Shown: one piece after another, positions 1 to 64,000 of the stretch
Position numbering within the stretch: the stretch's first letter is position 1
Layout: each line of letters starts with the position of its first letter
Assembly: GCA_903919185.1 (NCBI GenBank)
Contig: CAIXHF010000087.1
Location: forward strand, 18,270-82,269
DNA from: an uncultured Opitutia bacterium
GTDB taxonomy: Bacteria > Verrucomicrobiota > Verrucomicrobiia > Opitutales > UBA953
DNA length: 64,000 bases
Direction: 5' to 3'
The notes under the pieces: generated by a model
Told to the model about the DNA's origin: nothing
Databases searched by the model: none
The model's input: only the letters and a program-made list of their open reading frames with translations
Translations under genes and position numbers: made by a program

Positions 1-6
1 GACGCC

Positions 7-651
7 TCAGCGGTCAGCCAAAGTCAGAAAATTACGGTACAGTTGCAAGCCTTTGACCTGACTTTTCTCGGGGTGAAACTGGGTGGCCAACACCCGCCCC
101 CTGCGGACGCCGCTCACAAAGCGACCCGCGTAGTCCGTCTCGCACCAAACCAAAGCGGGATCGGTCTGGACGACCCGGTAGCTATGTACGAAATAAAAGG
201 GCTCCCCTTGGGCATTAAGGCCGGCCGTCAGGGGGCTCTCGGCCTTAAAAATGGCTTCATTCCAACCCATGTGCGGGATGCGCAGGCCCGGGGTGGAGGG
301 GAAACGGGTGACAACCCCAGGGAAGATGCCCAAACCGGGAACTGCGGCTTCTTCCGAGCGCTCAAAGAGGACTTGCAGGCCCATGCAGACACCCAGGAAG
401 GGTCGGTCTGCGGCAATCCACTCCTTGATGAAGACTTCGAAGTCATTGCGGCGGATACAGGCCATACAATCGGCCATGGCCCCCTGCCCTGGGAAAACTA
501 CGGCATCGGCGCCTTCGGCTGCTTGCGGGGTCGCGGCTAGGTAAGCATCCGCCCCAGCGGCCACCATGGCACGGCTGACGCTACGCAGGTTACCCATGCC
601 GTAATCAATCACGGCGACCCGCGGACGACGGCTAGTCCCAGCGGCTTCCAC
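7..651 (-). CDS. hisH: Imidazole glycerol phosphate synthase, glutamine amidotransferase subunit HisH
   Basis: 214-aa ORF. Class-I GATase motifs: IDYGMGNLRS, nucleophile Cys in LGVCMGLQ, FHPEKS. Adjacent to hisB and hisC on the same strand. Confidence 0.95.
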   Translation of the reverse strand: MEAAGTSRRPRVAVIDYGMGNLRSVSRAMVAAGADAYLAATPQAAEGADAVVFPGQGAMADCMACIRRNDFEVFIKEWIAADRPFLGVCMGLQVLFERSEEAAVPGLGIFPGVVTRFPSTPGLRIPHMGWNEAIFKAESPLTAGLNAQGEPFYFVHSYRVVQTDPALVWCETDYAGRFVSGVRRGRVLATQFHPEKSQVKGLQLYRNFLTLADR

Positions 652-653
652 GT

Positions 654-1277
654 TCAGGCAAGTGTACCCTTGGTGCTCGGAACCCGGCCACCCTGGCGCG
701 GATCGATTTCGACGGCCGCACGCATGGCGCGGGCAAAGACCTTGAACAAGGCCTCCGCGATGTGGTGCGGCTCTTCGCCATACTCGAGCTTCAGGTGCAG
801 GTTACAGGCCAACGCATTGGCTAGGCCTTGGAAGAACTCCCGCACGAGGGCGATGTTGAAATCCTTCACCATGTAATTGGAAATCTCTACTTGGTAGACG
901 AGCATCGCTCGATTGGAGAGGTCCAGGGCGCAACGCGCCAGGGTCTCATCCATCGGCAGAATGAAGAAGCCATAACGGCGGATACCCGCCTTGTCGCCCA
1001 AGGCCTCCTTAATGGCATTACCTAAGACAATACCCACATCCTCGACGGTGTGGTGGTAGTCGACCTCGGTATCGCCGTCGGCCTTGACCTTAAGGTCGAT
1101 TAGGGCGTGGCGGCTGAAGAGCGTCAGCATGTGATCGAAAAAAGCGATACCAGTCGAGATTTCGGAAACCCCCGTGCCATCAAGGTTGACGGAAAGGGTG
1201 ATCTTGGTCTCGGCCGTGTCGCGACGGATAGTGGCTTGGCGGGCGCCGGTGCTCATACCAGAAAAGTCCCTCCGCAC
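654..1277 (-). CDS. hisB: Imidazoleglycerol-phosphate dehydratase HisB
   Basis: 207-aa ORF with IGPD signatures ([41 protein letters not shown]). An alternative ATG at 1256 (MSTGARQ...) is equally plausible. Confidence 0.93.
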
Positions 1278-1293
1278 TAGGGGAATGTCAACC

Positions 1294-2388
1294 TCACCCT
1301 TCGGACCAAGCCTGCGCCGCCGCGAGAAAAGCGTCCATTTCCGCAGCCGTCCCGACGGTGATACGCAGGGCCGACGCGGTCAAAGGATGGTTCGGAAAAC
1401 GGCGGACTAAGATTTTGCGTTCCCGGAAGAAGGCGTAGGCATGCTCACCCGTCGCCGGTGAAGCCGAACGCTGGGCCGAGGCCGGCGTGGCGAGGAGGAA
1501 ATTACCTGACGACGGCACGACCGTCCAACCGAGCGCCTCCAATCCACTGGTCAGCCGCACGCGCTCGGACCGGACCTTGCCGACGGTCTCACGCAACCAG
1601 CCAGTATCCGCTAAAGCCGCGGCCGCCGCGACCTGCGCCAAGCGGTCTAAGTTGTAGCTGTCGCGCACCCGATGCAGAATCGTCGCCAAGCCTGGCGGAC
1701 AGAGCGCATAGCCAGCGCGTAGCCCCGCTAACGCGTGGCCTTTCGAGAAGGTCCGCGTGACGACAACGTTCGCGTGCGTCTTCGGAAGTTCGGCACAATC
1801 GGCGTCCGCAAACGCGGCATAGGCTTCATCGACCACAAGTAAACCGGGAAATGCCCGCGCGAGTTCAGCGACTTTGACCGGCGCGAACGACACGCCCAAC
1901 GGAGCGTTAGGATTAGTGAGAAAGAAAATGGCGGCGCCACACTTGGCCACGGCCGCAACGTCGAAACTAAAGTCCGCATGGATGGGAACCTTCACCACGG
2001 CTGCCCCCTGGGCCGCAGCGAGCACCGGATACAACGAGTAGCTCGGATCCAGCATGCCAATCGGCCGACCGGGACCGGCATACGCGCGGATCAAAATGTT
2101 CAGTAAGTCATCCGACCCGTTGCCCGCCAAGATGTCGGTGGCGGGGAAGGCGTGTAGCTGGGCCGCAGCCTCGCGCAAGGGGGAAGCGTCAGGCGAAGGA
2201 TAAAGACGCAGTGCCGCCCCCTCCGCTGCCACCACCGCCCGAATGGCCGCCAAGGCCAGCGGGCTCGGCGGATAGGGATTCTCGTTGGTGTTGAGCTTAA
2301 CCCAGCCACTACCCTGAGGCTGCTCTCCCGGCGTATAGGCCGCCATGGCCGCGATATGCGGGTTCGGTTCAGGAAGCGCGGCGGACAT
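1294..2388 (-). CDS. hisC: Histidinol-phosphate aminotransferase HisC
   Basis: 364-aa ORF. Class-II aminotransferase with PLP-lysine motif [16 protein letters not shown]. Its ATG (2386-2388) shares one base with the ptsI stop codon (TAATG). Confidence 0.9.
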
Positions 2389-4136
2389 TAGCGGAGCTTA
2401 AGTTTCGTCGCAGAATAGTCGGCCAGTAAGGCCTTGATGGCCGTGCACTCGGACAACGTCAAGGCGCGTTGGGCCAACTGCGTCAACTCGTTCTTGGTCG
2501 AATGGCGGAGCACAAAACGCACCTCGGGGATTGCGGGTGGCGCCATGCTCAGCTCATGCGCACCGAGGCCGATTAACAAAGGCGCCCAGACGGGGTCACC
2601 TGCCAACTCCCCGCAGACCGCAGCCGCGACGCCGTGCTGGCGAGCCGCCTTGAAGATTCGCTCCAGCGTCCGCACGACGGCGGGATGAGCCGGCTCATAA
2701 AGTGCGGAGATGCGCGGGTTACCACGGTCGACGGCCAAAAGATACTGGACGAGGTCGTTGGTGCCCACACTGAAGAAATCGACTTCGCGCGCAAGGTCCT
2801 CCGCCACCGCAGCGACCGAGGGAATCTCAATCATAGCGCCCAGACGGATACGCTCCTGGGGCACAATACCTTCGGCGGCTAACTCAGCAGCGACCGACCC
2901 AAGCACCTCCTTCGCGCGACGGAATTCTTCAATCCCGGAAATCATCGGGAACATCACCGCCACGGGACCCAACGCGGCGGCACGCAGGATTGCGCGGAGC
3001 TGCGGACGGAAGACATCGGGGCGATCTAAGCACAGCCGAATCGCGCGATAACCCATGAAGGGGTTGGCTTCATCGTTGAGGTCGCCCAAGCGCTTATCGC
3101 CCCCTAAGTCGAGGGTACGGAAGGTGACCAACCGGCCCCTAGCCTCCCGGACAACCTCCGCGTATTCCGCATATTGCTCGGCTTCCGTCGGCCAGGCATC
3201 TAAGCGCAAGTAAAGGTTCTCGGTGCGATACAGGCCCACGCTTTGCGCACAGTAAAGACGGGCGTCTTCGAGGTCCTCGGGGCCACCGATGTTAGCCTGT
3301 AAGGCGAAGCCTTCGCCGTCACTGGTGACGTCAGGCAAGGCAATCTCGAGCATGACACGGTCGCGGCGGCGGCGGATGGCGAGCTCATGATCGCGATAGC
3401 CCTCTAACGTCGCGGCGGTGGGGTTGATGACCACCGCCCCCGTCTCGCCATCGACCAGGATGATGTCGCCTTCCTGAACGGCGTCCATCAAGCCCTTAAC
3501 GCCGACGACGGCCGGAATCTCCAGCGAGCGAGCCATAATCGCCGAGTGTCCAGTGCGGCCGCCTTCTTCCGTCACGAACGCCAATACACCGTCCTCCGGC
3601 AAACCCGCGGTCTCCGAAGGTGTTAGGTCACGGGCGACGACAACCTGTTGACGGGCAGCCATCGCCGCATGGGCTGGCCGCGTCCCCAACAGATGGTGCA
3701 TCACGCGGCTGGTGACATCGCGGATGTCGGAGGCACGCTCCCGGAGAAAGTCATCCTCCATGCGCTCAAAGATGTCGATGTAGCGCTGGACGACTTCCTG
3801 AAAGCAGAACTCAATGTTGAAGCCGCTGGAACGGACTTCCTTGCTGACGTCGTCGATGAGCGCGACGTCGTCGAGAACCAGGAGGTGCGCGTCGAAGATA
3901 GCGGCCTCCGATTCACCCAAACTCTGGGCGACTTCCTGCCGGAGCTTGGCGATTGCCTGGCGCGTAGACTCTAGGGCCAACTCGAAGCGGCGCAGTTCGG
4001 CCTCAACGTCTGGCACCTTCTGGCAGGAGACGATAGCCATCCCCTGCAACAGCAGGTAGACTGGACCACGGCCGACGCCGGGGGCGGCGGCGGTGCCTTG
4101 GAGTCTAATCTCCGGCCTGGAGGATTCGGCCTGCAT
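2388..4136 (-). CDS. ptsI: Phosphoenolpyruvate-protein phosphotransferase (PTS Enzyme I)
   Basis: 582-aa ORF. Phospho-His motif GGRTGHSAIMARSLEIPAVVG. PEP-utilising C-terminal motifs FFSVGTNDLVQY and AAVCGELAGD. Confidence 0.9.
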   Translation of the reverse strand: MQAESSRPEIRLQGTAAAPGVGRGPVYLLLQGMAIVSCQKVPDVEAELRRFELALESTRQAIAKLRQEVAQSLGESEAAIFDAHLLVLDDVALIDDVSKEVRSSGFNIEFCFQEVVQRYIDIFERMEDDFLRERASDIRDVTSRVMHHLLGTRPAHAAMAARQQVVVARDLTPSETAGLPEDGVLAFVTEEGGRTGHSAIMARSLEIPAVVGVKGLMDAVQEGDIILVDGETGAVVINPTAATLEGYRDHELAIRRRRDRVMLEIALPDVTSDGEGFALQANIGGPEDLEDARLYCAQSVGLYRTENLYLRLDAWPTEAEQYAEYAEVVREARGRLVTFRTLDLGGDKRLGDLNDEANPFMGYRAIRLCLDRPDVFRPQLRAILRAAALGPVAVMFPMISGIEEFRRAKEVLGSVAAELAAEGIVPQERIRLGAMIEIPSVAAVAEDLAREVDFFSVGTNDLVQYLLAVDRGNPRISALYEPAHPAVVRTLERIFKAARQHGVAAAVCGELAGDPVWAPLLIGLGAHELSMAPPAIPEVRFVLRHSTKNELTQLAQRALTLSECTAIKALLADYSATKLKLR

Positions 4137-4186
4137 CTGCAGAACAGAAGATTGGCCTAAGGCAGAGAAGCAAGGCGGATAACCGC

Positions 4187-4690
4187 TTAAGCCTCGTTCG
4201 AGCCCGGATCTTCCATGGGCTTGAACATATCGGGGATCGTCAAAGTAGGCAGGGCCATCTCGGGCATCTCATCTGGCATCACTTCCGCGACCACGGCGAG
4301 TGGCATGGAGCCGGCAGACGGGACGATCATACCCTCAGCCGAGGCTTCTTCCGCCAAGGCGTCCTCAACATAGAGCATCAGGCCACTGTATTCGGCCGGC
4401 AAGGTCACCCGCAACTGGACGAACACGAGGGCAAGGACGCAGGCATGGGCAAAGATTCGGCCCGCGCGCTGAGCGAAACGGGCGAGGCCCGCGACCGCCT
4501 GCGTCGCGTCTAAATCGGCCCGACCACGGAGGAAAGCCATCTGGGCCTTATGCAAACGAACACGGGCGTGAAAGCGCTGGCGGATTTCGGTGGAAGCCTG
4601 CAGGGCATTCCGCAGACGCAACACCTGCTCACGGGAGGCGGTACCGTCGAGGTAGCAAATAATCAGCGACTCCAGTTCGGCGTTACTCAT
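4187..4690 (-). CDS. Putative anti-sigma factor (single-pass membrane protein)
   Basis: 167-aa ORF. Its start overlaps the sigma gene stop by 4 nt. It has an N-terminal helical segment (LIICYLDGTASREQ), one hydrophobic helix (IFAHACVLALVFVQL) and an acidic/Met-rich tail. The call rests on position only; no family was recognised. Confidence 0.5.
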   Translation of the reverse strand: MSNAELESLIICYLDGTASREQVLRLRNALQASTEIRQRFHARVRLHKAQMAFLRGRADLDATQAVAGLARFAQRAGRIFAHACVLALVFVQLRVTLPAEYSGLMLYVEDALAEEASAEGMIVPSAGSMPLAVVAEVMPDEMPEMALPTLTIPDMFKPMEDPGSNEA

Positions 4691-5277
4691 TCGCGGAATT
4701 CATCCCCCATGAGTTGACGTAAGGCTTCGCGGGCACGGTTGATGCGGCTTTTCACGGTGCCAATTGAGAGGCCAAGCTCTTCGGCAATTTCCTCGTACGA
4801 CTGGTTGCGGATGTTGCGCATCGTTAGAATACGAGCGTGTTCTGGCTTCAATTGTTCCATGCACTCGGCCACTTTTGTAACGAATTCGTTATGCTCGGCT
4901 TCGTGGCCAGGGCCCTGGGAACCGTCCGAGAGGATGTCGTGCAGGGTGGCACCGGGATCCTCCCCGAGGTCCGCATCGAGGGACATGGACTGGTCACGCT
5001 TCCGCCGACGCCAGTACCAGTACCGATTACGAGCCAGATTCGTGCCAATTTGGTGAATCCAAGTTGAAAAAGTGGCCGTCCCGCGGAAGGAAGCGAGGAC
5101 CCGGTGGGCGCGAATAAAGGTGTCCTGCGTAATCTCCTCGGCATCCTGCCTATTACGAAGCAACGAGAAGACCTTGGCAAAGATTCGCCCCTGGTACCGA
5201 AGGACCAACTCGTTGTACGCCCCGAGGTCGCCATTGCGGGCGCGCTCAAGGGCGGACTGGTCGGCTTCAGTTTCCAT
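4687..5277 (-). CDS. ECF-type RNA polymerase sigma-70 factor
   Basis: 196-aa ORF. Region 2 reads EEITQDTFIRAHRVLASFRG...FSTWIHQIGTNLARN. The region 4 HTH reads QSYEEIAEELGLSIGTVKSRINRAREAL. Confidence 0.88.
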   Translation of the reverse strand: METEADQSALERARNGDLGAYNELVLRYQGRIFAKVFSLLRNRQDAEEITQDTFIRAHRVLASFRGTATFSTWIHQIGTNLARNRYWYWRRRKRDQSMSLDADLGEDPGATLHDILSDGSQGPGHEAEHNEFVTKVAECMEQLKPEHARILTMRNIRNQSYEEIAEELGLSIGTVKSRINRAREALRQLMGDEFRE

Positions 5278-5377
5278 CGTTTAGGGGTGGCTTTAGGGCG
5301 GGTATTTCCTGACTATGGTGCTGACATTAGGGGAGATATCAACTGCTGTCTTCAATCCCCAACCTCCTTTAGGAACC

Positions 5378-7096
5378 ATGTTCACCTCCAGCAAAAAAAA
5401 GACCCCGTTTCGATGGGTCAACTGCCTGAACGGCCAAAAGGGTTCGGCCGACAGCCTCCCGGCACGTTTCCCCCTCCCTTCCGCCAACCCCGCCCTAGGT
5501 ATTTCGGCGTCCGCAGCCGGGCTCTTACTGGAAGCCACCTCGGCGGCACCCGTCTTGGTGAATGGAGCCCTTCTGCGCCCCAAGACGACCATCACCGAAA
5601 CGTCGACGATCCAACTCGAGGACGGGCTTTTCGTGGTTTCGGGGAACGAAGATGACCCCTTCAACTCCGTCCAAACGAATTCGTGGGTCCTGTTCGATGC
5701 AACCACCGGCGACCTGCTGGGCGAGCTACCACCCCAAAAACTACTGGAGTATGCCGCTAACCTCGGCCGGGCGACCGATACACTGGCGTGCACACCCGCC
5801 GGCCTCGAAGTCGGCTTTAAACTTTCGCAGATCGCGGCGCTGCTCACCGTACGCGAAGAAACCGAAGCCAAACCGGCGGCACCGTCCGCCCTCACGGCGG
5901 AACAAAACAAAGGCGCCCATCTTTGCCCTGTTTGCTGGACGCGCTTCGACGCCGGTGATGCCTTGAGCGTCGCTATCCACGAAGACCTCCGCGGCGACCC
6001 CATCCTGGGGGCCGACGCACGCCTACGTTTCCAACCCACGCGTTTCAACGACCAGGGCCTCGCCCTTGACCCGATGGGCTTAGCCTGCACCGACCTTGCC
6101 TGCCCCCACTGCCGACGCCAACTGCCGCCCGGCTACTTGGACATGCCCCACCGCATCCTCTCGGTAATCGGCGCGCCTAGCGCCGGCAAGTCCTACTACC
6201 TCGCGGTCCTGACGCACGTCCTCCAAGACCGGCTGCCCGGGGATTTCGGCCTAGCCTTCAAGGACGGCGACCCGAGCGGCAACATGCTGCTCAATCAAAT
6301 GCGTAATACCCTCTTCTCGGCCGCCACGCCCGAAGACGCCCTACTCGGTAAGACCGCACTGGAAGGCGCGACTTACGAAAAGCTGCCTCGCCTCGGGCGC
6401 ATGGTCTCCCTGCCCCGCCCATTCATCTATTCACTAGCCCGGCCCTCGGCGAGTCGCGACGAGACGTCGATTGTGCTCTACGATAACGCGGGGGAACACT
6501 TCGAACCCGGCATCGACATCCACGACTCGCCGGGCGCGATGCACGTCGCCAACTCCGCTGGCCTGCTCTTTCTCTTCGACCCGACGGCCAACGCTCGCTT
6601 TAAGGCTAAGTTAATCGGCGTAGATGACCCACAGTTAGCGATCAAAGGCCGCATCGACCAACAGGATAGCATTCTGTCCGAGATGGAGACCCGTATTAAG
6701 CGCGTTCTCGGACTCGCCCCTAGCCAACGCATCGCCACGCCACTGGCCTTCGTGGTCGGTAAATGCGATACTTGGCAATTCCTCCTGTCCTCCCCGCTCG
6801 AGCCTGTAGTGAGCGCCGGCAAACTCAACCCCGAGGCCGTGCGCCGAAACTCCGACCGCGTCCGCACCGTCCTCGTCAGCCTTTGCCCTGGTCTCGTGGC
6901 GACGGCCGAAACGCTCGCCAGTGAAATCTGCTACTTTGCGGTCACTTCCTTCGGCCACCAGCCAACGGTTCTCGCCACTGGCCCGAATAAAGGCCGCATC
7001 GCCCCCGACCCCCAGCGCCTCGCGCCCGCCCACGTCGAAGAGCCCGTCTACTGGCTCCTCCATCGCTCGTCCCCTGAACTGCTCCCCAGCCGCTAA
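5378..7096 (+). CDS. Zn-ribbon-containing Ras-like (TRAFAC) GTPase, uncharacterised family (operon gene 1)
   Basis: ORF 5315..7096. I prefer the ATG at 5378, which leaves about 100 nt of divergent promoter space; 5315 is the alternative. CxxC pairs lie at 5924-5935 (CPVC) and 6101-6112 (CPHC). G1/Walker A is GAPSAGKS at 6170-6193. G3 is DNAGE at 6482 (compare Ras DTAGQE). G4-like is VVGKCD at 6758 (compare Ras VGNKCD). The N-terminal approx 180 aa are possibly FHA-like (VLVNGALLRPKTTITETSTIQLEDGLFVV). Confidence 0.7.
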   Translation: MFTSSKKKTPFRWVNCLNGQKGSADSLPARFPLPSANPALGISASAAGLLLEATSAAPVLVNGALLRPKTTITETSTIQLEDGLFVVSGNEDDPFNSVQTNSWVLFDATTGDLLGELPPQKLLEYAANLGRATDTLACTPAGLEVGFKLSQIAALLTVREETEAKPAAPSALTAEQNKGAHLCPVCWTRFDAGDALSVAIHEDLRGDPILGADARLRFQPTRFNDQGLALDPMGLACTDLACPHCRRQLPPGYLDMPHRILSVIGAPSAGKSYYLAVLTHVLQDRLPGDFGLAFKDGDPSGNMLLNQMRNTLFSAATPEDALLGKTALEGATYEKLPRLGRMVSLPRPFIYSLARPSASRDETSIVLYDNAGEHFEPGIDIHDSPGAMHVANSAGLLFLFDPTANARFKAKLIGVDDPQLAIKGRIDQQDSILSEMETRIKRVLGLAPSQRIATPLAFVVGKCDTWQFLLSSPLEPVVSAGKLNPEAVRRNSDRVRTVLVSLCPGLVATAETLASEICYFAVTSFGHQPTVLATGPNKGRIAPDPQRLAPAHVEEPVYWLLHRSSPELLPSR

Positions 7097-7104
7097 CGTT
7101 TTCC

Positions 7105-9237
7105 ATGCCCCTGCAACTGATCTTCACCTCCGCCCCCCGCGGACTTGTCGCCGGACGTTCCGGCTTCTGCACCGTCGCTCGGCATGCCTCGCTTTCGGAA
7201 CGACTCACGCAGCAACTCGAAGCACTGGGCACACCGCACGACGCCGCCGAGGGGGCGACCTTCACCTTCCGTCGGCTCGAAGCTGGCAGCCAAACTTGGT
7301 ATGTGCTATCGCGTTTCGTCGCCCGCGGGCTTGACTATTCGCAACGCGATAATCGCCTCGCGCACCACGTGGTATTCACCGCCGAGGAAGCCGCTGTCCT
7401 CCCGCCGCCCGCGGCACTCGCCCTCCGCTGGAATGACTGGAAAGATACTTGGACCGAAGAGCCGACCTGGCTTCCGGAAGATGCCCGGCCGCTCCCACTC
7501 GCCTCACATCCCGTACTCACGCCGGCCGCTGGCTGGCGTGAATTCGCCGGCACCGGCGCTAAGGCTGCATGGCTGGTCAACGCCACCGGCGCCGCTTCGG
7601 TGTCGTTGCTAAACCCGCCGAACTCCGCGCAACTACTCCGCTTACTCGCGGAATCCTCCGCCTTGCTCGGCCGCGCCGCTTGGTCCGCCACCTTCACCAC
7701 TAACGCCGCCAAGACCGGCGCCGATGGCTTCGATTGGGCCGTGGGTTTCGCCTCGGGACGTCCCACCATCGACCTCGCCCAAGCCGCGCAGCTCACCGCG
7801 CCCACGGGTGAACTAGCCCGCATCGCCGCTACCGGCGCAGGTGCGACCGCCCCCGCTTCCGCTGGCCCAACGGCTTCCGCGCCGCGCCGAACCAACTCTG
7901 CCAGCGCCCCCGCCACCGCCTCCAACACCGTCACGATTGCAGTCGTTAGCCTCCTCGTGCTCGTCGCCGCCGGCCTCGCCATTGCTTACTTCAGTAAACC
8001 CGAAAAGAAGGTCGTCGAGACCACTAAGCCTACCCCACCGCCCATTGACTCGACCGCGGCCGATGAACTCCTCAAGGCCAACCGCGCAATCAGCGATGTC
8101 GATAGTTTCATGGCCCGCAATGACTTTGTCGCCGCCGGCAAACTGTGGCTCGAGAGCTGCAAACTTTCGCCGACCTTTGCCGCCCGCTACCGCGACCAAT
8201 ACTTGCCGCGCCTGAAGTCGAAGTTCGCAGAGACGACCGCGGCCAGCCTGCTGGGCCGACTCGAAAGCCCGACCGCGACCGCCAACCGTAAAGGCATGCT
8301 GGAAATCGCCGAAGACGCGGCCGAAGCGCTCCGCCTTGGGACCGCCCTCGAAGTCACGAAAGGTGCCGCCTGGGAAGAACTCACGCGCATCCAAGCCCGG
8401 GCCCAGATGGTCGGCGCCTTGGACGTCCGACCCGTCATCCTAACCCAAGGCGAATGGCTAACGGCCGACCTCGGACCTAACTCGCCTTCGACCGCCGAAT
8501 TCAAACTCAACATGGCCTCCGCGGAAAAAATCGGTCGATTCATCGACACCACCGGCGCCAACAAAAACACGGTAGTCAGCGCCCGTATTCGCCTGCTACC
8601 GCTAGACTCCTTCCATGCCCGCGAAGAGAAGACTAAATACCAGTCCGCGGAAATCCGGACGGGCAGCCAAGCCAATTGGATCGAAGCCACAAGCAAATCC
8701 GGTCGCCAACCCATCGTGATCGGCGTGGGCTCCCGCCTGAACACGGTGACACTGAACTTCGCCGACAACTCGGCCGCGCAGCTCCGGGACACTAACCAGT
8801 TAATCGAAATCGAATTGCCCGATGGGTCACACCAGACCATCGCGCTCATCGCCAACGTCAAAGCCCTCCGCCCACTCAATCTGGGCCTCGCCGCCCTGAG
8901 GTCGGACGTCGACACCGGCGTGGTCCATGCAGCGGCCTGGGCTGAACCGATTTTGAATTCATTCATCGCCTCCACTGGCTCACTCGGACTCTACCCCGCT
9001 GGTCATGAGTTCCCTGATCGCGACCTCGCCTCAATCCGCGCTACCAAGTCCCTGCTCGATACCGATCTCGTCCGCCTCGAGCGGAAGTCCGGCCCTGGTG
9101 CTCCCTCCTACGATGAAGTCAAAGCCCGCCGCAGCGCTTTCACGGCACAAGATTTCGTCAAAGCCGGCGCCCCTTGGAGCCTCCGAACGGTTTCACCTCG
9201 CGGTGAAGAGGGCCTCCTGCTCGTCGAATTCCGCTAA
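7105..9237 (+). CDS. Large single-pass membrane protein with N-terminal GTPase-associated-protein-like domain (operon gene 2)
   Basis: 710-aa ORF starting 8 nt after gene 1. The N-terminus reads MPLQLIFTSAPRGLVAGRSGFCTVA...GLDYSQRDNRLAHHVVF. An Ala/Pro/Ser-rich linker follows, then one TM helix (VTIAVVSLLVLVAAGLAIAYF, about 7927-7992) and an approx 410-aa helical plus beta-rich C-terminal domain. Confidence 0.7.
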   Translation: MPLQLIFTSAPRGLVAGRSGFCTVARHASLSERLTQQLEALGTPHDAAEGATFTFRRLEAGSQTWYVLSRFVARGLDYSQRDNRLAHHVVFTAEEAAVLPPPAALALRWNDWKDTWTEEPTWLPEDARPLPLASHPVLTPAAGWREFAGTGAKAAWLVNATGAASVSLLNPPNSAQLLRLLAESSALLGRAAWSATFTTNAAKTGADGFDWAVGFASGRPTIDLAQAAQLTAPTGELARIAATGAGATAPASAGPTASAPRRTNSASAPATASNTVTIAVVSLLVLVAAGLAIAYFSKPEKKVVETTKPTPPPIDSTAADELLKANRAISDVDSFMARNDFVAAGKLWLESCKLSPTFAARYRDQYLPRLKSKFAETTAASLLGRLESPTATANRKGMLEIAEDAAEALRLGTALEVTKGAAWEELTRIQARAQMVGALDVRPVILTQGEWLTADLGPNSPSTAEFKLNMASAEKIGRFIDTTGANKNTVVSARIRLLPLDSFHAREEKTKYQSAEIRTGSQANWIEATSKSGRQPIVIGVGSRLNTVTLNFADNSAAQLRDTNQLIEIELPDGSHQTIALIANVKALRPLNLGLAALRSDVDTGVVHAAAWAEPILNSFIASTGSLGLYPAGHEFPDRDLASIRATKSLLDTDLVRLERKSGPGAPSYDEVKARRSAFTAQDFVKAGAPWSLRTVSPRGEEGLLLVEFR

Positions 9238-9243
9238 GCCCGC

Positions 9244-12207
9244 ATGCAGACAGAACGCCTCATCGCCCGTATCCGCGGACAGCTCGAAGTCGGCACGCCC
9301 GACCTCGAGGCGCGCTCGCTGGCCGGTGAATACGCGACGCTCTGCCAACGGACCCGCGAACGGCTGGAGCAATGTGCGGCCCTCATCCGTACCAGCAACG
9401 ACCACGCCGCTCTCCAAGTAGCCGAATCGGAACCCGACCTACTCGGCCTCTGTGCGCTTCTGAGTTTCGCCGATTCGGAACGCTGGCAAGCGCTCTGCCG
9501 TGAACGCGGCCTCCCGACCGGCTTTCCGCTCGACGATCAGCACATTCTCGCGGTCGAAAGCCTCTACGGTAAAGTGATTGGCGAAAACCATCCGCTCTAC
9601 CGCGACTACCGGGAGGCCATGCGCCAACGTGACGAAGATCGCGCCCTAACGGTTCTGCGCTCAATCGCCCGCATTAATCCCGATGATCCGACGGCACGCT
9701 CCGAACTGACGCGCCTCTCCAGTAAGTTCCTGCGGGAAGCGCTGGGAAAGGTCCTGCAACTCTTCGACCAAGGCTCACCCCGCGAGGCCGTGGAGTTGAT
9801 GAATCGGATGGAGCGCTTCGGGGCACTGGTACTGACCAACGAGCCACGCTGGGATGACGCCCTCGCGCGTCGCATCGCTCATCTTCGCGACAAAGCCCAC
9901 GAGCAGATTCGGCTCCTCCTTCCCGAAGCCCGCGCTGCCCGCAACGACGACCAATGGGAAGCCTGCGCCAATCACTTAGGACGAATCCGTACGCTGGAAC
10001 GAGACCATCTCGTCAACCTCGAGGCGGCGAACTTGTCGGAACTTACCACGCTCGAAACCTGGGCAGGCGAACTCGCCGCCACGGCTGAAGCCGAAGCCTC
10101 CCAACGGGCCGCCCTAGAAACGCTGACGAAAGAATGGGATATCCTCCGCCAAGAGGCTAGCCGCGGCTCCTCGCCCGCCCTACTGCTTTCACGGCTTAAC
10201 GTTTGGATCGAAAAGGCGACGCCCCTCGCCGACCGACTGCCCGAAGGAACCGTGCGCGAAGCCCGCGGCGTTCGCCAACTGACCCGGGCTCGCCTCAGCC
10301 GTCGGTACGCCATTTTGACGACTTCGTGGGTCACTGGCCTGCTCTGCTTGCTACTCGGCGCCTACTTGTGGCACGCCCAAGAGGGCAAGGCACAGGAAGC
10401 CAACGATCGCTTCACGGAAATCCAAGCCCTGGTTGAGCGCTGGGAAAACAACGGTGCCATGAATAAACTCGAGAAGCTTAAGAATGACTACCCCCTGTTC
10501 GTCGCGAGCGAAGAAATCAAGACGGGCACCGAAGCACTCCGGCGGCAAGCCCTCGCCCAAGCCGAAACGGAACTGCAACTTAAGACCGAGGCCATCTACC
10601 TGGAACAGCGCCGCAAGGAAGGCATCAATCTAACAAATTTCGCCCCCGTCACCCAACGAGCCAAGGCGTACGTCAGCGAACTCGCTAAGGTTGGCCCCGC
10701 CGCCACCGCACGGTTGCAAACCATCCTACCTGACCCAGCCGCCATCCTCGCTACCTGCACCAAGGTCAGCGAAGAAAGCCGCAACGACCTCTTGGCGTTG
10801 CGTCGTCAACTCAAAGTCGCCCTGGGTGAAGACGAGACCGTCGTCAACCTGACCCGGGCCAACGATGCCCTCGAAAAATTACGCGCCTTACTAACGACCT
10901 TGAGCGCCGCTGGCCTCAAGGATCTCGACGAGGCCTTCGCCGAAACTGACCGTGCGACCCTCCGCCTCGAGGCCGACCAGAAATCCGTCAACGCGGTTCG
11001 CGGGCTGGCAGATTCCGGCGACCTTAAGGCCTACCTCGACGCCTTGGCGGCCGTCGCCGCGACCGCGAAGGAAAATTCCGACCTCCGCAAGCGCGCCAGT
11101 TTCATCACCGAACGCGCTGAGGCCCTCCGCAACCTTCCCCGCTCCACCCTCGCCCCCCGGGTGGGAGCGATGTGGGATGGCTTGGCGAAGTCCGATGCCA
11201 CCGGCCTCTTCCAACCCGACGAACTCCTCGCTTCCGAAGATAAGGTCATCCGCGCGCTAGCCGACGACAAGACGACCACACGCTTGCGTAAATATAACGT
11301 CCGCCAGCATAGCCGCGGTGGCGATCCCCGCATCATGCGCCAGGTCTTCATCGCCAGCGAAATCTCCATACAGCGCAACCTCATCAGCGGTGGAATCGAG
11401 ACCGTCCGTACCGCCAAGGAACTCAGCCGAGACGGCACCCTGGTCGAGTCGTCCTGGAGCTGCCGCGAATTCAACTCCGCTAACGGCGAAACGACAAAAT
11501 CCGGGGAGGACCTTTTGGAAGGCCTCGTGATTCCCGAACTCGACTACCTGCGCCAGTTCAGCCGCTTCTACGACCTCAAGGCCGGCAAGATGTCGGAACC
11601 CCTCCTGCGCAAACTCGACCTCATCCGCCGAAGCCCTACCCCGCACCTCGAACTGCGGGCTTACCAGATGCAGGAGCTCTTCAAGGTGGCCAGCCAACGA
11701 CCCGAGGCTTGGGGCCTACTCTACTCGCCCTCCGCCCAACGCGACGCCGACCAACTTCGCCGCATCACGCAAAATGCGCTGAGTCCTTACGATTTCCTCT
11801 TCAAGGATAAGTGGGCCGACGTGCAACTGGAGCTACGTGCGTTCCTGACGCGCCAGACGGGGGCGACCTACGCCGAGGAAGCGCGCTTCTGGCGGCGCAC
11901 GCTGGGCGAACTGCAATCTAAGAAGTTAATTTTTGCTGGCACCATGGGCCGCGATGGGAAGCCCGTGCTGCGCGAGGTGCTCAAGAACGCCGCACTCTAC
12001 GGTCTTGATAGCGAAGGCAAGCCCGCCCAACTCTTCCGCGCCGATGCGACGGGCAACCTGACACGCGTCAACGAGCCCGCCCTCCTCACGCCGCTGCTCC
12101 GCCTGTCGGGCACGGTCAGCGAAGCCGCCCAAGCGGCCGGTATCCCGGCCGGCCTCACCCCGCCCGACGGCGGCTGGGAATCCATCCTCCAAGGACGCGA
12201 CCTCTAA
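9244..12207 (+). CDS. Very large single-pass membrane protein, helical/coiled-coil rich (operon gene 3)
   Basis: 987-aa ORF starting 6 nt after gene 2. It has an approx 350-aa helical, TPR-like N-terminal region, one TM helix (YAILTTSWVTGLLCLLLGAYLW, about 10306-10371), a long coiled-coil-like stretch and an alpha/beta C-terminus. No family was recognised. Confidence 0.7.
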   Translation: MQTERLIARIRGQLEVGTPDLEARSLAGEYATLCQRTRERLEQCAALIRTSNDHAALQVAESEPDLLGLCALLSFADSERWQALCRERGLPTGFPLDDQHILAVESLYGKVIGENHPLYRDYREAMRQRDEDRALTVLRSIARINPDDPTARSELTRLSSKFLREALGKVLQLFDQGSPREAVELMNRMERFGALVLTNEPRWDDALARRIAHLRDKAHEQIRLLLPEARAARNDDQWEACANHLGRIRTLERDHLVNLEAANLSELTTLETWAGELAATAEAEASQRAALETLTKEWDILRQEASRGSSPALLLSRLNVWIEKATPLADRLPEGTVREARGVRQLTRARLSRRYAILTTSWVTGLLCLLLGAYLWHAQEGKAQEANDRFTEIQALVERWENNGAMNKLEKLKNDYPLFVASEEIKTGTEALRRQALAQAETELQLKTEAIYLEQRRKEGINLTNFAPVTQRAKAYVSELAKVGPAATARLQTILPDPAAILATCTKVSEESRNDLLALRRQLKVALGEDETVVNLTRANDALEKLRALLTTLSAAGLKDLDEAFAETDRATLRLEADQKSVNAVRGLADSGDLKAYLDALAAVAATAKENSDLRKRASFITERAEALRNLPRSTLAPRVGAMWDGLAKSDATGLFQPDELLASEDKVIRALADDKTTTRLRKYNVRQHSRGGDPRIMRQVFIASEISIQRNLISGGIETVRTAKELSRDGTLVESSWSCREFNSANGETTKSGEDLLEGLVIPELDYLRQFSRFYDLKAGKMSEPLLRKLDLIRRSPTPHLELRAYQMQELFKVASQRPEAWGLLYSPSAQRDADQLRRITQNALSPYDFLFKDKWADVQLELRAFLTRQTGATYAEEARFWRRTLGELQSKKLIFAGTMGRDGKPVLREVLKNAALYGLDSEGKPAQLFRADATGNLTRVNEPALLTPLLRLSGTVSEAAQAAGIPAGLTPPDGGWESILQGRDL

Positions 12208-12210
12208 GCC

Positions 12211-12846
12211 ATGGCCAAGCCCGACCAATTCCGCCTACGCTGGAAAGGTGCCGTCACCGGCCCCTTCGCCTTGGCACGTATCAGTGAAATGCTCCGGGCA
12301 GGCGAAATCAGCTTGGTGCACAATATCGAAGTCAACGACGCTTGGCTCACCATTCGTGATTACTTCCGGACAATCGGCCTCAACCGCGGCTCGCTACTCC
12401 CACCGATTGACCCGTTCACTGGGCGTGACGGCCCGGACCTCCCGCCCCCGCCACCAGGCGCAGCTGGCACCATCCACGCACCCGCGATACCCGCGTCATC
12501 GCCCGCGTCCGCCGCCGGCGAAGCACTGGAGCGCAACGTCCGCGAAGGGTATCTCTGGTGCGGCTCGACGTTCCTCTTCCCGCCACTCTTCGCGGTCGTC
12601 GTGCCGCTCTGGGAAAAGACGGTCGGGGCGCTCCCATCGTCCTCAAAATATACGCTGTTCATCTTCGCGACGCTGCTCGGCTGTAGCCTCCCGCTGTGGT
12701 TAGTCCAACGGGTGGGCCGCCAAATCAGCCAAGAAGGCTTGGACGAAATCTCCCAGGCCCAAAGCCGCCTCTGCCTCGTTTTAGCAGGCCTAGGTACGGT
12801 TTTCTGGCTTTTTATGTTCGGGTTCCTCGCCAAGCCCAGCCTCTAA
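12211..12846 (+). CDS. GYF_2 (DUF4339)-like domain membrane protein (operon gene 4)
   Basis: 211-aa ORF starting 3 nt after gene 3. The N-terminal GYF-like segment reads FRLRWKGAVTGPFALARISEMLRAGEISLVHNIEVNDAWLTIRDYF. A Pro-rich linker (PDLPPPPPGAAG, 12442-12459) follows, then three hydrophobic helices. Confidence 0.7.
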   Translation: MAKPDQFRLRWKGAVTGPFALARISEMLRAGEISLVHNIEVNDAWLTIRDYFRTIGLNRGSLLPPIDPFTGRDGPDLPPPPPGAAGTIHAPAIPASSPASAAGEALERNVREGYLWCGSTFLFPPLFAVVVPLWEKTVGALPSSSKYTLFIFATLLGCSLPLWLVQRVGRQISQEGLDEISQAQSRLCLVLAGLGTVFWLFMFGFLAKPSL

Positions 12847-12904
12847 CGGACGCAATCGGCTTGACGCACCGCCCCTCTCCGCCTGACATCACGACCCGGT
12901 TTAC

Positions 12905-12981
12905 GGTAGCGTAGCTCAGTTGGTTAGAGCGAGGGACTCATAAGCCCTAGGTCGGCAGTTCAATTCTGCCCGTTACCACCA
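12905..12981 (+). tRNA. tRNA with CAT anticodon (elongator Met or lysidine-type Ile2, not initiator), CCA encoded
   Basis: Hand-folded cloverleaf. Acceptor GGTAGCG/CGTTACC (one G-U pair). D arm GCTC-AGTTGGTTA-GAGC. Anticodon arm AGGGA-CTCATAA-GCCCT, with CAT at 12939-12941 and a 31-39 A/G mismatch. T arm GGCAG-TTCAATT-CTGCC. Discriminator A, then CCA. The G1-C72 pair argues against an initiator. Confidence 0.85.
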
Positions 12982-13040
12982 AACCGGGGATTTTAAACCC
13001 AAGAAGTGCCGCTTCCCTGAACTCGGACTTCACTGGGCAT

Positions 13041-13078
13041 AAAGAAAAGAACCCTAGCCAAAGACTAGGGTCCTTTCA
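13041..13078. terminator. Bidirectional intrinsic-terminator-like hairpin between tRNA (+) and rsfS (-)
   Basis: Stem ACCCTAG (13051-13057) / CTAGGGT (13065-13071) with loop CCAAAGA. An A-rich run (AAAGAAAAGA) lies on the left and CCTTTC on the right. Confidence 0.5.
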
Positions 13079-13096
13079 CCGCCCAAGACGCTCGTC

Positions 13097-13654
13097 TTAA
13101 GCCTTCAGGATCGCCGCAACTGGCACGTCGAGACCATCCTTCCACAAGGACTCCATACTGTAGCTTTCACGAACGTCCGGACGGAAGATATGCACCAAGA
13201 CGTTGAAACCATCAACGACGGTCCAACCGCTTTCCGACTGAGACTCGCTAGCGCGGGCTGGTGAACCGACCTCGTCCAAGGCCTTCTCGACCTCGATGCG
13301 CAAGGCCCGGAGATGCGGGTCGGAGTTACCGGTGGCGATGACCATGTAGTCAGCGACCGAGGAGAGTTGACCGAGCTCAAGGACGCGGATACCGAGGGCC
13401 TTCTTGTCATCAAGGGCCTTCACGACAGCGACGACGAACGGTGGGACTTTGGTCGGCACAGCCTTCACGACGGCGACCTTGGGAGTTTCCGAGCGAGTCT
13501 TGGCCTTGCTGCCCTTGACCTTCGCCACTGGGCGACGGACCGGCTTTACAGGACCACGCGCCTTCACTGGGCCACGCGACTTGGGCGCGGGCTTGGCTGC
13601 TGACTTGCGGGCAGGCTTCTTGAAAGGCGTTTTCTTTTTCTTAGGGGCAGGCAT
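13097..13654 (-). CDS. rsfS: Ribosome silencing factor RsfS with Lys/Pro/Ala-rich N-terminal extension
   Basis: 185-aa ORF. The C-terminal approx 110 aa match the RsfS/iojap pattern (VADYMVIATGNSDPHLRAL...GWTVVDGFNVLVHIFRPDVRESY). The first approx 75 aa are a basic low-complexity tail (PAPKKKKTPFKKPARKSAAKPAPKSRGPVKARGPVKPV...). Confidence 0.85.
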   Translation of the reverse strand: MPAPKKKKTPFKKPARKSAAKPAPKSRGPVKARGPVKPVRRPVAKVKGSKAKTRSETPKVAVVKAVPTKVPPFVVAVVKALDDKKALGIRVLELGQLSSVADYMVIATGNSDPHLRALRIEVEKALDEVGSPARASESQSESGWTVVDGFNVLVHIFRPDVRESYSMESLWKDGLDVPVAAILKA

Positions 13655-13656
13655 GG

Positions 13657-14247
13657 TCAGGATTTGTAGAGTGAGTGTTCTTCGATGTAGGCGCGGACCG
13701 CATTGGGCAAGCCGTTTCCGGCTGGCTCGCTCGCCGCCAACGCCGCCCGGAGCGCGGTCGAGGAGACGCGCACGGGGGATTCCTTGAGCACGGTTAGGCG
13801 GATAAAGCCCGCAATGGTGGCCGGTGCGGCCACCGGTAACCCGTCGCGAGAAAGGACGGCAAACTCAACGAGACGCCCCAAGGTATCGATCTCCTTCCAG
13901 CGATCGAGGCGAGCCAACTGGTCTGCGCCGATAATCCACACCCGGCGGGACTCCGGAAACTCAGCCGCCAGGTCACGGGCGGTATCTACCGACCAGCAGA
14001 TGCCAGTTCGGCGGACTTCCCGGTCGTCGACGCGAGCCCACGCACAGGGGGCGAAGGCGAGTCTAGCCATGGCGAGGCGATGTTCGGAGGAGGCTAACGG
14101 CGGCACAGCGCGCAAAGGGGCTAAGCCTGCAGGAATGACCTTCACTTCATCCAAGCCGAGCTGACGCCAAGCCGCCACCGCCGCGGCGACATGGCCGGCG
14201 TGGGGCGGGTCGAAGGTACCGCCAAGAATGCCAAAGGAGGCGGGCAT
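13657..14247 (-). CDS. nadD: Nicotinate-nucleotide adenylyltransferase NadD
   Basis: 196-aa ORF with the GILGGTFDPPHAGH nucleotidyltransferase motif. It lies 2 nt upstream of rsfS, the conserved nadD-rsfS pairing. Confidence 0.88.
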   Translation of the reverse strand: MPASFGILGGTFDPPHAGHVAAAVAAWRQLGLDEVKVIPAGLAPLRAVPPLASSEHRLAMARLAFAPCAWARVDDREVRRTGICWSVDTARDLAAEFPESRRVWIIGADQLARLDRWKEIDTLGRLVEFAVLSRDGLPVAAPATIAGFIRLTVLKESPVRVSSTALRAALAASEPAGNGLPNAVRAYIEEHSLYKS

Positions 14248-14329
14248 GGCGACATACGGAGGTGAAGGGACGATGGTGGCAACCTAAAGCAGGCTTGAGC
14301 CCGGACGATTACCCGGGAACGATGCAGCC

Positions 14330-15187
14330 ATGGCGTCAGCCTCGCGCTTCCTCCCACTAGACCTTGCTCCGGGTCAACCCTTCGCAGTCATCGCCGGCAA
14401 GGGCCGTTACCCCGCCCTACTCGTCGAGTCCGCCCGAGCCCGCGGCGCTCAAGTCCGCCTCATCTCCTTCGAAGAGGAAACTGATCCTGCCCTTATCGCG
14501 ACCTTCACCCCCAGCGAACACCGGGCGGTGCCCGTCGGCAAACTCGGCCAACTACTCGATTCACTCCAAGCCCTTGGCGTCGCGGGCGCAGTCATGGCCG
14601 GCCAGGTGACACCACGGAAACTGTTCACCGGCATGGTGCCCGACCTGAAGTTAATCGCCCTCATGGCCTCGCTGCGTGAACGTAATGCCGAGTCCATCTT
14701 CGGTGCGATCTCGACGGAGATCGAAAAGACCGGCGTTCGCATGCTCGATGCCCGCGTCTACCTGGATGACCATCTCGCTAGCGATGGCCCGATGACGGGC
14801 TTCTTCTCTTCCGTCTCCGCCGAAGAACGCACCTTCGGGGTGCACATGGCCCAGGAAATGGCCCGCCTCGACGTCGGGCAATCCGTGGTCACGGCCAAGG
14901 GCACGGTCATCGCCGTTGAAGCCTTTGAGGGGACCGATAATATGTTAAAGCGCTGTGCGGCCACGGGGGGCAAGGAGATGCTCCTAACCAAGACCACCAA
15001 GCACACCCAAGATTTTCGCTTCGACGTCCCTTGCCTCGGCCTGCGTACGCTCGAAAGCATGGCCGAAGGCGGCGTGCGCCGCGCGACCCTGCAGGTCGAC
15101 GGCGTCATCATGATCGACAAGCCCGCGGTGATCGCCCGCGCCCAGGAACTCGGCCTGTACCTCGAAGGCGTCGACCTTTCCGCGTGA
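14330..15187 (+). CDS. lpxI: UDP-2,3-diacylglucosamine diphosphatase LpxI (DUF1009 family)
   Basis: 285-aa ORF. It starts with the LpxI-like segment AVIAGKGRYPALLVESARARG and carries C-terminal AVEAFEGTDNMLKR and FRFDVPCLGLRTLESMAEGG. Confidence 0.7.
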   Translation: MASASRFLPLDLAPGQPFAVIAGKGRYPALLVESARARGAQVRLISFEEETDPALIATFTPSEHRAVPVGKLGQLLDSLQALGVAGAVMAGQVTPRKLFTGMVPDLKLIALMASLRERNAESIFGAISTEIEKTGVRMLDARVYLDDHLASDGPMTGFFSSVSAEERTFGVHMAQEMARLDVGQSVVTAKGTVIAVEAFEGTDNMLKRCAATGGKEMLLTKTTKHTQDFRFDVPCLGLRTLESMAEGGVRRATLQVDGVIMIDKPAVIARAQELGLYLEGVDLSA

Positions 15188-15513
15188 ACGCGCTCGAAGC
15201 TGAAATCGCCAAGTTCGTGTCGCAGCGCTTCGCCGACGTCGGCGAAATCACCCTACTCGAACTCGCCGGAGCGGATATCTCGGCGACACTGACGCTTCAA
15301 GGCCAAGCGGAACCAGTCTCCTTTCGCGTGACCGGTTTGAATTGGTCCAGTGACGGGACGACTTTCACACTACGCTTCCGCGAAACGAGTTGCTCACTGC
15401 CTTGGTTGCACGCCGTGCTGCTGCACTGGTGCCAACGCACGCAGTCGACGGTCACGCTCAAGGAAGACCTTCGGCTGCTGCCACTGAAGTTCAAGCTACC
15501 GCGGTCGGCTTAG
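15184..15513 (+). CDS. Hypothetical protein (GTG start overlapping lpxI stop)
   Basis: The in-frame GTG at 15184 overlaps the lpxI TGA (GTGA). The 109-aa product has non-shadow-like composition. The upstream Arg-rich part of ORF 15031..15513 overlaps lpxI and was discarded. Confidence 0.4.
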   Translation: MNALEAEIAKFVSQRFADVGEITLLELAGADISATLTLQGQAEPVSFRVTGLNWSSDGTTFTLRFRETSCSLPWLHAVLLHWCQRTQSTVTLKEDLRLLPLKFKLPRSA

Positions 15514-15800
15514 CCTTCGAAGAAATTCCAGGCGAGCGCACTCTCGACGACGAGCCAGGCAAGGAGTAGCGCCCAGAGCACGGTCAACCACCGCCGATGG
15601 CGCACCCATAAGTCCGGAGCATGCCGGTGCACGTCCGGACCGACCCGCTGTGTGAGCATGAGCCGCAAGCGGAGATACCACGGCGCTCCGACCGCTCCCG
15701 GCAAATCGGGATGCTGATAACCGCCTTCACGGTAATCCACGCGTTTAAAGAATCTGGCGATACGCCCAAACATCTTTCGCACCCTACACCCTTCGCCCAC
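15510..15800 (-). CDS. Hypothetical small membrane protein
   Basis: 96-aa ORF with a C-terminal hydrophobic helix (WLTVLWALLLAWLVVESALAW). Its stop codon overlaps the stop of the convergent ORF. Confidence 0.35.
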   Translation of the reverse strand: MGEGCRVRKMFGRIARFFKRVDYREGGYQHPDLPGAVGAPWYLRLRLMLTQRVGPDVHRHAPDLWVRHRRWLTVLWALLLAWLVVESALAWNFFEG

Positions 15801-15832
15801 GCTTTACAAGCGAGCGGTCAGGGGGTAGTCCC

Positions 15833-16606
15833 TTGGGCGTGAAGGCCACTACCCGGTCCATTCGTGCCCTGAAAGGCACCCGCCCCATCGTCTGCCTCAC
15901 GGCCTATGATGCCGTGACCGCCCGTATCGCTGACCAAGGCGGCGCCGACCTCATCTTGGTCGGTGACTCCGTCGGCAATACGGTCCTCGGCATGGCCGAC
16001 ACCGTAGGCGTGACGCTCGAGATGATGGTGCACCACACCGCCGCGGTCGTCCGAGCCAAACCTAACGCCCTCGTCATCGCCGACCTGCCCTTTGGACTAG
16101 CCCACGACAGTTTCCCCAACCTACTCAAGGCTTGCCGTTCGCTCCTGCAGCAAGGGGGCGCCCAAGGCGTCAAGATTGAAGGCGGGGCTTCGCTCGCCAA
16201 GCACATCGAAAAACTCGTTGACGCCGGTATCCCCGTCATGGGCCATGTCGGGCTCATGCCCCAGCGGGTCCATGCCACCGGCTATCGTCGCCGCGGCCTA
16301 ACGCCAGCCGACCAGGTCCGCCTCTTCGCCGACGCCCAAGCCGTCGCCGATGCGGGTGCTTTCTCCATCGTCGTAGAATGCGTAGATGCTTCCTTCATGC
16401 CTAAAATCACCGCCGCGGTCGACGTACCGACCATCGGCATCGGCTCCGGCGACGGTTGCGACGGCCAGATTCTCGTCATCCATGACCTGCTCGGGCTCAC
16501 CCCCGAGCCACCGCCTTTCGTAAAGCCCCAAGCCCATCTCCATAAGGACGCCGTTGCCGCAGTCCAACGCTGGGCCCGGCAGGTCCGTAAAGGAGGCCGC
16601 CGATGA
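15833..16606 (+). CDS. panB: 3-methyl-2-oxobutanoate hydroxymethyltransferase PanB
   Basis: 257-aa ORF with a TTG start at 15833. Motifs: LTAYDAVTARIADQGGADLILVGDSVGN, DLPFG, GVKIEGG, GHVGLMPQ. Confidence 0.9.
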   Translation: MGVKATTRSIRALKGTRPIVCLTAYDAVTARIADQGGADLILVGDSVGNTVLGMADTVGVTLEMMVHHTAAVVRAKPNALVIADLPFGLAHDSFPNLLKACRSLLQQGGAQGVKIEGGASLAKHIEKLVDAGIPVMGHVGLMPQRVHATGYRRRGLTPADQVRLFADAQAVADAGAFSIVVECVDASFMPKITAAVDVPTIGIGSGDGCDGQILVIHDLLGLTPEPPPFVKPQAHLHKDAVAAVQRWARQVRKGGRR

Positions 16607-17604
16607 ACTGCGTCGTCTTCGGCGCCGGTGCTTGGGGAACGGCCATGGCCATTCACCTCGACCGCCAAGGCCACACAGTGACCCTCGTGCCACGTCGCTT
16701 AGAGCAAGCGCTCAAGCTGACCGCGGAACGCGAAAATACCGACTACCTTAAAGGGCATAAACTCTCGGCATCCCTCCAAATTGGCCTCGAGGCGATTCCT
16801 GCGCTCATGGATGCAGACGTAGTTTTCTTAGCGTGCCCGTCCAAAGGTCTCTCCGAACTCGTCGCCCAAATCGGTCCGGCCCTATGTGCGTCCTCGGCCC
16901 GCATGGTCGTCTCGCTCTGCAAGGGTCTCGACCAAAACACCCTGCGCCGCCCCACCGAGGTGATGGCACTCAGAGTCGGTACCATTCCAGTTGCGACCTT
17001 AAGCGGACCCAGCAACGCCGACGAGGTCGCCCGTGGCATGCCCACCGCGATGGTCCTCGCCGCCCATCAGGACGACGAGACGCTGCGCGAAGTCCAAGCC
17101 GCCCTCAGTGGCCCGACGCTCCGGGCCTACACTTCCTCCGACCTCCCTGGCGTCGAGATCGGCGGCACCTTGAAGAACGTCTATGCGGTGGGCGCTGGCC
17201 TCTGCGATGGGCTAGGGCTCGGCTCTAATGCCAAGGCCGCCTTCCTCACCCGTGCCTTGCAAGAAATGATGCGCGTCGGCGTCGCCGTCGGCGGACGCCC
17301 TGAAACCTTCCTCGGCCTCGGTGGAGTCGGCGACCTCATGGCCACCGCGCACGGGGGCTGGAGCCGCAACCGGTCCTTTGGCGAACAGGTAGCCAAAGAC
17401 GCGGCAGGTGCCATCGCCGCCCTCGCCACTCGGCGCGACTCCGTTGAAGGCTACCGCGCGACTGACACCTTGACCCGTATGGCCAAAGCAAGCCAGCTCA
17501 ACGCCCCCATCCTCTTCTGCCTGCACCGTATCCTATTCGAAGGGCTCGACGCCCGGGCCGGCGTGACGGCCCTGATGACCCGCGACCTTAAGCCAGAGGC
17601 ATGA
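16603..17604 (+). CDS. gpsA: NAD(P)H-dependent glycerol-3-phosphate dehydrogenase GpsA
   Basis: 333-aa ORF. Rossmann motif VVFGAGAWGTAMA and GTLKNVYAVGAGLCDG. ATGA overlap with panB, and AAAGGAGG lies just upstream. Confidence 0.9.
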   Translation: MNCVVFGAGAWGTAMAIHLDRQGHTVTLVPRRLEQALKLTAERENTDYLKGHKLSASLQIGLEAIPALMDADVVFLACPSKGLSELVAQIGPALCASSARMVVSLCKGLDQNTLRRPTEVMALRVGTIPVATLSGPSNADEVARGMPTAMVLAAHQDDETLREVQAALSGPTLRAYTSSDLPGVEIGGTLKNVYAVGAGLCDGLGLGSNAKAAFLTRALQEMMRVGVAVGGRPETFLGLGGVGDLMATAHGGWSRNRSFGEQVAKDAAGAIAALATRRDSVEGYRATDTLTRMAKASQLNAPILFCLHRILFEGLDARAGVTALMTRDLKPEA

Positions 17605-18065
17605 GCGTAACGGGTACGGAGTCCAAACCTTCGCCCATTAGCGGGCTGGGGCTTTTCGCCACGCGCGCCTTCGCCACAGGCGAACGCATTGCCCCCTACA
17701 ACGGTGTCCTGTTAAATAGCCCTCCCGACGTCAGCACCCCGGGACAGCCCACCTATTTATTGGAAATAAGCCCGGGGCTCTGGCTCGACGGCTCAACACC
17801 CGCTAACCCTGCCCGCCACGCCAACCACTCCTGCTTGCCCAATTCTGAGCTGATACTCGATACTGCGGTCGGACACCCGTGGCTGGTCGCCTTCCGCCCG
17901 ATCGCCGCCCACGAAGAAATCACCTTTGACTATGGATTTTCGCTAGCAGAAAGCCTCTTTCACCCCTGTAAGTGCGGGGCGAAGGACTGTGTCGGAAAAA
18001 TCATTTCCTCACCGCTGCGCCCAGCCCTCCGCCGCCACCTGCGATTTTCCCGCCGAAGGGATTGA
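17601..18065 (+). CDS. SET-domain protein (putative protein lysine methyltransferase)
   Basis: 154-aa ORF with an ATGA overlap with gpsA. SET motifs: GLGLFATRAFATGERIAPYNG, NHSCLPNSE, EEITFDYGF. A post-SET Cys cluster reads CKCGAKDC. Confidence 0.85.
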   Translation: MSVTGTESKPSPISGLGLFATRAFATGERIAPYNGVLLNSPPDVSTPGQPTYLLEISPGLWLDGSTPANPARHANHSCLPNSELILDTAVGHPWLVAFRPIAAHEEITFDYGFSLAESLFHPCKCGAKDCVGKIISSPLRPALRRHLRFSRRRD

Positions 18066-18114
18066 CCCACGCCTTCTGGAAGGTCAGTTTTCGCAAGTCT
18101 ATCTTACACCATCC

Positions 18115-19518
18115 ATGAAAAAAGTCGCCCTTACTGACCTCGATCCCCGCCTGCAGAAGCAGATCACCGCGGCCGAGCAGCAACTGAAGACCAACCCACA
18201 GTATGCCATCGAAATCCTTTCAGGTATCCTTAGCCGCAACCTGGGTTGCATCGAAGTCCGTCGCACCCTCCGCAAGGCACAAAAGGTAGTCTTGGGAACA
18301 AGGAAGGGGCTCTTTGACGGCATCACCAACGCCCTCACTTCTGGAAGCATCGCCAAGGCCGCTGAAAAGGACCCCGTTGCTGCCATCGCCGAAGCCGAAG
18401 CTAAACTCGCCAAGAGCCCCGCCGATGTGAACGCGAATAAGACCATCGCCGTAGCCGCCCTTAAGTTGGAGTTCCCAGAACTCGCGGCTTTTGCCTTCGA
18501 AGAGCTCACCCAAATCGAACCCAAGCAAACCCAGCACTACGTCGACCTTTCCAACACCTGGATTACCGCTGGTGAGTACGACCTCGCCCTCGCGGCGGCT
18601 GATGCCGGTCTTAAACTGTTCCCCGGTAACGGCGACCTCGGAGAGTGCATCCGTAAGGCCTCCGTCAGCAAGACGATGAAGAAGGGCAACTGGGAAGATA
18701 AGGGTGACTTCCAGTCCAAGCTTAAGGACAAGGACGAAGCGCTGCGCCTCGAACAGTCTTCCCGCAAGGTCACCGACTCCGCCACCGCCCTCGAACAGGC
18801 CGCCGCCTTGGCCGAAAAGATCCAGGCCCAGCCGGATAGCCTCGACCTCTACCGCGACATCGTCCGTCAGTTCGTCTCCGCCGGCGACCTCGACAGCGCC
18901 ATCGCCTGGCTCCAGCGCGGCCGCCTGACGACCCTCGGTAAGGCCGACTCATCGCTTGAGCGCCAGGAAATCGACCTCATCACCCAGCGCTACGAGAAGG
19001 TCACCAAAGGCCTCAGCGATCACCTCGCCGCCTCGCCAAACGATGCCGCCTCGGCCGCTGCCCTCGCCACCAACGACAAGGAACTCACCGAATACCGTAT
19101 CCAGACGACGGCCAGCCTCGTCGAGCGCTACCCGAACGACTACTCCTTCCGCTTCGAATACGGCTCCTTGCTCTTCGGTGCTGCTCGCCTCGACGAGGCG
19201 ATCCAGCAGCTGCAGTATGCCCAGCGCAACCCGAAGTTCCGTCAGAGCTCCATCCTTGCCATCGGCAAGTGTTTCGTTGCCAGCGGTAAGTTCGACCTCG
19301 GTGTCGACCAGCTGCTCCTCGCGAAGTCCGAAGTCCCGGTGATGAACGACCTGAAGAAGGAAATCATCTACGAATTGGGCGGCGCCTACGAAAAGATGGG
19401 CCACACCAAGGAAGCCATCGAGGAATACAAGGCCATCTATATGGCCGATTCTGGCTACCGCGACGTCTCGAAGAAGATCAACGACTTCTACGAGAGCCAG
19501 AAGAACCCCACGGCCTAA
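18115..19518 (+). CDS. TPR-repeat protein
   Basis: ORF 17989..19518 trimmed to the ATG at 18115, because the upstream part overlaps the SET gene. The product is helical and repeat-rich with TPR-like A/L/Y spacing throughout. Confidence 0.7.
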
Positions 19519-19583
19519 GCCGCCCTGTCCGTTCCTTCCGCCTTGCGGTCGGCCCACCCCGCCCGCTTTACTCCCTTCTGTCC

Positions 19584-21131
19584 ATGGCCCTCACTCCGTT
19601 CCAAAGCCACCTCATCGCCGACGTTGGCATCAGCATGGGAGACGAGGGCAAAGGCCGGCTTATCCCGGAGATTGTTCGCGAGCTGCAGCAGCTCACGGGA
19701 CGTCGGGACGTGGTCGGGACAGTGCTCAAGGTCAACGGCGGTGCCAACTCCGGCCACACGGTCGCTGGCCTGAAGCTCAACCTCCTCCCCGGCGGTGTCG
19801 CCGAACACGACGTGGCCTGCCTCGCCCTCGGCGCTGGGGTGGTCGCTGACCCCCGCAAGGCCCTCTGGGAAGCCCTGCCGCTCGAGAAGATCGGGATCCC
19901 CGTCCTCAACCGTCTGCTCATCGACGAACGCTGCATGGTCAGCGACGTTGCGCACCGCATCCTCGACCTCGCCTGGGAAGACTACCGCATTCACACGCTT
20001 GGCCAAGAGCCCCGCGGCTCCACGGGTCGTGGCATCACGCCCGCTTACGCTGACGAAGTCGGCCAGATGCAGATTTATTACTCCGAGTTCCTCGGTGCTC
20101 AGTCCGCCTACGCCGAGCGTCTCTCCGCCCGCCTTCATCGCGCCGGCGATACGGTCCGCGAGGTCTGCAAGTTATCTCCCGAAAAGTGGGCGGGGCTCTT
20201 TGCCAAACTCACCGAAGCGGAACTACGGGCTAACAAGGGCGCCATCGAGTCCGGCGTCTTCACGGCCACCGAATTCGACTTCACGCGCTTTGCAGGCAAG
20301 GAACCGTTCACCTTCGACCACGCGGCCGTCCTGTCCGCCTATTGGTCCGCTGGTCAAAAGTTGGCCCACACCATCGGTGACGTCCGTGACCGTATTCTCG
20401 GCGACCTCGCTGCAGACCGCCGTATCATTGGTGAGTTCGGCCAAGCCTACTGGCTCGATAAGCGCGCCGGCTTCGCCCCGAACGTTACGGCTTCCCATAC
20501 CTATACGCCCGAGTTCTTCCAGTCCGCCGGAATCCCCGTTCAAGCGATCCACACGGTCGGTTGCTGTAAGGCCTACGACACGAAGGTCGGTACGCACGTC
20601 TTCCTGACGAAGATGGAGGATGCACATCCGCTCCAACAGGCGCTCGCCAAGTTGGAATTCGGCACGAGCACCGGCCGCCAACGGATGGTCGGTTGGTCCG
20701 ACCTCGTTGAGAAGGCCGATGCGCTCCGCTACGGCGGCTATGATGACTTGGTCCTCAATAAGCTCGATGCGTTGTCGCCACACGGCACTTGGCAGGGCGG
20801 CGACTTACTGCTCTGCACGGGTTACCGCGACGCGGCCGGCCAAACCGTCATGGGGGTGCCCCGTAACGATGCCGTTCGCCGTGCGCTGAAGCCTATTTAC
20901 GCCACGCTGCCAGGCTGGCAGGCCGACATCTCTTCGATCCGTTCCTTCGCCCAGTTGCCCCCCGAAGCTCGCCGCTACGTGGCCTTCACGATGGCCGAAA
21001 TCGTCCGTCTCGCCGCCCGCGGTGGCTCGCTCCGTTCCCTGCCCAACCTGCGCTATATTGGCGTCGGCCCTGACCCGGATCAGATTATCTCCGACGTCCC
21101 CACGACGGCCGAGCTGATCAAACTGGCCTAA
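19584..21131 (+). CDS. purA: Adenylosuccinate synthetase family protein (long, divergent form)
   Basis: 515-aa ORF. PurA-type motifs: SMGDEGKGR (P-loop), [32 protein letters not shown]. It is about 80 aa longer than canonical PurA. Confidence 0.7.
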
Positions 21132-21155
21132 GGCTCCCCGACCCGCTCGTCCCGT

Positions 21156-21497
21156 ATGGACTCCTTGGAACATAACTTCGCCCTCCCGCTCTGGGCCCTC
21201 GTCGATCGCTCCAAGATTGAGGTCGGCAAGTCCGATATGCGCGGCCTCGCCCATGAGCTCGGGCGCTGGCTAAGCCATAATTTTGACATCGTCCACAAAG
21301 GCGTGGCTATCGAGGAGCCGGCCGGCACGTCCGCCGGGGAAGAACCGATGCTGGTCGTGGCCGCGGTGCCGCAACCTCAGTGGCCCATCATGATTGCGAT
21401 TGCCCAGAGCAAGGAGTGTAAACTCTTCCTCGTGCTGCCGAATGAGAAGGGCCTATTCACGCTCAAGGAGCTGAACATCCCCAAGGCCGAAGGCTAA
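21156..21497 (+). CDS. Hypothetical protein
   Basis: 113-aa ORF with an ATG start and no recognisable motif. Its stop overlaps the stop of the convergent HDAC-like gene. Confidence 0.5.
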   Translation: MDSLEHNFALPLWALVDRSKIEVGKSDMRGLAHELGRWLSHNFDIVHKGVAIEEPAGTSAGEEPMLVVAAVPQPQWPIMIAIAQSKECKLFLVLPNEKGLFTLKELNIPKAEG

Positions 21498-22366
21498 GGC
21501 CGCGAAAAGGCTTGGACGGTCTCCAGGTGGAGTTCCGCAATCTGCGCTAAACTTAAACCGCCCCACTTATAGCCGCCAGCCAAGGCGAAGAGGTGCGGAA
21601 TCTTCCGCCGCCGCGCCCACTCGGCGACGAGGCGCTCGCGCTTCCGAATAATGTCCTTGGTGATGCCCTTAAGGCCACCGGCCTTCTCGTAGGTGTCCAT
21701 GCCCGCGTTATAGATGAGGAACTCAACCGGCTCCAGGAAGTGCAAGGCGTCCACGACCTGTCCGAGATAACTCCGCGGGTCGCTGACTTCATGATAGAAA
21801 TGACGGGTGGAAACAGTCGGCTCCCAAGAGTCGAACGAGTTTACGGTGATGTCCGCCAGGTAGACGCACTGATTATCACCGAGAATGTCAAAAGTACCGC
21901 CCCCGGCGTGCGCATCGAGGTCGAGGATGCCGACGGTCTTGACCTGCTTGAGCGCCTCCAAGGCGGCCAGGGCCAAACCGTTGAACTGGCAAAAGCCATT
22001 ACCGGAGCGGCGTCGCGCATGGTGCAGTCCACTCGATAGACTCCCCGACCGACCATTACGCAGGGCTTCGTTAACGGCATCGCGCATGCCACCCGTCGAG
22101 GCAAGAATGCTATTGAGTAAGGGCAGCGACCAAGGCCCAACCTCAAGGAAAGCCCCGGTCTCCTCAAAGGTGCGGCGCACATACTCGGGGTCATGGATCA
22201 GCTCGAGTTCCTTACGGGTGGCGAGCTTCGGTGCCTGCAGGCGAACCTCCCCGGCTTGTCCTGACTCGATCAGCTCGGCGACCAGCTTGGCCTTGGTAAC
22301 AGTCTCCATCCGCCCTTTGACGACATAGGCGGGGCTATAGAAGACGGTGAGCGGTTGCGTGGACAT
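21494..22366 (-). CDS. Histone deacetylase-family (arginase/deacetylase fold) protein
   Basis: 290-aa ORF. Motifs: LHHARRRSGNGFCQFNGLA, ILDLDAHAGGGT, LAGGYKWG (catalytic Tyr region). Confidence 0.8.
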   Translation of the reverse strand: MSTQPLTVFYSPAYVVKGRMETVTKAKLVAELIESGQAGEVRLQAPKLATRKELELIHDPEYVRRTFEETGAFLEVGPWSLPLLNSILASTGGMRDAVNEALRNGRSGSLSSGLHHARRRSGNGFCQFNGLALAALEALKQVKTVGILDLDAHAGGGTFDILGDNQCVYLADITVNSFDSWEPTVSTRHFYHEVSDPRSYLGQVVDALHFLEPVEFLIYNAGMDTYEKAGGLKGITKDIIRKRERLVAEWARRRKIPHLFALAGGYKWGGLSLAQIAELHLETVQAFSRP

Positions 22367-22434
22367 GACTAAGTTATACTGCGACTACACAAGGGCGTCA
22401 AATCGACCGCCTGTCATAAGGAAACGCCCGTCAA

Positions 22435-23706
22435 TCAGCCCTTCGCCTGCCGGACCAGCCGCCGCAGAATGACTGCCGCTTCGGCCGGGCCCTCCGAGAA
22501 CATAAAGATGAGGTCTGGGCCGCTATCGCGGCTGACGACCAAGGCGTTGGTGTAAGAAACGATATCGACGACCTTGGCATACTTAAAGTTCATGTTCTTG
22601 AGCTGGCCATCGAAGACGGCTCGTTGCGCCAAGAAGAGCAGCCGGCCTGCATCAACTTGGACAACCTGATCTTCGGTCTGACGCTGCACGTCGTAGCTAC
22701 CTACGCGGTAACGGAGGCTACCGAAAATCTTGATACTCGAACCGAAACCGCCGTAGCTGCGGCGCACGGTGACACGCTTATTCTGGTAGAGCTCGACGTG
22801 CCGATCCCAATAACAAGGCTCCGTGCCCAATTCGCGGTCAGACGTGATCGGCGTTAACGGTGCCTTATAGAGCTGCCAAAGTTGGGTCGACTGCGCCAGC
22901 TGCGCCGAGAGTTCAGGCAAAGCGTCGGCGAGGTCCAACCCGTGGATATTTGCCATTCGGCGCAGCTCCCTGCCGACACTGGGGTCCAGCAAGTTCTCGT
23001 CATCTTCCCTCACCACATTCTGCTTATAGAGATCACCAAAATAGGTCTTAAAGGCGCGGAGCTTGACTTCGGAAACCACGGAAGACGGCAAGGGTACTTC
23101 CTGCGCGAGGAGCTGGAGTTGCTGGGCCTTCTCTTCCGGCGTGCCTGCCCGCATCAGGCAGGTCATCGCACCGACGGCGTAGTAGGACTCGAACTCCGCC
23201 CGATGCAGCGCCAGCGTGGTCGCCGCGTCGAACCCGAAGGTTCGGGCGAGGTTTTCGAGGTTAACCTTCTCGTCCGGCGTAAAGAGGCGATCCGCCAAAT
23301 AGGCGGCCAAGGCCTGGCGGTACCACTGCTTAAAGTCATCCTGGCAGCGCTTCCGCACATCGTACCCGAGCTTTTGCGTGAGGGCGATTATGTCAGCCTC
23401 AGAGACCAAGCATTCGCGGGGTGACGTCGCGAGTTTATCCCAGAGCAACTGCAAGCCCTTGACCTTACTTTCACGGCTAAAAAGATCGTCGAAAAAGTTG
23501 GTCTCCTTGTCGGCCGGACGAGCGAAGGGCAGCTTAGGACGCGGGGCGAGGAGCGCAGCCACCAAGTCCCATTCCTTCATACCTGGCCGCCAATAGTGGT
23601 CCGTCGGCAAGACTTCACCGGACGCCATGCGCGCGGCCAGCTCATCTGCGGTGCACGAGCCGTATTCCTGGCCAGCGCGGGCGAGATGGAGCAGGTCAGA
23701 AGCCAT
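22435..23706 (-). CDS. GYF_2-like domain protein with PH-like C-terminal region
   Basis: 423-aa ORF. The N-terminus reads LLHLARAGQEYGSCTADELAARMASGEVLPTDHYWRPGMKEWDLVAAL (GYF_2 pattern). The middle is helical and the C-terminus is beta-rich (VTVRRSYGGFGSSIKIFGSLRYRVG...). Confidence 0.65.
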   Translation of the reverse strand: MASDLLHLARAGQEYGSCTADELAARMASGEVLPTDHYWRPGMKEWDLVAALLAPRPKLPFARPADKETNFFDDLFSRESKVKGLQLLWDKLATSPRECLVSEADIIALTQKLGYDVRKRCQDDFKQWYRQALAAYLADRLFTPDEKVNLENLARTFGFDAATTLALHRAEFESYYAVGAMTCLMRAGTPEEKAQQLQLLAQEVPLPSSVVSEVKLRAFKTYFGDLYKQNVVREDDENLLDPSVGRELRRMANIHGLDLADALPELSAQLAQSTQLWQLYKAPLTPITSDRELGTEPCYWDRHVELYQNKRVTVRRSYGGFGSSIKIFGSLRYRVGSYDVQRQTEDQVVQVDAGRLLFLAQRAVFDGQLKNMNFKYAKVVDIVSYTNALVVSRDSGPDLIFMFSEGPAEAAVILRRLVRQAKG

Positions 23707-23813
23707 CCGCAGGTTCTAGGATTCCTGGGCGTTTCCGCAATGGTGGATTCTTCTAAACCGCTAACCCGGAAGCCGGAAGTGCCCCTCCTCGTTCCTGAAA
23801 CACCGCCGCCTGA

Positions 23814-25313
23814 CTACTTCTCTCCGCCTTCTTTATGCGGCTTCAAGGCCTTACCGCCGGGGACTTTCACCGGGTGCATGGCATGAATCTGCGCCTTGAG
23901 TTCTTGAAGGACTGCCGCTTGCGCCGGGTCGGCAGCTAGGTTCTTCATTTCCTGCGGATCGGTGTCATGGTCGTACAATTCTACACCTTTCGTGCCACCC
24001 TCCCACTCCGTGTAGCGCCAGCGTTCCGTGCGAATCGAATAGCCTTGGATTCCATTGATGCCTCCGCGGATAACCTGCGAATGGGCCGGGCGATTCCACG
24101 TCGCCACTGGGTCGGCTAACAGTGGACGGAGACTGACGCCTTGCAGGCCTGTCGGTGCCGCCACGCCCGCCAAGTCCGTGAGCGTGGGATAGAGGTCGAC
24201 CAGTTCGACCGTGCGCGGACTGGCCTTCCCCGCGACGCCCTTGGGCGCCACGATGATCATGGGCACGCGGGTCGATTCTTCGTAGCAACTCTGCTTCATC
24301 CAGAGTCCATGCTCGCCGAGGTGGTAACCGTGGTCGCTCCAAAAGACGATGATGGTATTATCGGCCAAACCCAACCGATCCAAGGCGTCAACGACTCGAC
24401 CAATCTGCGCGTCAACGAAGGAAATCGTAGCGTGGTAAGCTAAGCGGCACTGTTGGGCTTCTTCCGCGGTCACGCCTTTATACGGCCATGGACTAGTGGA
24501 GGCCAACGCGGCGGGCGGGACGGTGGACTTCCACGCCGGAGTTATCGGTGGCAGGACTTCGTCCTTCAGTTTATACATATCGAACCACTTCTGCGGGGCG
24601 ACCCACGGGCAGTGCGGCTTGTAGAAACCAACCGCGAGGAAGAACGGCTTATCCTTATGCGCCTCGAGGAGTTTGATGGCCTCCGTCGCGACCTTACCGT
24701 CGGTATGGTCTTCATCCTTGCCGGTCTTGTCCGCCAGGAGGGACATCGAGGAACCAAAACCCGACGTCGGCTTCATGATGAGGATATCCCGCTCCAAGGT
24801 CGTCTTGTCGCGGCCGGCGGGATTCACAACTTCTTGCCACGAGGCGGGGTCATCCAAACCGCTCGTGCCGATGTCACCCGGATTACCGTAGTGATAAATC
24901 TTCCCAACGCGGGCCGCATAGTAGCCGGCCTTACTAAAAGCTTGCGGCAAGGTGACGACGTTGGGCAGGCCCTGACGAAAATCGTAGTTAAGATCCATGA
25001 CCCGCGTGGTGTCGGGACGCAGCCCCGTCATGAGCGAAGCGCGGCTCGGCGAACACCAAGGCATCTGGCAATACACCTTATCGAAACGCACCCCGCGAGC
25101 CGCCAAGCGGTCGATATTCGGAGACTTCACGAAGGGATGACCATAGCAGGCCAGGTCGTTGTTCATGTCATCGACGGCGATGAACAAGACATTGGGCTTA
25201 CGGGCCGGGGGGGCAGGGTCCGCGGCACCTAAAGGGCTCAGGGCGACCAAAAGGCCGAGTAGTAAAAGGGGGCGCATCGGGATGGGCGCATCTTTAGGCA
25301 GTCCCCCGGGCAT
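23814..25313 (-). CDS. Sulfatase (formylglycine-dependent)
   Basis: 499-aa ORF. Motifs NVLFIAVDDMNND and the FGly motif CSPSRASLMTG. A signal-peptide-like MRPLLLLGLLVAL begins at the alternative start 25277. An AAAGAGG Shine-Dalgarno-like sequence precedes 25313. Confidence 0.88.
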   Translation of the reverse strand: MPGGLPKDAPIPMRPLLLLGLLVALSPLGAADPAPPARKPNVLFIAVDDMNNDLACYGHPFVKSPNIDRLAARGVRFDKVYCQMPWCSPSRASLMTGLRPDTTRVMDLNYDFRQGLPNVVTLPQAFSKAGYYAARVGKIYHYGNPGDIGTSGLDDPASWQEVVNPAGRDKTTLERDILIMKPTSGFGSSMSLLADKTGKDEDHTDGKVATEAIKLLEAHKDKPFFLAVGFYKPHCPWVAPQKWFDMYKLKDEVLPPITPAWKSTVPPAALASTSPWPYKGVTAEEAQQCRLAYHATISFVDAQIGRVVDALDRLGLADNTIIVFWSDHGYHLGEHGLWMKQSCYEESTRVPMIIVAPKGVAGKASPRTVELVDLYPTLTDLAGVAAPTGLQGVSLRPLLADPVATWNRPAHSQVIRGGINGIQGYSIRTERWRYTEWEGGTKGVELYDHDTDPQEMKNLAADPAQAAVLQELKAQIHAMHPVKVPGGKALKPHKEGGEK

Positions 25314-25353
25314 TCAAACCTCTTTCCTTCCTCGCAACTTCCCGGTGCGGCCG

Positions 25354-25372
25354 TTGTTATATTGTATATATG
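25354..25372. promoter_or_regulatory. AT-rich divergent promoter candidate
   Basis: GTTGTTATATTGTATATATG is a roughly 80% AT island in GC-rich DNA. TATATT (25358-25363) ends 6 nt before the ATG at 25370, suggesting a possible leaderless transcript. On the other strand, TACAAT lies about 45 nt upstream of the sulfatase ATG. Confidence 0.3.
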
Positions 25373-26065
25373 AACACCACCCCCCTCGCCTGCTGGCTCC
25401 TGACTGCCACCCTACTCGTTGCCGCTGACGCCCCGCAGGGCGATACCCCTCCGACGGCCTCGCAACCTCAGGTCCAGCGCCCCCAGCGCGACCGCGCCAA
25501 CGGCCAAGTCGGTAACAATGAAACCTCGCGCGTCCAACGCCAAGGCGGTGACCGCACTCCGACCACCCCGCAGCTGAGCGGCTGGGTCTACATCCCACCC
25601 CAAGGCGGCCAGAACGGCCCCATCCCCGCCAAGCCCGACTTCACCCCCGGCAACCCCGGTAAAGAGCCCGCCGCCCAGGGTCGCAACATCCAACCGCAGT
25701 TCGGGAATGGCCAAGGCTCTCCCAACGAGAACGGCCGCGGTGGTAATGCCCAGCCACAGAATCAGGTCCAGCGTCCCACCAACGCCCTGACGCCCGACGA
25801 ACAGCACAAGTTACAAGAGACCATGGAAAAACTGAAGGATAATGCCGACTTGAAAGAAGCCCGCGAGGTCTCCCTCAAGGCCCGCAAGTCTGCCGAGGAA
25901 GCCACGCGCAAGGAACATGAGTTGACCCAAGCCGCCGCGCTCAAGCTCGATCCTGCGCTCGGCCCGATTTTTGAAAAAATGCATAAGGCGCTCACCGCCC
26001 AGAATCAGCCGCAGGTCCGACGGGGCGAACAGACCCCGGCCCGTCGCGAAGAGCCCGGCCGCTAA
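25370..26065 (+). CDS. Secreted Gln/Pro/Gly-rich low-complexity protein, hypothetical
   Basis: 231-aa ORF with an N-terminal signal-like segment (LACWLLTATLLVAADA), a long Q/P/G/N-rich stretch and a helical C-terminus. Confidence 0.55.
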   Translation: MNTTPLACWLLTATLLVAADAPQGDTPPTASQPQVQRPQRDRANGQVGNNETSRVQRQGGDRTPTTPQLSGWVYIPPQGGQNGPIPAKPDFTPGNPGKEPAAQGRNIQPQFGNGQGSPNENGRGGNAQPQNQVQRPTNALTPDEQHKLQETMEKLKDNADLKEAREVSLKARKSAEEATRKEHELTQAAALKLDPALGPIFEKMHKALTAQNQPQVRRGEQTPARREEPGR

Positions 26066-26080
26066 GCCTAGGCTAATTTG

Positions 26081-28027
26081 ATGAAGACGTCCCTCCTTGG
26101 CCTCCTCTGGGCGAGCACGCTGCTCGCCCAGGCGCCGGCGGGGGATGCTTTATTCCGTCGCTATGACCGCAACGGCGACGGCAAGGTCACACCCGAAGAA
26201 TTCCCGGTACCGAAAATCTTCGATAAATTCGATCTGAATCATGACGGCGTCATCACCCTCGAGGAATACCGCAAGGCTTCCGGACTAAGCGCCGCGGTGC
26301 CAGCCGATGAGCTCGCCGCGCTCCAGGCCCCCGGCCCACTCATTCAGAAACCAGGTGACCTCGGAGTTGGCCGGCTCATCCCCGACGCAGCGTTCACCGA
26401 CCTCCAAGGGCAAAGCCACCGGCTCTCCACCTACCAAGCGTCTAAGGGGGTCGTGCTAGCAATGACCAGCTGTACTTGTCCGGTCAGCAAACGCTACCTG
26501 CCCAGTCTCGTCGCGCTCGACGCCGCCCTGCAGGCTCAAGGACTCACGCTGGTATTGGTCAACCCATACGCCAGCGAGACCACTGATGATATTCGCACCC
26601 AGCTGAAGGCTGCAGGTTACCGCGGACTCTACGTACAGGACAAGGACCTGACGCTCTCCCGTGCCCTGGGCGCTCGCACAACCACGGAGGTCTTCCTCCT
26701 CGATAGCACGCGCACCCTACTCTACCGCGGAGCCCTCGACGATCAATACGGTACGAACTATAACCGCGAAGCCCCACGCCACTCTTTCCTCAAGGATGCG
26801 GTCCGTGACCTCCTCGCCGGCCGCGCGGTGGTCACCGCCGCTACCTCCGCCCCAGGTTGCGAACTCGACCTCGGGCCGAAACCAACGGCCGCACTGACCA
26901 AGGTCACCTACTACGGGGACGTCGCCCGCATCCTCCAACAGAACTGCGTGGCCTGCCACCATGGCGGGGGCATCGCGCCCTTCGCCCTCGACAGCCTTAT
27001 CGGCGTCAAAGACCGCACCAAAGTCATTCGCCGGGTAGTCTCACAGGGTCTCATGCCGCCGTGGTTCGCCGCCCCCGAAGCGCCCGGCAAGCCCAACCCC
27101 TGGGCCAACGACTGCTCCCTCAGCGAACGCGACAAGGCCGACCTCCTCGCTTGGATCGACTCTTCCGACCGGCCGTTGGGCAATTCCGCGGACGCCCCGC
27201 GCCGCCTCACCTACCCCACCGAATGGTCCATCGGTCAGCCGGATCTCATCATCCCCCTGAGTAAGGCCTACGACATCAAAGCAACGGGCTACCTACCCTA
27301 CCAACGTGACGTGGTGCAGACGACACTCACGGAAGACAAGTGGGTGTCGGCCTTCGAAATTCTTCCATCCGCCCGCGAGGTCGTCCACCACGTGATTGTG
27401 ACCGTCCACGACAAGAACGAAAAGGTCGCCGATACCGAGAGCTACTGGGCCGCCTACGTCCCGGGCAATGGCTCGTATGTTTTTCCGGAGGGCTTTGCGC
27501 GCAAACTGCCCGCCGGCGCTAAAGTGAACTTTCAAATTCACTACACGCCCAACGGCACCGCCACCAAGGAACGGCTACGCCTCGGTCTGGTCTACGCCAA
27601 GTCTCCGCCGAAGTACGAAATACGCACTATCGCCGTACCGAATGTCTTCCTGAAGATTCCCCCCGGCGCCGCCAATCACGTCGAGACCATCACGCGCCCC
27701 GTCCCCGTCGACCTCCCGGTCACAAGCCTACTCGCCCACATGCACGTCCGCGGCAAGGCTTTCAAGTTCGAGCTGACGACGCCCGATGGGAAAACGGAAA
27801 CGTTACTCGACCTGCCGAACTACGATTTCAACTGGCAGCTGCGCTATGAACTGAAGCAACCCCGCGTTCTACCCCGCGGCAGTACGGTCCGCATCACGGC
27901 GGTTTTCGACAACAGCGCCGCTAATAAGTCCAACCCTGACCCGACCAAGTTGGTCCGCTGGGGCCAGCAGACTTACGACGAGATGATGATCGGCTACTTC
28001 GAGTATTTTGTGCCGGTCAACCGCTGA
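26081..28027 (+). CDS. Multidomain redox protein: EF-hand pair + thioredoxin-like/redoxin + CxxCH cytochrome c + DBH/PHM-like copper monooxygenase
   Basis: ATG at 26081 (the track start at 26078 is TTG). EF-hands: DRNGDGKVTPEEF and DLNHDGVITLEEY. Redoxin-like region: MTSCTCPVSKRY. Heme motif CVACH at 26945-26959. Copper-site pattern: VHHVIV, FQIHYTPNG, AHMHVRG, YDEMMIGY. Confidence 0.75.
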   Translation: MKTSLLGLLWASTLLAQAPAGDALFRRYDRNGDGKVTPEEFPVPKIFDKFDLNHDGVITLEEYRKASGLSAAVPADELAALQAPGPLIQKPGDLGVGRLIPDAAFTDLQGQSHRLSTYQASKGVVLAMTSCTCPVSKRYLPSLVALDAALQAQGLTLVLVNPYASETTDDIRTQLKAAGYRGLYVQDKDLTLSRALGARTTTEVFLLDSTRTLLYRGALDDQYGTNYNREAPRHSFLKDAVRDLLAGRAVVTAATSAPGCELDLGPKPTAALTKVTYYGDVARILQQNCVACHHGGGIAPFALDSLIGVKDRTKVIRRVVSQGLMPPWFAAPEAPGKPNPWANDCSLSERDKADLLAWIDSSDRPLGNSADAPRRLTYPTEWSIGQPDLIIPLSKAYDIKATGYLPYQRDVVQTTLTEDKWVSAFEILPSAREVVHHVIVTVHDKNEKVADTESYWAAYVPGNGSYVFPEGFARKLPAGAKVNFQIHYTPNGTATKERLRLGLVYAKSPPKYEIRTIAVPNVFLKIPPGAANHVETITRPVPVDLPVTSLLAHMHVRGKAFKFELTTPDGKTETLLDLPNYDFNWQLRYELKQPRVLPRGSTVRITAVFDNSAANKSNPDPTKLVRWGQQTYDEMMIGYFEYFVPVNR

Positions 28028-28028
28028 C

Positions 28029-28844
28029 CTAGCGAGGCGGCGGTGCACTATCCGCTGGCAAAGCCTGACCGACGCCCCAATACCGCTCGATCATGTCGTA
28101 ACCGACAGGATCGTAGGCCTTGAGTTCAGACCGATTTGCGGGCGGGTAGTTGCAACCTACGAAATACATGGCCGAAAGTTCCGAAAAATACTCGAGCTGG
28201 TTCTGTGCCGCGTAACGGAGGGTCTTAATATTCTTCGCATCAGCGGCGACGTCGCTCTTATAAAGGCCAGCCTTCAGCGCCGCCGCCCATGCATCATAAA
28301 TGCCGGCTTCCTTTTCCTTCCAGTGCAGCAGGTGCCAGGCATGGGCGAGCTCATGCACGAGGCCCTTCACCGACCAAAGCGCGTCGAGGTAGTTATAGTT
28401 GTAGGCACTGAAGATTAGGACGCTGTTCGACATCCGCTCATCGAGGTACGGCGAATACTTCGGCGCACCCGGGCGGAAATACTGAAAGCTCGAGTTCCGT
28501 CCGCCCCCCGTGGCCTTGGGGCCATAGAGCAGGAAGATCTTCACCCCTTGGAGCGATTTGACCGCCGGGGCGGGCAAGGCTTGGGCGACTTCGGCCAGCT
28601 TGACCTCGAGTTTGGTAATCGCCTTCTGGGCCGTCGACGGGTCTTCATCCAGCAGCTGCTTCTCCACAAAGACGTTCCACCCAGCCAACACGCGCTCGCT
28701 ATACTTGCGCGGGGGATGGTTAAGATCGAAAGCAGGCAGCTCGATAGCCTTCGGCGTGACGCGAGCCTTCACCGGAGCCTCGTCGGCCGCGGACAAGACG
28801 ACCGAGGCGACCACCAAGGCTAACAGCATACGCTTCAGGGTCAT
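28029..28844 (-). CDS. Secreted HExxH protein (putative zinc-dependent hydrolase)
   Basis: ORF trimmed to the ATG at 28844 (MTLKRMLLALVVASVVLSAA signal), which overlaps the upstream gene stop (ATGA). It carries the VHELAHAWH motif. Confidence 0.55.
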   Translation of the reverse strand: MTLKRMLLALVVASVVLSAADEAPVKARVTPKAIELPAFDLNHPPRKYSERVLAGWNVFVEKQLLDEDPSTAQKAITKLEVKLAEVAQALPAPAVKSLQGVKIFLLYGPKATGGGRNSSFQYFRPGAPKYSPYLDERMSNSVLIFSAYNYNYLDALWSVKGLVHELAHAWHLLHWKEKEAGIYDAWAAALKAGLYKSDVAADAKNIKTLRYAAQNQLEYFSELSAMYFVGCNYPPANRSELKAYDPVGYDMIERYWGVGQALPADSAPPPR

Positions 28845-31810
28845 CGGATAGGCACGGACCGGAAGGTCAGCGCGGGGAGTCCGTTCGTGCCCATCACCAA
28901 ACGGTCCTGACTCCAATTCTTGCTGTCGAGGTAACTAATAAAACATCCGACTGGCAGGCTTTCGCTCAGCCGGAGGGTCAAGGTTGCGCCCTCTGCGGAA
29001 CCTCCCACGACCTTGACTGTGAGAGGCGGGGGCGCGAATCCACGACTATTCTCAAACGAAAACTCCGAGGCTAAATCGTCACGCCAGACGACGGGCTGAT
29101 CGAAGGTCAGGACGACAGTGTCGTGTTTTTCGCCGACGCGCTGCACCGAAAGAATATTCGGGGCGGAGACGTTCTGGACGTTCTTCACGCCATAATGGTC
29201 ACGTTCGATGAGCGGGGTCATCAGCTTCGCGAATTCCGCGTAGCCCGCGGCCGGGAAGTGACAACCGCCCGGGGGACGAATGCCCAGCGTAGGCATGATG
29301 TCGAGGTACGCGTAGGCAGACTTCAGCTTCCGTTGTTCTTCGCGGAGGTAATTGTCTGAACCGTTGACGCCCATAGAGCAGGACTTCGGCCAAATCTGGA
29401 AGAGGTGCAGGCGCTGGGCGTTCGGGTAGTCCTGGCGCCACGAACCGGCCATCTGGTCGAAATACTTCCGGTAATGCACGAAACCATAAGTACCATCGGG
29501 GCCATCGGCACCTTGGTCGTTCTCTCCTTGATGCCAAAGAATACCGCGGATGCCGTAGTCGAGTCCGGCAGCGCGTACGCGCCAAAGTAACCGCCCGTAG
29601 ATGGTGGCCGCGTTGGTCGGGTCAGCGGCGTCGCGTTGGTGCATGTCGATGCGGGTGCCGCCGACGGCACCGTTAATCAGGCAGATAGGGACCTGCTGCG
29701 ACTCGACCAAACGGCGGCCGAGTTCCATGCCCCAGTAGCCAATCTCTAAACGTCCACCGCGCGCCCGGGCTTCCGCTGGACCCCATACCTTCTGACGAGA
29801 ACCATTGGGGCTACCATCCGTCGCACCGAAGGTCCGCACCCACGGGTTGGGCTGGAGGGGGTTTTCCTTTCCGAAGTCATTGGCGACCGCGTTGGACTGC
29901 CCTTGGATGATGAAGGCATCCCCGCAAACGAGGTCGGTGGCCGCGTGCACGGGCTTACCGTCGGCGAGGAGTTCCACACGATAGCGGATGAGGCCAGCCT
30001 TGAGTGCCTGCACGAAGCGGTAGCCCTTCCCTTCCTGCGGGGCCTGCGTGGCTTCAGCGACGACCTTGTCGTCAGCGTAAAGCTTGAGGGTCACCATCTG
30101 CGCCGGCACAGCCAAGGTACCCTTACAATAGAGTTTGCCCAAGCCATCGCCTTCGCGGGCATAGAATTGACCATCCATCGGCAACTCTTCGGCCGGCTCG
30201 GGACGAGCGACCCAAGGATCCAGGGGCTGCTCGGCGACCTGAATTTCCGTGCCCACCTGCTCTCCTCCTGCCCGCTGGGAGCCGAAGACAGCCAAGATAA
30301 CTAAACGACCTGCGCCCATCGCACGCTTAAGAATTAGCGTGTCACCATCGACCTCGGAGATGACCGGCGCGCCGCTGATCTCCCAGCGGTAAGTCCGCAG
30401 GCCATCCTTCAAGACCTTTAGCTGCTCACCATTGACGACATCCAGTTTCAGGCGGAGTTCCGTGCGTCCATCCCAAGCCTTCGGCGCAGCCAACTTCAGC
30501 ACCGGCTCAGGGAAGACACGCTTCCAAGTCACCTCAACCGACTTCTCGATGACGCCTTGCGGCATGACGGCCGAGAGGCGGCACGTTCCCCGAAATTCCT
30601 TTTGGCCAGGGGGCAATAAATCCACGGTCTCACTAAAGCCCATACGGCCGGCGATAAGTTGACCCTGCGCACCAGTCCAGCTGACCGCCAAGGCTCCCGG
30701 TAGATTGGCCTTGTAGGTCACGGCTTCACCTTGATTCAGCACCAAGCGGTCCGCGGTGAGGCCAACCACCCCACCCTGCATAACGACGTGTCCGACCAAG
30801 CTCTGGTTCTTCACTTGGTTCGCATACTCGAGTTGCACCCATTCCGGCGAACGGGCGACCGAGGAGACGCGCACTTCGTCCATTTCGCCTTCGTAACTAT
30901 AGACATCATACCAGCCGCCGATCCAGAGGCGAGCGGGCGACTTGATATTGAGCGTCGGGCTGGCCTTACCGTCCAGCTTGCCGTCAAGGTAGAGCCGGCC
31001 GTCGTTCTTATCGTAAGTATGCGTGACGTAATGCCACTCGTCCGGCGCTAGGTTCGACGGACCGTCGACATCAGAGAAATTACTGTCCACGTGCAGGTGC
31101 TGGGGAGCGCGGAGCTGAAAGCGCACCTTACTGCCGCGTCCGCCGGCCTCATTGCCCCAGGAAATGATGGTCGAATTGCTGCGCGCAGGCTTGATCCAAG
31201 CCGAGGTTGTGTGACTGGAGGCGTCCGTCGGATAACTGGTGATCTTATCGCCACTGAAGATGCCTTCCTTACCGGCGAACGAGCGCGCCTCGCCAATCAG
31301 GCCGGGCACGGGCTTCGTACCGACGACCTTGGACGGTAAAGTACCGACCTCGTCCTTAACTTCCTGTCCCATGTGCCAGACGCTGAGGTAGCCATTATCA
31401 CGTGAGAAGACCTTGGCGCCATCGGAAACAGACTTCGCTTGGGCATTTCCCCAGTGCAGTTTGAGTTCCTGACGGGTCGCACCACGGATCTCCGGAACAC
31501 GTACCCACACGACCGCTTCGCCCGCGACCTTGTCCCACGACTCGATTTGTAAGGCCAACGTCTGACCGGCGGTGTCGGTCACACGCAGGTCCTCGCCCTG
31601 CGCCTGCACTGTTGCGAAGGGAAACGTGTCGCCATGCAGACGCAGGAGCACCGGAAACTCCTTCACCACCGCCGTGGCTGGTAAATTGGCGCCCTCCTTG
31701 TCGGTCAGTAGCCAGACGCTGCCGCGGCCGGACCAAGCAGCGAAGTTTTCCGCCCGCAGCGATAGGAACGGAGTGAGGCAGGCAGCCAACAGGATACAAA
31801 GGAGACGCAT
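28841..31810 (-). CDS. Secreted multidomain protein: DUF2341-like + LamG/concanavalin-like + sialate O-acetylesterase (SASA) domain
   Basis: ORF trimmed to the ATG at 31810 (MRLLCILLAACL signal). LamG-like segment: WHYVTHTYDKNDGRLYLDGKL...EGEMDEVRV. SASA-like segments: FIIQGQSNAV and ILWHQGENDQG. Confidence 0.7.
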   Translation of the reverse strand: MRLLCILLAACLTPFLSLRAENFAAWSGRGSVWLLTDKEGANLPATAVVKEFPVLLRLHGDTFPFATVQAQGEDLRVTDTAGQTLALQIESWDKVAGEAVVWVRVPEIRGATRQELKLHWGNAQAKSVSDGAKVFSRDNGYLSVWHMGQEVKDEVGTLPSKVVGTKPVPGLIGEARSFAGKEGIFSGDKITSYPTDASSHTTSAWIKPARSNSTIISWGNEAGGRGSKVRFQLRAPQHLHVDSNFSDVDGPSNLAPDEWHYVTHTYDKNDGRLYLDGKLDGKASPTLNIKSPARLWIGGWYDVYSYEGEMDEVRVSSVARSPEWVQLEYANQVKNQSLVGHVVMQGGVVGLTADRLVLNQGEAVTYKANLPGALAVSWTGAQGQLIAGRMGFSETVDLLPPGQKEFRGTCRLSAVMPQGVIEKSVEVTWKRVFPEPVLKLAAPKAWDGRTELRLKLDVVNGEQLKVLKDGLRTYRWEISGAPVISEVDGDTLILKRAMGAGRLVILAVFGSQRAGGEQVGTEIQVAEQPLDPWVARPEPAEELPMDGQFYAREGDGLGKLYCKGTLAVPAQMVTLKLYADDKVVAEATQAPQEGKGYRFVQALKAGLIRYRVELLADGKPVHAATDLVCGDAFIIQGQSNAVANDFGKENPLQPNPWVRTFGATDGSPNGSRQKVWGPAEARARGGRLEIGYWGMELGRRLVESQQVPICLINGAVGGTRIDMHQRDAADPTNAATIYGRLLWRVRAAGLDYGIRGILWHQGENDQGADGPDGTYGFVHYRKYFDQMAGSWRQDYPNAQRLHLFQIWPKSCSMGVNGSDNYLREEQRKLKSAYAYLDIMPTLGIRPPGGCHFPAAGYAEFAKLMTPLIERDHYGVKNVQNVSAPNILSVQRVGEKHDTVVLTFDQPVVWRDDLASEFSFENSRGFAPPPLTVKVVGGSAEGATLTLRLSESLPVGCFISYLDSKNWSQDRLVMGTNGLPALTFRSVPIR

Positions 31811-31977
31811 AAGAATGGGGTGACCCCAAGATGGAATATCCGCCGACGGCCGCAATAGCTTTGCACCGGCGGCTGCTTAGGGCAAAGATTTCCCCCTACT
31901 GCCCCTGCGATTCCCGGGGGCTCATCCTTGCGCCCCCGTAAAGGGGGCAATAAATTCCCCACTATCCGTCCACCGTC

Positions 31978-33051
31978 ATGAAAACCTTCCGCCGGCTCTC
32001 CATCGCCCAGCAGACTGCCCAGCATCTGCGGGATGGTATCCGCCAAGGGCGCTGGAAGGGCCGCCTGCCCGGGGTCGTCCGGCTGTCGCAAGAACTCGGG
32101 GTCTCGACCCACACGCTCCGCGCCTCGCTCCGACTCATCGAAAAAGAGGGGCTCGTAGCCTTGAGCGCGGACCAGCGCTCCCGCCAAGTGGTCGCCAAGG
32201 CGCCCAACACCAAGGATACCTTTCGCATCGGACTGCTGCTCTACGAACCACTGGCGGATGAGAATGCCAAGGTCCAGCAGCTCATCCAGGAGATCCGTCA
32301 CCGCTTGGAGAATTCCGGCCTCAATGTATTCTTCTCCACAGAGACATTGAAGTCACTCCACCACGACCGTGCCCGGGTCGCACGTTACGTCCAGAGCGAG
32401 GAGGCGAACGCCTGGATTGCCTTCGGCGGATCGAAGCCAGTCATCGAATGGTTTGCCGAACAGCCCTTCCCCGCCCTCGCCATCTTCGGTCGCTCCAATG
32501 AAGTACCCATCGCCAGCGTCGCGCCCGACATGGCCACCGCTGCGACAGCGGCGACTAAGCACCTACTGCAACTCGGCCACCGTCGCATCGTCAACCTCTG
32601 CCGCAAGCCGCGCCGCTTGCCCCAGCCCGGCCAACCCGAACAGGCCTTCCTCGATGAACTGAAGGCCGCGGGCGTAGCCGCGGGCGACTTTAACCTACCG
32701 GACTGGACCGAGACGCCCCAAGGGCTCCACGACCTGCTGTCCTCGCTCTTTCGGGTGACGCCACCGACGGCCCTCATCATCAATGAGGTACCACTCTACA
32801 TGGCGGTGCAGCAGTTCCTCGCGCAAAAACAACTCCGGGTGCCGGAGGATGTCTCGCTCATCGCCGACAACGCCGACCCCACGTTCGCGTGGTTCCTACC
32901 GAGCGTCTCACACATCAGCTGGTCGCCTGAACCGATTGTCCGACGCACGCTGCGTTGGGCAACGTCCGCCCAACGCGGCCGGGCCGACCGCAGCCAAATC
33001 CGCTACCCGGCGGAATTCATCACGGGCGGCACCACGGCCAAGGCACGCTAA
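31978..33051 (+). CDS. GntR-type wHTH regulator with LacI/periplasmic-binding-like sensor domain
   Basis: 357-aa ORF. The N-terminal wHTH reads LPGVVRLSQELGVSTHTLRASLRLIEKEGLV, and the C-terminal domain is sugar-binding-fold-like. It is divergent from the acetylesterase operon. Confidence 0.75.
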   Translation: MKTFRRLSIAQQTAQHLRDGIRQGRWKGRLPGVVRLSQELGVSTHTLRASLRLIEKEGLVALSADQRSRQVVAKAPNTKDTFRIGLLLYEPLADENAKVQQLIQEIRHRLENSGLNVFFSTETLKSLHHDRARVARYVQSEEANAWIAFGGSKPVIEWFAEQPFPALAIFGRSNEVPIASVAPDMATAATAATKHLLQLGHRRIVNLCRKPRRLPQPGQPEQAFLDELKAAGVAAGDFNLPDWTETPQGLHDLLSSLFRVTPPTALIINEVPLYMAVQQFLAQKQLRVPEDVSLIADNADPTFAWFLPSVSHISWSPEPIVRRTLRWATSAQRGRADRSQIRYPAEFITGGTTAKAR

Positions 33052-34680
33052 TCAGCGAGCCTGTAATTTGATCTGCTTCACGGCAAGGCCTCGCTGCGAA
33101 GGCACGGCGAAACGCAGGACCTGCGGACCAGCCACCAACTCAACTTCAATCGGAGGCGTCTCCGCCCAGAGGCCCAAGGAATTCGGGACGGCTAAGGTAG
33201 CGAGTTTACGCCCGTCCACCGACAGCTCAATGGCTTGTCCGGTATTGGGCGTAGCGGCCTGAAGAACGACGAGGTATTTACCAGCCTTAATCACCTCGAG
33301 CGGATACTCGGCCCACGTGTTGGGAGCGTTTTTCTCAAAATACACCTGACGACCGCCTCCCGTGCTTTCATGCACGCGAGCACCTCCTAATTTACTGAAG
33401 GCGGTCGCAGGAATGGCTAAGATACCCGCCCCGACGCGGCTAGCGGCGGCCTTATTGGCCACGGGTGCCGCTGGCTTAGTAGCGGGCTCACGTTCCGCTT
33501 CCGCGGCATTGTCGCCTTCGCCGAACACGGGCTTGGCGAGACGGAGGTCCTTCATCTGCGTAGCCAAGAGAACTTTCAGGCTCGCCAGCTTCTCCGCGCT
33601 GACGGAACCGATGACGGCCGCCGCCAACCAACGCAGTCGTTCGGTCCGGGTGAACTCGGCGCTACGCGACCGCGAGGCAATCGCTTGTAAGAAATCGGGA
33701 CCGCTCAACCCATAGATGCGCGACTTCTCCCAGCCAGCGCCGTAATCAACCTTCCAAATATTACCAGGCTGAGGCTGGGTCTCCGGGTATGCTGTCTTAA
33801 AAGCCACACAGGCATGACCTGGCTGACCCACTCCGACCGCCGGAATGCCAAAGGCTTGGCACACCATGACGCCCCACGAGGAACGTGGGCCACACTTACC
33901 GCCACCATCCAAGACGTCCTTGTAGTCGCCATAGGGGTGCGGTGAGTTGCCGTACTTCACTTCGCTGACGGTCTTCACGACCTGCTCCTTAGCACGGAGA
34001 TCAGGGCGCCACGTATTCACGACCTGGCGCGTCCACGCTAAATCCGCATCCGAAGCCGGCGAAGAAACGACCTGCATATACTCCCAGACGGAGTGATGGG
34101 CAAAGCTGGGATAGAGTTCCTTCGCGAGGTATGCTTGCTTGAAATGTTGGTAACGTTTCGCTGGGTCCGGCGCAGGCACCTGCTGACCTGCCCCATGATT
34201 ACCCTCGCCGGGAGGCAGCAGCGCTGTAGCGATTGCCAACTTCAAAAACATGCCGTCACGCGACTGTGGGTCGGCATTCCAAAGTTGCGACCACAGCGCC
34301 AAGGTTTCTGCCTTAATCGGCGTCTTATCTTCATCACGCTGCGTCAAGCCCAAGGGCGTCGCCCCTTCCAAGAAGAGAGGTAGCGCCGACGGATTATCCC
34401 AGAGCCAGACGAGGAAAGCCTCTTGAGCACGGTCCTTGCGGAAAGCCTGCAGCGCAGGCGCGCCCACCTTTCGAAGTAATTGATACCGCGAAAGGGCCAA
34501 ACCGACGCCCGCGTCCGTTTCAAATTCCCGAAGGTCGGTCGAACCTAGAATCGACAAGGTCGACACCCGCCCGGCCAGTAGGGCTTGGAGCTTTGGCTGT
34601 TCCGCCACGAATTCCGTGGGCAACCCGGCGGCCTGTAAAACACCCGTTAAGGCAAGGAAGACAAGCAGGATGGAGCGCAT
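33052..34680 (-). CDS. Secreted transglutaminase-like cysteine-protease-fold protein with C-terminal carbohydrate-binding-like domain
   Basis: ORF trimmed to the ATG at 34680 (MRSILLVFLALTGVLQAAG). Core segment: GGKCGPRSSWGVMVCQAFGIPAVGVGQPGHACVAF. The C-terminal beta-sandwich-like segment reads WAEYPLEVIKAGKYLVVLQAATPNTGQAIELSVDG. Confidence 0.5.
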   Translation of the reverse strand: MRSILLVFLALTGVLQAAGLPTEFVAEQPKLQALLAGRVSTLSILGSTDLREFETDAGVGLALSRYQLLRKVGAPALQAFRKDRAQEAFLVWLWDNPSALPLFLEGATPLGLTQRDEDKTPIKAETLALWSQLWNADPQSRDGMFLKLAIATALLPPGEGNHGAGQQVPAPDPAKRYQHFKQAYLAKELYPSFAHHSVWEYMQVVSSPASDADLAWTRQVVNTWRPDLRAKEQVVKTVSEVKYGNSPHPYGDYKDVLDGGGKCGPRSSWGVMVCQAFGIPAVGVGQPGHACVAFKTAYPETQPQPGNIWKVDYGAGWEKSRIYGLSGPDFLQAIASRSRSAEFTRTERLRWLAAAVIGSVSAEKLASLKVLLATQMKDLRLAKPVFGEGDNAAEAEREPATKPAAPVANKAAASRVGAGILAIPATAFSKLGGARVHESTGGGRQVYFEKNAPNTWAEYPLEVIKAGKYLVVLQAATPNTGQAIELSVDGRKLATLAVPNSLGLWAETPPIEVELVAGPQVLRFAVPSQRGLAVKQIKLQAR

Positions 34681-34691
34681 AAGGAGAAGGC

Positions 34692-36275
34692 TCAGCCGCA
34701 ACCGCAACTGCCCGTGCCGCACCCGCGTTTAGCGAGGAGGCGTTGCTCAATGGCGAGCGAGGTCGGAGTAATGGACAACCCACCCAAGGTCGTGCAGCGC
34801 AGTTCGCGGGGCATCTGCGCGGAGACACGCTTGGCAGTGGCAATGACTTCGTCGAATGGAATGACCTGGTCAAAGCCCGACAGGGCCATGTTCGCACAGG
34901 AGAGTGCATTGGCGGCCGCCATGACATTCTTCCCGAGGCACGGGGCCTCGACGCGATTAGCAATGGGGTCACAGATCAAGCCAATCATGCTCTGCATGGC
35001 CATGGAAGCAGCCGCACAGGCCTGTAGGGTGTCGCCGCCGGATAGAGTCACGAGCGCAGCGGCCGCCATGGAAGCAGCAGAACCGCCTTCGGCCTGACAG
35101 CCACCCACTTCCGCGGCGAAGGTCCAGGCGGTCGCAATAAAGACGCCGATGAGACCCGCGGCGAGGAAGGCACGGGCGACGTCTTCGTCGGTCTGCTGCC
35201 GATCTTCGGCCAAGGCGATGACGATACCCGGTAAAGCGGCGCAGGCGCCGGCCGTCGGCATAGCAATGATGACGCCCATGCTGCTCTTCACTTCCATCAT
35301 AGCAGTGACGTACAGAATCCCACGATTCAGCGAACCGGCATCGAGCAAGCGTCCCGCCGCCAGCTCGCGAGCGAACCCGCCCGACTGGAACCCAAGGACG
35401 CGGTCTTCGTACTGCGTACCCGCTAGGCCTTGGGCGATCGAACGACGGAGGATACGCACCAAGGCGACCATCTTTGCGAGGACTTCGGCCTCGGTCAGGC
35501 CACCACGCGCAGCCTCATAGGCAACGGCATGCTTCCAGAGCGGTACGGGAGACTTAGCATGCACGGCGAGGAGTTCGGCGCAGGTGCTGAAAGGGACGTG
35601 ACTAGAGCGACTGGAGAGCACCGGTAAGACCGGCGAGAGGCGGCGGAGTGCACGCAACTGGCCCTTTGCCAGCATCGCCGCCAACGGGGCTTCTGCCATG
35701 GGGCGCAAGTCAGCCAAGATGGCTAAAGAGCCGGAGCCGACCGCTTGGCAGCGAATCGTGTCCGCAACGACTGGCGCCAAGGCGTCCGCCAAAGCGGACG
35801 TTGAGAGGTCCGACCAAGCGAGCACGACATACGCATCGCCGTGTAAAGAAACCGTCACGCCGTCGATCTCGATGACTTCCATCATGCCACCGCCGGTGGA
35901 GATGGCTTTTAGGAAGTGTGAGCCGCGGGCGTTCTTCAGCGTCAGGCGATAGGTATTGGGATGCTCGTCATGAACATCGACCGTCTCAATGCGCACCTTC
36001 ACCCCGCCCTCCTGGATAATGCGCATGGAGTCGCGCAGACGATCGTCATCCGCTTCCCAGCCCAGCAAGCCCCCGAACAGGCCCATGTCGGAACCTTGGG
36101 TGTCATGCGTCGTTGGCAACGAGCCATGCACATCAAACTCAACCAAGACCTCGGCAATTTCGCCGCCCATGAGGTCACGGCCTAAACGGCCAATGCGCAG
36201 GGCCGCTGCACAATGCGAGCTGGAGGGACCGCGCATCACGGGTCCGATGACATCATTAAAGATACTGACGAGCAT
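34692..36275 (-). CDS. sdaA: L-serine ammonia-lyase (Fe-S dependent, fused beta-alpha)
   Basis: ORF trimmed to the ATG at 36275 (MLVSIFNDVIGPVMRGPSSSHCAAALRIG). The alpha domain contains GGCQAEGGSA. It ends in an unusual tail, RGCGTGSCGCG. Confidence 0.85.
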   Translation of the reverse strand: MLVSIFNDVIGPVMRGPSSSHCAAALRIGRLGRDLMGGEIAEVLVEFDVHGSLPTTHDTQGSDMGLFGGLLGWEADDDRLRDSMRIIQEGGVKVRIETVDVHDEHPNTYRLTLKNARGSHFLKAISTGGGMMEVIEIDGVTVSLHGDAYVVLAWSDLSTSALADALAPVVADTIRCQAVGSGSLAILADLRPMAEAPLAAMLAKGQLRALRRLSPVLPVLSSRSSHVPFSTCAELLAVHAKSPVPLWKHAVAYEAARGGLTEAEVLAKMVALVRILRRSIAQGLAGTQYEDRVLGFQSGGFARELAAGRLLDAGSLNRGILYVTAMMEVKSSMGVIIAMPTAGACAALPGIVIALAEDRQQTDEDVARAFLAAGLIGVFIATAWTFAAEVGGCQAEGGSAASMAAAALVTLSGGDTLQACAAASMAMQSMIGLICDPIANRVEAPCLGKNVMAAANALSCANMALSGFDQVIPFDEVIATAKRVSAQMPRELRCTTLGGLSITPTSLAIEQRLLAKRGCGTGSCGCG

Positions 36276-36349
36276 GGAGAGGGGTACGATCGCACTGGAC
36301 CGTGGCCCAACGATGACCGAGCGCACCCCGGGGTCAAACCCTCAAGGGC

Positions 36350-37291
36350 TCAGCGCGCGATGTCCGGAAAGTCCGTGAAAAGGCCGTCAACCTTGGCCTC
36401 CTGCGTCAGGAACCGGTAGTAATCCTTACCATCTGTGAAACCCTTGGGCAAAGCATCGGTCCTGAGGGTATAGGGATGGACCTTAAGACCGACCGCATGG
36501 GCCCGTTCGACCAAACCTGTGGGCTTGCGACCTTCGGCAATGGCGGAAAGCGCTGGCCCAATGCCATCGACGACCTTGGCAATCTCCTTCAAGCCATCGT
36601 CGGTGTCGATGAGCGGAGTCTTCCCACCGGCGAGTAAGACGAGTCGACCTTTCCAACCGAGTTCGTTCCGCAGGCGTTGCAGCTCTGCATATTCAAAGCA
36701 TTGGACGTAGCAGAGGTCAGTCTTGGTGGCGTAGCCATAGCGTGCCAAGACCGCCAACATCTTCTTAGAAAGGTCCTGCCCTTCTTGACGGTGCCAAGCC
36801 GCGAGTTTCACTTCGGGATAAATACCGACCTTTCGGCCGGTGCTCTTGTTCAAGCCTTGGATGAAAACAATTTCCTCCTCGAACGTGTTAATCCGAAACT
36901 CACCGACACCAGCAGGGAAACGTCCGGCATAGACGGCCTTACCGGTCTTCGGATTAAAACGTTCCAGCACGCGCAACTGGCGGACCTCTGCCAAGGTGAA
37001 GTCGATCGCGTAGAAACTGCCATTCGCACGTTGCCGACCAGGAAAGCGGGTCGCGACATCGGTCGTACTGTCCAGCATGACATCATGCTGCACGATGAGC
37101 GCGCCATCCTTAGTTAGGACGAGGTCCTGCTCGAGGTAGTCGGCGCCCTGCGCATAAGCCAAAGCCTTAGCGGCCATGGTATGCTCGGGGAGATAGCCGC
37201 TGGCGCCGCGATGGGCGATAATGGTTGGCGCCGGCTCGACCGCGAACAGCCGCGCACAGCAGAACGCGAGGAGCGCGGTGCAGGCTTTCAT
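36350..37291 (-). CDS. glpQ: Periplasmic glycerophosphodiester phosphodiesterase
   Basis: 313-aa ORF with a signal peptide. GDPD motifs: IIAHRGASGYLPEHT and YLEQDLVLTKDGALIVQHD. Confidence 0.85.
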   Translation of the reverse strand: MKACTALLAFCCARLFAVEPAPTIIAHRGASGYLPEHTMAAKALAYAQGADYLEQDLVLTKDGALIVQHDVMLDSTTDVATRFPGRQRANGSFYAIDFTLAEVRQLRVLERFNPKTGKAVYAGRFPAGVGEFRINTFEEEIVFIQGLNKSTGRKVGIYPEVKLAAWHRQEGQDLSKKMLAVLARYGYATKTDLCYVQCFEYAELQRLRNELGWKGRLVLLAGGKTPLIDTDDGLKEIAKVVDGIGPALSAIAEGRKPTGLVERAHAVGLKVHPYTLRTDALPKGFTDGKDYYRFLTQEAKVDGLFTDFPDIAR

Positions 37292-38043
37292 TTCACCAGC
37301 GCCTGCAGGGCCTTGGCGTCCACCTCGCTCAGCTTGCCGCGGTAGGCCACGGCGACGTCCTTGGGCTGGTAGATGGTCTTATACATAACCAGAGCGGCGA
37401 GGTAAGTGCCTTTAAAGTCGGGGTGCGAATTATCGGCGACGTGCAGGCGGTAGGGTTGCTTGGACTGGTAGTTGCGTTCCCACGCATCGCCGACCGGAGC
37501 GACGAGTGCATCATTGGCCTTGGCGACATTGCCATACCAGAGGCGGAGGCGGGCCTGCATCTCGGCCGGGTCCTTCCCGACGTTGGCGTTATAGTCCTTT
37601 CCCTGGGTGGTCCAAGAATCGGCATGACGAGCCCAGGTCTCGTAAAAGACGATGCGGACCTGCGGGCTCTTGGCTCGAATGCGCTGGCAAAGCGCAGCGG
37701 CACTCTCGACGAAATCCTTACGAATAGTCGGGTTGACCTCCGCGAGGGCTGGCTCCTGGCTCTGCCCCTGCAACACGACGATATCCCATTTACCTTCGTC
37801 GATCGCAGCGAGGCTCTTCGGCTGGACGGTGAGGTGCTGTTTGAATGTCTGACCGCCCGGGGTCTCCGACTTGATGACGGGGACCTTGAGTCCAGCACTC
37901 TTTAAGACCTCGGCAAAGACATCTGGTAACTTATTAACGTGCGTGTAGCTATTGCCGATAAACAGCACCCGCTCGGGCTCAGCCGCCAAGGCCGCGAGAA
38001 ACGAAAAGCAGAATAAGCCAAGCCATCTGAGGGTGCGCCGCAT
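37288..38043 (-). CDS. SGNH/GDSL-like hydrolase (DUF4886-like)
   Basis: 251-aa ORF with a signal peptide and a VLFIGNSYTHVNKLPDVF block. ATGA overlap with glpQ. Confidence 0.6.
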   Translation of the reverse strand: MRRTLRWLGLFCFSFLAALAAEPERVLFIGNSYTHVNKLPDVFAEVLKSAGLKVPVIKSETPGGQTFKQHLTVQPKSLAAIDEGKWDIVVLQGQSQEPALAEVNPTIRKDFVESAAALCQRIRAKSPQVRIVFYETWARHADSWTTQGKDYNANVGKDPAEMQARLRLWYGNVAKANDALVAPVGDAWERNYQSKQPYRLHVADNSHPDFKGTYLAALVMYKTIYQPKDVAVAYRGKLSEVDAKALQALVK

Positions 38044-38122
38044 ACACCCAAGTCACAGCAGCGCACCGCAAGGAGTCAACCCCTGCCCTTGCTTCCGTCC
38101 AAGATGTAACCAGCGTGTCCCT

Positions 38123-38938
38123 ATGCGTCTCCCCGCGCTCCTCCTACTTACTTCCCTCGCTTCCGGTTTGGGCCACGCCGCCGAACCCGCTAAAGGCCCT
38201 GCCCCCACCGAGGTCGCCCGCTTCCATGCGGACGAAGCCGTCCAAGGGGTCGCGGTCGATGGCGAGCATCTGTACGTAATCGCCGACCACGCCCTCGGCA
38301 AATACCGGAAAGCGGACGGCACGAAAGTCGCCGCTTGGACGGCGCCCAAGGACTCCAAGATCAAGCACCTCAACGCGGGCGTCGTGGTCGCTGACAAGCT
38401 CTACTGTGCCCACTCCAATTTCCCGCTAAAGCCCGACGAAAGCAGCGTAGAGATCTTCGATGCGGCGACGCTCCAACCGACAAGTCGGCACGTATTCACC
38501 AATCCACCCGGCTCCCTGACTTGGGCAATTCCCTATCAAGGCGGGTGGTTGACATGCTTCGCCCACTACACGACGACGAGCGATAACGCACTGAGCCGCA
38601 TCGTACAGTTCGACAAGGAATGGAAAGAGCTTCATCGCTGGTCCTTCCCCGCCGAACTGCTGAAGCGCTTCGGTTGGTCCAGCTCCTCCGGAGTCAGCTT
38701 AGTCGGCGGCGAACAGCTCCTCGTGAGCGGCCACGACGCCCGGGAACTCTATGCCCTCACGCTGCCACCCGAGGGCGGTGAAGCCCGCTGGGTGGCGACC
38801 TGGGGCTTCTTGACCGCTGGGCAAGCCTTCGATGAAGACCGCGCCGCCAGCAGTAAGGAAAAGGGCTGCGTGCTCTACTCCATCGAACGAAAGACGAAGG
38901 AAGTCGTCGGCGCCCGCTACCCCGCCGCCGTCCGCTGA
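38123..38938 (+). CDS. Secreted hypothetical protein (beta-rich)
   Basis: ORF trimmed to the ATG at 38123 (MRLPALLLLTSLASGLGHA signal). No family was recognised. Confidence 0.55.
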   Translation: MRLPALLLLTSLASGLGHAAEPAKGPAPTEVARFHADEAVQGVAVDGEHLYVIADHALGKYRKADGTKVAAWTAPKDSKIKHLNAGVVVADKLYCAHSNFPLKPDESSVEIFDAATLQPTSRHVFTNPPGSLTWAIPYQGGWLTCFAHYTTTSDNALSRIVQFDKEWKELHRWSFPAELLKRFGWSSSSGVSLVGGEQLLVSGHDARELYALTLPPEGGEARWVATWGFLTAGQAFDEDRAASSKEKGCVLYSIERKTKEVVGARYPAAVR

Positions 38939-38986
38939 GCCGCATGCGGCTTGTCAGCCCGACTGCGGCCCGCTAACTCCTTGCCC

Positions 38987-39841
38987 ATGTTTCCCCTCTC
39001 CGGACTCGCCGATGAAGCGGCCGACGGCATCGACGGCCAAATCGCCGCCCACCGCGAGCTGGGCTGGTCCGCCCTCGAGCTGCGCCTCCTGAACGGCAAG
39101 CAGTTCGCCAGCGCCGCGGTGACCGACGACGAGTTCGCCCGCGCGCTGGACGCCATCGACAACGCGGGGATGCGGGTGAGCGGCTTCGCCTCCGCCATCG
39201 GCAACTGGAGTCGCCCCATCAATGGGGACTTCGCCCTCGACCTCGCTGACCTTCGCGTGCTGATCCCACGCATGCACCGCGCACAAACGCGCTTCGTCCG
39301 TACGATGGGCTGGATGCAGGCCGGGACAGCGGATCCTGTTTGGCGCGATGAAGGCATCCGCCGTTACCGCGAACTCGCCAAGCTAGCCGCCGACGCCGAC
39401 ATCGTCCTGCTGCACGAAAACTGCGAAGGCTGGGGCGGGACATCGCCGGACAACGCCCGTGCCTTCATGGAATCGGTCGACCACCCGAACGTCCGGTACC
39501 TCTTCGACATCGGGAATACGGTCTCCTACGGCCTGCCCACCCTGCCCTTCTACGAGGCTGTGAAGCCCTTCATCGCCTACGTCCACGTCAAGGACGCCCG
39601 TCGCAACCCAGCGGGCGGAAAGAGTAACGCCTTCACCTACCCGGGCCAAGGCGAAGCGCAGGTGCGTGAGGTGCTCGCTGACTTACTCCGTACGGGCTAC
39701 ACGGCGGGCGTGTCCATCGAGCCGCACGTGGCCAGCATCGTGCACCTCGGCGAAGGCACGAAGGCCTCGCCCGAAGAACGCTTCGCGTCGTATGTGAAAT
39801 ATGGCCGCGAGCTTGAGGGCCTGCTGAAGTCACTCGCCTAA
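38987..39841 (+). CDS. Sugar phosphate isomerase/epimerase (xylose isomerase-like TIM barrel)
   Basis: ORF trimmed to the ATG at 38987 (MFPLSGLADEAA). Family-typical blocks: GWSALELR, VLLHENCEGW, YVHVKD, VSIEPH. Confidence 0.7.
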   Translation: MFPLSGLADEAADGIDGQIAAHRELGWSALELRLLNGKQFASAAVTDDEFARALDAIDNAGMRVSGFASAIGNWSRPINGDFALDLADLRVLIPRMHRAQTRFVRTMGWMQAGTADPVWRDEGIRRYRELAKLAADADIVLLHENCEGWGGTSPDNARAFMESVDHPNVRYLFDIGNTVSYGLPTLPFYEAVKPFIAYVHVKDARRNPAGGKSNAFTYPGQGEAQVREVLADLLRTGYTAGVSIEPHVASIVHLGEGTKASPEERFASYVKYGRELEGLLKSLA

Positions 39842-39846
39842 AGCAA

Positions 39847-39885
39847 ACGGGCGGCCACCAGGCGCATAACCCGATGACCGCCCGT
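39847..39885. terminator. Hairpin between convergent genes
   Basis: Perfect 8-bp stem ACGGGCGG (39847-39854) / CCGCCCGT (39878-39885) with a 23-nt loop and no clear T tract. Confidence 0.35.
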
Positions 39886-39908
39886 GCGGTAGTTGCAACG
39901 AATCAGGC

Positions 39909-40706
39909 TTACTTGGCCGGGGTCGCGGCCCAGACCTTCAGGTCATCGATGCAGCCATCCTTGCCGGCCACGCCAAACTCGAAGCGCGACTTAGTGGCGT
40001 GGGCGATACCAGAGGACTTCAGGTAAGCAACAGGTGTCCCGTCAACCGTCATGCGCATTTCTTCGCCGACGGTCTCAACCACGAGGGTGATCCACTTACC
40101 GGCTTCAAGGGCTTGCTTAACCGGGAAGGTCGCCTGACGGCCCAAGAGGAGCTTGGCGACTTCCGCCTTCTTGGCCGGGTCGTTCTTCATCTCGTAGATG
40201 TCGTTGCGCATGTTGCCGTCCTTCTCATCGATGATGACCGCGGAGAAAGATTTGTCCTTCGGGTTAAAGCGCAACTGAGCACGGCAAATATGGCCGTAGT
40301 GGCAACCCGTGTACTTACGGTCGTCGAGTTCGATGTCGATCATGGCCGCGCCATCGAAGCGGACCTTGAGTTCGATAACACTATCCTTGGTCGGGACTTC
40401 GAGACCGTGCACGGCAGCATGCGCGGTAACCGCCGGCTTGCCGTCGGCGGCCGGGACATTCTTGTCGCGGGTCTGGATGCCCTTGAGGACGCCGTCGGCG
40501 ACGGTGAAGGTCGGGACGACCTTGACCCAGCGCTTATCGGCTTCGCCTTTGCCTTCGAAGTCATCGGAGAAGAGTAGTTCGCCCTTCTTGGCAATGGACT
40601 CCGCAGGAATAGCGGGGAGTTTCTGCGCAGCGGGGGCAGCTGGCTTAGGCGCGTCGGCCGCGAAGGCGGCCAAAGGAGCGAGGGCGAGGATGAGGAGCGA
40701 TTTCAT
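39909..40706 (-). CDS. DUF1080 (3-keto-disaccharide hydrolase-like) secreted protein
   Basis: 265-aa ORF with a signal peptide. It shows the LFSDDFEG...WVKV...FTVADGVLKG pattern of the family. Confidence 0.6.
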   Translation of the reverse strand: MKSLLILALAPLAAFAADAPKPAAPAAQKLPAIPAESIAKKGELLFSDDFEGKGEADKRWVKVVPTFTVADGVLKGIQTRDKNVPAADGKPAVTAHAAVHGLEVPTKDSVIELKVRFDGAAMIDIELDDRKYTGCHYGHICRAQLRFNPKDKSFSAVIIDEKDGNMRNDIYEMKNDPAKKAEVAKLLLGRQATFPVKQALEAGKWITLVVETVGEEMRMTVDGTPVAYLKSSGIAHATKSRFEFGVAGKDGCIDDLKVWAATPAK

Positions 40707-40721
40707 GAGTGTATGGAAAGC

Positions 40722-43307
40722 TTAGCGGGCGAGGAGTTGGAACTCTTGGATGGCCCAAGGCTGATTATTCTGGGTCTCAGCGATGGTAACCTTGACGAAC
40801 TTCACCGAAGCTTCCTGCGCGAAGTAGGTCTCGGAAAGGCCAGGTAGACCGCGTGTGCTGCCGAGGGCGACCCACTTCTTGCCGTCGACGGAGCCTTCGA
40901 CCTTATAGGATTTGGGTGAGGCACTGGGACGAGAGGAGTCGTCGAGGCGGAGACCGGAGACGGTCTTGGCTTCCGGTAGTTCGACCTGATACCACATACC
41001 CTTCTTCTGGTTAGCCTTGGTCTCCCAGCGGGTCTTCATATCCCCGTCGCAGCCCTTCTGCGCGAGTTCAAGTTCGTCGCTGGCGGTGACTTTCCACTCC
41101 GTGGCCGGCTTCACCACCTTAGGCAAGGCAGCAGCCAGAGTCTCGACGGTCCAAGGCTGCGTCACGGCAGCGACTTCCTTGCGTATGCGGGTGACGTCGG
41201 CGGCCGAAATGACAGCGCCATGGTTACCAAAGGAATTACGGACATAGGAGGCAACGTCGGCGATCCATTTGTCATCGTTCATCGGCATCGGAACCATCTG
41301 GGCATCGTAAGTCTTACCAGCAATTGGACCCGACATACCATTAAGCAGCACACGGATGATGGCGTCGCGGTGACTCCGGACATTCGTGGAATTCGCCAAG
41401 GGGGGCGCGATAGTCATGCCAGGCTTGGGACCGTCCATGGACATACCCTTTCCGTCGTAACCGTGGCAAGCGAAGCAGAGTTCACGATAGATGGCCTGAC
41501 CACGGAGCAGCTGGTCATTTTCTTCTTTGGAGTAATCCCTACCGCCGACGGTATCGTTACCAATGAGCACCACCGCACCGAGTTCCTTTACGCCTTTGGA
41601 GGTCGAAGTCATCAGGCTTTGTTGGATGAACTTGGGGCTATCGGGCCAAGCCTTGACCTCGTTTGAGCCAAGGAGCTTCGCCGTCATAAGGAGTTGGAGC
41701 ACCACCGTGGCGTCCTTGTCGGCGGAGAGTTTACGGAACTCGGCGATGAGGGTCTTATCGCCCGCACGAACCAAGCTTTCGCCCGCGCGAAGGCCTTGGG
41801 CACGGAGATGAGCATCGGCGTCAGACAGGAAGGCCGTCACGACCTTGGCGTCGAGCGCACCGAGTCCTTCGAGAGTCCAAAGCGCATGGATACGGCCGAG
41901 GGCGTCCTTACCATGCAAGGCGAGTTCCGTGAGCGCGGGAACGACCGACTTGTCGCCCTTGACGACGAGGAGCTTCTGCGCGGTGTCGCGCCACCAGCCG
42001 ATGGGGCTGCTCAGGTGCGCCACGAGCTGGGCCGGGGTTTCCTCAAGCATGCGCGGTTGCGGGCCAGGCTTAAAATCATCGTGGACGAGGCGCCAAATAC
42101 GGCCGTGAGCAGCGACCTTATCCAGCGAGTACTGCTGAACGACCTTACGTAGGTAACTACCTTCACGCACCCAGTTGCCTTCCTGGATGATACCGCGGTA
42201 CATGTCGACGAGGTAGAGACAACCATCAGGACCGACGGTCATATTCACGATGCGGAAATTGGGATCCGAAGAACGGATAAACTCGTCGTGGCCGTGCGGA
42301 TTGGAAATCCGCGTGATGCCATCGTCGACGGCGACCTTCGCGCGGCGGACGAGGCGGCCGACCGGCTCGGAGATGAGCACATCGCCACGGAAGTCCGCCG
42401 GGTAGCGATCGGTGCGCACGACTTCCTGTCCGCAGGAAGCAGTGAAGTGGTTCAGCTTCTTATCCGGCAAGGTGCGACCCGCGCCACCTTGGTGGTCAGC
42501 GAGGCCGATGAGCGGCCAGACCTGCATGAAGTCTTCTGGAAACTGGCCCTTGAGGTCGTAGGCGCCGTAAAGGATTGGCGTCTGGAAATGCCAGAGGCCC
42601 TTCTCACCACCCGCATTGCTCCACCAGATCTTTCCCTGATCGTCCTGCGCGAGGCCCCACTGGCCACCGCCATTCGGGATGGTTTCCTTCAGCGGTGGCT
42701 GTGCACCGTTCCAGCGCAGGCGGTAGGCATTGTAGGTCTGGTACAGGTTATTGTCCAAGGCCCAGATGAGTCCGCTCTGCTGGTGCTCAAGGTTGCCTTT
42801 CTTGGGTCCGCCCTCGAACCAGAGCTGCTTCGAATCAGCCACGCCCGTTCCCTTGGTATCGCGGTAAACAAAGATGTCCTGCGTATCGGTCTCGTTGATG
42901 AGGACACGGTCGTCGAGCGGTAGGACCATGCGCGGCAAGATGAGCTTGTCGCGGTAGATCATGTGCTTGTCGAAACGGCCATCGCGCTTGGTGCTTTCAT
43001 GACGGGAAACGACGCTGATGGGGTCATGTTCGTTCTTGCCGTCGATTTCCTGCATGTAGGTGCGGAGCTCGGCGACATACATCCGACCGTTACCGTCGAA
43101 GGTGACGTTGACTGGCTCACGGACGCCGTCGCGTTCGCTCAGGACCAGCTCGAGATGATAGCCTTTGGGAAGCTGGATCGCGGCGAGTTCCTGCTCCGGG
43201 GTGAGCGCCTTGACTGCCGGCTGCGGGGTGAATTCAGGGACGTAGGTCGGCTGATCGGCGGCGATCGCCAGGCCGTAGGCCGCCAAAAGAAAGAGTGATT
43301 TGTTCAT
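40722..43307 (-). CDS. PVC-type heme-binding CxxCH protein (putative membrane-bound dehydrogenase domain + HEAT + cytochrome c + discoidin/F5-8C)
   Basis: 861-aa ORF with a signal peptide. Propeller block: FDGNGRMYVAELRTYMQ. HEAT-like repeats are present. Heme motif: CFACHGYDGKG. C-terminal segment: DGDMKTRWET...WYQVELPE...VSGLRLD. Confidence 0.8.
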   Translation of the reverse strand: MNKSLFLLAAYGLAIAADQPTYVPEFTPQPAVKALTPEQELAAIQLPKGYHLELVLSERDGVREPVNVTFDGNGRMYVAELRTYMQEIDGKNEHDPISVVSRHESTKRDGRFDKHMIYRDKLILPRMVLPLDDRVLINETDTQDIFVYRDTKGTGVADSKQLWFEGGPKKGNLEHQQSGLIWALDNNLYQTYNAYRLRWNGAQPPLKETIPNGGGQWGLAQDDQGKIWWSNAGGEKGLWHFQTPILYGAYDLKGQFPEDFMQVWPLIGLADHQGGAGRTLPDKKLNHFTASCGQEVVRTDRYPADFRGDVLISEPVGRLVRRAKVAVDDGITRISNPHGHDEFIRSSDPNFRIVNMTVGPDGCLYLVDMYRGIIQEGNWVREGSYLRKVVQQYSLDKVAAHGRIWRLVHDDFKPGPQPRMLEETPAQLVAHLSSPIGWWRDTAQKLLVVKGDKSVVPALTELALHGKDALGRIHALWTLEGLGALDAKVVTAFLSDADAHLRAQGLRAGESLVRAGDKTLIAEFRKLSADKDATVVLQLLMTAKLLGSNEVKAWPDSPKFIQQSLMTSTSKGVKELGAVVLIGNDTVGGRDYSKEENDQLLRGQAIYRELCFACHGYDGKGMSMDGPKPGMTIAPPLANSTNVRSHRDAIIRVLLNGMSGPIAGKTYDAQMVPMPMNDDKWIADVASYVRNSFGNHGAVISAADVTRIRKEVAAVTQPWTVETLAAALPKVVKPATEWKVTASDELELAQKGCDGDMKTRWETKANQKKGMWYQVELPEAKTVSGLRLDDSSRPSASPKSYKVEGSVDGKKWVALGSTRGLPGLSETYFAQEASVKFVKVTIAETQNNQPWAIQEFQLLAR

Positions 43308-43327
43308 GATGAATTAGTTAATGGATT

Positions 43328-44284
43328 TTAGAAGCCCTGTCCCTTGACCAGGGTGCGCAGGACAAAGACGTCGTGGTTGGAGGTGACGAAGAGGGTCTTA
43401 CCATCTTCACCCCAAGCAAGATTGGCCGTGGGTTGATGGAAAAGGATCGTGCCGAGGTGCTTACCTTCGGGAGTGATGATGAGCACGCCGCCCGGACCAG
43501 TGGTCCAAAGGTTGCCGCGCTCGTCGACCTTCATGCCATCGCAACCGCCGGGGCGATCCGCTTTCTTGAGCGGTTGCGCCACAAAGACGTCGCGTAAGCC
43601 AGCGCCGTCCAAGCCACAGGCGGTGACGCGGGTCTTGGCGTTGTCGGAGACGGCGAGATAAAGCGTCTTTTGGTCAATGCTGAGGGCGATGCCGTTCGGC
43701 CACTGGACTTCCTTCGTCACGAGCGAGACCTTGCCGTCGGTCGCGAGCTTATAGACACCATGGAAACCTTGCTCGGCCTTCTGTCCCTTCGGCAAACCGT
43801 AGGGCGGGTCGGTGAAGTAGACTGAGCCATCCGCGCCCACGACGAGGTCGTTGGGGCTGTTGAACTTCTTGCCGTCGAACGCGGTCGCCAAGGGCTTGAA
43901 CTTCCCATCGCCGAGGGACTGACCAATACGACGGGCGCCATGCTGGCAGAGCAAGAGGTTACCCTTGCCGTCGACGGCAAGGCCGTTGGAGCCCTGGAGA
44001 TCGGAAGGCTCATCCGTACCGCTGGGCTGCAGGAAGACGGTCGGAGCGGTCTCGCCACGCTTCCATGCGTAGGCGGTGTTCTTCGGGACGTCCGAAAAGA
44101 CGAAGCGGTCCTTGAACCACACGGGGCCTTCCGCCCAACCATAACCCGTGCCGACTTTTTCGATTTTCACATCGGCCGCGACCAAGGCGTCCAACGCAGA
44201 GTCGAGCTTGTCCACACGGGGGGCGGGGACTTCGGCGGCCAAGGCGGCGGAAGCGAACAGCAGAAACGGGGCGAGGGCTTTCAT
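43328..44284 (-). CDS. SMP-30/gluconolactonase/LRE-family protein
   Basis: 318-aa ORF with a signal peptide. Motifs: WAEGPVWFKD, PNDLVVGADGSVYFTDP, WPNGIALS, CDGMKVDERGNLW. Confidence 0.8.
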   Translation of the reverse strand: MKALAPFLLFASAALAAEVPAPRVDKLDSALDALVAADVKIEKVGTGYGWAEGPVWFKDRFVFSDVPKNTAYAWKRGETAPTVFLQPSGTDEPSDLQGSNGLAVDGKGNLLLCQHGARRIGQSLGDGKFKPLATAFDGKKFNSPNDLVVGADGSVYFTDPPYGLPKGQKAEQGFHGVYKLATDGKVSLVTKEVQWPNGIALSIDQKTLYLAVSDNAKTRVTACGLDGAGLRDVFVAQPLKKADRPGGCDGMKVDERGNLWTTGPGGVLIITPEGKHLGTILFHQPTANLAWGEDGKTLFVTSNHDVFVLRTLVKGQGF

Positions 44285-44301
44285 GGCGGGGAATGGATAG
44301 A

Positions 44302-47300
44302 TTACTTCTTTTCGACCTTGAGGTAGTCGAGTCCGAACATGTTTAGCGGCGTGGCCACGGGGTTCGGAGTCAGAATCTTGACTTCGAGCTTATGCTCGCC
44401 GGCTGTGAGTTCGTGACGGCCACCATCGAGTTCACCGGTGGTGACGACTTCCTTGGGATTGTAGAGGTCCAAACCACGATCGGTCAGGAGCTTGCCGTCG
44501 AGGCGAAGCTCGAAGCGACCATAGTCATGGGCCTTGGTACACACAAAGGTGAGCTGATAGAGGCCCTTCTCTGTAATGGGTAGCGCGAGGGTTAGCGTGT
44601 CGCCAGGTTTGCCACCGGTCCAAAAGAGGTGGTCGTTACCGCTCCAGCGGCTGGCCTTAAACGAAGTCATCGATTGGCCAGCGGTCCGACCGCCCGTGAC
44701 GCCGAGGACCTTCAGGGCTTCCCCCTCCAAGGCGCCGTCAATCTTCCAGACGCCCGTGACGCGCGGAGCCAAGGGAGCCTTGCCATCCGGCGACTGCAGG
44801 TAGGCCACGAGGTCGATGACCTGTTGCGGCTGCAAAGCATCGAAGAGGCCTTCGGGCATCAGCGACACGGCGAGGATCTCGCGCGAGGCGACTTCGGACT
44901 TAGTCACCGCAAGTTTCACGCCACCGGGCATGACGGTATTGAACACATCGGCGGTTTCGGACTGCACGATACCGCTGACGGTGTTGCCGGTCTTAAGTTT
45001 AAAGACGTTGAGCTGATAGTCCTTACCGATGAGGGCGTTCGGATCGAGGACGTTCTCAAGGAGGTAATCGAGGTTCGCACGGTTCGAACCCGTAAGGCTA
45101 GGTCCAACCAGATTGCCTTCACCAAAGAGTTGGTGGCAAAGACCACAGCTCTGCTGGAACAGCGCCTTACCCGCCGCAAGGTCGGCGCGACGCAGGGGCT
45201 TGGACTTTAAGAGGTCGACATACTTAGCCTTGTTCTTCGCGAAATCGGCTTTCGTGGCGTTCACGGCTCCGATGACACGGGCGATCAGTTCATCGACCTT
45301 GGCGTCCTTCATCGACTTGAGTTGGCGGATGGCGACGGGCGAAAGGACGGCCCTGTCGAGGGCACTCGCAGCTACGGCTTCTAACGTTTGCGTCGCAGCG
45401 ATCGGATTAGCGATGAGAGCTGGGAGCGCATCGGAGCGTTCCTCGGCGGTGAAGGCCTTGAAGCCGGCGATGAGCGCGGGGACGGTCGCGTCATTGCCTA
45501 AGGTCGCAAGGGCTTGGATGACCTGACGGCGCAACGGTCCGCTAACGGAGGCGTCCGCGAGGCAGGCATGGAGCACCGGAGCAGCCGTACGGTCACGGGA
45601 CTGAAGTAGCACGGACAGCGCCCGTTGGCGTGCCGGCGCAGGTGCTTTGGCGTCGGCCAGTTGATCGCGGAAATAAGCGCGGCTAGATTCGTCTCCTGCG
45701 AGGGCATCCAATTCGTTCACCAAGGAAAGAAGCTGCGGAGAGGCCTGCGCACGCAGGGCCTTGGCCTGAGCGGCCCATTCCGCGGGAGCTTTGAACGCCC
45801 CACCCTGTCGCACGCCCGCGACGAGGCCTTCGAGCAGGCGCTCGCGCAAAGCAGGGTCAGCCTGCTGAGCAGCCAAACCCAAGAGACGTTCACGACCAGC
45901 AGCGTCGGTAGACAGGCGACGATAGATGAACTCGGTGATCTTCGGAATCTTAGAAGCCTGGACCAAGGCCATGCCTTGAACGGCGTCTGCACCCACCAGC
46001 GGTTCGATGCCGTACCAAAGAATGAAGGGGATATTATGGTCGGACGCATCCTCGGCGTGCGCGAGCAAGGGAGCGGCCACGGCGGCACGGGCAGCTAGCG
46101 GTAAGCGACCCAAGGCGGAAGCGAGCTCACGACGGACAACCGGCGATTCCTCCTGCGCCGCTAGCTCGGCGAGGCGAGGGCCGATATTGCGGGTACGCTC
46201 AGACATCAGGCGCACGAACCAAGCACGAAGATACTCATCCTTAGCGGTCAGACCAACGTCTAAGAGGTCAATCTTTGCGCGCACGCGGTCGCCTTCGAAG
46301 GCCGGGAAGACACCGGCAGAAGCCAGCACCCAGAGCGCACGGAGGCGACGCAGCGGTTCGGCCTTAAGCGAGCGGACGGTCGTCTCGGCGGTCAGCAAGG
46401 CACTGGCCGTGCCGAAGTCAGGTTCCAGGCCATGACGCAGCTCGATCGCGCGCTCGGCGAGGACCTTGCGAGCCTGACGGACAAAGAACTCATTAGGGTC
46501 GTCCAACGCGATGGTGAGTAGCTCCTGGCTCTTCAGTGCCGTGAGATCGCGGGCGCGGGACTTTGCCGGGCCGTAACTGACGCGGTAGATACGGCCATTG
46601 GAGCGGTCCCAGATTTCCTGGTTGTTATTGTGACAAGTCTGCGGGTCAGTCCAATCAGACACGTAGAGCGCACCATCTGGACCAACGCGTTGCGTGACCG
46701 GAATAAACCAGGCGTCGTTACTGCGCATGAAGTCGCCGGCATGGTGGCCGACGAAACCGCTGCCCTTGGCCTCGACCACGTCACCGAGGACGCGGTGCCC
46801 GTGCAGGTTACCGAAGAGCAGTAGCCCTTGGTATTCAGCGGGGAAGTTATCGCCGTTATAAATGGCCAAGCCGCAATGCGCATGGCCGCCACCAGCTTCA
46901 TCCGTGCTCTGCGGTTGGACCACACCGCGCTCGGCCGGACGGTGCAGTACCGAGCCCGTGAAGTGGGCGTGGTCGGCGATGGTCTTGATGTCGTCGTAGG
47001 TATTCGGCTCGTAGTGCTGGCCAGCCTGACGCTGGTAGCGGCCACCGGGGAAGACGTGGTAGAGGTGCGGGATGACACAGGCGGTGATGAACATCTCACC
47101 GTGCTTGTCGTAATCGAGACCCCAAGGATTGCTCGACCCTTCGGCAAAGACCTCAAACTCCTTGGTCAACGGATGCAAGCGCCACACACCGGCGTTGATG
47201 CGCTTACGCTCGGAGTCCGGCGCACCAGGCTTCCCGACATTCGAAAAAGTGAACACGCCATGGCAGCCATAGAGCCAACCATCGGGACCCCATGTGAAGC

Positions 47301-47814
47301 TATTCAACGTCTCGTGCGTATCCTGCATCGCCCAACCATCCAACACGACGCGCGGCTTGCCGGGCTTATCCTGGGCGTCCTTCGGAATGAAGATCAGTTC
47401 GGGGGCGGCACCAATCCAGACACCGCCGTGGCCGACCTCAATACCGCTGACTAGATCAAGCCCCTCATAGAAAACCGTCGACTTGCCATAGGAACCGTCG
47501 CCCAGCGGGTCTTCCAAAATCAGGATGCGGTCCTTGCCCTTACCCTCGCCGCGCTTGCGGGGGTAGGACATCCCTTCGACGACCCAGAGACGGCCCTTCT
47601 CGTCGAAGCACATCGCGATCGGTTGGACCACCCGGGGTTCGGCGGCGACGAGCGTCACCTGGAAACCCTTGGGCAAGGCCATGGCCTTGAGCGCCTCGGC
47701 CGGGGTCGACCCCTGGCGGTAGTCCTTGAAAGGCACGCGAACCTCAGGTCCAGCCGGGGTAGCGGCAAAGGCAGAAATGGCGGCGAAAGCCGCGCCGAAG
47801 AAAACGGAGCGCAT
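44302..47814 (-). CDS. PVC-type heme-binding CxxCH protein (dehydrogenase-like propeller + HEAT + cytochrome c + C-terminal beta domain)
   Basis: ORF trimmed to the ATG at 47814 (MRSVFFGAAFAAISAFA). Propeller block: FDEKGRLWVVEGMSYP. A long HEAT region follows. Heme motif: CGLCHQLFGEG. Confidence 0.8.
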   Translation of the reverse strand: MRSVFFGAAFAAISAFAATPAGPEVRVPFKDYRQGSTPAEALKAMALPKGFQVTLVAAEPRVVQPIAMCFDEKGRLWVVEGMSYPRKRGEGKGKDRILILEDPLGDGSYGKSTVFYEGLDLVSGIEVGHGGVWIGAAPELIFIPKDAQDKPGKPRVVLDGWAMQDTHETLNSFTWGPDGWLYGCHGVFTFSNVGKPGAPDSERKRINAGVWRLHPLTKEFEVFAEGSSNPWGLDYDKHGEMFITACVIPHLYHVFPGGRYQRQAGQHYEPNTYDDIKTIADHAHFTGSVLHRPAERGVVQPQSTDEAGGGHAHCGLAIYNGDNFPAEYQGLLLFGNLHGHRVLGDVVEAKGSGFVGHHAGDFMRSNDAWFIPVTQRVGPDGALYVSDWTDPQTCHNNNQEIWDRSNGRIYRVSYGPAKSRARDLTALKSQELLTIALDDPNEFFVRQARKVLAERAIELRHGLEPDFGTASALLTAETTVRSLKAEPLRRLRALWVLASAGVFPAFEGDRVRAKIDLLDVGLTAKDEYLRAWFVRLMSERTRNIGPRLAELAAQEESPVVRRELASALGRLPLAARAAVAAPLLAHAEDASDHNIPFILWYGIEPLVGADAVQGMALVQASKIPKITEFIYRRLSTDAAGRERLLGLAAQQADPALRERLLEGLVAGVRQGGAFKAPAEWAAQAKALRAQASPQLLSLVNELDALAGDESSRAYFRDQLADAKAPAPARQRALSVLLQSRDRTAAPVLHACLADASVSGPLRRQVIQALATLGNDATVPALIAGFKAFTAEERSDALPALIANPIAATQTLEAVAASALDRAVLSPVAIRQLKSMKDAKVDELIARVIGAVNATKADFAKNKAKYVDLLKSKPLRRADLAAGKALFQQSCGLCHQLFGEGNLVGPSLTGSNRANLDYLLENVLDPNALIGKDYQLNVFKLKTGNTVSGIVQSETADVFNTVMPGGVKLAVTKSEVASREILAVSLMPEGLFDALQPQQVIDLVAYLQSPDGKAPLAPRVTGVWKIDGALEGEALKVLGVTGGRTAGQSMTSFKASRWSGNDHLFWTGGKPGDTLTLALPITEKGLYQLTFVCTKAHDYGRFELRLDGKLLTDRGLDLYNPKEVVTTGELDGGRHELTAGEHKLEVKILTPNPVATPLNMFGLDYLKVEKK

Positions 47815-47934
47815 TGGGTTACGGGGGTCTGTCACCAGACAACCCCCTCGGTTCCTATATTTCAATTAAAACTAGCGGCTTCCTCATGGCATTCGGCTTG
47901 GCATAGCCTATTCTAAGCCTATCTAGAAAAGCCC

Positions 47935-48984
<1,050 letters not shown>

Positions 48985-48985
48985 G

Positions 48986-49078
48986 AGGGGAAGACAAAGG
49001 GGATTGGGGATTGGGTTGTGCTGCGGCCTACAGGTGACTATCCCTCCGACTACCCCCTATCCCCTTGCCCCCTTACCC
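48986..49078. repeat. G-run array / C-run array inverted pair (GGGGATT-type units)
   Basis: G-runs lie at 48987-90, 48999-49002, 49006-09 and 49013-15 (..GGGGATTGGGGATTGGG). C-runs lie at 49053-57, 49061-64, 49068-72 and 49076-78 (CCCCCTATCCCCTTGCCCCCTTACCC). The C-run array ends 1 nt before the sulfatase ATG. Confidence 0.7.
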
Positions 49079-49079
49079 A

Positions 49080-50459
49080 ATGGCCGCTCGCTTCCTAATC
49101 CTGCTTTGTGCTGCGGTCGTTTCCGCCGCAGAGCCGCGCAAGCCGAACCTGATCTTCATCCTGAGCGACGACCTCGCGCAAGGAGACGTGGGCTGCTACG
49201 GGCAAAAACTCATTCAGACACCGAACCTCGACCGCATGGCCGCCGAGGGGACGAAGTTCACGCAAGGCTACTGCGGGACGTCGGTCTGCGCCCCAAGCCG
49301 CACGTCGTTGATGCTCGGCCAACACACCGGCCACAGCCCCATCCGCGCCAACCGCGAACTGAAGGCCGAGGGCCAGCTGCCAATCCCCGCAGAATCCATT
49401 ACGGTCGCAAAGGCCCTCAAGGGAAACGGCTACGCAACGGCCTGCATGGGTAAGTGGGGCATGGGGATGTTTGATACCACCGGCAGCCCCTTGAAGAACG
49501 GCTTCGACCACTTCCTTGGCTATAACTGCCAACGCCACGCGCACAGCTACTTCCCAACCTACCTCTACCGCGACGACCAACGTTTCGAACTGCCAGGCAA
49601 CGACGGTAAAGGCGTCGGCAAGACGTACGCACAGGATCTCATCCAGCAGGACGTCGAGTCCTGGATCCGTGCACAGAAGGACAAGCCGTTCTTCCTCTTT
49701 TACGCAATCACCCTGCCCCACGCCCGCCAGGAAATCGACGACCTAGGCATCTACAAAGACAAGCCCTGGACACCCACGCAGAAGGCCTACGCTGCACAGG
49801 TCACGCGACTCGACTCGGACGTGGGCCGCGTGCTAAAGCTGCTCAAGGAACTCGGGCTTGACGAGAACACCTTGGTGATGACCGCAGGCGACAATGGCTC
49901 ATCGTTCGCGCCGACGTCTGAGCTCGGTAAACTTTTCGACCAAGCATCCAATGGGCTCCGCGGCTACAAGCGCGGACTCTACGAAGGCGCCCTCCGACAA
50001 GCCGCCCTCGCCCGCTGGCCCGGCAAGGTCCCCGCGGGTCGCGTGAGCGACGAGCCATGGGCTTTCTGGGATTACCTACCAACGGCCTTGGAACTCTCTG
50101 GTACGAAGGCCCCGGACGGGCTGAAGACCGACGGCATCTCACTCGCTTCTTTCTTGCAAGGCGGCCCTGCCCCGAAGCGCGAATACTTCTACTGGGAACT
50201 CCACGAGGCACAGTCGCTCCAAGCCGCCCGCTGGGGCGATTGGAAAGCAGTGCGCAACGGCCCTGCCGCCAAGATGGAAATCTACGACCTTAAAGCCGAT
50301 GCGAACGAAAAGAACGACCTCGCGGACAAGCGCCCGGACCTCGTTGCGAAAGCCCTCGCGGTCTTTAAGGATGCGCACGTCGACCACCCCGAATGGCCAA
50401 TGCGGACCCTTAAACAGACGCAGGACGCGAACAAAGCACGCAAGACGGAGTCCAAGTAA
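49080..50459 (+). CDS. Arylsulfatase (formylglycine-dependent)
   Basis: ATG at 49080 (the track start at 49065 is TTG). It has a signal peptide. Motifs: [20 protein letters not shown] and the FGly motif [11 protein letters not shown]. Confidence 0.88.
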
Positions 50460-50463
50460 ACTT

Positions 50464-51414
50464 ATGAAATTCCGCCAGCTCGGTTGTTCTGACCTCCACC
50501 TGACTCCAGTCGGCCTCGGCACCTGGGCCATGGGCGGCGGCGATTGGAAATTCGGTTGGGGCCCACAGGATGACGCACTCTCCATTCGAACCATCCACGA
50601 AGCACTGGACCTCGGCATTAACTGGCTCGATACGGCCCCTGTCTACGGCCTCGGGCACTGCGAAGACGTCGTGGGGCGTGCGCTCAAGGAACTCAAGGGT
50701 CGCCGTCCGATCATTTCAACGAAATGCGAACGTTGCTGGGAAGCCGACGGCACCATCGTGCCGCGCCTCCAGCGTGCGAGCATCCACCGCGAGATCGAAG
50801 ACAGCCTTCGCCGTCTCGGCGTAGACGTTATCGACATGTACCAGATTCACTGGCCCCAGCCGGACGAGGATATCGAAGAAGGCTGGTCGGCCATCGCGGA
50901 ACTCGTGCAGGCCGGCAAGGTCCGCTGGGCGGGCGTGAGCAACTTCAGCGTCGCACAGCTCAAGCGCCTCCAACCCATTCATCCGGTGGCCTTCCTGCAG
51001 CCGCCCTACAGCATGATCAACCGCGGCATCGAAGCGGAGATCATCCCATACTGCGAGGCGAACGACATCGGCCTCATTCCCTACAGCCCGATGCAGAAGG
51101 GCCTGCTCAGTGGCAAGGTCACCCGCACTTGGGTCGATGCCCTGCCCGCCACCGACCACCGTCGTGGCGACCCTCAGTTCAACGAGCCTCTACTGTCCAA
51201 GAACATCGCGTTGAACGACGTCCTCCGTCAGGTCGCGGTGCGCCTTGGCACGTCGCCCGCCGAACTCGCCATCGCTTGGGTGCTACGTCAACCGCGCGTC
51301 ACCGCCGCCATCGTCGGCGCCCGCAAGCCTGGCCAGATTACCGAGACTATTGGCGGCGGCCGCCTCGAGATCCCGGCGGAAGTGTTGGGCGAGATCGCGA
51401 AGGTGTTGGGTTAA
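50464..51414 (+). CDS. Aldo/keto reductase
   Basis: ORF trimmed to the ATG at 50464 (MKFRQLG...). AKR blocks: LGTWAMGG, DTAPVYGLGHCEDVVGRAL, ISTKC, IDMYQIHWP. Confidence 0.88.
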   Translation: MKFRQLGCSDLHLTPVGLGTWAMGGGDWKFGWGPQDDALSIRTIHEALDLGINWLDTAPVYGLGHCEDVVGRALKELKGRRPIISTKCERCWEADGTIVPRLQRASIHREIEDSLRRLGVDVIDMYQIHWPQPDEDIEEGWSAIAELVQAGKVRWAGVSNFSVAQLKRLQPIHPVAFLQPPYSMINRGIEAEIIPYCEANDIGLIPYSPMQKGLLSGKVTRTWVDALPATDHRRGDPQFNEPLLSKNIALNDVLRQVAVRLGTSPAELAIAWVLRQPRVTAAIVGARKPGQITETIGGGRLEIPAEVLGEIAKVLG

Positions 51415-51420
51415 AATCCA

Positions 51421-51590
51421 GAGTACGGAGTACAGATTACAGAGTACAGAGTACGGAGGTCGAAGGGCGGACGCAGGGCCTAGATTGGCTCGGCCCCAAT
51501 TCCGTGGGTTATCCGGGGCGTATCACGTTCCGCCCAATAACTCTTACCCCTTACTCTGTTCTCTGTAATCTGTACTCTGCACTCTGTAAT
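51421..51590. repeat. Inverted tandem-heptamer arrays (GAGTACR)n ... (YGTACTC)n forming a long imperfect hairpin
   Basis: Left array: GAGTACG GAGTACA GATTACA GAGTACA GAGTACG GAGG (51421-51459). Right array: TTACTCT GTTCTCT GTAATCT GTACTCT GCACTCT GTAAT (51551-51590). Hand pairing of 51421-51458 with 51584-51547 gives 33 Watson-Crick pairs, 1 G-U and 4 mismatches. The loop is about 88 nt and contains an inner GGGCGG/CCGCCC stem. Confidence 0.85.
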
Positions 51591-51647
51591 GTGCCCGCAG
51601 CGCGGGCTTAATCTCCCCTTAACCCTACTTACCCTATAATCACCCAC

Positions 51648-53519
51648 ATGAGTCCTACCGTCCGCCTCTTGGCCCTGCTCACTGCTGCCTACGCCGCACC
51701 CTCGCTCCAGGCGCACATCCCACCGATCGACGCGAAGTATCGTGAAACTACGACTGCGACCCTCGTAGCACCGTCCGCCAAGTTCTACCTAAACTTCACG
51801 ACTCTCGCCGCTGGCACGACTAACGGCACGCCACCGGCCTTGGCCGCACCGTTCCAAGCCTTCGCCCCGAAGGTCGGTGTGCGCTGGGACGAGAAGTATC
51901 TCTACGTCGAAGCCAAGGGCCTACCCGATCACCCGCTCATGGCCGGCATCAAGTCCTGGCAGCAGCAAGTTCCCATCCCGCAAACTTACGCGGGTGACAA
52001 AGCCTGGCAGATTCCGCTCCACCCCGTACCCGCCAAAGAACCGATGTCCGCGAAGACGCACTTCATGCGCGGCGCCATCGCGCTCGCCGCGAACGGTATC
52101 CCCATCTTTAACGCGCTGAACAACCGTGGCGATGACGCTAAGAAGTTCGGTGAGCTCGACGACTTCGGTGGCCACTGCGGCAAGGGCGATGACTACCATT
52201 ACCATGATGCGCCCATCTTCCTCGAGAAGACCCTCGGCAAGGGCAAGGCCATCGCCGTAGCCCTCGATGGTTACGCCATCTATGGTTACAACGAGCCCGA
52301 CGGCTCGGCGCCCGGTAAGCTCGACGAGTTTGGCGGCCACGAGACCAAGGCCCTTGGCTACCACTACCACGCGCAGAAGATTTACCCGTACATCAATGGC
52401 GGTTTCCATGGCGAAGTCACCGAAGTCGGCGGCCAGGTCGACCCACAACCCTCCGCCAGCCACGTGCGCAAAGAAGGCTCGGCTTACTCACAGTCGCCCC
52501 TCCGCGGGGCGGTGATCAAGGACTTCACCACCTCGCCTGACGGCAAGACCTTCGAACTGCGCTACACGCTCAACGGCAAGGCCCTCAGCGTAAAGTACAT
52601 CGTCAACGAAGACGGTACGTGGACTTTCACCTACAGCCGTCCGGACGGCACCCCGGTCGTCGAGACCTATAAGCCCAATGAACGCGGCCCAGGCGGCGGC
52701 GGCGCCAAGGGTGAAAGTAAGGGCGGTAAAGGTGGCAAGGGTGGTAAGCGTCCTCCGAATGAACCTGAGGGCGCCAAGGGTGAGGCCGGCGACCTCGGCG
52801 AGCAGGCTCAACCTGGAAATCCCGAAGGTGACCGACCAAAGGGTGACCGCCCCAAAGGCGGCAAGGGTGGTAAAGGCGGCAAAGGCGATCCTTCCGGCCT
52901 CATTAAGCCCTCCCCCGCCGACGCCTTGAAGTTAAACGTCTATGCCGACAACTGGTTCATCCTCTTCATCAACGGCAAGCTCCGCGTCGTCGACCCCATC
53001 GAGTACATGCCGCACAATGTCGTCTCGGTCGATATCATGCCCGAGTACCCGATGACTATCGCCGTCATGGCCATGGACAACGCCGACCCCAAGACTGGAC
53101 TCGAATACGGCAACCACATTGGTGACGCCGGCTTAATCATTAAGTTCTCCGACGGCACCGTCACGAATGCGAAGTGGAAGGCCAAGAACTTTTTCAAAGG
53201 CCCGCTCAACCGCGACGTCACCAACCCCAAGGTTCAGCACGACCCCATTCCCGCCAACTGGTACGCCGTCGACTTCGACGATTCCAGCTGGGCCCAGGCC
53301 ACCGAGTTCACCGAGGAACGCGTGAGCCCCAAGGAATCCTTCACCAAGGCCAAGGAAAGCTTTGCGGGCGCCAAGTTCATCTGGTCCGAAGACCTCGACC
53401 TAGACAACACCGTCCTCTTCCGCACCAAGGTCGAAGCCCCCGCGGGCTATAAGCAGCGCTGGACCGCCAAGCCCGAAATCGACATGGCCGAGGTGACCAA
53501 GCAGTTATTGAATAAGTAA
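51648..53519 (+). CDS. YHYH-domain secreted protein with Gly/Lys-rich linker and C-terminal beta-sandwich domain
   Basis: 623-aa ORF with a signal peptide. YHYH motifs: GGHCGKGDDYHYHDAP and GGHETKALGYHYHAQ. A low-complexity G/K/P/E region spans 52686-52898. Confidence 0.8.
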   Translation: MSPTVRLLALLTAAYAAPSLQAHIPPIDAKYRETTTATLVAPSAKFYLNFTTLAAGTTNGTPPALAAPFQAFAPKVGVRWDEKYLYVEAKGLPDHPLMAGIKSWQQQVPIPQTYAGDKAWQIPLHPVPAKEPMSAKTHFMRGAIALAANGIPIFNALNNRGDDAKKFGELDDFGGHCGKGDDYHYHDAPIFLEKTLGKGKAIAVALDGYAIYGYNEPDGSAPGKLDEFGGHETKALGYHYHAQKIYPYINGGFHGEVTEVGGQVDPQPSASHVRKEGSAYSQSPLRGAVIKDFTTSPDGKTFELRYTLNGKALSVKYIVNEDGTWTFTYSRPDGTPVVETYKPNERGPGGGGAKGESKGGKGGKGGKRPPNEPEGAKGEAGDLGEQAQPGNPEGDRPKGDRPKGGKGGKGGKGDPSGLIKPSPADALKLNVYADNWFILFINGKLRVVDPIEYMPHNVVSVDIMPEYPMTIAVMAMDNADPKTGLEYGNHIGDAGLIIKFSDGTVTNAKWKAKNFFKGPLNRDVTNPKVQHDPIPANWYAVDFDDSSWAQATEFTEERVSPKESFTKAKESFAGAKFIWSEDLDLDNTVLFRTKVEAPAGYKQRWTAKPEIDMAEVTKQLLNK

Positions 53520-53728
53520 TCGAGGCTTCGGCGACCTCCCTAGGCTGGAGAAAGTCAGGGTAAGTTCCTTTATGGGGGAAAATGGCAGTCAAATCGTTCG
53601 CCTTGGGGGGAACATTGCCCTTGGCAGGGGGTCGAAAAAACCACACCTTGGCCCATCCCCGTCCTTTCCACCGCCCATCTGGGTCGGTGGTCTCTGGCTT
53701 CCGCTTCCCCTTCATCCAAAACACCCAC

Positions 53729-56700
53729 ATGCGTCCGTTGCTTACCCTCCTCCTTGCCATGCTCGGCTTCGCCGGCGTGCAGGCCCAAACCCTCGAGCTG
53801 AAGAAAGGCGATAACGTCGCCTTCGTCGGCGGCGGCCTCGCTGACCGTCAGCAGCACTACGGCCACCTCGAAGCGCTGATCCATAAGGCTAACGCCGACA
53901 AGGATCTCGTCGTGCGCAACCTCGGCTTCTCCGGCGACGAAGTAAACACCCGTCACCGCTCCGATGAAGTGCCCGCCCTTGAGCTCTTCCTCAACATGAA
54001 GCCTGGCGACCTCGCCACGAAGTCCGGCAACACCGCCATCACCTACCACTTCGGGACCGACTTCCACGCCAATGTGCTCCTCGCCTATTGGGGCTTCAAC
54101 GAAAGCTTCCGCGGTCCGGATGGACTCGTCGCCTTCAAGGCGAACGTCGACGAATGGGTCAAGAAGCAGCTCGCCGCCGATTACGGTAAAGGCAAGGTCC
54201 GCCTCGTCCTCCTCTCCCCGATCGCCCACGAGGACCTTAAGTCCGCGAACTTCGACCCGGCCATCGTCGCCCGCAATAACAAGAACCTCGCCGCCTACAC
54301 CGCCGCCCTCGGCGAAGTCGCCAAGGCTAACAGCGTCCAGTTCGTTGACCTCTTCACCCCTTCGCAGAAACTCTACGCGGCTGCCAAGTCCCCGCTGACG
54401 CTCAATGGTATCCACCTGAACGACGCTGGCGACGAAGCCCTCGCCGCCGTGCAGTTCCAGGCCCTCTTCGGTAAGGCTACCCCGTCCATCGACGCCGCCC
54501 TCCTCGCTGCCGTCAATGAGAAGTCCACTCAGTGGCACCACCGCTACCGCACGGTCGACCAATTCAACATCTATGGTCAGCGCTCCCGCATTAAGTACGA
54601 AGGTATCGACAACGCCACCGTCATCGGCCGTGAACTCGCCAACCGTGACATCAAGACCGCTAACCGCGACCAGGCCATCTGGGCTGCCGCCAACGGCAAG
54701 AACCTCGTCGTCAAGGATGACAACCTCCTGCCCGACATCGCCGTCCCGCCAAACCGCAAGGACCCAGTCCCCTACCTTTCCGGCGAAGACCAGATTAAGT
54801 TCCTGACCCTCCCTGAGGGCTGCAAGGTTGAGTTCATCGCCGACGAAACGACAATCCCTGAGCTCATCAACCCGGTACAGATGAACTTCGACACCAAGGG
54901 TCGCCTCTGGCTCGCCGTCTGGCCGAACTACCCGGAAACCTCCCCGAAGACTAAGAACTTCGACAAGCTCCTCGTCATCGACCTCGACCCGAAGAGCGGC
55001 AAGGTCGCCAAGTCGCACGTCTTCCTCGACGGCCTCAACTGCCCGACCGGCTTCCAGTTCTATAAGGACGGCGTCATCCTCATCCAGTCGCCAGACATGT
55101 GGTTCGCGCGCGACACCTCTGGCAAGATGGAGAAGGCTGACTGGAAGGAAAAGATCCTGACCGGCATGGACGCGGCGGACTCCCACCACGAGACGAACTC
55201 CATCTGCTATGAACCAGGTGGTGCGATGTACTTCTCCGACGGCGTGTTCCACCGCACCCAAGTCGAGACCTTCGACAAGGGAGCAATCCGGAACACCAAC
55301 GGCGGCATCTACCGCTTCGAACCGCAGAGCTACAAGTTCTCGCGCTATGTCCCGTACGGCTTCGCCAACCCGCACGGCCGCGTCTTCGACTACTGGGGCA
55401 ACGACATCATCACCGACGCCACCGGTAACGCCAACTACTTCGGCCCTGGCTTCTCTGGCCACCTCGACACTGGCTCCCACGGTGGCTACCACCAGATGTG
55501 GAGCCGCCCGTCGCGCCCCTGCCCGGGCACGGCCATCCTCAGCAGCCGTCACTTCCCTGAAGACTGGCAGGGCACATTCCTCAACACGAACGTGATCTCC
55601 TACCAAGGTATCTTCCGCGCGAAACTGACCGAAGAAGGTTCCGGCATCAAGGGTACGACCATCGAGCCAGGCTTGATCAAGACCGACAACACCCAGGCTG
55701 GTAACTTCCGCCCCTCCGGCGTCGCCGTCGCCCCCGATGGTTCGCTCTACGTCATGGACTGGTCCCAGATGCTTATCGGCCACCTCCAGCACCACCTGCG
55801 TGACCCGAATCGTGACCACCAGCACGGCCGCCTCTACCGCATCACCTTCCCCGGCCGCCCCCTGCTGACGCCTAAGAAGATCTTCGGCGAATCCATCGCC
55901 AACCTCCTCGAACTCCTCAAGGAACACGAAGATAACGTCCGCCAACGCGCCAAGGTCGAGTTGCACAAGTACGACAGCGCTGAAGTCATCGCTGCTACCC
56001 AGAAGTGGGTGAAGCAGTTCGACCCCTCCAAGAAGGAAGACGCCCACCACATCCTCGAAGCCCTCTGGGTCCACCAGTGGCACAACGCGGTGAACCTCGA
56101 CCTCATCAAGGCCCTCCTGAAGTCACCCGAGCATAATGCCCGCGCCCAGGCTGTGCGCGTCGTCTGCTACCAGCGCGACCGTATCCCTGATGCTATCGGG
56201 ATTGTTGAAGCCGCCATCAAGGATGAACACCCACGCGTCCGCCTCGAAGCCGTCCGCGCCCTCAGCTTCTTCAATGGTGCCGACACGAAGCGGGCCATCG
56301 CTGCCGCCCTCGTCGTCAAGGATGAGAAGGACCAGACTATCGCCTACTGCTTCCGTGAAACGATGAAGCAGTTATCTTCCCTGCCCGAAGGCAAGGAATT
56401 CAACATGGCTACGATTAAGAAGCCTATCGAAACGGTCTACGGACCGACGGACAAGAAGATCTCCAAGGCCGACAAGAAGCTCTACGACCTCGGCAAGGAA
56501 GTGTACTTCCGCGAAGCACTCTGCGTCACCTGCCACCAGGCCGACGGTAAGGGCATCGATAGCTTCCCCGACAAGTCCAAGCCAACCTTCGGCAGCTACC
56601 CTTCCCTCGCTCGTATGACTGGCTACCCGACCAATCCTTGGCTCGAAGGCGAGCCCGACCGCTCCATCAAGCTCGTCCTGAGCGGTATGTACGGCAAGAT

Positions 56701-56947
56701 GACCCTCCATGGTAAGCAGTACGGCGACATCACCGCCGGCCAGGCCGCCATGACCCCCCTCGGCCAGATGCTGAAGGACGAAGAAGTCGCCGGCGTGCTC
56801 ACTTATGTCCGCCAGTCGTGGAATAATAACCTACCGCCAGTCTCGGCCGCCCAAGTCAAGAAGGTCCGCGAAGCGACCAAGGCCCGTACGGCGATGTACA
56901 CCCCAGAGGAAATCCTCAAGGAACACCCTCTTCCGGCGGGCAAGTAA
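53729..56947 (+). CDS. PVC-type heme-binding CxxCH protein with N-terminal SGNH/GDSL-like domain
   Basis: ORF trimmed to the ATG at 53729 (MRPLLTLLLAMLGFAGVQA). GDSL-like blocks: NVAFVGGGLADRQ and LNGIHLNDAG. Propeller block: FDTKGRLWLAVWPNYPE. HEAT repeats are present. Heme motif: CVTCHQADGKG. Confidence 0.8.
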   Translation: MRPLLTLLLAMLGFAGVQAQTLELKKGDNVAFVGGGLADRQQHYGHLEALIHKANADKDLVVRNLGFSGDEVNTRHRSDEVPALELFLNMKPGDLATKSGNTAITYHFGTDFHANVLLAYWGFNESFRGPDGLVAFKANVDEWVKKQLAADYGKGKVRLVLLSPIAHEDLKSANFDPAIVARNNKNLAAYTAALGEVAKANSVQFVDLFTPSQKLYAAAKSPLTLNGIHLNDAGDEALAAVQFQALFGKATPSIDAALLAAVNEKSTQWHHRYRTVDQFNIYGQRSRIKYEGIDNATVIGRELANRDIKTANRDQAIWAAANGKNLVVKDDNLLPDIAVPPNRKDPVPYLSGEDQIKFLTLPEGCKVEFIADETTIPELINPVQMNFDTKGRLWLAVWPNYPETSPKTKNFDKLLVIDLDPKSGKVAKSHVFLDGLNCPTGFQFYKDGVILIQSPDMWFARDTSGKMEKADWKEKILTGMDAADSHHETNSICYEPGGAMYFSDGVFHRTQVETFDKGAIRNTNGGIYRFEPQSYKFSRYVPYGFANPHGRVFDYWGNDIITDATGNANYFGPGFSGHLDTGSHGGYHQMWSRPSRPCPGTAILSSRHFPEDWQGTFLNTNVISYQGIFRAKLTEEGSGIKGTTIEPGLIKTDNTQAGNFRPSGVAVAPDGSLYVMDWSQMLIGHLQHHLRDPNRDHQHGRLYRITFPGRPLLTPKKIFGESIANLLELLKEHEDNVRQRAKVELHKYDSAEVIAATQKWVKQFDPSKKEDAHHILEALWVHQWHNAVNLDLIKALLKSPEHNARAQAVRVVCYQRDRIPDAIGIVEAAIKDEHPRVRLEAVRALSFFNGADTKRAIAAALVVKDEKDQTIAYCFRETMKQLSSLPEGKEFNMATIKKPIETVYGPTDKKISKADKKLYDLGKEVYFREALCVTCHQADGKGIDSFPDKSKPTFGSYPSLARMTGYPTNPWLEGEPDRSIKLVLSGMYGKMTLHGKQYGDITAGQAAMTPLGQMLKDEEVAGVLTYVRQSWNNNLPPVSAAQVKKVREATKARTAMYTPEEILKEHPLPAGK

Positions 56948-56967
56948 GTCCTACGGACTTCCCGACC

Positions 56968-57000
56968 AAGGGCGTGCTTCGGCACGCCCTTTTTGTTTTG
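56968..57000 (+). terminator. Rho-independent terminator
   Basis: Perfect 10-bp stem AAGGGCGTGC (56968-77) / GCACGCCCTT (56982-91) with a TTCG tetraloop, followed by TTTTGTTTTG. It lies 21 nt after the stop codon. Confidence 0.9.
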
Positions 57001-57058
57001 TGAATAATATGACAGGGCGACCGCTTGAAAGACCAGTCGGACTAGCCACAGTATCCCC

Positions 57059-57517
57059 ATGACGACCAAGTACCCCCTTTGGAAAGCGATCAACGCCCAA
57101 CTAAAGGTGCTCGGCACGACGACGAAGTTGCGGGCCCTCGACGAGTTCCGCGCCAAGACGAAGTTGAAGGACGACTGGTGTACACTGCACGCCTCCTACC
57201 AACCGCGCGAAGGCCGCATCGCCGGACATCTCCGCTTCGAACTCTTGGCCGAAGGCCCTGAAGCGATGACGGTAATCGCAAACTTTCTCAGCGACGAAAA
57301 TCGCTTGCTGAAAAAGGTGAAACAAAAACTCGTCTTCGAACACGTGCTCGACCCAGAACTCCCCCCGGAGTGCAGCGAGGCGACACTCAAGATCGAAGCG
57401 CAAATCGTGTCGTGGCACGGGACAGATCTCGTCGACCGGCTGACGCCTTGGGCCGCCGAGGCCATCAGCGCGCTCCTCTGGATTCACGACGAAATCCGTC
57501 TGCCGAAGAAAAGGTAA
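57059..57517 (+). CDS. Hypothetical protein (orphan)
   Basis: 152-aa ORF with an ATG start. Its composition is ordinary, not shadow-like, and no motif was recognised. Confidence 0.55.
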   Translation: MTTKYPLWKAINAQLKVLGTTTKLRALDEFRAKTKLKDDWCTLHASYQPREGRIAGHLRFELLAEGPEAMTVIANFLSDENRLLKKVKQKLVFEHVLDPELPPECSEATLKIEAQIVSWHGTDLVDRLTPWAAEAISALLWIHDEIRLPKKR

Positions 57518-57535
57518 ACGCTAAAGGAGATTTCT

Positions 57536-57651
57536 GAGTACAGGTTACAGAGGGCAGTTGCCTCTCTCTCATTCGCAATCTGTACTCCGTAATCTGCACT
57601 CTGTAATCTATCCCCTACCCCCCATCCCCTATCCCCCATCCCCTATCCCCC
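57536..57651. repeat. Composite short-unit arrays: GAGTACA-type, inverted TGTACTC-type, then (ATCCCCY)n running up to the esterase start codon
   Basis: GAGTACA GGTTACA GAGGGCA spans 57536-57556. TGTACTC CGTAATC TGCACTC TGTAATC spans 57581-57608. TATCCCC TACCCCCC ATCCCCT ATCCCCC ATCCCCT ATCCCCC spans 57609-57651. The ATG is at 57652. Confidence 0.85.
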
Positions 57652-58404
57652 ATGCGCCTCCTCACCCTGCTCGCCGCCTGCGCGGCCGTCGTTCCTTCCT
57701 TCGCCCAGACGAAATCTGAAAAGGCCGCTGCGCCTGCCTTCGTCGCCCCGGCGACTAAGCTACCGCCCACGGCTAAGAAGTTCACAACCGCCGACGGCAA
57801 GGCCGCGCTCGATTACTTAGTCTACCTACCAGCCGACTATGATAAGGATAAGTCGAAGCAGTGGACGCTGGTGGTCTTTCTGCACGGCTCGGGCGAACGC
57901 GGCTCGGACGTCCAAGTCGTCCGCAAGACCGGCCTCACGCAGACGCTCGAACAACGCGGTGCCGTTCCTTACGTAATGATCGCCCCGCAATGCCCAGCCA
58001 ACTCTAGCTGGAACGTCGGCACGCTCGATAAGCTCCTCGACCAAGTTCTCACCGACTACCGCGTCGACAAGAAACGCGTCGTCCTGACCGGACTGAGCAT
58101 GGGCGGTTTCGGCACCTGGAACTGGAGCGTCGAGCACCCCGAACGCTTCGCTGGCCTCGTCCCCATCTGCGGCGGTGGCAAGACGGACAAGGCAGCGGCG
58201 CTCAAGGGCATGCCCATCTGGGCCTTCCACGGCGACGCTGACCCCGCGGTCAAGTTCGCCACCGGCCAAGCCATGGTCGATGCCGTCAAGTCCGCAGGGG
58301 CAGACATCAAGTTCACCGTTTACCCAGGCGTCGGTCACAACTCTTGGGGTAAGGCCTACGCTGAACCCGAGCTCGAAGCCTGGATCCTTGCGCGGAAGAA
58401 GTGA
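57652..58404 (+). CDS. Secreted alpha/beta-hydrolase esterase (phospholipase/carboxylesterase-like)
   Basis: 250-aa ORF with a signal peptide. Motifs: VVFLHGSGERG, nucleophile elbow GLSMGGFG, FHGDADPAV, GVGHNSW. Confidence 0.8.
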   Translation: MRLLTLLAACAAVVPSFAQTKSEKAAAPAFVAPATKLPPTAKKFTTADGKAALDYLVYLPADYDKDKSKQWTLVVFLHGSGERGSDVQVVRKTGLTQTLEQRGAVPYVMIAPQCPANSSWNVGTLDKLLDQVLTDYRVDKKRVVLTGLSMGGFGTWNWSVEHPERFAGLVPICGGGKTDKAAALKGMPIWAFHGDADPAVKFATGQAMVDAVKSAGADIKFTVYPGVGHNSWGKAYAEPELEAWILARKK

Positions 58405-58413
58405 AGAGGCCGT

Positions 58414-58657
58414 GGGGATGGGGGATTGGCGATGGACTGAAAAGGGGGACCGGGGACCGGAAATGGAGTAGGGGCGCGACTGCGTCGCGTCCGGACATAT
58501 GCCGCAGCACACTTTCTAATGCATCAGGTAGGGGCAGGCTTTGCCTTGCACTCCACCGCAGGAGGGCGCGGCGAAGCCACGCCCCTACCCAATCTCTGTA
58601 CTCCGCACTCTGTACTCCCTTTAACCCCCATTCCCCCATCCCCTATCCCCAGTCCCC
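58414..58657. repeat. Composite intergenic element: (GGGGATK)n, nested GTAGGGGCG-bounded hairpin module, TGTACTC array and (CCCCWWT)n
   Basis: GGGGATG GGGGATT GGCGATG spans 58414-58434. GTAGGGGCG (58468-76) is the reverse complement of CGCCCCTAC (58580-88). Inner hairpins: GCGCGAC-TGC-GTCGCGT and GCAGGC-TTT-GCCTTGC. TGTACTC CGCACTC TGTACTC spans 58597-58617. CCCCCATTCCCCCATCCCCTATCCCCAGTCCCC spans 58625-58657. Confidence 0.8.
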
Positions 58658-58726
58658 TCAAAACACCCTTCCCTTTTACCCCCTTAGAGGGTTAAAACGA
58701 CCCCTTCCCATTCCCTTTACCGTCCC

Positions 58727-61417
<2,691 letters not shown>

Positions 61418-61430
61418 GAGGGCTAGAGCT

Positions 61431-61468
61431 AGGGACAGGGCTAGGTAACACTGTCCCTCTTTATTGCT
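61431..61468 (+). terminator. Terminator-like hairpin after alaS
   Basis: Perfect 8-bp stem AGGGACAG (61431-38) / CTGTCCCT (61451-58) with a 12-nt loop, followed by CTTTATTG. Confidence 0.5.
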
Positions 61469-61500
61469 GCCCACCAACCATCCCGCTCCGGGGGGCTGGC

Positions 61501-61557
61501 GGAGGCTTAATATCCATTCTGCCTCCTCCCCACCCCTGTCCCTGTCCCTCCCCCTAT
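61501..61557. repeat. Hairpin GGAGGC/GCCTCC plus CCTGTC-unit C-rich array (inverse of the AGGGACAGGG tract at 61431-61440)
   Basis: GGAGGC (61501-06) pairs with GCCTCC (61521-26). CCCCACCCCTGTCCCTGTCCCTCCCCC spans 61529-61555. Confidence 0.6.
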
Positions 61558-61626
61558 CATTTTTATCAATACCCTCCGCGTGCACCTCTCATTGCCTTTA
61601 GCCCTATGGTCCTCTAAACCTCTCCA

Positions 61627-62361
61627 ATGCGACTCTTCGCCTTCCTCGCTCTCCTCGCCCTCACCCCGCTGTCCGGCTTCGCCCAGAGCGACAGCGTTCC
61701 GCGGGTCGGCAAGAACCAAGGATCCGGGTCCAGGCACTTCGTCCGCATGCAGGTCGACGCCAACGCTCTCGCCCTCCCGCTCTCGATCTCAATCAAGGGC
61801 AAGGACCGTGCGGCGGTCGACGCCCGCCTTGATGTGATCCGTAAGGAACTTGAGAAACGTTTCGCCGACCAGCCGGGCTGGGAACTCCGCGAGATCTCCT
61901 CGGAGTTTGCGCGCGCCGAAGCCAAGTCCTATGTCTCGCGTCCCGCTAGCGGCAGCAAACTCTTCGGCGACGATGAGGCCGACCAGGGCGACGTCACCTA
62001 CGTCACTAATGCCCGCTGGGAACTCCACACCGATGCCGACAAAGGCCTCAAGGGCCTGGAAATCCTCCGCTCCAAGGCCGCCGACCTCGTGAAGGCGAAG
62101 AGCGACGACGAGAAGCAGGTCATCGGCAATCCGGAGTATGTCCTGACGAATCCGCACGATTACCGCAACGAGCTACTCGACCAAATCAAGGCCGACTTCG
62201 AAGAAGCGATGAAGCATCTGCCCGAAGGCCAGTGGACGCTTGAAGTCGCCACGCTGGCCCAGTCCGTCGACGTCGTCGCCCTCGGCGGCAAGCGCTTCGA
62301 GGTCAGCCTCGCCTATCGCATGGCATTCGTCACGCCGGAGCCCGAAAAGGCTAAGAAATAA
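61627..62361 (+). CDS. Secreted hypothetical protein
   Basis: 244-aa ORF with a signal peptide (MRLFAFLALLALTPLSGFA). It is charged and mixed alpha/beta. No family was recognised. Confidence 0.6.
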   Translation: MRLFAFLALLALTPLSGFAQSDSVPRVGKNQGSGSRHFVRMQVDANALALPLSISIKGKDRAAVDARLDVIRKELEKRFADQPGWELREISSEFARAEAKSYVSRPASGSKLFGDDEADQGDVTYVTNARWELHTDADKGLKGLEILRSKAADLVKAKSDDEKQVIGNPEYVLTNPHDYRNELLDQIKADFEEAMKHLPEGQWTLEVATLAQSVDVVALGGKRFEVSLAYRMAFVTPEPEKAKK

Positions 62362-62469
62362 CCCCTACCAGCCTTACCCTCGAGCCTGCACTGATTTTAC
62401 GTCACTACTTGGTCCCATGTCCATCCGCCGTCTAGCCCTCGTCCTTCCCCCTAGGCGCCGAACCCTCCC

Positions 62470-63342
62470 ATGAAGGCTTTTCCTTTCCTGACCAATTATG
62501 TCAACCAGACCTTCGAAAGTGAGAAGGGCCGGCTGGACTACATTTTTCTACGGCCGATTCTACAGGTATCCTATTTCTTCCTGAAGGCCGTCCTGTTCCC
62601 GCTCAAGTTCCTTTTCCACCGGCGCGCCTACGGCTTCGAGGCGCGTTGCATCGACGGCTTACTCGCCTTCGGGATGAAGTACTTTGCGACCGTTGATGCG
62701 GTTGAAATGATGGTCCGCCACGTGCAAATCGAACCGCTGCTCTACCGCCATTTGCTCGGAGAGAAATCTCACCTCGAGGGCGAGCGGCGTAAATTCAATG
62801 GTATCGATGGCGACTACAACATGGATAACCTCAGCGAAATGATCCGGAATAACCTGACCATCGGCCACGACGAGCTCTCTTACGAACTGGTTGACCGCTT
62901 CGATAAGGATGCCTTTCTCGCGAACCTCGACCGTGTTCGCCGCCGCCTGCCTGAGGACCACATGCTTTTCAGCAAGCGCGCGATCGAAGCCACCCGCAAA
63001 CACTCCCTCCAGTGGATCGGCGTTACCAATGTGGTCATCTTAATTGTTTTGGTCATCACGGTCTTCGCCGATCTCCGGACCGCCGTAAAGGCGCTGAATT
63101 CCTTCGACTCTGACTCGGTGCTACTGTGGGCCATGAAGCATCTCTATGCCCATGATCGCGTGGTCTTGACCGACCTTGATTTCTATCTTCAGGCCGAAAG
63201 CAACCGCGGGCACTTCAGCAGCAGCGTGTTCCTCTCCAGCCCAGGCCTCTATCTTCATAGCCATATCGCCTTCGACGAATACGCCTACCAGACCCTGCGC
63301 GAGCGGCCGCCGATCATTTCCGGCGAAACATTTACAGCATGA
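62470..63342 (+). CDS. Hypothetical membrane-associated protein
   Basis: 290-aa ORF with one clear TM helix (WIGVTNVVILIVLVITVFADL). Its stop overlaps the start of the next gene (ATGA). No family was recognised. Confidence 0.6.
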   Translation: MKAFPFLTNYVNQTFESEKGRLDYIFLRPILQVSYFFLKAVLFPLKFLFHRRAYGFEARCIDGLLAFGMKYFATVDAVEMMVRHVQIEPLLYRHLLGEKSHLEGERRKFNGIDGDYNMDNLSEMIRNNLTIGHDELSYELVDRFDKDAFLANLDRVRRRLPEDHMLFSKRAIEATRKHSLQWIGVTNVVILIVLVITVFADLRTAVKALNSFDSDSVLLWAMKHLYAHDRVVLTDLDFYLQAESNRGHFSSSVFLSSPGLYLHSHIAFDEYAYQTLRERPPIISGETFTA

Positions 63343-64000
63343 ACTGCTATATCACTGGAACTGGGTCTTTTCTTCCCGGCGAAGCAGTCCCGAACGAAGC
63401 CATCCCGGACTTCATGGGCGAACTCGACGGTGAAGCGCTGGTCCGACGGAAAATCCTGCGTATGAATGGGATCAAGTCCCGCCACTACGCGCTCGACCGC
63501 GCCCAGAACCCGACCCACGACGTCTATGAAATGGCGGCCCTCGCCGCGGCTCGTTGCCTCGATAACAAGACAGGCGCCTTCACCTACCTTTCGGCCGGCT
63601 CCACCAACACCCCGATGATCGGGCCCGGCCTTTCCAGCATTCTCCACTCCCGTCTCACCCGGCACGGAATCATCGCCAGTCCTGTGGAGATTAATTCGAA
63701 CTCGGGCATCTGCACCTCTGGCGCGCAGGCGCTCGTCAATGCCGCTCGCGCCATCGCCTCGGGCGACCATCAAGAGGCGCTCTGTATCGGCGTCGAGCAA
63801 CCATCGGATATTTTGAAATCATCGGTCATCCGGCCGCCGGACGACCGGGCCCTCTACGAAGGCAACGAAACCTCCTCGAAGTGGTTCATGTCCGTCTTCC
63901 TCCGGTCGATGCTTTCGGACGGCGCGGGTGCCGTCATCCTCCGCCACCAGCCCGCCTCCGATCGAATTTCCTACCGCTTGAACTGGACCTACTCGCGGTC
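63339..64000 (+). CDS. FabH-like 3-oxoacyl-ACP synthase III family protein (partial, runs off window)
   Basis: This ORF is not in the track because it is open at the window end; I translated it by hand from the ATG at 63339. Product: MNCYITGTGSFLPGEAVPNEAI...NSNSGICTSGAQALVNAARAIASGD...LSDGAGAVILRH. The pattern is thiolase fold with a KAS III-type active-site Cys. Confidence 0.75.
   Translation, partial: MNCYITGTGSFLPGEAVPNEAIPDFMGELDGEALVRRKILRMNGIKSRHYALDRAQNPTHDVYEMAALAAARCLDNKTGAFTYLSAGSTNTPMIGPGLSSILHSRLTRHGIIASPVEINSNSGICTSGAQALVNAARAIASGDHQEALCIGVEQPSDILKSSVIRPPDDRALYEGNETSSKWFMSVFLRSMLSDGAGAVILRHQPASDRISYRLNWTYSR

Follow-up and report, generated by a model that had tools for sequence, protein, structure and literature searches.

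A putative GAP1-N2-type DO-GTPase operon inherited together with an ECF sigma/anti-sigma pair across the class Opitutae

Does the block of four genes that diverges from an ECF sigma/anti-sigma pair in this uncultured Opitutia bacterium serve immunity, as proposed for its relatives, or signalling at the cell envelope? The block lies in a 64-kb stretch of DNA, which was analysed as a whole and is called the window here. A sequence-only reading had described six ORFs, their spacing, the coupled sigma and anti-sigma genes and the housekeeping flanks. The ORF listing of the window returned exactly the same coordinates and spacing (Table 1), and the orthologous loci agree. The sigma and anti-sigma genes overlap by 4 nt (sigma stop/anti-sigma start), and on the plus strand only 8 nt (g1/g2), 6 nt (g2/g3) and 3 nt (g3/g4) separate the genes. 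No terminator-like sites were found on the plus strand inside 5378-12846, which is consistent with a single transcript for g1-g4. As seen at the orthologous loci, hisH/hisB/hisC/ptsI form the left flank and genes for RsfS, a NadD-type CTP_transf_like protein and LpxI the right flank; the right border of the block is a tRNA-Met gene on the same strand, 58 nt past the g4 stop. The G+C content of the block agrees with that of its flanks. When the window was searched with g1 by tblastn, only g1 itself was returned and thus no second copy, and one GTPase gene is present at each of the orthologous loci. Since the arrangement recurs gene for gene in dozens of genomes, it is far beyond chance.

Table 1. 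Features of the locus, in window coordinates.
Feature	Position	Strand	Size or location	Assignment or evidence
anti-sigma	4187..4690	-	167 aa	probable membrane anti-sigma factor
ECF sigma factor	4687..5277	-	196 aa	Pfam and TIGR02937
conserved intergenic block	5322..5345	.	between sigma and g1 starts	alignment
g1	5378..7096 (ORF from 5315)	+	572 aa (most likely start)	predicted FHA-fold/zinc ribbon/DO-GTPase2-type
g2	7105..9237	+	710 aa	bitopic GAP1 protein
g3	9244..12207	+	987 aa	bitopic alpha-solenoid protein, family without Pfam model
g4	12211..12846	+	211 aa	GYF_2-like domain and three TM segments
tRNA-Met (CAT)	12905..12981	+		ARAGORN and Rfam RF00005 at 66 bits

The start of g1 most likely lies at 5378, because nearly all full-length homologues among the matches listed are 565-590 aa long and the start ATGTTCACC is conserved. 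Its soluble product comprises an FHA-fold region (aa ~14-100), an unassigned linker, a four-Cys zinc ribbon and a DO-GTPase2-type GTPase. The ribbon cysteines (C183, C186, C242 and C245) form two CPxC knuckles 55 residues apart, which we counted as one probable Zn site with a long insert and not as two ribbons. The GTPase motifs are G265-x4-G270-K271-S, D369-N-A-G-E373 (Walker B DNAGE) and K462-C-D464; GAPSAGKS, YDNAGE and GKCD show little or no variation in sets of 42 and 78 relatives, and the Walker-B Glu is conserved at 90% or more in the family. In Pfam, g1 listed only DO-GTPase2 and DO-GTPase1. The window protein scored 25.0-25.1 bits against DO-GTPase2 (PF19993), 2 bits under the gathering cut-off of 27, while the same model is precomputed for most of the close homologues (63-97% identity) and matches 63 of 78 distant representatives at E<=1e-3 (best 1.4e-9). 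An NCBIfam search gave no family at E<=1. Housekeeping GTPases (Era, Der, HflX, FeoB, Obg) were considered as well and rejected, as no NCBIfam or Pfam model for them matched, in line with what had been expected of gene 1. The description of this gene as a zinc-ribbon Ras-like GTPase was right about the four-Cys ribbon and the GTPase motifs, but 'Ras-like' was too specific: by its sequence, g1 is a TRAFAC-class DO-GTPase2 relative.

A check of gene 1 against FHA models had also been suggested. The window protein gave no direct FHA match in Pfam at its N-terminus, but a relation emerged through the family. The g1 family profile matched about 20 FHA-domain chains of at least seven different proteins in the PDB (E 0.006-1.7), including the FHA domains of Ki-67, KIF13B, Rv0020c, EmbR and Rad53 (E 0.006-0.5). 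Full-length relatives show weak FHA or Yop-YscD_cpl matches at aa 14-97, and a clear FHA domain is present in 17 of 78 distant GTPases (best 1.2e-19). Of the phosphothreonine-binding residues (Gly-Arg, Ser-x-x-His, Asn-Gly), only the Asn-Gly (VNG) is kept within aa 10-105 of g1 when aligned by eye; the Arg, Ser and His of this site are not conserved in g1 or the family consensus in the same alignment. The N-terminus (aa ~14-100) is thus best described as a putative, divergent FHA-fold domain.

The resemblance of gene 2 to GAP1 proteins, which the sequence-only reading had pointed out, was borne out by a match to GAP1-N2 (PF20013) at aa 4-128 (E 1.3e-20, 74.3 bits against a cut-off of 24), and this domain was found in 23 of 23 orthologues. 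It is followed in the cytoplasmic part by a GAP1-M-like region (aa ~144-245) and an Ala/Pro/Ser linker. The window protein has no direct GAP1-M match in Pfam, and one of the 23 orthologues matches PF20014 (7.6e-4). In hhalign, aa 1-245 of g2 aligned with aa 1-280 of the GAP1 protein of an Oligosphaeraceae locus (L089) at a probability of 99.7%, which is dominated by the N2 part; Pfam places GAP1-M at aa 149-235 of the L089 protein. GAP1-C was matched by Pfam neither in the window protein (E<=1) nor in the 23 orthologues (E<=0.1). A single hydrophobic segment (aa 276-294) serves as TM segment, and in the AlphaFold2 model the periplasmic part consists of a helical bundle (aa 316-438) and beta-sandwich domains (aa 444-710). 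The block-mean pLDDT of this part is mostly 80-95, and the cytoplasmic half is poorly modelled (30-50). Foldseek searches with the periplasmic beta domains gave weak Ig-like matches only (best E 8.7e-3 in PDB and 1.4e-3 in BFVD).

The third protein has the same bitopic layout, and g2 and g3 each have a single TM segment in all orthologues checked. In g3, the TM segment (aa 357-375) separates a cytoplasmic helical-repeat domain (aa 1-356) from a periplasmic helical region, into which two small beta domains (aa 682-759 and 895-954) are set. No match to g3 was found in Pfam, NCBIfam or PADLOC. Its AlphaFold2 model (mean pLDDT 76) yielded only generic TPR-like matches with Foldseek (best E 2e-3), and the comparison with DdvA (8rot_A) was not significant (E 0.047, probability 0.25). 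The genes that follow GAP1-N2 in two distant loci are homologous to g3, over aa 26-927 in L092 (99.8%, E 3e-30) and over aa 25-181 in L089 (91%). By these alignments, g3 defines an unnamed family that joins the GTPase as a further regular companion of GAP1-N2 among PVC bacteria, making it the third constant member of the set; the family has no name in the part of the text of Kaur et al. (eLife 2020) that was available.

Gene 4 had been called a GYF-domain membrane protein. The window protein alone does not support this call, as it had no Pfam match at E<=10, but GYF_2 matches six of 22 orthologues (best E 3e-5; 4.3e-5 in the cultured isolate, L083), and the alignment shows a conserved WKG..GP...L..G.I.L.H. 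Thus g4 contains a single GYF_2-like domain (aa ~7-52), seen through the orthologues only and not paired with a second one, and three TM segments (aa 115-205). Between the domain and the TM segments lies a PPPPPG motif (aa 78-83, nt 12442-12459). The TM topology of the block recurs in the orthologues.

Taken together, the block very probably belongs to the GAP1-N2-type DO-GTPase systems, as judged from domain content and gene order. Kaur, Burroughs, Iyer and Aravind (eLife 2020) predicted such systems computationally as bacterial immune systems. In their definition, with which the order GTPase then GAP1 agrees, the DO-GTPase is a TRAFAC-class P-loop protein with Walker A, a Walker B with conserved Glu and an NKxD-type motif. 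One or two N-terminal zinc ribbons occur in 60% of the family, with two being usual in N2 systems, and a second, paralogous GTPase gene is optional, being present in 38% of the systems. Systems with a zinc-ribbon GTPase and a GAP1 protein that carries fused TM segments at its C-terminus were reported from verrucomicrobiae. The same authors described a constant core whose companions differ even among close relatives, which is the hallmark of conflict systems, and also a rapidly evolving FNIII-repeat protein and an association with organisms of multicellular habit. In g1-g4, no fn3-type Pfam match was found, and PADLOC-DB 2.0 returned nothing meaningful (best E 0.04, on a 25-residue stretch). 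Hundreds of species genomes contain DO-GTPase/GAP1 systems, with at least 593 matches in the GTDB species set and about 1,400 protein clusters at 50% identity. Some of the relatives carry TIR, trypsin-linked, kinase or FGE-sulfatase modules typical of conflict systems: TIR_2 is found on the GTPase, FGE-sulfatase and kinase fusions occur as well, and the fourth gene of L089 encodes a GYF-trypsin protein.

In the Opitutae, the cassette behaves as a core locus. The sequence-only reading had asked for co-conservation of the block, and both the four genes across related genomes and the sigma/anti-sigma pair with them across the class Opitutae proved to be co-conserved. About 55 Opitutae species genomes carry the cassette in the same hisHBC-ptsI/rsfS-nadD-lpxI context. 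Loci L005-L061 and L065, of which no two share a GTDB species genome, all show this context. The four genes have near-constant lengths in all freshwater Opitutae loci and a shortened form in gut lineages. Over 28 complete loci, the median identities of g1, g2, g3 and g4 were 72, 50, 55 and 48%, next to 71, 65 and 58% for the flanking PtsI, NadD and RsfS. In close pairs, dN/dS was 0.05-0.07 for g1, 0.09-0.11 for g2, 0.10 for g3 and 0.13 for g4, compared to 0.03-0.09 for the flanking enzymes, and the periplasmic domains showed no excess. Neither a variable effector nor an FNIII protein was found in the Opitutae cassettes, and searches of 72,556 plasmids and 50,697 phage records gave no g1 homologue. 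Across the class Opitutae, the four genes and the sigma pair share their inheritance and are under purifying selection. In three Puniceicoccales MAGs, g1 is present and the full set is not beside it, so that some lineages can do without the module. Apart from the cultured strain Puniceicoccaceae Marseille-Q1082, the hosts are Opitutae MAGs. Opitutae are known as unicellular bacteria, and the hosts of the cassette are presumably unicellular planktonic or gut cocci.

The sigma factor contains regions 2 and 4 only. It matches Sigma70_r2 (48 bits), Sigma70_r4_2 (58 bits) and also Sigma70_ECF in Pfam, and passes the ECF superfamily model TIGR02937 (90.7 bits, cut-off 42.9). Its median identity is 93% in genomes whose PtsI stands at 71%, with a dN/dS of 0-0.03. 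The gene that overlaps it probably encodes a membrane anti-sigma factor, in which a TM segment (aa 79-97) joins an N-terminal helical anti-sigma-like domain to an extracytoplasmic tail that is short, acidic and of low complexity. Weak zf-HC2 matches were obtained for six of nine orthologues (best E 0.0023) and for the window protein (E 0.86), a profile search of the PDB gave no match, and in the cultured Puniceicoccaceae isolate a protein of the same layout comes after sigma. In 75 of 84 loci, the sigma gene is located upstream of g1 in divergent orientation, and in the gut Opitutales and the cultured isolate the pair still adjoins g1 despite changed other neighbours. Five non-Opitutae relatives were fetched with GAP1 or g3-like context (L085, L089 and L091-L093). 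None of the four that show upstream DNA has a sigma gene beside the GTPase gene, and L092, which begins 98 nt before the GTPase gene, is uninformative on this point; the coupling to sigma is thus not a property of the family. The conserved adjacency within one class could be inherited gene order.

With g1 starting at 5378, 100 nt separate it from the start codon of sigma. In the alignment of 16 orthologous intergenic regions, the only well-conserved stretch was the block 5322..5345, which reads TGACAT-N10-ATCAACTG with an invariant TGACA and, on the reverse strand towards sigma, TTGAWA-N17-AnCATA. This block did not pass a sigma-70 consensus scan, and a relaxed ECF motif search of the window gave matches at chance level (7 versus 6.2 expected). 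Promoter readings in the freshwater lineage are ambiguous. In gut lineages, an ECF-type motif (TGAAAC-N16-CGTCTAA) lies upstream of the sigma gene only, and this putative ECF promoter looks autoregulatory. Upstream of g1, the same lineages have an A-tract and TTGCCA-N17-TGAAAT/GATAAT, a sigma-70-type arrangement when read by eye. Because of this distribution of motifs, the operon does not look like a simple target of that sigma.

Our preferred reading, to which we give even chances as a whole, is that the locus encodes a lineage-fixed, receptor-coupled GTPase switch at the inner membrane that is functionally tied to the adjoining ECF sigma/anti-sigma pair. Of its parts, the receptor-coupled GTPase switch formed by g1-g4 is reasonably probable, while functional coupling of these genes to the sigma pair is a possibility that falls just short of an even bet. 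That g1-g4 have a housekeeping or envelope role and not one in immunity is evenly poised; since this is a stably inherited core locus adjoining a sigma factor, envelope signalling may apply instead of defence. In this scheme, g2 and g3 would use their external domains to monitor a cue from the periplasm or envelope. The GAP1-N2/M part of g2 and the cytoplasmic solenoid of g3 would bind g1 and set its GTP/GDP state, and peptide-binding modules (the FHA fold of g1, and the GYF domain of g4 with its own PPPPPG) might assemble or release the complex. The output would reach the ECF sigma, most plausibly via the anti-sigma factor, as its short external tail looks unable to sense alone. In the literature, we found no experiment on any DO-GTPase/GAP1 system, and all these mechanistic steps are therefore inferred. 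A stronger and unlikely version is that, in the Opitutae, domestication turned the module into the sensory input for a near-invariant ECF sigma, with the GTPase gating a minimal anti-sigma. Here the nucleotide state of the GTPase would be under the control of the two bitopic receptors, and the FHA-fold and GYF adaptors would pass it on to the anti-sigma. GTPase-gated control is, to our knowledge, not among the known mechanisms of ECF sigma regulation, which are regulated proteolysis, partner switching, phosphorylation and C-terminal extensions.

Were the locus an anti-phage or conflict system, an invader at the envelope would be recognised by the external domains of g2 and g3, the GTPase and GAP1 would set the threshold, the GYF-TM protein g4 would be the effector that damages the membrane in abortive infection, and the ECF sigma would act as an alarm or induction circuit. 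This is the model that Kaur et al. (2020) proposed for the family to which the block belongs. Their list of variable components includes GYF fused to a TM-rich region, and the effector-like modules of relatives (TIR_2, GYF-trypsin, FGE-sulfatase, kinase) point in the same direction. A precedent for defence under such control is given by Myxococcus, where the ECF sigma/anti-sigma pair DdvS/DdvA controls the CRISPR4 system (PMC6061681). However, the same four genes stand at every Opitutae locus without effector turnover, and their position among housekeeping genes is fixed. The dN/dS of g1-g4 is 0.05-0.13, and the putative sensor domains show no excess. PADLOC matches, plasmid or phage copies and an FNIII sensor protein were all absent from the searches described above, and unicellular hosts do not fit the published link to a multicellular habit. 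We therefore regard an anti-phage function as rather unlikely for the Opitutae cassette, and the conflict/defence half of the earlier proposal is not what fixed synteny, purifying selection and the absence of effector turnover suggest.

If g1-g4 instead belonged to the regulon, sigma would sense envelope stress through regulated proteolysis of the anti-sigma and drive the operon from the divergent promoter, and the GTPase module would carry out envelope repair or remodelling without feedback on sigma. A divergent arrangement of sigma and target is common for ECF sigmas, a conserved block sits between the two starts, and pair and operon are adjacent throughout the class. The gut lineages nevertheless place the ECF-type motif at sigma alone and the sigma-70-like -35/-10 with the A-tract at g1, and the count of relaxed ECF motifs in the window did not exceed chance, which makes this explanation quite improbable. 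The adjacency to sigma might also be accidental and the module structural or morphogenetic, assembling a membrane-anchored scaffold for division or polarity, on the model of the tubulin- and HSP70-linked GAP1-N2 neighbourhoods of Actinobacteria and Firmicutes. Many GAP1-N2 neighbourhoods suggest the regulated assembly of cytoskeleton-like complexes (Kaur et al. 2020), in the AlphaFold2 model g3 extends as a long alpha-solenoid scaffold to either side of the membrane, and inheritance is core-like. Since tubulin, HSP70 and vWA genes were not found in or near the operon, and the adjacency to sigma outlasts rearrangement of all other neighbours, we consider a morphogenetic module very improbable.

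These results matter because the sole published interpretation of DO-GTPase/GAP1 systems is that of diversifying immune systems of multicellular prokaryotes, and the Opitutae version contradicts the expected signature. The conserved sigma partner, which offers a measurable readout, and the presence in at least one cultured strain make the question of immunity versus envelope signalling testable. The locus may also represent a new input route to ECF sigma factors. If the domesticated-input reading is true, it would establish GTPase-gated ECF sigma control and a first physiological role for the DO-GTPase/GAP1 family.

Several known systems resemble parts of this locus. In the conservons of Streptomyces (CvnA-D), a membrane sensor protein is complexed with a Ras-like GTPase and accessory proteins. 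The outline is alike, with a membrane-anchored receptor-type protein and a small GTPase in one operon, but no sequence relationship was detected, the GTPase is of another family, and the Opitutae cassette is without a histidine-kinase-like sensor and roadblock/LC7. The sigma pair itself resembles the RpoE-RseA/SigW-RsiW/DdvS-DdvA type in its translational coupling and in the one TM segment of the probable anti-sigma. It differs in the short external part of the anti-sigma and in its conserved neighbours, which are a GTPase module and include neither a protease nor a known sensor partner. The L089 locus (Oligosphaeraceae, Lentisphaerota) shares the four-gene order in the form GYF-GTPase/GAP1-N2+M/1209-aa protein/GYF-trypsin: its N2+M part corresponds to g2 aa 1-245, its third gene shares the N-terminal domain of g3, and its fourth starts with GYF. 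There, in contrast, the GTPase begins with GYF and not with an FHA fold, the fourth gene ends in a trypsin-like peptidase and not in TM segments, the flanks are others, and no sigma factor is nearby.

The closest comparison is with the GAP1-N2 systems of Kaur et al. (2020), and in this respect the locus is not the undescribed system that it was first taken for, because their predictions already included the variant with GYF domains fused to a TM-rich region. Both have a zinc-ribbon TRAFAC GTPase with the Walker-B Glu, followed by a GAP1 protein with an N2-type N-domain, a C-terminal TM segment and external domains. The GYF protein with a TM-rich region has its probable counterpart in g4, with its GYF-like domain and three TM segments. 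Such systems occur in Verrucomicrobia and other PVC bacteria and are predicted to act at the membrane. The Opitutae cassette differs in that the FNIII-repeat protein, GAP1-C and a variable effector were not found in it, and in its one GYF-like domain instead of a pair, its single GTPase and its strictly vertical inheritance in a housekeeping context. The word 'sigma' is absent from Kaur et al. (2020), and the conserved ECF sigma/anti-sigma neighbour is a further difference. New here is a fixed Opitutae cassette of invariant content and low dN/dS, which is accompanied by a conserved ECF sigma/anti-sigma pair.

The six open reading frames of the locus were recovered by ORF calling at the positions proposed in the earlier sequence-only reading, and the spacings of 8, 6 and 3 nt between the four plus-strand genes were also borne out. 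These genes, together termed the cassette, encode a GTPase (g1), a bitopic GAP1 protein (g2), a bitopic alpha-solenoid protein (g3) and a GYF-like transmembrane (TM) protein (g4). The start of g1 should be placed at 5378, 100 nt from the start of the divergent sigma gene, because nearly all listed full-length homologues are 565-590 aa long and a conserved start, ATGTTCACC, is found there. The additional 63 nt of the longest ORF 5′ of this start (5315-5377) cross the conserved intergenic block and are probably an ORF-calling artefact. In a scan of the window, no terminator-like site was found on the plus strand within the operon. A hydropathy scan predicted one TM segment each in g2 (aa 276-294), g3 (aa 357-375) and the anti-sigma, and three in g4, with the same topology in the orthologues.

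Features of the locus, with median protein identity to the window proteins (28 complete loci) and dN/dS (Nei-Gojobori, unsaturated pairs; saturated comparisons with dS above about 1 left out)
Feature	Coordinates	Strand	Median identity	dN/dS	Remark
Anti-sigma	4187-4690	-	45%		ORF call
Sigma	4687-5277	-	93%	0-0.03	ORF call
Intergenic block TGACAT-N10-ATCAACTG	5322-5345				between sigma and g1 starts
g1, longest ORF	5315-7096	+	72%	0.05-0.07	ORF call; start revised to 5378
g2	7105-9237	+	50%	0.09-0.11	ORF call
g3	9244-12207	+	55%	0.10	ORF call
g4	12211-12846	+	48%	0.13	ORF call
PPPPPG motif of g4	12442-12459	+			g4 aa 78-83, directly after the GYF-like domain
tRNA-Met (CAT)	12905-12981	+			same strand as g4, 58 nt past g4 stop
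PtsI			71%
NadD			65%
RsfS			58%
Flanking enzymes				0.03-0.09
TGAAAC-N16-CGTCTAA in gut loci	L066 1446-1473; L070 8825-8852; L072 9844-9871; L079 9750-9777; L084 9900-9927	-			upstream of sigma orthologue

The window derives from a freshwater Opitutae (Verrucomicrobiota) genome, and its g2 is 100% identical to the NCBI protein NTX41_08800. The locus is flanked by hisH/hisB/hisC/ptsI on the left and by tRNA-Met, rsfS, nadD and lpxI on the right. Near the tRNA gene, no integrase or repeat hinting at an island junction was seen. The GC skew is strongly negative over the plus-strand operon (-0.13 to -0.23, window 5500-13000) and about zero over the minus-strand housekeeping genes at the left (window 1-5000), with equal G+C content in both.

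The GTPase g1 scored 25 bits against the Pfam model DO-GTPase2 (cut-off 27), a model that was matched by most close homologues and by 63 of the 78 distant representatives. Its motifs GAPSAGKS, YDNAGE and GKCD, as well as four cysteines in two CPxC knuckles, are fully or almost fully conserved among the relatives; a Walker-B Glu is a feature given for the DO-GTPase family by Kaur et al. (PMC7159879). A housekeeping GTPase was ruled out, as the NCBIfam search gave no match. The N-terminal ~100 residues of g1 are predicted to adopt a divergent FHA fold. A profile of the family matched about 20 FHA-domain chains of at least seven different proteins in the PDB (E 0.006-1.7), and full-length relatives showed weak FHA or Yop-YscD_cpl matches at aa 14-97. 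In our reading, the phosphothreonine-binding residues of this fold are not retained. The common N-terminal modules of the distant relatives are FHA (clear in 17/78) and GYF_2 (21/78); TIR_2, protein kinase, FGE-sulfatase and fused GAP1 modules (L087/L088 protein P0407; alignment A8) were also observed.

The g2 protein matched GAP1-N2 (PF20013) with 74 bits (E 1.3e-20, cut-off 24), and this domain was detected in all 23 g2 orthologues. Residues 1-245 aligned to the N2+M part of a Pfam-confirmed Oligosphaeraceae GAP1 protein with 99.7% probability, whereas GAP1-C was not detected in g2. This N2/M-like region is followed by a linker, the TM helix and a periplasmic domain, modelled by AlphaFold2 as a helical bundle and then beta-sandwich domains (block-mean pLDDT mostly 80-95). 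The g3 protein had no match in Pfam, NCBIfam or PADLOC, and its model (pLDDT 76) shows an alpha-solenoid on either side of the membrane and two small beta domains. In Foldseek searches, no structure matched either model in the PDB, or g2 in BFVD, at E<=1e-3. Weak resemblances were Ig-like for g2 and generic TPR-like for g3; g3 also weakly resembled the anti-sigma DdvA (E 0.047), which we dismissed as generic helical similarity. Judged from profile alignments, g3 is a real protein family, a third constant partner that carries no name. The gene following GAP1-N2 in a distant metagenomic locus aligned to g3 aa 26-927 (99.8%, E 3e-30), and in the Oligosphaeraceae locus L089 the product of the third gene (1209 aa) has the N-terminal domain as well.

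In g4, a GYF_2-like N-terminal domain, detectable via orthologues only (6/22, best 3e-5; 4.3e-5 in a cultured isolate), is followed in many lineages by PPPPPG and then by the three TM segments. PPPPPG is the type of ligand bound by GYF domains. The motif is doubled in L049, L051 and L054 and missing in gut lineages. A g4 profile search of the PDB returned nothing.

The sequence-only reading had taken the locus for a candidate undescribed system acting in trans-envelope signalling or conflict/defence. The 74-bit GAP1-N2 likeness and the co-inheritance with the sigma pair support part of this interpretation, but the operon is not undescribed. It belongs to the 'GTPase-centric systems' of DO-GTPases and GAP1 defined by Kaur, Burroughs, Iyer and Aravind (eLife 2020, PMC7159879), a family assignment that we make with high confidence. 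N2-type GTPases carry N-terminal zinc ribbons, N2-type GAP1 proteins are frequently fused to C-terminal TM segments, and the systems include an FNIII-repeat protein (PMC7159879). This kind is defined purely computationally; our literature search turned up neither experiments nor any further publication on these proteins.

Scanning one genome per GTDB species identified relatives in at least 593 genomes, and the best 80 of these were all Opitutae, Opitutales or Puniceicoccales. In L005-L061 and L065, the cassette is present at the same site, with hisHBC-ptsI on one side and rsfS-nadD-lpxI on the other. In the homologues listed, protein lengths are nearly constant, with most g2 proteins at 709-710 aa and g3 at 979-988 aa. 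Diversifying selection on the sensor domains was not seen, as the periplasmic domains showed no dN/dS excess. A mobile island was ruled out, since the G+C content is the same as in the flanks and the tRNA-Met is located downstream rather than at an island junction. In the loci whose gene tables were examined, we noticed no called gene for an integrase, and no homologue was found on plasmids or phages. A known defence system was ruled out by PADLOC, which gave no match, and no variable effector or FNIII protein is present in the cassette. In three Puniceicoccales MAGs (L062 and L064, g1 only; L063, g1 and g2 only) the g1 orthologue is 47-53% identical and the rest of the cassette does not adjoin, indicating that the module can be lost, decay or split. 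Between g4 and rsfS, one deeper freshwater lineage carries the insertion of a 756-aa protein that has PATR repeats and a PEP-CTERM anchor (L003 17311-19581, L004 9485-11755).

The sigma gene encodes a standard ECF sigma factor and shows the highest conservation in the region, the anti-sigma the lowest. The putative anti-sigma was assigned from its translational coupling, its single TM segment and weak zf-HC2 matches in orthologues; its profile matched nothing in the PDB. In 75 of 84 loci, sigma is found upstream of g1 in divergent orientation, and most loci without it beside g1 are contigs ending at g1. The adjacency is kept in gut Opitutales and in the cultured Puniceicoccaceae Marseille-Q1082, where g1 is 42-48% identical, all other neighbours differ, and g2 and g4 are reduced to ~440 and ~135 aa. 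Among five non-Opitutae relatives with GAP1 or g3-like context, sigma was absent beside the GTPase gene in all four loci showing upstream DNA; L092, which has only 98 nt ahead of the gene, is not informative. In the gut lineages, the ECF-type motif TGAAAC-N16-CGTCTAA precedes sigma by 38-67 nt and has no other occurrence in these loci, while an A-tract and a sigma-70-like TTGCCA-N17-TGAAAT/GATAAT were recognised by eye upstream of g1. Across freshwater Opitutae, the sole conserved intergenic part is the block listed in the table, whose TGACA is shared by all 16 sequences; read towards sigma on the opposite strand, the block is TTGAWA-N17-AnCATA. A sigma-70 consensus scan of window 4100-13200 gave no site, and a relaxed ECF motif search in the window gave a chance-level count.

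Alongside the observed domain content, predicted topology, close gene spacing, joint inheritance with the sigma pair and purifying selection, we propose that the cassette is a receptor-coupled GTPase switch, a reading that we consider fairly probable. In this switch g2 and g3 would be bitopic receptors, and the cytoplasmic GAP1-N2/M of g2 and the solenoid of g3 would set which nucleotide state g1 adopts. Assembly may be mediated by the FHA-fold and GYF modules, with PPPPPG of g4 as a possible internal ligand. Output would go to the ECF sigma, plausibly via the anti-sigma, which has a short, low-complexity external tail; this coupling to sigma we suggest only tentatively.

The chief alternative is the published defence model, which TIR, trypsin, kinase and FGE-sulfatase modules on relatives keep alive. 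However, the cassette is vertically fixed, under purifying selection and without a variable effector; invariant content, purifying selection and the absence of mobile copies are not the signature underlying the conflict interpretation, and we regard defence as less likely here. That sigma merely drives the operon is improbable and is weakened by the promoters of the gut lineages, and a scaffold or morphogenetic role with an accidental sigma adjacency seems very improbable. The locus is not categorically new, but it gives an immune-system prediction that is so far computational an alternative open to testing, and the cassette is present in at least one cultured strain.

Sigma factors are not mentioned in the text of Kaur et al. 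(PMC7159879); the 2021 ECF reclassification paper mentions no GTPase, FHA, GYF or Verrucomicrobia. The trypsin version of the same four-gene layout is seen in the Oligosphaeraceae locus L089, with a GYF-GTPase, GAP1-N2+M, a g3-like protein and a GYF-trypsin. Unlike the N2 systems of Kaur et al., the Opitutae cassette carries neither an FNIII protein nor a variable effector, and it is vertically fixed and linked to an ECF sigma.

Follow-up and report, generated by a model that had tools for sequence, protein, structure and literature searches.

Based on its sequence, the gene at positions 5378 to 7096 of the window (the whole 64,000-nucleotide stretch of DNA analyzed here) encodes a type 2 DO-GTPase (PF19993) of the GAP1-N2 "GTPase-centric system." In the predicted structure a degenerate FHA domain, a GYF-like domain, a flexible linker, a Cys4 zinc ribbon, and a TRAFAC G domain follow one another in that order. 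We consider it probable, if only narrowly so, that this GTPase is the nucleotide switch of its GAP1-N2 system and that in the Opitutae it turns an envelope signal into a GTP-timed output. An earlier note made from the DNA alone had not recognized the domain order, which is that of the DO-GTPase family with its GAP1 partner as already described by Kaur, Burroughs, Iyer, and Aravind (eLife 2020; PMC7159879). Residue numbers of motifs (e.g., C204, K292, E394) refer to the mechanical 593-aa ORF at 5315-7096, and the domain ranges ~10-90, ~97-157, and ~160-175 to the 572-aa protein:

5378..7096, + strand: DO-GTPase (type 2) gene, 572 aa plus stop, from the ORF and ortholog length and start
5405..5647, + strand: degenerate FHA-fold beta-sandwich, residues ~10-90, from AlphaFold2 (AF2), Foldseek, profile, and alignment
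5552-5638, + strand: segment VLVNGALL...GLFVV, residues 80-108 of the 593-aa ORF
5666..5848, + strand: GYF_2-like domain, residues ~97-157, predicted beta-beta-alpha-beta-beta-alpha
5855..5902, + strand: flexible linker of low confidence, residues ~160-175 (pLDDT <50 for residues 160-173)
5915..6127, + strand: predicted Cys4 zinc-ribbon domain with a conserved beta-rich 55-aa insert, from Cys conservation and AF2
5924-5935, + strand: knuckle CPVC
6101-6112, + strand: knuckle CPHC
6149..7093, + strand: TRAFAC G domain with inserts, from Foldseek (PDB, BFVD) and motif conservation
6170-6193, + strand: G1, GAPSAGKS, residues 286-293
6353-6355, + strand: putative G2, Thr347 (K346-T347 at least 90% conserved)
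6476-6502, + strand: G3, LYDNAGEHF, residues 388-396
6482-6496, + strand: G3 (Walker B) core, DNAGE, residues 390-394
6749-6775, + strand: G4 stretch, FVVGKCDTW, residues 479-487
6758-6769, + strand: G4 core, GKCD, i.e., [GSTA]KxD, from motif conservation

The query scores 25 bits against Pfam DO-GTPase2 (PF19993), 2 bits short of the gathering cut-off of 27. Its homologs P0133, P0180, and P0238 reach 32-38 bits, an E of 0.01 or lower is obtained for 41 out of 50 homologs, and orthologs of 63-97% identity carry a precomputed PF19993 match. The orthologs are 572 aa long and begin with MFTSSKK, which places the start at the ATG at 5378, as the earlier note had it. The protein is predicted to be soluble, its sequence containing no TM or hydrophobic segment, and the full-length AF2 model has a pLDDT of 92.9. 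A phmmer search of PDB sequences with the GTPase gave no match, and the family profile matched PDB entries in its FHA and GYF parts only, leaving the G domain unmatched.

The strongest evidence for a nucleotide switch comes from the G domain. Conservation was scored over 145 distant homologs, each of them representing a cluster at 50% identity; the aligned ones share no more than about 55% identity with the query. All 145 have GxxxxGK[ST], the positions of Y-D-N-A-G-E-x-F are kept in 134-141, the Walker-B Glu of DNAGE in 138, and K483 and D485 of G4 in 141; across this alignment the G-domain and Cys motifs are far above chance expectation. The Cys of GKCD varies (Y/C/F/A), and therefore G4 is best written [GSTA]-K-x-D. 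The missing Asn of G4 that the earlier note had remarked on is thus a trait of the representatives in general, and the alignment of homologs that it suggested as a check finds the four zinc-ribbon Cys, G1, G3, and the Lys and Asp of G4 near-invariant, the GKCD Cys being the exception. All motifs that it listed recur on the translated ORF where it had put them: 6482, its position for G3, is the Asp of DNAGE in a stretch that starts at 6476, and 6758, its position for G4, is the Gly of GKCD in a stretch that starts at 6749. Its distance of about 95 aa between G1 and G3 comes to 96 residues (S293 to D390) in a G domain of ~315 aa.

The top Foldseek matches of the G domain in PDB and BFVD are all TRAFAC GTPases. 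Ras is no more prominent among the best of them than EF1A/Hbs1/EF-Tu, GBP/atlastin/dynamin, and YcjX, and their TM-scores are low (0.2-0.28 on the query). A non-TRAFAC fold or unconserved motifs, either of which the earlier note would have taken as counting against it, was found neither by Foldseek nor in the 145-representative alignment. Its term "Ras-like," however, captures the TRAFAC class and is otherwise too narrow, given the mixed structural matches, the G4 without Asn, the Glu at the place where Ras has Gln61, and the large inserts. In particular, Ras-type proteins are characterized by a compact ~20-kDa domain with DxxGQ, NKxD, and SAK, whereas the query has DxxGE and [GSTA]KxD in its ~315 aa. 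A role in translation, as the EF1A/Hbs1 matches might suggest, was rejected, since the alignment covers the G core alone, the protein lacks domains II/III, and such a role is at odds with the operon context.

The missing G4 Asn and the replacement of Gln61 (G4 [GSTA]KxD instead of NKxD, G3 DxxGE) could also be taken to mean that the P-loop domain is an ATPase or a catalytically dead scaffold instead of a switch specific for GTP. We find this extremely unlikely. The G4 Asn is also missing from dynamin (TKLD) and septins (AKAD), which are genuine GTPases, the guanine-reading K483 and D485 are retained in 141 representatives, the residues for phosphate and Mg are invariant, and the family-wide invariance of the Glu (138/145) is consistent with catalysis.

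At the N-terminus, the AF2 model (pLDDT 90.4) retrieved exclusively FHA domains among its top 50 Foldseek matches in PDB (TMt 0.5-0.67), superposed with an rmsd of about 3 A over 90-100 columns. The family profile matches the FHA sequences of FhaA, Ki67, and EmbR (E=2.4e-5), and the corresponding segment of the homolog P0143 passes the Pfam cut-off for FHA; a Pfam scan of the query itself gave no FHA match. These results bear out an FHA-like N-terminus as first proposed, with the eleven-stranded beta-sandwich of FHA domains, and likewise the observation that the canonical R/S/H residues are not evident: relative to FHA-positive homologs, the query lacks Gly-Arg, has a 12-column gap in place of the Ser-x-x-His loop, and retains Asn-Gly (VNG). 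The FHA domain is also among the faster-evolving parts of the protein. An FHA fold joined to a G domain whose G1, G3, and G4 resemble those of Ras would suit Ras-like small-GTPase signaling in which the FHA domain reads Ser/Thr-kinase phosphorylation, and the gene for P0143, with its above-threshold FHA domain, adjoins two Ser/Thr kinases and an FHA protein. For the query we regard this as very unlikely given the absent Gly-Arg and the deleted loop, the lack of kinase genes in the Opitutae neighborhood, and a G domain that is as close to EF1A, GBP, and dynamin as to Ras and has ~55 extra residues between G1 and G3.

Neither the GYF-like domain nor any of the operon context had been part of the earlier note. 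The query's own GYF-like segment has no Pfam match; at the aligned position, Pfam GYF_2 (PF14237) matches 28 of 68 homolog segments, with a best E of 1.3e-19. The hhalign probability for this domain is 84% against the canonical group and 93.8% against the N-domain of the fourth operon protein (g211). Furthermore, the family profile matches the GYF structure of GltJ/AgmX (7z3c, E=0.0035), and the AF2 secondary structure agrees with the GYF_2 topology.

The zinc-ribbon segment is the best conserved of all segments, with 89% identity across the 60-85% tier. C204, C207, C263, and C266 are Cys in 138-144 of the 145 representatives, the AF2 model (pLDDT 95-98) places a beta-hairpin turn at each CPxC, and losses of the Cys are rare and concerted (P0152, P0158). 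This near-invariance, the positions at hairpin turns, and the joint losses support a single Cys4 unit made up of both CPxC pairs, as expected of the split zinc ribbon that had been suggested. The insert of about 55 aa reported between the pairs indeed measures 55 residues (C207 to C263), but "insert" is a misleading word for what is the protein's best-conserved stretch: conservation among the 145 representatives is 90% or higher at H222, L225, D228, G232, R238, F239, D252, and G255, and a fifth Cys, C258, is kept in 111. Many distant homologs have a second, canonical zinc ribbon upstream; the query has one.

The GTPase gene is the first in an operon of four closely packed genes, spaced 8, 6, and 3 nt apart, whose other products are three membrane proteins with conserved cytoplasmic N-domains and variable outer parts:

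7105..9237, + strand: GAP1 protein, with a cytoplasmic GAP1-N2 domain, one TM (residues 268-299), and an outer part of ~410 aa
9244..12207, + strand: third component, with a helical cytoplasmic N-domain of ~350 aa, TM 355-375, a coiled-coil stalk (~411-595), and a C-terminal globular part
12211..12846, + strand: fourth protein, GYF_2-like domain, linker, and three TM segments
12442-12462, + strand: PPPPPG in the linker of the fourth protein

The GAP1 gene matches Pfam GAP1-N2 (PF20013) at E=1.3e-20, with 74 bits against a cut-off of 24; there is also a weak GAP1-M match (E=0.032), and the C-terminal part has a weak BACON match only (E=0.17). Identity is 63% in the N part and 44% in the C part of this protein, that is, the outer part is faster-evolving. 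The third protein belongs to no Pfam family; over its N-terminal 275 aa it shares 27% identity (E=6e-25) with the product of the third gene in a distant locus of the GAP1-N2 type. The three-gene core is kept in that locus, and in distant loci the GAP1-N2 gene lies directly downstream of the GTPase gene. Sequence and profile searches of PDB with the GAP1 and third proteins returned nothing informative, the stalk of the latter giving coiled-coil-type matches. None of the four operon proteins has an fn3 match or an NCBIfam family. Pfam GYF_2 matches 7 of 18 orthologs of the fourth gene (best E=6e-6); of 45 such orthologs, about 27 carry PPPPPG[AFGS] and about 40% lack it. The operon region contains no + strand terminator and no sigma-70 consensus promoter.

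Divergently from the GTPase gene lies a second pair of genes, separated from it by a conserved element:

4187..4690, - strand: gene for a probable single-pass anti-sigma factor (TM 79-99), overlapping the stop of the sigma gene by 4 nt
4687..5277, - strand: ECF sigma factor gene, divergent from the GTPase gene (Pfam Sigma70_r2/r4, NCBIfam sigma70-ECF)
5322-5353, unstranded: conserved non-coding element TGACA-N12-TCAAC, TGCTGTCTTC, between the sigma and GTPase genes

The candidate anti-sigma protein has no family match in Pfam or NCBIfam and is assigned on the basis of its position, the 4-nt overlap, and its one TM. The sigma gene adjoins the GTPase gene in nearly all Opitutae loci that have upstream sequence, and sigma-factor identity co-varies with that of the G domain (rho=0.88, n=71). 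TGACA is invariant in an alignment of 10 loci, and on neither strand could the TGACA...TCAAC element be matched to an ECF promoter of acceptable spacing. It is possible that the sigma gene adjoins the GTPase gene simply because the two are regulated together or because their order has been inherited.

Synteny was analyzed in 80 Opitutae loci, of at least 572 matching genomes, and the GTPase operon and the ECF pair are syntenic across the 80 genomes examined. Close relatives share the flanks hisHBC, ptsI / rsfS, nadD, lpxI, panB, and the order ECF-GTPase-GAP1-third gene persists in those gut Opitutales and Puniceicoccales where identity has fallen to 45%; culturable relatives such as Puniceicoccaceae Marseille-Q1082 have the operon as well. 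Conservation of the G domain and of the zinc ribbon equals or exceeds that of the housekeeping flanks, and divergence of the operon co-varies with that of the flanks. Inheritance across the Opitutae is vertical and syntenic, beside the ECF sigma/anti-sigma pair. This pattern fits an inherited envelope-signaling switch better than a mobile defense island.

It was previously proposed that the family comprises biological-conflict (anti-invader) systems (PMC7159879). Applied to the Opitutae, this would mean that the outer domains sense an invader, that the GTPase and GAP1 set a threshold, and that the membrane components are the effector, a reading to which we give well below even weight. Membership in the family and the faster evolution of the outer and FHA domains speak for it, and some distant family members are fused to TIR_2, FGE-sulfatase-like, or kinase domains; the TIR or FGE-sulfatase-like fusions favor it for the family as a whole. 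The GYF plus TM-rich fourth protein is the sole effector candidate and could be of the pore type; that it damages the membrane or arrests the cell, for example, seems to us similarly doubtful. No effector-type domain was recognized in the operon proteins by Pfam, NCBIfam, or PADLOC, and PADLOC found no defense system, returning a chance Cas10d match at E=0.039. The window has one copy of the GTPase gene, tblastn of the window returning the gene itself alone and no second paralogous GTPase, and no mobile-element genes adjoin the operon. Additionally, the chromosomal position is fixed between housekeeping genes with which the operon diverges, and purifying selection on the switch core is as strong as that on enzymes.

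In the signaling mechanism that we favor, the G domain would bind GTP, with K292 and S293 holding the phosphate and Mg, D485 of [GSTA]KxD reading guanine, T347 acting as switch I, and E394, at the Gln61 place, as the likely catalytic residue. By analogy with dynamin, GBP, or septin, it is probably a nucleotide-dependent dimer. The GTPase would dock on two partners, the cytoplasmic GAP1-N2 domain and the third protein's helical N-domain, and the GYF-like domain could tether it to proline-rich linkers, for example the PPPPPG of the fourth protein. The zinc ribbon beside the G domain may report or control the nucleotide state, as the analogy with GltJ/MglA of Myxococcus suggests, and the FHA fold, its phosphothreonine site lost, would be a lineage-specific adaptor. 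The variable outer domains would sense an envelope or periplasmic signal, most likely yielding a GTP-timed cytoplasmic output in the Opitutae, possibly via the adjacent ECF sigma/anti-sigma pair and not a toxic effector.

More tentatively, and as a possibility that we consider less than even, the Opitutae module may be a core inherited trans-envelope signaling machine and not a conflict system, its GTP cycle gating the ECF pair. Two single-pass receptor-like proteins and the GYF-TM protein would then recruit a GTPase that carries a GYF-linker-zinc-ribbon switch in cis. Gating of the ECF pair by the GTP cycle would make the module a bacterial counterpart of receptor-coupled G-protein signaling, one that feeds transcription. 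If the role is ECF-linked envelope signaling, the blanket label of "conflict system" would need qualifying for the family, and the GltJ/MglA idea of a zinc-ribbon plus GYF switch would extend to a fused, widespread form.

Knowledge of DO-GTPase/GAP1 systems comes solely from comparative genomics; in the literature on DO-GTPase or GAP1-N1/N2 we found, beyond the 2020 paper, one passing mention and no experimental data. The present analysis adds the fusion of the GTPase to FHA-like and GYF-like domains, the helical coiled-coil third component, the lack of a recognizable effector, and the divergent ECF sigma/anti-sigma pair with its conserved synteny. The Opitutae version offers a clean entry point, with one GTPase, three membrane partners, no confounding effector, culturable relatives, and conservation strong enough for a high-confidence model. 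Moreover, thousands of "hypothetical proteins" of Verrucomicrobiota could receive names.

Among known proteins, the G domains of GBP/atlastin/dynamin and of translation factors are the best Foldseek matches (E about 1e-5). The query shares with GBP/atlastin/dynamin the G core, inserts in the G domain, and an Asn-less G4; unlike dynamin-type proteins it has no helical stalk or middle domain, and unlike EF-Tu no domains II/III. At the sequence level the G domain matches no PDB chain. For the N-terminus, YscD (4a0e, 4d9v) is among the Foldseek matches. YscD/EscD of type III secretion likewise has an FHA fold without the canonical pThr residues, located at the cytoplasmic face of a membrane complex; the fold alone is held in common, with no sequence relationship and in a different system.

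The published GAP1-N2 systems are closer. A Walker-B Glu and one or two N-terminal zinc ribbons are features of DO-GTPases, an FNIII-repeat third component is typical and an effector component variable, Verrucomicrobia are among the hosts, and a GYF plus TM-rich protein was reported in planctomycetes (PMC7159879). The Opitutae operon has the TRAFAC GTPase with its Walker-B Glu and N-terminal zinc ribbon, the TM-bearing GAP1-N2 protein directly downstream, a context rich in membrane proteins, and, as in planctomycetes, a GYF plus TM-rich protein. It differs in having a single GTPase instead of a paralogous pair, a second GTPase being found in 38% of systems and not obligatory (PMC7159879), and a helical coiled-coil TM protein in place of FNIII repeats. 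It also lacks a tubulin, HSP70, or kinase theme and a recognizable effector, and it has a conserved divergent ECF sigma/anti-sigma pair and vertical, syntenic inheritance, whereas inheritance of the published systems is sporadic. FHA-like and GYF-like domains fused to the GTPase are unmentioned in the text of the 2020 paper, and the text of its supplement has no Opitutae, FHA, or GYF entries.

Finally, in Myxococcus xanthus, GltJ (AgmX) carries a ZnR-linker-GYF switch that works with the Ras-like GTPase MglA; its GYF domain binds a proline-rich sequence, and its zinc ribbon and linker respond to MglA-GTP (Attia et al., Sci Adv 2024; PMC11135422). Common to both systems are a GYF domain, a flexible linker, a Cys4 zinc ribbon, and a TRAFAC GTPase at a trans-envelope complex. 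GltJ, however, binds MglA in trans, whereas the query has its module in the order GYF-linker-ZnR and joined in cis to a large GTPase of its own; the query's zinc ribbon, unlike that of GltJ, has the conserved 55-aa insert, and MglB, AglZ, and Glt genes are absent. The likeness to GltJ is thus a mechanistic analogy and not orthology.

The protein encoded at 5378-7096 (+) belongs to the DO-GTPase/GAP1-N2 kind, of which it is a new and so far unannotated member. It reaches 25 bits against the Pfam family DO-GTPase2 (PF19993), where the cut-off is 27; the same family is a precomputed match on its orthologs and matches 41 of 50 homologs. The next gene, 7105-9237, encodes a GAP1-N2 domain (Pfam, E=1.3e-20). 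Both families were defined by Kaur, Burroughs, Iyer and Aravind (eLife 2020, PMC7159879), and the DO-GTPase family is experimentally untouched in the literature. The domain order, which the earlier note could not recognise, is thus that of a described family. The observation made in that note is confirmed; its interpretation was wrong on novelty and, for the folds, largely right. Translation of the open reading frame 5315-7096 (+) returned each of its motifs in place:

5552-5638, +, beta-rich N-terminal stretch
5924 and 6101, +, CPVC and CPHC, with 55 residues between the pairs
6170-6193, +, G1, GAPSAGKS
from 6482, +, G3, DNAGE
from 6758, +, G4, GKCD

The unusually long distance from G1 to G3 counts to 96 residues, and the proposed ATG at 5378 is the biological start, since the orthologs are all about 572 aa long and begin MFTSSKK.

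A word-indexed search of a 5.8-billion-protein collection gave 1359 relatives, and when 1.84 billion cluster representatives were scanned exhaustively with HMMER, 1392 clusters passed E<=1e-3, of which 381 also passed 1e-30. The segment common to all relatives runs exactly from the first CPxC to the C-terminus. The first ~180 residues vary by lineage, and other members carry a second canonical zinc ribbon, a true FHA domain, TIR, a protein kinase or GYF_2 there; some have an FGE-sulfatase-like domain or a fused GAP1 on the C-terminal side. In an alignment of 145 representatives, one per 50%-identity cluster and each at most ~55% identical to the query, the motifs whose invariance the earlier note wished to see checked are nearly invariant: the four cysteines are kept in 138-144 sequences, GxxxxGK[ST] of G1 in all 145, and Y-D-N-A-G-E-x-F around G3 in 134-141. 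For G4, the Lys and Asp are kept (141/145) but the Cys is not, so that the motif is better written [GSTA]-K-x-D. The best conserved stretch is the 55 residues between the Cys pairs (H222, L225, D228, G232, R238, F239, D252 and G255; 593-aa numbering of the open reading frame). The only two full-length sequences with Cys losses each lack three of the four, as would be expected at the sequence level for a single metal site. A further motif, D-x-D-x-x-x-N (FKDGDPSGN; 6263-6283, residues 317-323 in the same numbering), is found in the insert that separates G1 from switch I. Its conservation across the 145 representatives is at least 90%, and classical GTPases have no counterpart to it.

The invariant residues (P-loop Lys/Ser, the conserved Lys-Thr of switch I ahead of the antiparallel strand, DxxG, and Lys/Asp of G4) are the set of a working GTPase. 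It is unlikely that the protein is an ATPase or a dead enzyme, as the guanine-reading Asp is invariant. Glu394 stands at the position of Ras Gln61 and EF-Tu His84 and is therefore the likely catalytic residue.

An AlphaFold2 model of the full protein, built from a 101-sequence alignment (mean pLDDT 92.9), has the following parts (572-aa numbering):

11-88, all-beta domain
99-156, small beta-beta-alpha-beta-beta-alpha domain
160-173, disordered linker
181-250, beta-rich domain, both CPxC pairs placed at hairpin turns
then, to the C-terminal end, alpha/beta domain

The top Foldseek matches of the whole model were all TRAFAC GTPases, which bears out the G domain of the earlier note but makes 'Ras-like' too narrow a label: aEF1A, Hbs1, EF-Tu, GBP1/2, atlastin, MRAS, Arl, Rho, G-alpha and YcjX in the PDB, and dynamin-family, GBP, Ras/Ran/Rab and EF1A proteins of giant viruses in the viral library. 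With E ~1e-5 and low TM-scores, the fold class of the G domain is clear, without a standout among the known subfamilies. At the sequence level the G domain matched no PDB chain, also when the family profile was used. A G4 motif without Asn is also found in dynamin (TKLD) and septins (AKAD), and its loss here fits both the idea of a dimerising 'double-GTPase' and the structural matches to dynamin and GBP.

The suspected FHA-like N-terminus is borne out by a separate model of residues 1-165 (pLDDT 90.4), for which the top 50 PDB matches are all FHA domains (CT664, EmbR, Ki67, YscD, DgcB, OdhI/GarA). Furthermore, the family profile matches FHA sequences directly (FhaA, E=2.4e-5), and at the equivalent place in the alignment the distant homolog P0143 (36-38% identical) scores beyond the cut-off of Pfam FHA. 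According to the alignment, the query domain is degenerate: Gly-Arg is absent, Asn-Gly alone is kept, and the Ser-x-x-His loop of FHA-positive homologs is deleted. The phospho-regulated Ras-like protein pictured from the FHA-like N-terminus is thus a weak reading of the query, where the pThr site is gone and no kinase lies nearby, but it may hold for distant relatives. In one of these, locus L081 (JGI metagenome contig, 1-21824), the GTPase keeps a recognisable FHA domain, with an FHA protein and two Ser/Thr kinases, one of them bearing WD40 repeats, on the 5' side and RDD and MotA/ExbB-like genes on the 3' side, which suggests a phospho-regulated variant of the GAP1-N2 system. In Opitutae, a divergent ECF sigma factor and a probable anti-sigma factor take the place of the kinase/FHA neighbours.

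Residues 97-157, missing from the earlier domain list, are by sequence comparison predicted to form a GYF_2-like domain. Pfam GYF_2 matches 28 of 68 homolog segments at this position (best E=1.3e-19), though not the query's own segment. A profile-profile comparison joins the divergent to the canonical GYF group at 84% probability, and the family profile finds the solved Myxococcus GYF domain of GltJ/AgmX (7z3c, E=0.0035), with a weaker match to GIGYF2. The predicted architecture is therefore FHA-like, GYF-like, linker, zinc ribbon and G domain.

The GTPase gene opens a four-gene operon with gaps of 8, 6 and 3 nt and no plus-strand terminator found between its genes:

5378-7096, +, GTPase, soluble
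7105-9237, +, GAP1: ~265-aa cytoplasmic part, one TM, ~410-aa outer part
9244-12207, +, third protein, 987 aa, no Pfam family: helical ~350-aa cytoplasmic part, one TM, coiled-coil stalk, C-terminal globular part
12211-12846, +, fourth protein: cytoplasmic GYF-like domain, PPPPPG linker, three TM

L081 repeats the order GTPase, GAP1-N2 and a ~1000-aa protein. Similarity is recognisable in the cytoplasmic N-domains only, at 34% over 260 aa for GAP1 and 27% over the first ~275 aa for the third protein (E=6e-25), and this recurrence marks the latter as a conserved core component. The protein has the look of a core component of PVC-type GAP1-N2 systems that has gone undescribed, and it carries its coiled-coil stalk on the outer side of the membrane. 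In the fourth protein, PPPPPG (12442-12462, residues 78-84) is part of the cytoplasmic linker that joins the GYF-like domain to the TMs; PPPPPG[AFGS] occurs in ~27 of 45 orthologs, twice in loci L044 and L049, and is absent from several clades. The motif is a candidate ligand of GYF-like domains. Two features flank the operon. The intergenic stretch that separates the GTPase gene from the divergent ECF sigma gene holds a conserved non-coding element, TGACA-N12-TCAAC (TGCTGTCTTC, 5322-5353). Its TGACA did not vary among the 10 Opitutae loci aligned; the element does not match the sigma-70 consensus, and no fit to ECF -35/-10 spacing was obtained. A tRNA gene (12905-12978, +; Rfam RF00005, 66 bits) directly follows the last gene.

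A one-genome-per-species scan found a relative in at least 572 genomes, and the best 80 of these, all Opitutae-type Verrucomicrobiota, were used for synteny. Among them the order ECF sigma (minus strand), GTPase, GAP1, third gene persists in relatives whose GTPase identity is as low as 45%, a range that takes in gut Opitutales, Puniceicoccales and the isolate Marseille-Q1082; in closer relatives the operon has the same housekeeping flanks (hisHBC and ptsI on one side; rsfS, nadD, lpxI and panB on the other). Four MAGs (loci L022, L047, L052 and L023) titled Klebsiella sp., Enterobacteriaceae or Akkermansia muciniphila show full Opitutae synteny, and these bins are probably mislabelled. For relatives in the 60-85% tier, identity is 89% in the zinc ribbon, 79% in the G domain, 61% in the GYF-like and 40% in the FHA-like domain; 63% and 44% in the cytoplasmic and outer parts of GAP1; 65%, 39% and 54% in the N-domain, stalk and head of the third protein; 89% in the ECF sigma factor; and 63-84% in the housekeeping flanks. 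Divergence of the G domain co-varies with that of the ECF factor (rho 0.88, n=71) and of the flanks (rho 0.4-0.8). The window holds one GTPase copy, and a search of the locus gave no defence-family match. Taken together, these observations are what an apparatus under strong constraint and vertical inheritance would show, with a conserved switch and a faster-evolving periphery, and not what a mobile defence island would show. A role in conflict, as proposed for the DO-GTPase family as a whole, would agree with the TIR or FGE-sulfatase-like domains of some relatives and the quickly evolving outer parts; we consider it possible but doubtful here, given that the operon has no recognisable effector and the locus behaves as a housekeeping locus.

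For the N-terminal half of this inherited switch, Myxococcus GltJ is the closest analogue that is understood by experiment (Attia et al., Sci Adv 2024, PMC11135422). The GYF domain of GltJ uses a non-canonical surface to hold a proline-rich sequence, binding of MglA-GTP to the linker competes with the zinc ribbon, and the ribbon, once freed, recruits the GAP MglB. According to the authors, ZnR-GYF modules are widespread beside receptor-like membrane proteins. Here, by contrast, GYF, linker and zinc ribbon are fused to the GTPase itself. By analogy, we propose that the GYF-like domain would tether the GTPase to proline-rich cytoplasmic linkers such as PPPPPG[AFGS] of the fourth protein; that the G domain may dock on the GAP1-N2 domain and the third-protein N-domain (putative contacts); that the zinc ribbon would read or control the nucleotide state; and that the variable outer domains would sense signals that end in an output timed by GTP, for which the neighbouring anti-sigma/ECF pair is one possible route.

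The 'GTPase-centric systems' of PMC7159879 share three central traits: a new TRAFAC family whose Walker B motif has a conserved Glu, one or two N-terminal zinc ribbons, and a GAP1 protein downstream. The GAP1-N2 type is membrane-proximal, occurs in actinobacteria, firmicutes, planctomycetes, verrucomicrobia and chloroflexi, and in planctomycetes is sometimes coupled to a GYF and TM-rich protein. The present locus is alike in that DNAGE has the Glu, GAP1 has one TM, and the fourth gene (12211-12846) encodes a GYF_2-like domain with three TM. It differs in the third component, a FNIII-repeat protein in the described systems, whose place is held by the 987-aa protein; FNIII domains were not detected in the operon proteins. 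Thus, compared with the systems described, the variant traits are the FHA-like and GYF-like fusion, the non-FNIII third component, the ECF linkage and vertical inheritance, which make the Opitutae locus a good experimental entry point.

Follow-up and report, generated by a model that had tools for sequence, protein, structure and literature searches.

The 64,000-nucleotide stretch of DNA that we analysed (the window) carries a compact cassette of four consecutive + strand genes, and all coordinates below refer to this strand unless stated otherwise. The cassette encodes a DO-GTPase (5378..7096, 572 aa), a 710-aa GAP1 protein (7105..9237), a bitopic membrane protein termed p987 (9244..12207), and p211 (12211..12846). 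Only 8, 6, and 3 nt separate the successive genes, with no + strand terminator between them. The upstream boundary (4187..5277) is formed by two genes on the - strand: a divergent ECF sigma factor gene (4687-5277), recognised by the Pfam and NCBIfam sigma-70 ECF families, and a gene for a 167-aa protein with a single transmembrane (TM) segment (4187-4690), a putative anti-sigma factor by its position. Both always adjoin the cassette, and the sigma factor is ~93% identical even at deep divergence. Downstream, the boundary is a tRNA-Met (CAT) gene identified by ARAGORN (12905..12981).

The open reading frame at 7105-9237 (+) had been singled out by a sequence-only reading; it is present with the translation quoted there, and its N-terminus, MPLQLIFTSAP, is kept in all orthologs. 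That reading had seen a GAP1-N2-like signature in the first 25 residues (MPLQLIFTSAPRGLVAGRSGFCTVA) and in a segment beginning at aa 75 (GLDYSQRDNRLAHHVVF). Profile searches with GAP1 models bore this out: Pfam GAP1-N2 (PF20013) matched aa 4-128 (7114..7488, presumably cytoplasmic) with E = 1.3e-20 and 74.3 bits which, set against a cutoff of 24, is far above chance, and it also matched 11 of 11 diverse orthologs tested. The proposed motif pattern needs one correction, in that its second element is G-R-S-G-F (G-x-x-G-F) rather than G-x-G-F; the pattern is one of actinobacterial proteins, whereas the host here is a freshwater member of the Verrucomicrobiota (an Opitutales metagenome-assembled genome). 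Within GAP1-N2 lies a family-specific LPPPA motif (7399-7416), which is invariant across this GAP1 family and missing in other GAP1-N2 proteins. As a general caution, high-GC DNA gives rise to long spurious reading frames, and antisense frames do overlap this one, so that the resemblance might be a chance motif match or the frame not a real gene. We give this explanation practically no probability, and it is already refuted: beyond the Pfam match, the protein has 458 homologs conserved over their full length, dN/dS in the GAP1 frame is ~0.1, RNA contigs extend over the gene, and its linkage to the GTPase gene is kept.

Behind GAP1-N2, we assign with moderate confidence a GAP1-M-like middle domain (aa ~144-240, 7534..7824), predicted from hhalign and AlphaFold2 (AF2) results and likewise presumably cytoplasmic. 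The direct Pfam match to GAP1-M is sub-threshold (~15 bits, E ~0.03, in one of 11 family members). Comparing the middle region alone with a bona fide GAP1-M, that of P0273 (a minimal GAP1 discussed below, whose own domain reaches 31.9 bits in Pfam), gave an hhalign E of 3.4e-5 and a score of 33.7, against a top score of 15.6 in 20 shuffled controls. The AF2 model has pLDDT above 90 at aa 140-245 and low confidence at aa 1-26, the most conserved N-terminal motif. A Foldseek search with the N-region returned no significant structural match; its non-significant hits were to TagF, FNIP2, and GATOR1 longin-like modules (best E = 0.05) and to PAS-like folds, and we regard them as a lead, not as evidence of membership. 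Over aa 241-710, the Pfam search found neither GAP1-C nor any other family (a BACON match at 12 bits was treated as noise), and since it carries no GAP1-C, we did not file the 710-aa protein as a canonical N-M-C GAP1.

An Ala/Pro/Ser linker and a single TM helix had also been proposed, at about 7927-7992 for the latter, and we found both. The flexible linker (aa 241-275, 7825..7929; 80% Ala, Pro, Ser, and Thr) is the least conserved stretch of the protein, with the most relaxed dN/dS. The helix (aa 276-296, 7930..7992) is the sole hydrophobic segment, with a Kyte-Doolittle value of 2.75, and exactly one TM segment was detected in 119 of 119 full-length orthologs. It is followed by a Pro-rich juxtamembrane segment (…KPTPPPID, 7993..8049), in which the PPPID core is conserved and AF2 confidence is low. 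The net charge flanking the helix in the 119 orthologs is alike on both sides (~+1.8 N-terminally and ~+1.6 C-terminally), and the positive-inside rule was therefore set aside as a topology criterion. Since the flanks are uninformative, we infer the extracytoplasmic location of the C-terminal domain, and with it an N-in/C-out topology, from the lack of a signal peptide, the size of the N-terminal part (275 aa), and the GTPase partner, which contains no TM segment. Nothing in these features indicates an N-domain outside the cell.

The C-terminal domain, previously described as ~410 aa without a recognised motif, measures 414 aa and indeed has no Pfam relative. Its confident AF2 model combines a bundle of five helices (aa ~316-438, 8050..8418, pLDDT 77-95), presumably periplasmic, with a β-rich module made up of an Ig-like sandwich plus a small α/β piece at the C-terminus (aa ~439-710, 8419..9234). 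Across orthologs this putative sensor domain is constant in length and rich in invariant residues, among them the invariant motif GLYPxGHEFPDRDL (8986-9069). Foldseek searches against PDB and BFVD yielded no global match (query-normalised TM-score ≤0.19) and, for the β module, only weak, local Ig-like matches. A candidate homology to the STAT core (E = 1.5e-4, TM-score 0.14, rmsd ~20 Å) was rejected because the two have only a layout of helix bundle plus β-sandwich in common. At the sequence level, no PDB chain was matched below E = 0.5, whether the query was a single sequence or a profile, the profiles being those of the GTPase, the GAP1 C-domain, and p987. The domain occurs only in this GAP1 architecture (21 representatives among 1.84e9 proteins). 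As modelled, it is a previously undescribed outer domain whose predicted fold combination is new and confined to this GAP1 family.

The gene upstream of GAP1 encodes the GTPase. Its mechanically called reading frame begins at 5315, but the gene itself most likely starts with the ATG at position 5378, because the extension at 5315-5377 is not conserved in frame and related RNA contigs carry a 1-nt deletion at 5365. The match to DO-GTPase2 (PF19993), which has a cutoff of 27, is borderline: the whole protein scores 25 bits and its C-terminal GTPase half 27.6 bits. Most close orthologs, which are called at 572 aa, carry a precomputed PF19993 annotation. A zinc ribbon (CPVC…CPHC, 5924..6112) has all four cysteines invariant in 12 diverse sequences, including the outgroup loci L072 and L073. 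Also invariant are the G-x4-GKS residues of the Walker A/G1 motif GAPSAGKS (6170..6193), the Walker B motif DNAGE with its hallmark glutamate (6482..6496), and the K and D of the G4-like motif VGKCD (6755..6769), and all four elements are kept in 105 orthologs and the outgroups. A conserved glutamate in Walker B is the defining feature of DO-GTPases (Kaur et al. 2020, PMC7159879). An FHA-like reading of the N-terminal 180 aa received no Pfam support and was discarded.

Directly after GAP1 in all loci comes p987, whose TM segment (10312-10368) has an N-flank charge of +5. This suggests a layout with the N-terminal 356 aa in the cytoplasm and the C-terminal ~610 aa in the periplasm. It is homologous to a 965-aa protein of L072 (39% identity, N-terminal 316 aa), and family searches in Pfam, NCBIfam, PADLOC, and PDB gave no match. 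The last protein, p211, consists of a putative GYF-like N-domain (12232-12375), a PPPPPG stretch (12442-12459), and three TM helices (12553-12825), with no enzymatic domain. GYF_2 is the sole recurrent family among p211 orthologs; its matches are sub-threshold (13-15.7 bits with a cutoff of 25.8, in 7/11 orthologs, at profile positions 6-28) and correspond to a single GYF-like domain, not a pair. The PPPP(P)G stretch is present in 33 of 58 orthologs. For the cassette as a whole, none of the four proteins matched NCBIfam, fn3 or related Pfam families, or PADLOC-DB v2 at E ≤ 0.01; the one hint of a β-sandwich is the local Ig-like match in the modelled GAP1.

These genes keep together across loci. 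A DO-GTPase gene lies directly upstream of GAP1 at each locus whose contig extends far enough, which agrees with the co-occurrence that the sequence-only reading had set as a check. Starting from GAP1, the cassette was found at all 71 loci as far as the contigs extend; starting independently from the ECF sigma gene, it was found at 32 of 33. Altogether, it is intact in ~100 freshwater Opitutales loci, always at the same place among housekeeping genes and with 45-95% protein identity. The same four genes recur with different flanks in the distant relative L072, indicating that their linkage is functional and not merely inherited, and the GTPase-GAP1 pair is also linked in L073, with other flanks again. 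(The homolog search for outgroup architectures returned mostly fragments.) In a related lineage, L107, the site is empty: 147 bp separate the tRNA-Met gene from that of the ECF sigma factor, and the cassette is cleanly missing, which implies that it is dispensable there.

Contigs from lake metatranscriptomes bridge all three gene junctions; these are assembled contigs from strains of 90-95% identity, with DNA carry-over possible. The four genes probably form one operon and are evidently expressed in lakes. Scanning the region for sigma-70 promoters yielded none. All seven terminator-like sites detected lie on the - strand, where shuffled sequences would lead one to expect more, and the intergenic alignment contains a conserved block, with no ECF-type promoter assigned to it. 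For all components and domains, dN/dS is 0.06-0.15, similar to PtsI and LpxI; these gene-wide values leave room for positive selection at a few sites. The cytoplasmic parts of GAP1 and of p987 are better conserved than the periplasmic ones, which would make sense if the parts inside the cell touch conserved machinery and those outside face the environment. Such strong conservation and in situ expression would also suit a GTPase-regulated trans-envelope scaffold or cytoskeleton-like device, in which p987 would be a structural element and GAP1 an anchor. We find this idea improbable: partner genes for tubulin, vWA, or HSP70 proteins are missing here, unlike in the systems that prompted it; the empty site in L107 means that the cassette is not essential; and the present data fit signalling equally.

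Taken together, we lean towards reading the 710-aa protein as a membrane-anchored GAP1 in a four-protein inner-membrane GTPase complex, which would more likely be a standing monitor of the envelope or membrane than a fast-evolving anti-invader system. Three features of the cassette make us favour a standing function: core-genome fixation, in situ expression, and purifying selection. In this scheme, the GTPase, GAP1, p987, and p211 would form a complex at the inner membrane, with the periplasmic domains of GAP1 and p987 as the input side. A periplasmic change would be relayed through the GAP1 TM helix to GAP1-N2/M, which would bind the GTPase and set or read its nucleotide state, perhaps as a GAP, a GEF, or an effector. 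In that state the GTPase would then control its partners in the membrane, among which p211 is the most probable output and may be docked by GYF-to-polyproline contacts. The domain identities, the intact GTPase motifs, the linkage of the genes in two genomic settings, the evidence of co-transcription, the mode of selection, and the narrow distribution of the C-terminal domain are results of the analysis; the topology, the physical contacts, the direction of signalling, and the biological trigger are what we infer.

The same parts could be assembled into an anti-phage or abortive-infection system, in which the periplasmic domains of GAP1 and p987 would sense an invader, the GTPase would set a threshold, and p211, with its three TM helices and no enzymatic domain, would damage the membrane. 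The DO-GTPase/GAP1 family was defined as one of conflict systems, in which TM-rich or GYF-fused proteins take the place of the effector (Kaur et al. 2020, PMC7159879). Such a role would also agree with the different flanks in L072, which show that the cassette moved as a unit at least once, with the clean presence/absence polymorphism beside a tRNA gene, and with the faster evolution of the periplasmic parts. Nevertheless, we hold it to be possible but rather doubtful. The position among housekeeping genes is fixed across the ~100 loci at 45-95% protein identity, no integrase or defence genes were found among the genes flanking the cassette, and PADLOC recognised none of its proteins. The low dN/dS extends to the putative sensors and resembles that of the neighbours, the sensor domain is not hypervariable but constant in length with many invariant residues, and the typical FNIII-repeat component is missing. 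Core-genome fixation without an arms-race signature thus sits poorly with a rapidly diversifying conflict role.

Tentatively, the preferred reading of a standing monitor could be taken one step further. In these planktonic freshwater Opitutales, the module might be a receptor-coupled GTPase switch for trans-membrane signalling with no immune role. The periplasmic helical and Ig-like domain would act on the cytoplasmic GTPase via GAP1-N2/M, LPPPA on GAP1-N2 and PPPPPG on p211 would serve GYF docking to the membrane output, and the module might tie to the adjacent, extremely conserved ECF sigma/anti-sigma pair. If true, the whole GAP1-N2 class would have to be seen anew as machinery for envelope signalling, with conflict as an occasional use. 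Our finding alone overturns nothing; the cassette does allow the conflict label to be tested on versions that are core-fixed and under purifying selection. DO-GTPase/GAP1 systems are widespread, no component of this cassette has a sequence-detectable relative of solved structure, and the two modelled GAP1 regions have no significant fold match. With four compact genes, one GTPase, separate cytoplasmic and periplasmic halves, lake expression, and a natural empty-site lineage, the cassette would be a reasonable model for GAP1-GTPase communication.

Several known systems invite comparison. The Streptomyces conservon proteins CvnA-D and the MglA/MglB pair with its Roadblock/longin-type regulators are functional analogues, alike in outline in that a dedicated partner governs a P-loop GTPase switch, which is coupled to a membrane component. 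Neither is known to have a sequence relationship to the cassette, and structurally the non-significant longin-like hits of the N-region are the sole hint. A closer relative is P0273 (locus L073), a minimal soluble GAP1 of 294 aa that consists of GAP1-N2 and GAP1-M and lies beside a 440-aa DO-GTPase2. It shares with our protein the N2 + M core (hhalign probability 99.4% over 213 columns) and the GTPase-then-GAP1 gene order, and likewise has no GAP1-C; it differs in having no linker, TM helix, periplasmic domain, or LPPPA motif, and its downstream gene is another one. The comparison shows N2 + M to be the core that is conserved, and the membrane and periplasmic portion to be an addition made here.

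DO-GTPases were also described from Gammaproteobacteria, where PspF/phage-shock operons encode them (Ravi et al., mSystems 2024, PMC11237479). This is consistent with our locus, whose partner proteins are membrane-bound and which adjoins an ECF sigma/anti-sigma pair. Those operons differ in containing Psp proteins and an NtrC-type regulator, with no GAP1-TM protein described, and the link is a computational one only.

GTPase-centric systems of the GAP1-N2 type were themselves predicted computationally (Kaur, Burroughs, Iyer & Aravind, eLife 2020, PMC7159879), the N2 type being reported from ~900 genomes at the time. We found no experimental work on any DO-GTPase/GAP1 system in the literature searched, which does foresee a membrane-proximal role for this system type. 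The phylum Verrucomicrobia is among the carriers listed by Kaur et al.; the text of their supplement has no Opitutae or Verrucomicrobia entries. The proposal that a GTPase-partner domain sits on a receptor-like membrane protein is supported by our analysis, but the arrangement is not new, as fusions of GAP1 with TM helices had already been noted, and so had GYF/TM-rich partners (Kaur et al. 2020, PMC7159879). Shared with their systems, of which the planctomycete GYF + TM-rich sub-type is the closest, are a DO-GTPase with a zinc ribbon and the Walker B glutamate, followed by GAP1 N2 + M, and the fusion of GAP1 to a C-terminal TM helix and extracellular part; the planctomycete sub-type may further be matched by the downstream partner, with its putative GYF-like region and its three TM helices. 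In contrast to those systems, the cassette has one GTPase instead of a pair (paired paralogous genes occur in 38% of systems and are not obligatory; Kaur et al. 2020, PMC7159879), one zinc ribbon instead of the usual two, and a single GYF-like domain where the planctomycete sub-type has two. It contains neither a rapidly evolving FNIII-repeat protein nor a recognisable GAP1-C, its periplasmic domain is restricted to this family, p987 is an extra, unclassified bitopic component, and the locus is a fixed part of the core genome that evolves under purifying rather than diversifying selection. Judged by these sequence features, the cassette is a further predicted system of the GAP1-N2 type, not a new kind of system.

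We found the open reading frame at 7105-9237 on the + strand to be a real gene, whose 710-aa product (GAP1) reads as quoted in the sequence-only reading; its database annotation, from a Verrucomicrobia MAG, is only “hypothetical”. Pfam GAP1-N2 (PF20013) matched residues 4-128 with 74.3 bits, well over the gathering score of 24 (E = 1.3e-20), so the GAP1-N2-like signature of that reading marks a true domain rather than a motif arising by chance. The rest of the proposed architecture also held: an Ala/Pro/Ser linker (residues 241-275, 80% Ala/Pro/Ser/Thr), a single, strongly hydrophobic transmembrane (TM) helix (residues 276-296; 7930-7992), with exactly one TM segment in 119/119 full-length orthologs examined, and a C-terminal domain, put at about 410 aa with no recognised motif, that spans 414 aa and has no family match.

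The middle domain, GAP1-M, was matched weakly by Pfam directly (~15 bits). P0273, a soluble 294-aa GAP1 protein that adjoins its own DO-GTPase, contains genuine GAP1-N2 and GAP1-M domains; it aligned with GAP1 residues 1-216 at a probability of 99.4%. The middle region by itself matched P0273 with E = 3.4e-5 and a score of 33.7 (20 shuffles gave at most 15.6), and the AF2 model of residues 140-245 had a pLDDT above 90. The inner part of GAP1 is thus N2 plus M; where GAP1-C would usually follow, the protein has the linker, then the TM helix, then the outer domain. Foldseek returned no significant structural relative of this inner region (best E = 0.05); its weak matches, to TagF, FNIP2, GATOR1 (longin-like) and PAS-like structures, are a lead only. 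The charges flanking the TM helix do not decide its orientation. On established principles, we infer an N-in/C-out topology because an N-terminal domain of 275 aa that lacks a signal peptide is not exported, the partner GTPase is soluble and devoid of TM segments, and the neighbouring p987 protein carries a clear positive-inside signal for N-in (N-flank +5).

For the outer domain, an AF2 model built from an eight-sequence alignment was confident (pLDDT 86, pTM 0.76), and comprised a five-helix bundle followed by a β-rich module and a small α/β end. Foldseek searches against PDB and BFVD recovered only local Ig-like β-sandwich similarity and no global match. Its profile gave only 21 matches among 1.84 billion representative proteins, and the full-length ones were all ~700-aa proteins with an N-terminal GAP1-N2, which makes the domain exclusive to the TM-anchored GAP1 family. 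Many of its residues are invariant, as in GLYPxGHEFPDRDL; the most distant relative does not retain this motif, which argues against a universal catalytic site.

GAP1 comes second in a row of four genes that share one orientation, with spacers of 8, 6 and 3 nt, and no terminator-like sites were seen between them on the + strand. The first gene (5378-7096, +) encodes a P-loop GTPase whose GTPase half matched the DO-GTPase2 model at 27.6 bits (threshold 27); most of its orthologs carry PF19993. No variation, even in outgroups, was seen in the CPVC…CPHC zinc ribbon, in Walker A (GAPSAGKS), in Walker B (DNAGE) or in VGKCD, and the Walker B glutamate is the hallmark of DO-GTPases (Kaur et al. 2020, PMC7159879). 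The longest frame begins at 5315, and the annotated start in orthologs is the ATG at 5378. Since the intervening 63 nt (5315-5377) lack in-frame conservation and related RNA contigs have a 1-nt deletion at 5365, this extension is probably non-coding and the start is probably 5378. Residues 1-180 (5378-5917), preceding the zinc ribbon, form a separate, faster-evolving region (dN/dS 0.10-0.21, versus 0.02-0.06 in the core) with no family match and a few conserved motifs (VNG…, W.LFD..G, LACTP.GLEVGF).

The third gene (9244-12207, +) encodes p987, a bitopic protein of no known family, and the fourth (12211-12846, +) encodes p211, in which a highly conserved N-terminal stretch of ~55 aa leads into a variable linker and then three TM helices. 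Sub-threshold GYF_2 matches recur in this N-terminus (7/11 orthologs). Within the p211 linker, a D-x-PPPP(P)-G motif (residues 78-83; 12442-12459) is kept in 33 of 58 orthologs. PPG-type polyproline is a classic GYF-domain ligand, and as the same protein has a GYF-like domain, the motif suggests self-binding (auto-inhibition) or head-to-tail oligomerisation. GAP1-N2 itself contains an [LM]PPPA motif (residues 99-104; 7399-7416) that is invariant in the TM-anchored family, its distant branch (P0256, P0262, P0263) included, and absent at the equivalent position in ten other GAP1-N2 proteins. The GYF-like domain of p211 may dock at this motif.

With the outer domain as query, species-representative genomes, a sample biased towards presence, yielded 68 loci, essentially all in freshwater Opitutae/Opitutales MAGs. 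As far as the contigs extend, the genes are arranged as HisC-PtsI-p167-ECFσ, then GTPase-GAP1-p987-p211, then tRNA-Met-RsfS-NadD-LpxI. Four record titles (L005, L026, L052, L059) read “Akkermansia muciniphila” or “uncultured Klebsiella sp.”, and look like submitter mislabelling given their perfectly syntenic Opitutales context. Two MAGs each have two differing versions of the locus, located on different contigs (L031 and L054; L062 and L064), which are probably mixed bins of two related strains rather than true paralogues. Because this sample favours presence, we retested the linkage in metagenome contigs, starting from the ECF sigma gene next to the cassette, and found the cassette in 32 of 33 informative orthologous loci. 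A clean empty site, without the cassette, occurs in a related lineage (L107, 1-5429), where LpxI-NadD-RsfS-tRNA-Met is followed after 147 bp by ECFσ-antiσ-PtsI. Compared with 4187-12981 here, this order shows that the 7.5-kb cassette fills exactly the slot between tRNA-Met, on its 5' side, and the sigma gene. No integrase was seen near the slot, and the empty site represents either loss or the ancestral state. In the most divergent relative (28% identity), the same four genes, DO-GTPase included, lie among different flanking genes; the linkage of the GTPase, p987 and p211 to GAP1 is therefore functional. Stably inherited within the main clade, the cassette has nevertheless moved or disappeared on at least one occasion.

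On one side, tRNA-Met (CAT; 12905-12981, +) lies 59 nt after p211 and has the deepest coverage in all four metatranscriptomes, with many loose ends there from other organisms’ tRNAs. On the other, divergent from the cassette, are the ECF sigma factor (4687-5277, -) and p167, a 167-aa single-TM putative anti-sigma (4187-4690, -). In lineages where identity falls to ~71% for PtsI, 45-62% for GAP1 and ~43% for the putative anti-sigma, the sigma factor is still ~93% identical. The region between sigma gene and cassette contains a partly conserved block (…gcTGACAt…gAtTTCAACtgc…), and a regulatory tie between the two is possible.

Pairwise dN/dS against six relatives was low for GAP1-N2 (0.06-0.13), GAP1-M (0.06-0.10), the helical (0.06-0.24) and β (0.06-0.11) parts of the outer domain, the GTPase core, p987 (0.07-0.12) and p211 (0.06-0.15), with 0.02-0.08 for the neighbours PtsI and LpxI; the GAP1 linker/TM was the only relaxed stretch. 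At deep divergence the periplasmic parts evolve fastest (identity ~45% for the GAP1 C-terminal half, ~62% for its N-terminal half and ~72% for the GTPase), remaining alignable and unchanged in length. Lake metatranscriptome contigs, assembled from related strains at 90-95% identity, cover the cassette and span all three gene junctions, supporting its in situ expression as one transcript.

We propose that the cassette would act as a GTPase switch embedded in the membrane: the input would arrive at the periplasmic domains of GAP1 and p987, GAP1-N2/M would couple this input to the GTPase's nucleotide state, and the likely outputs would be p211 together with p987's cytoplasmic part. A conflict system, a reading we consider rather unlikely, would fit the empty site, the faster evolution of the outer domains and the way GAP1-N2 systems were first classified; the conservation pattern leads us to prefer a standing function in envelope or membrane state, and we hold this account of the switch to be moderately probable.

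A “GAP1-N2-type GTPase-centric system” was reported in verrucomicrobia, among other phyla, by Kaur et al. (2020, PMC7159879), and the cassette matches it. The sequence-only reading was right in both observation and interpretation, the architecture class having been known since 2020. Unlike the published type, the cassette has one GTPase and one zinc ribbon, lacks an FNIII-repeat protein and GAP1-C, and adds a new periplasmic domain and p987; it also shows core-genome fixation and purifying selection. PADLOC gave no match for the cassette proteins, and no experimental work on DO-GTPase/GAP1 systems was found in the literature searched. A later paper places DO-GTPases in Psp operons and predicts a membrane-stress role (PMC11237479). 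Since the architecture class was already published, the cassette is not a new kind of system and its novelty is modest. What is new here is a defined four-gene cassette with a lineage-restricted outer domain, evidence that it is expressed and under purifying selection, and a GYF-polyproline docking idea that can be tested.
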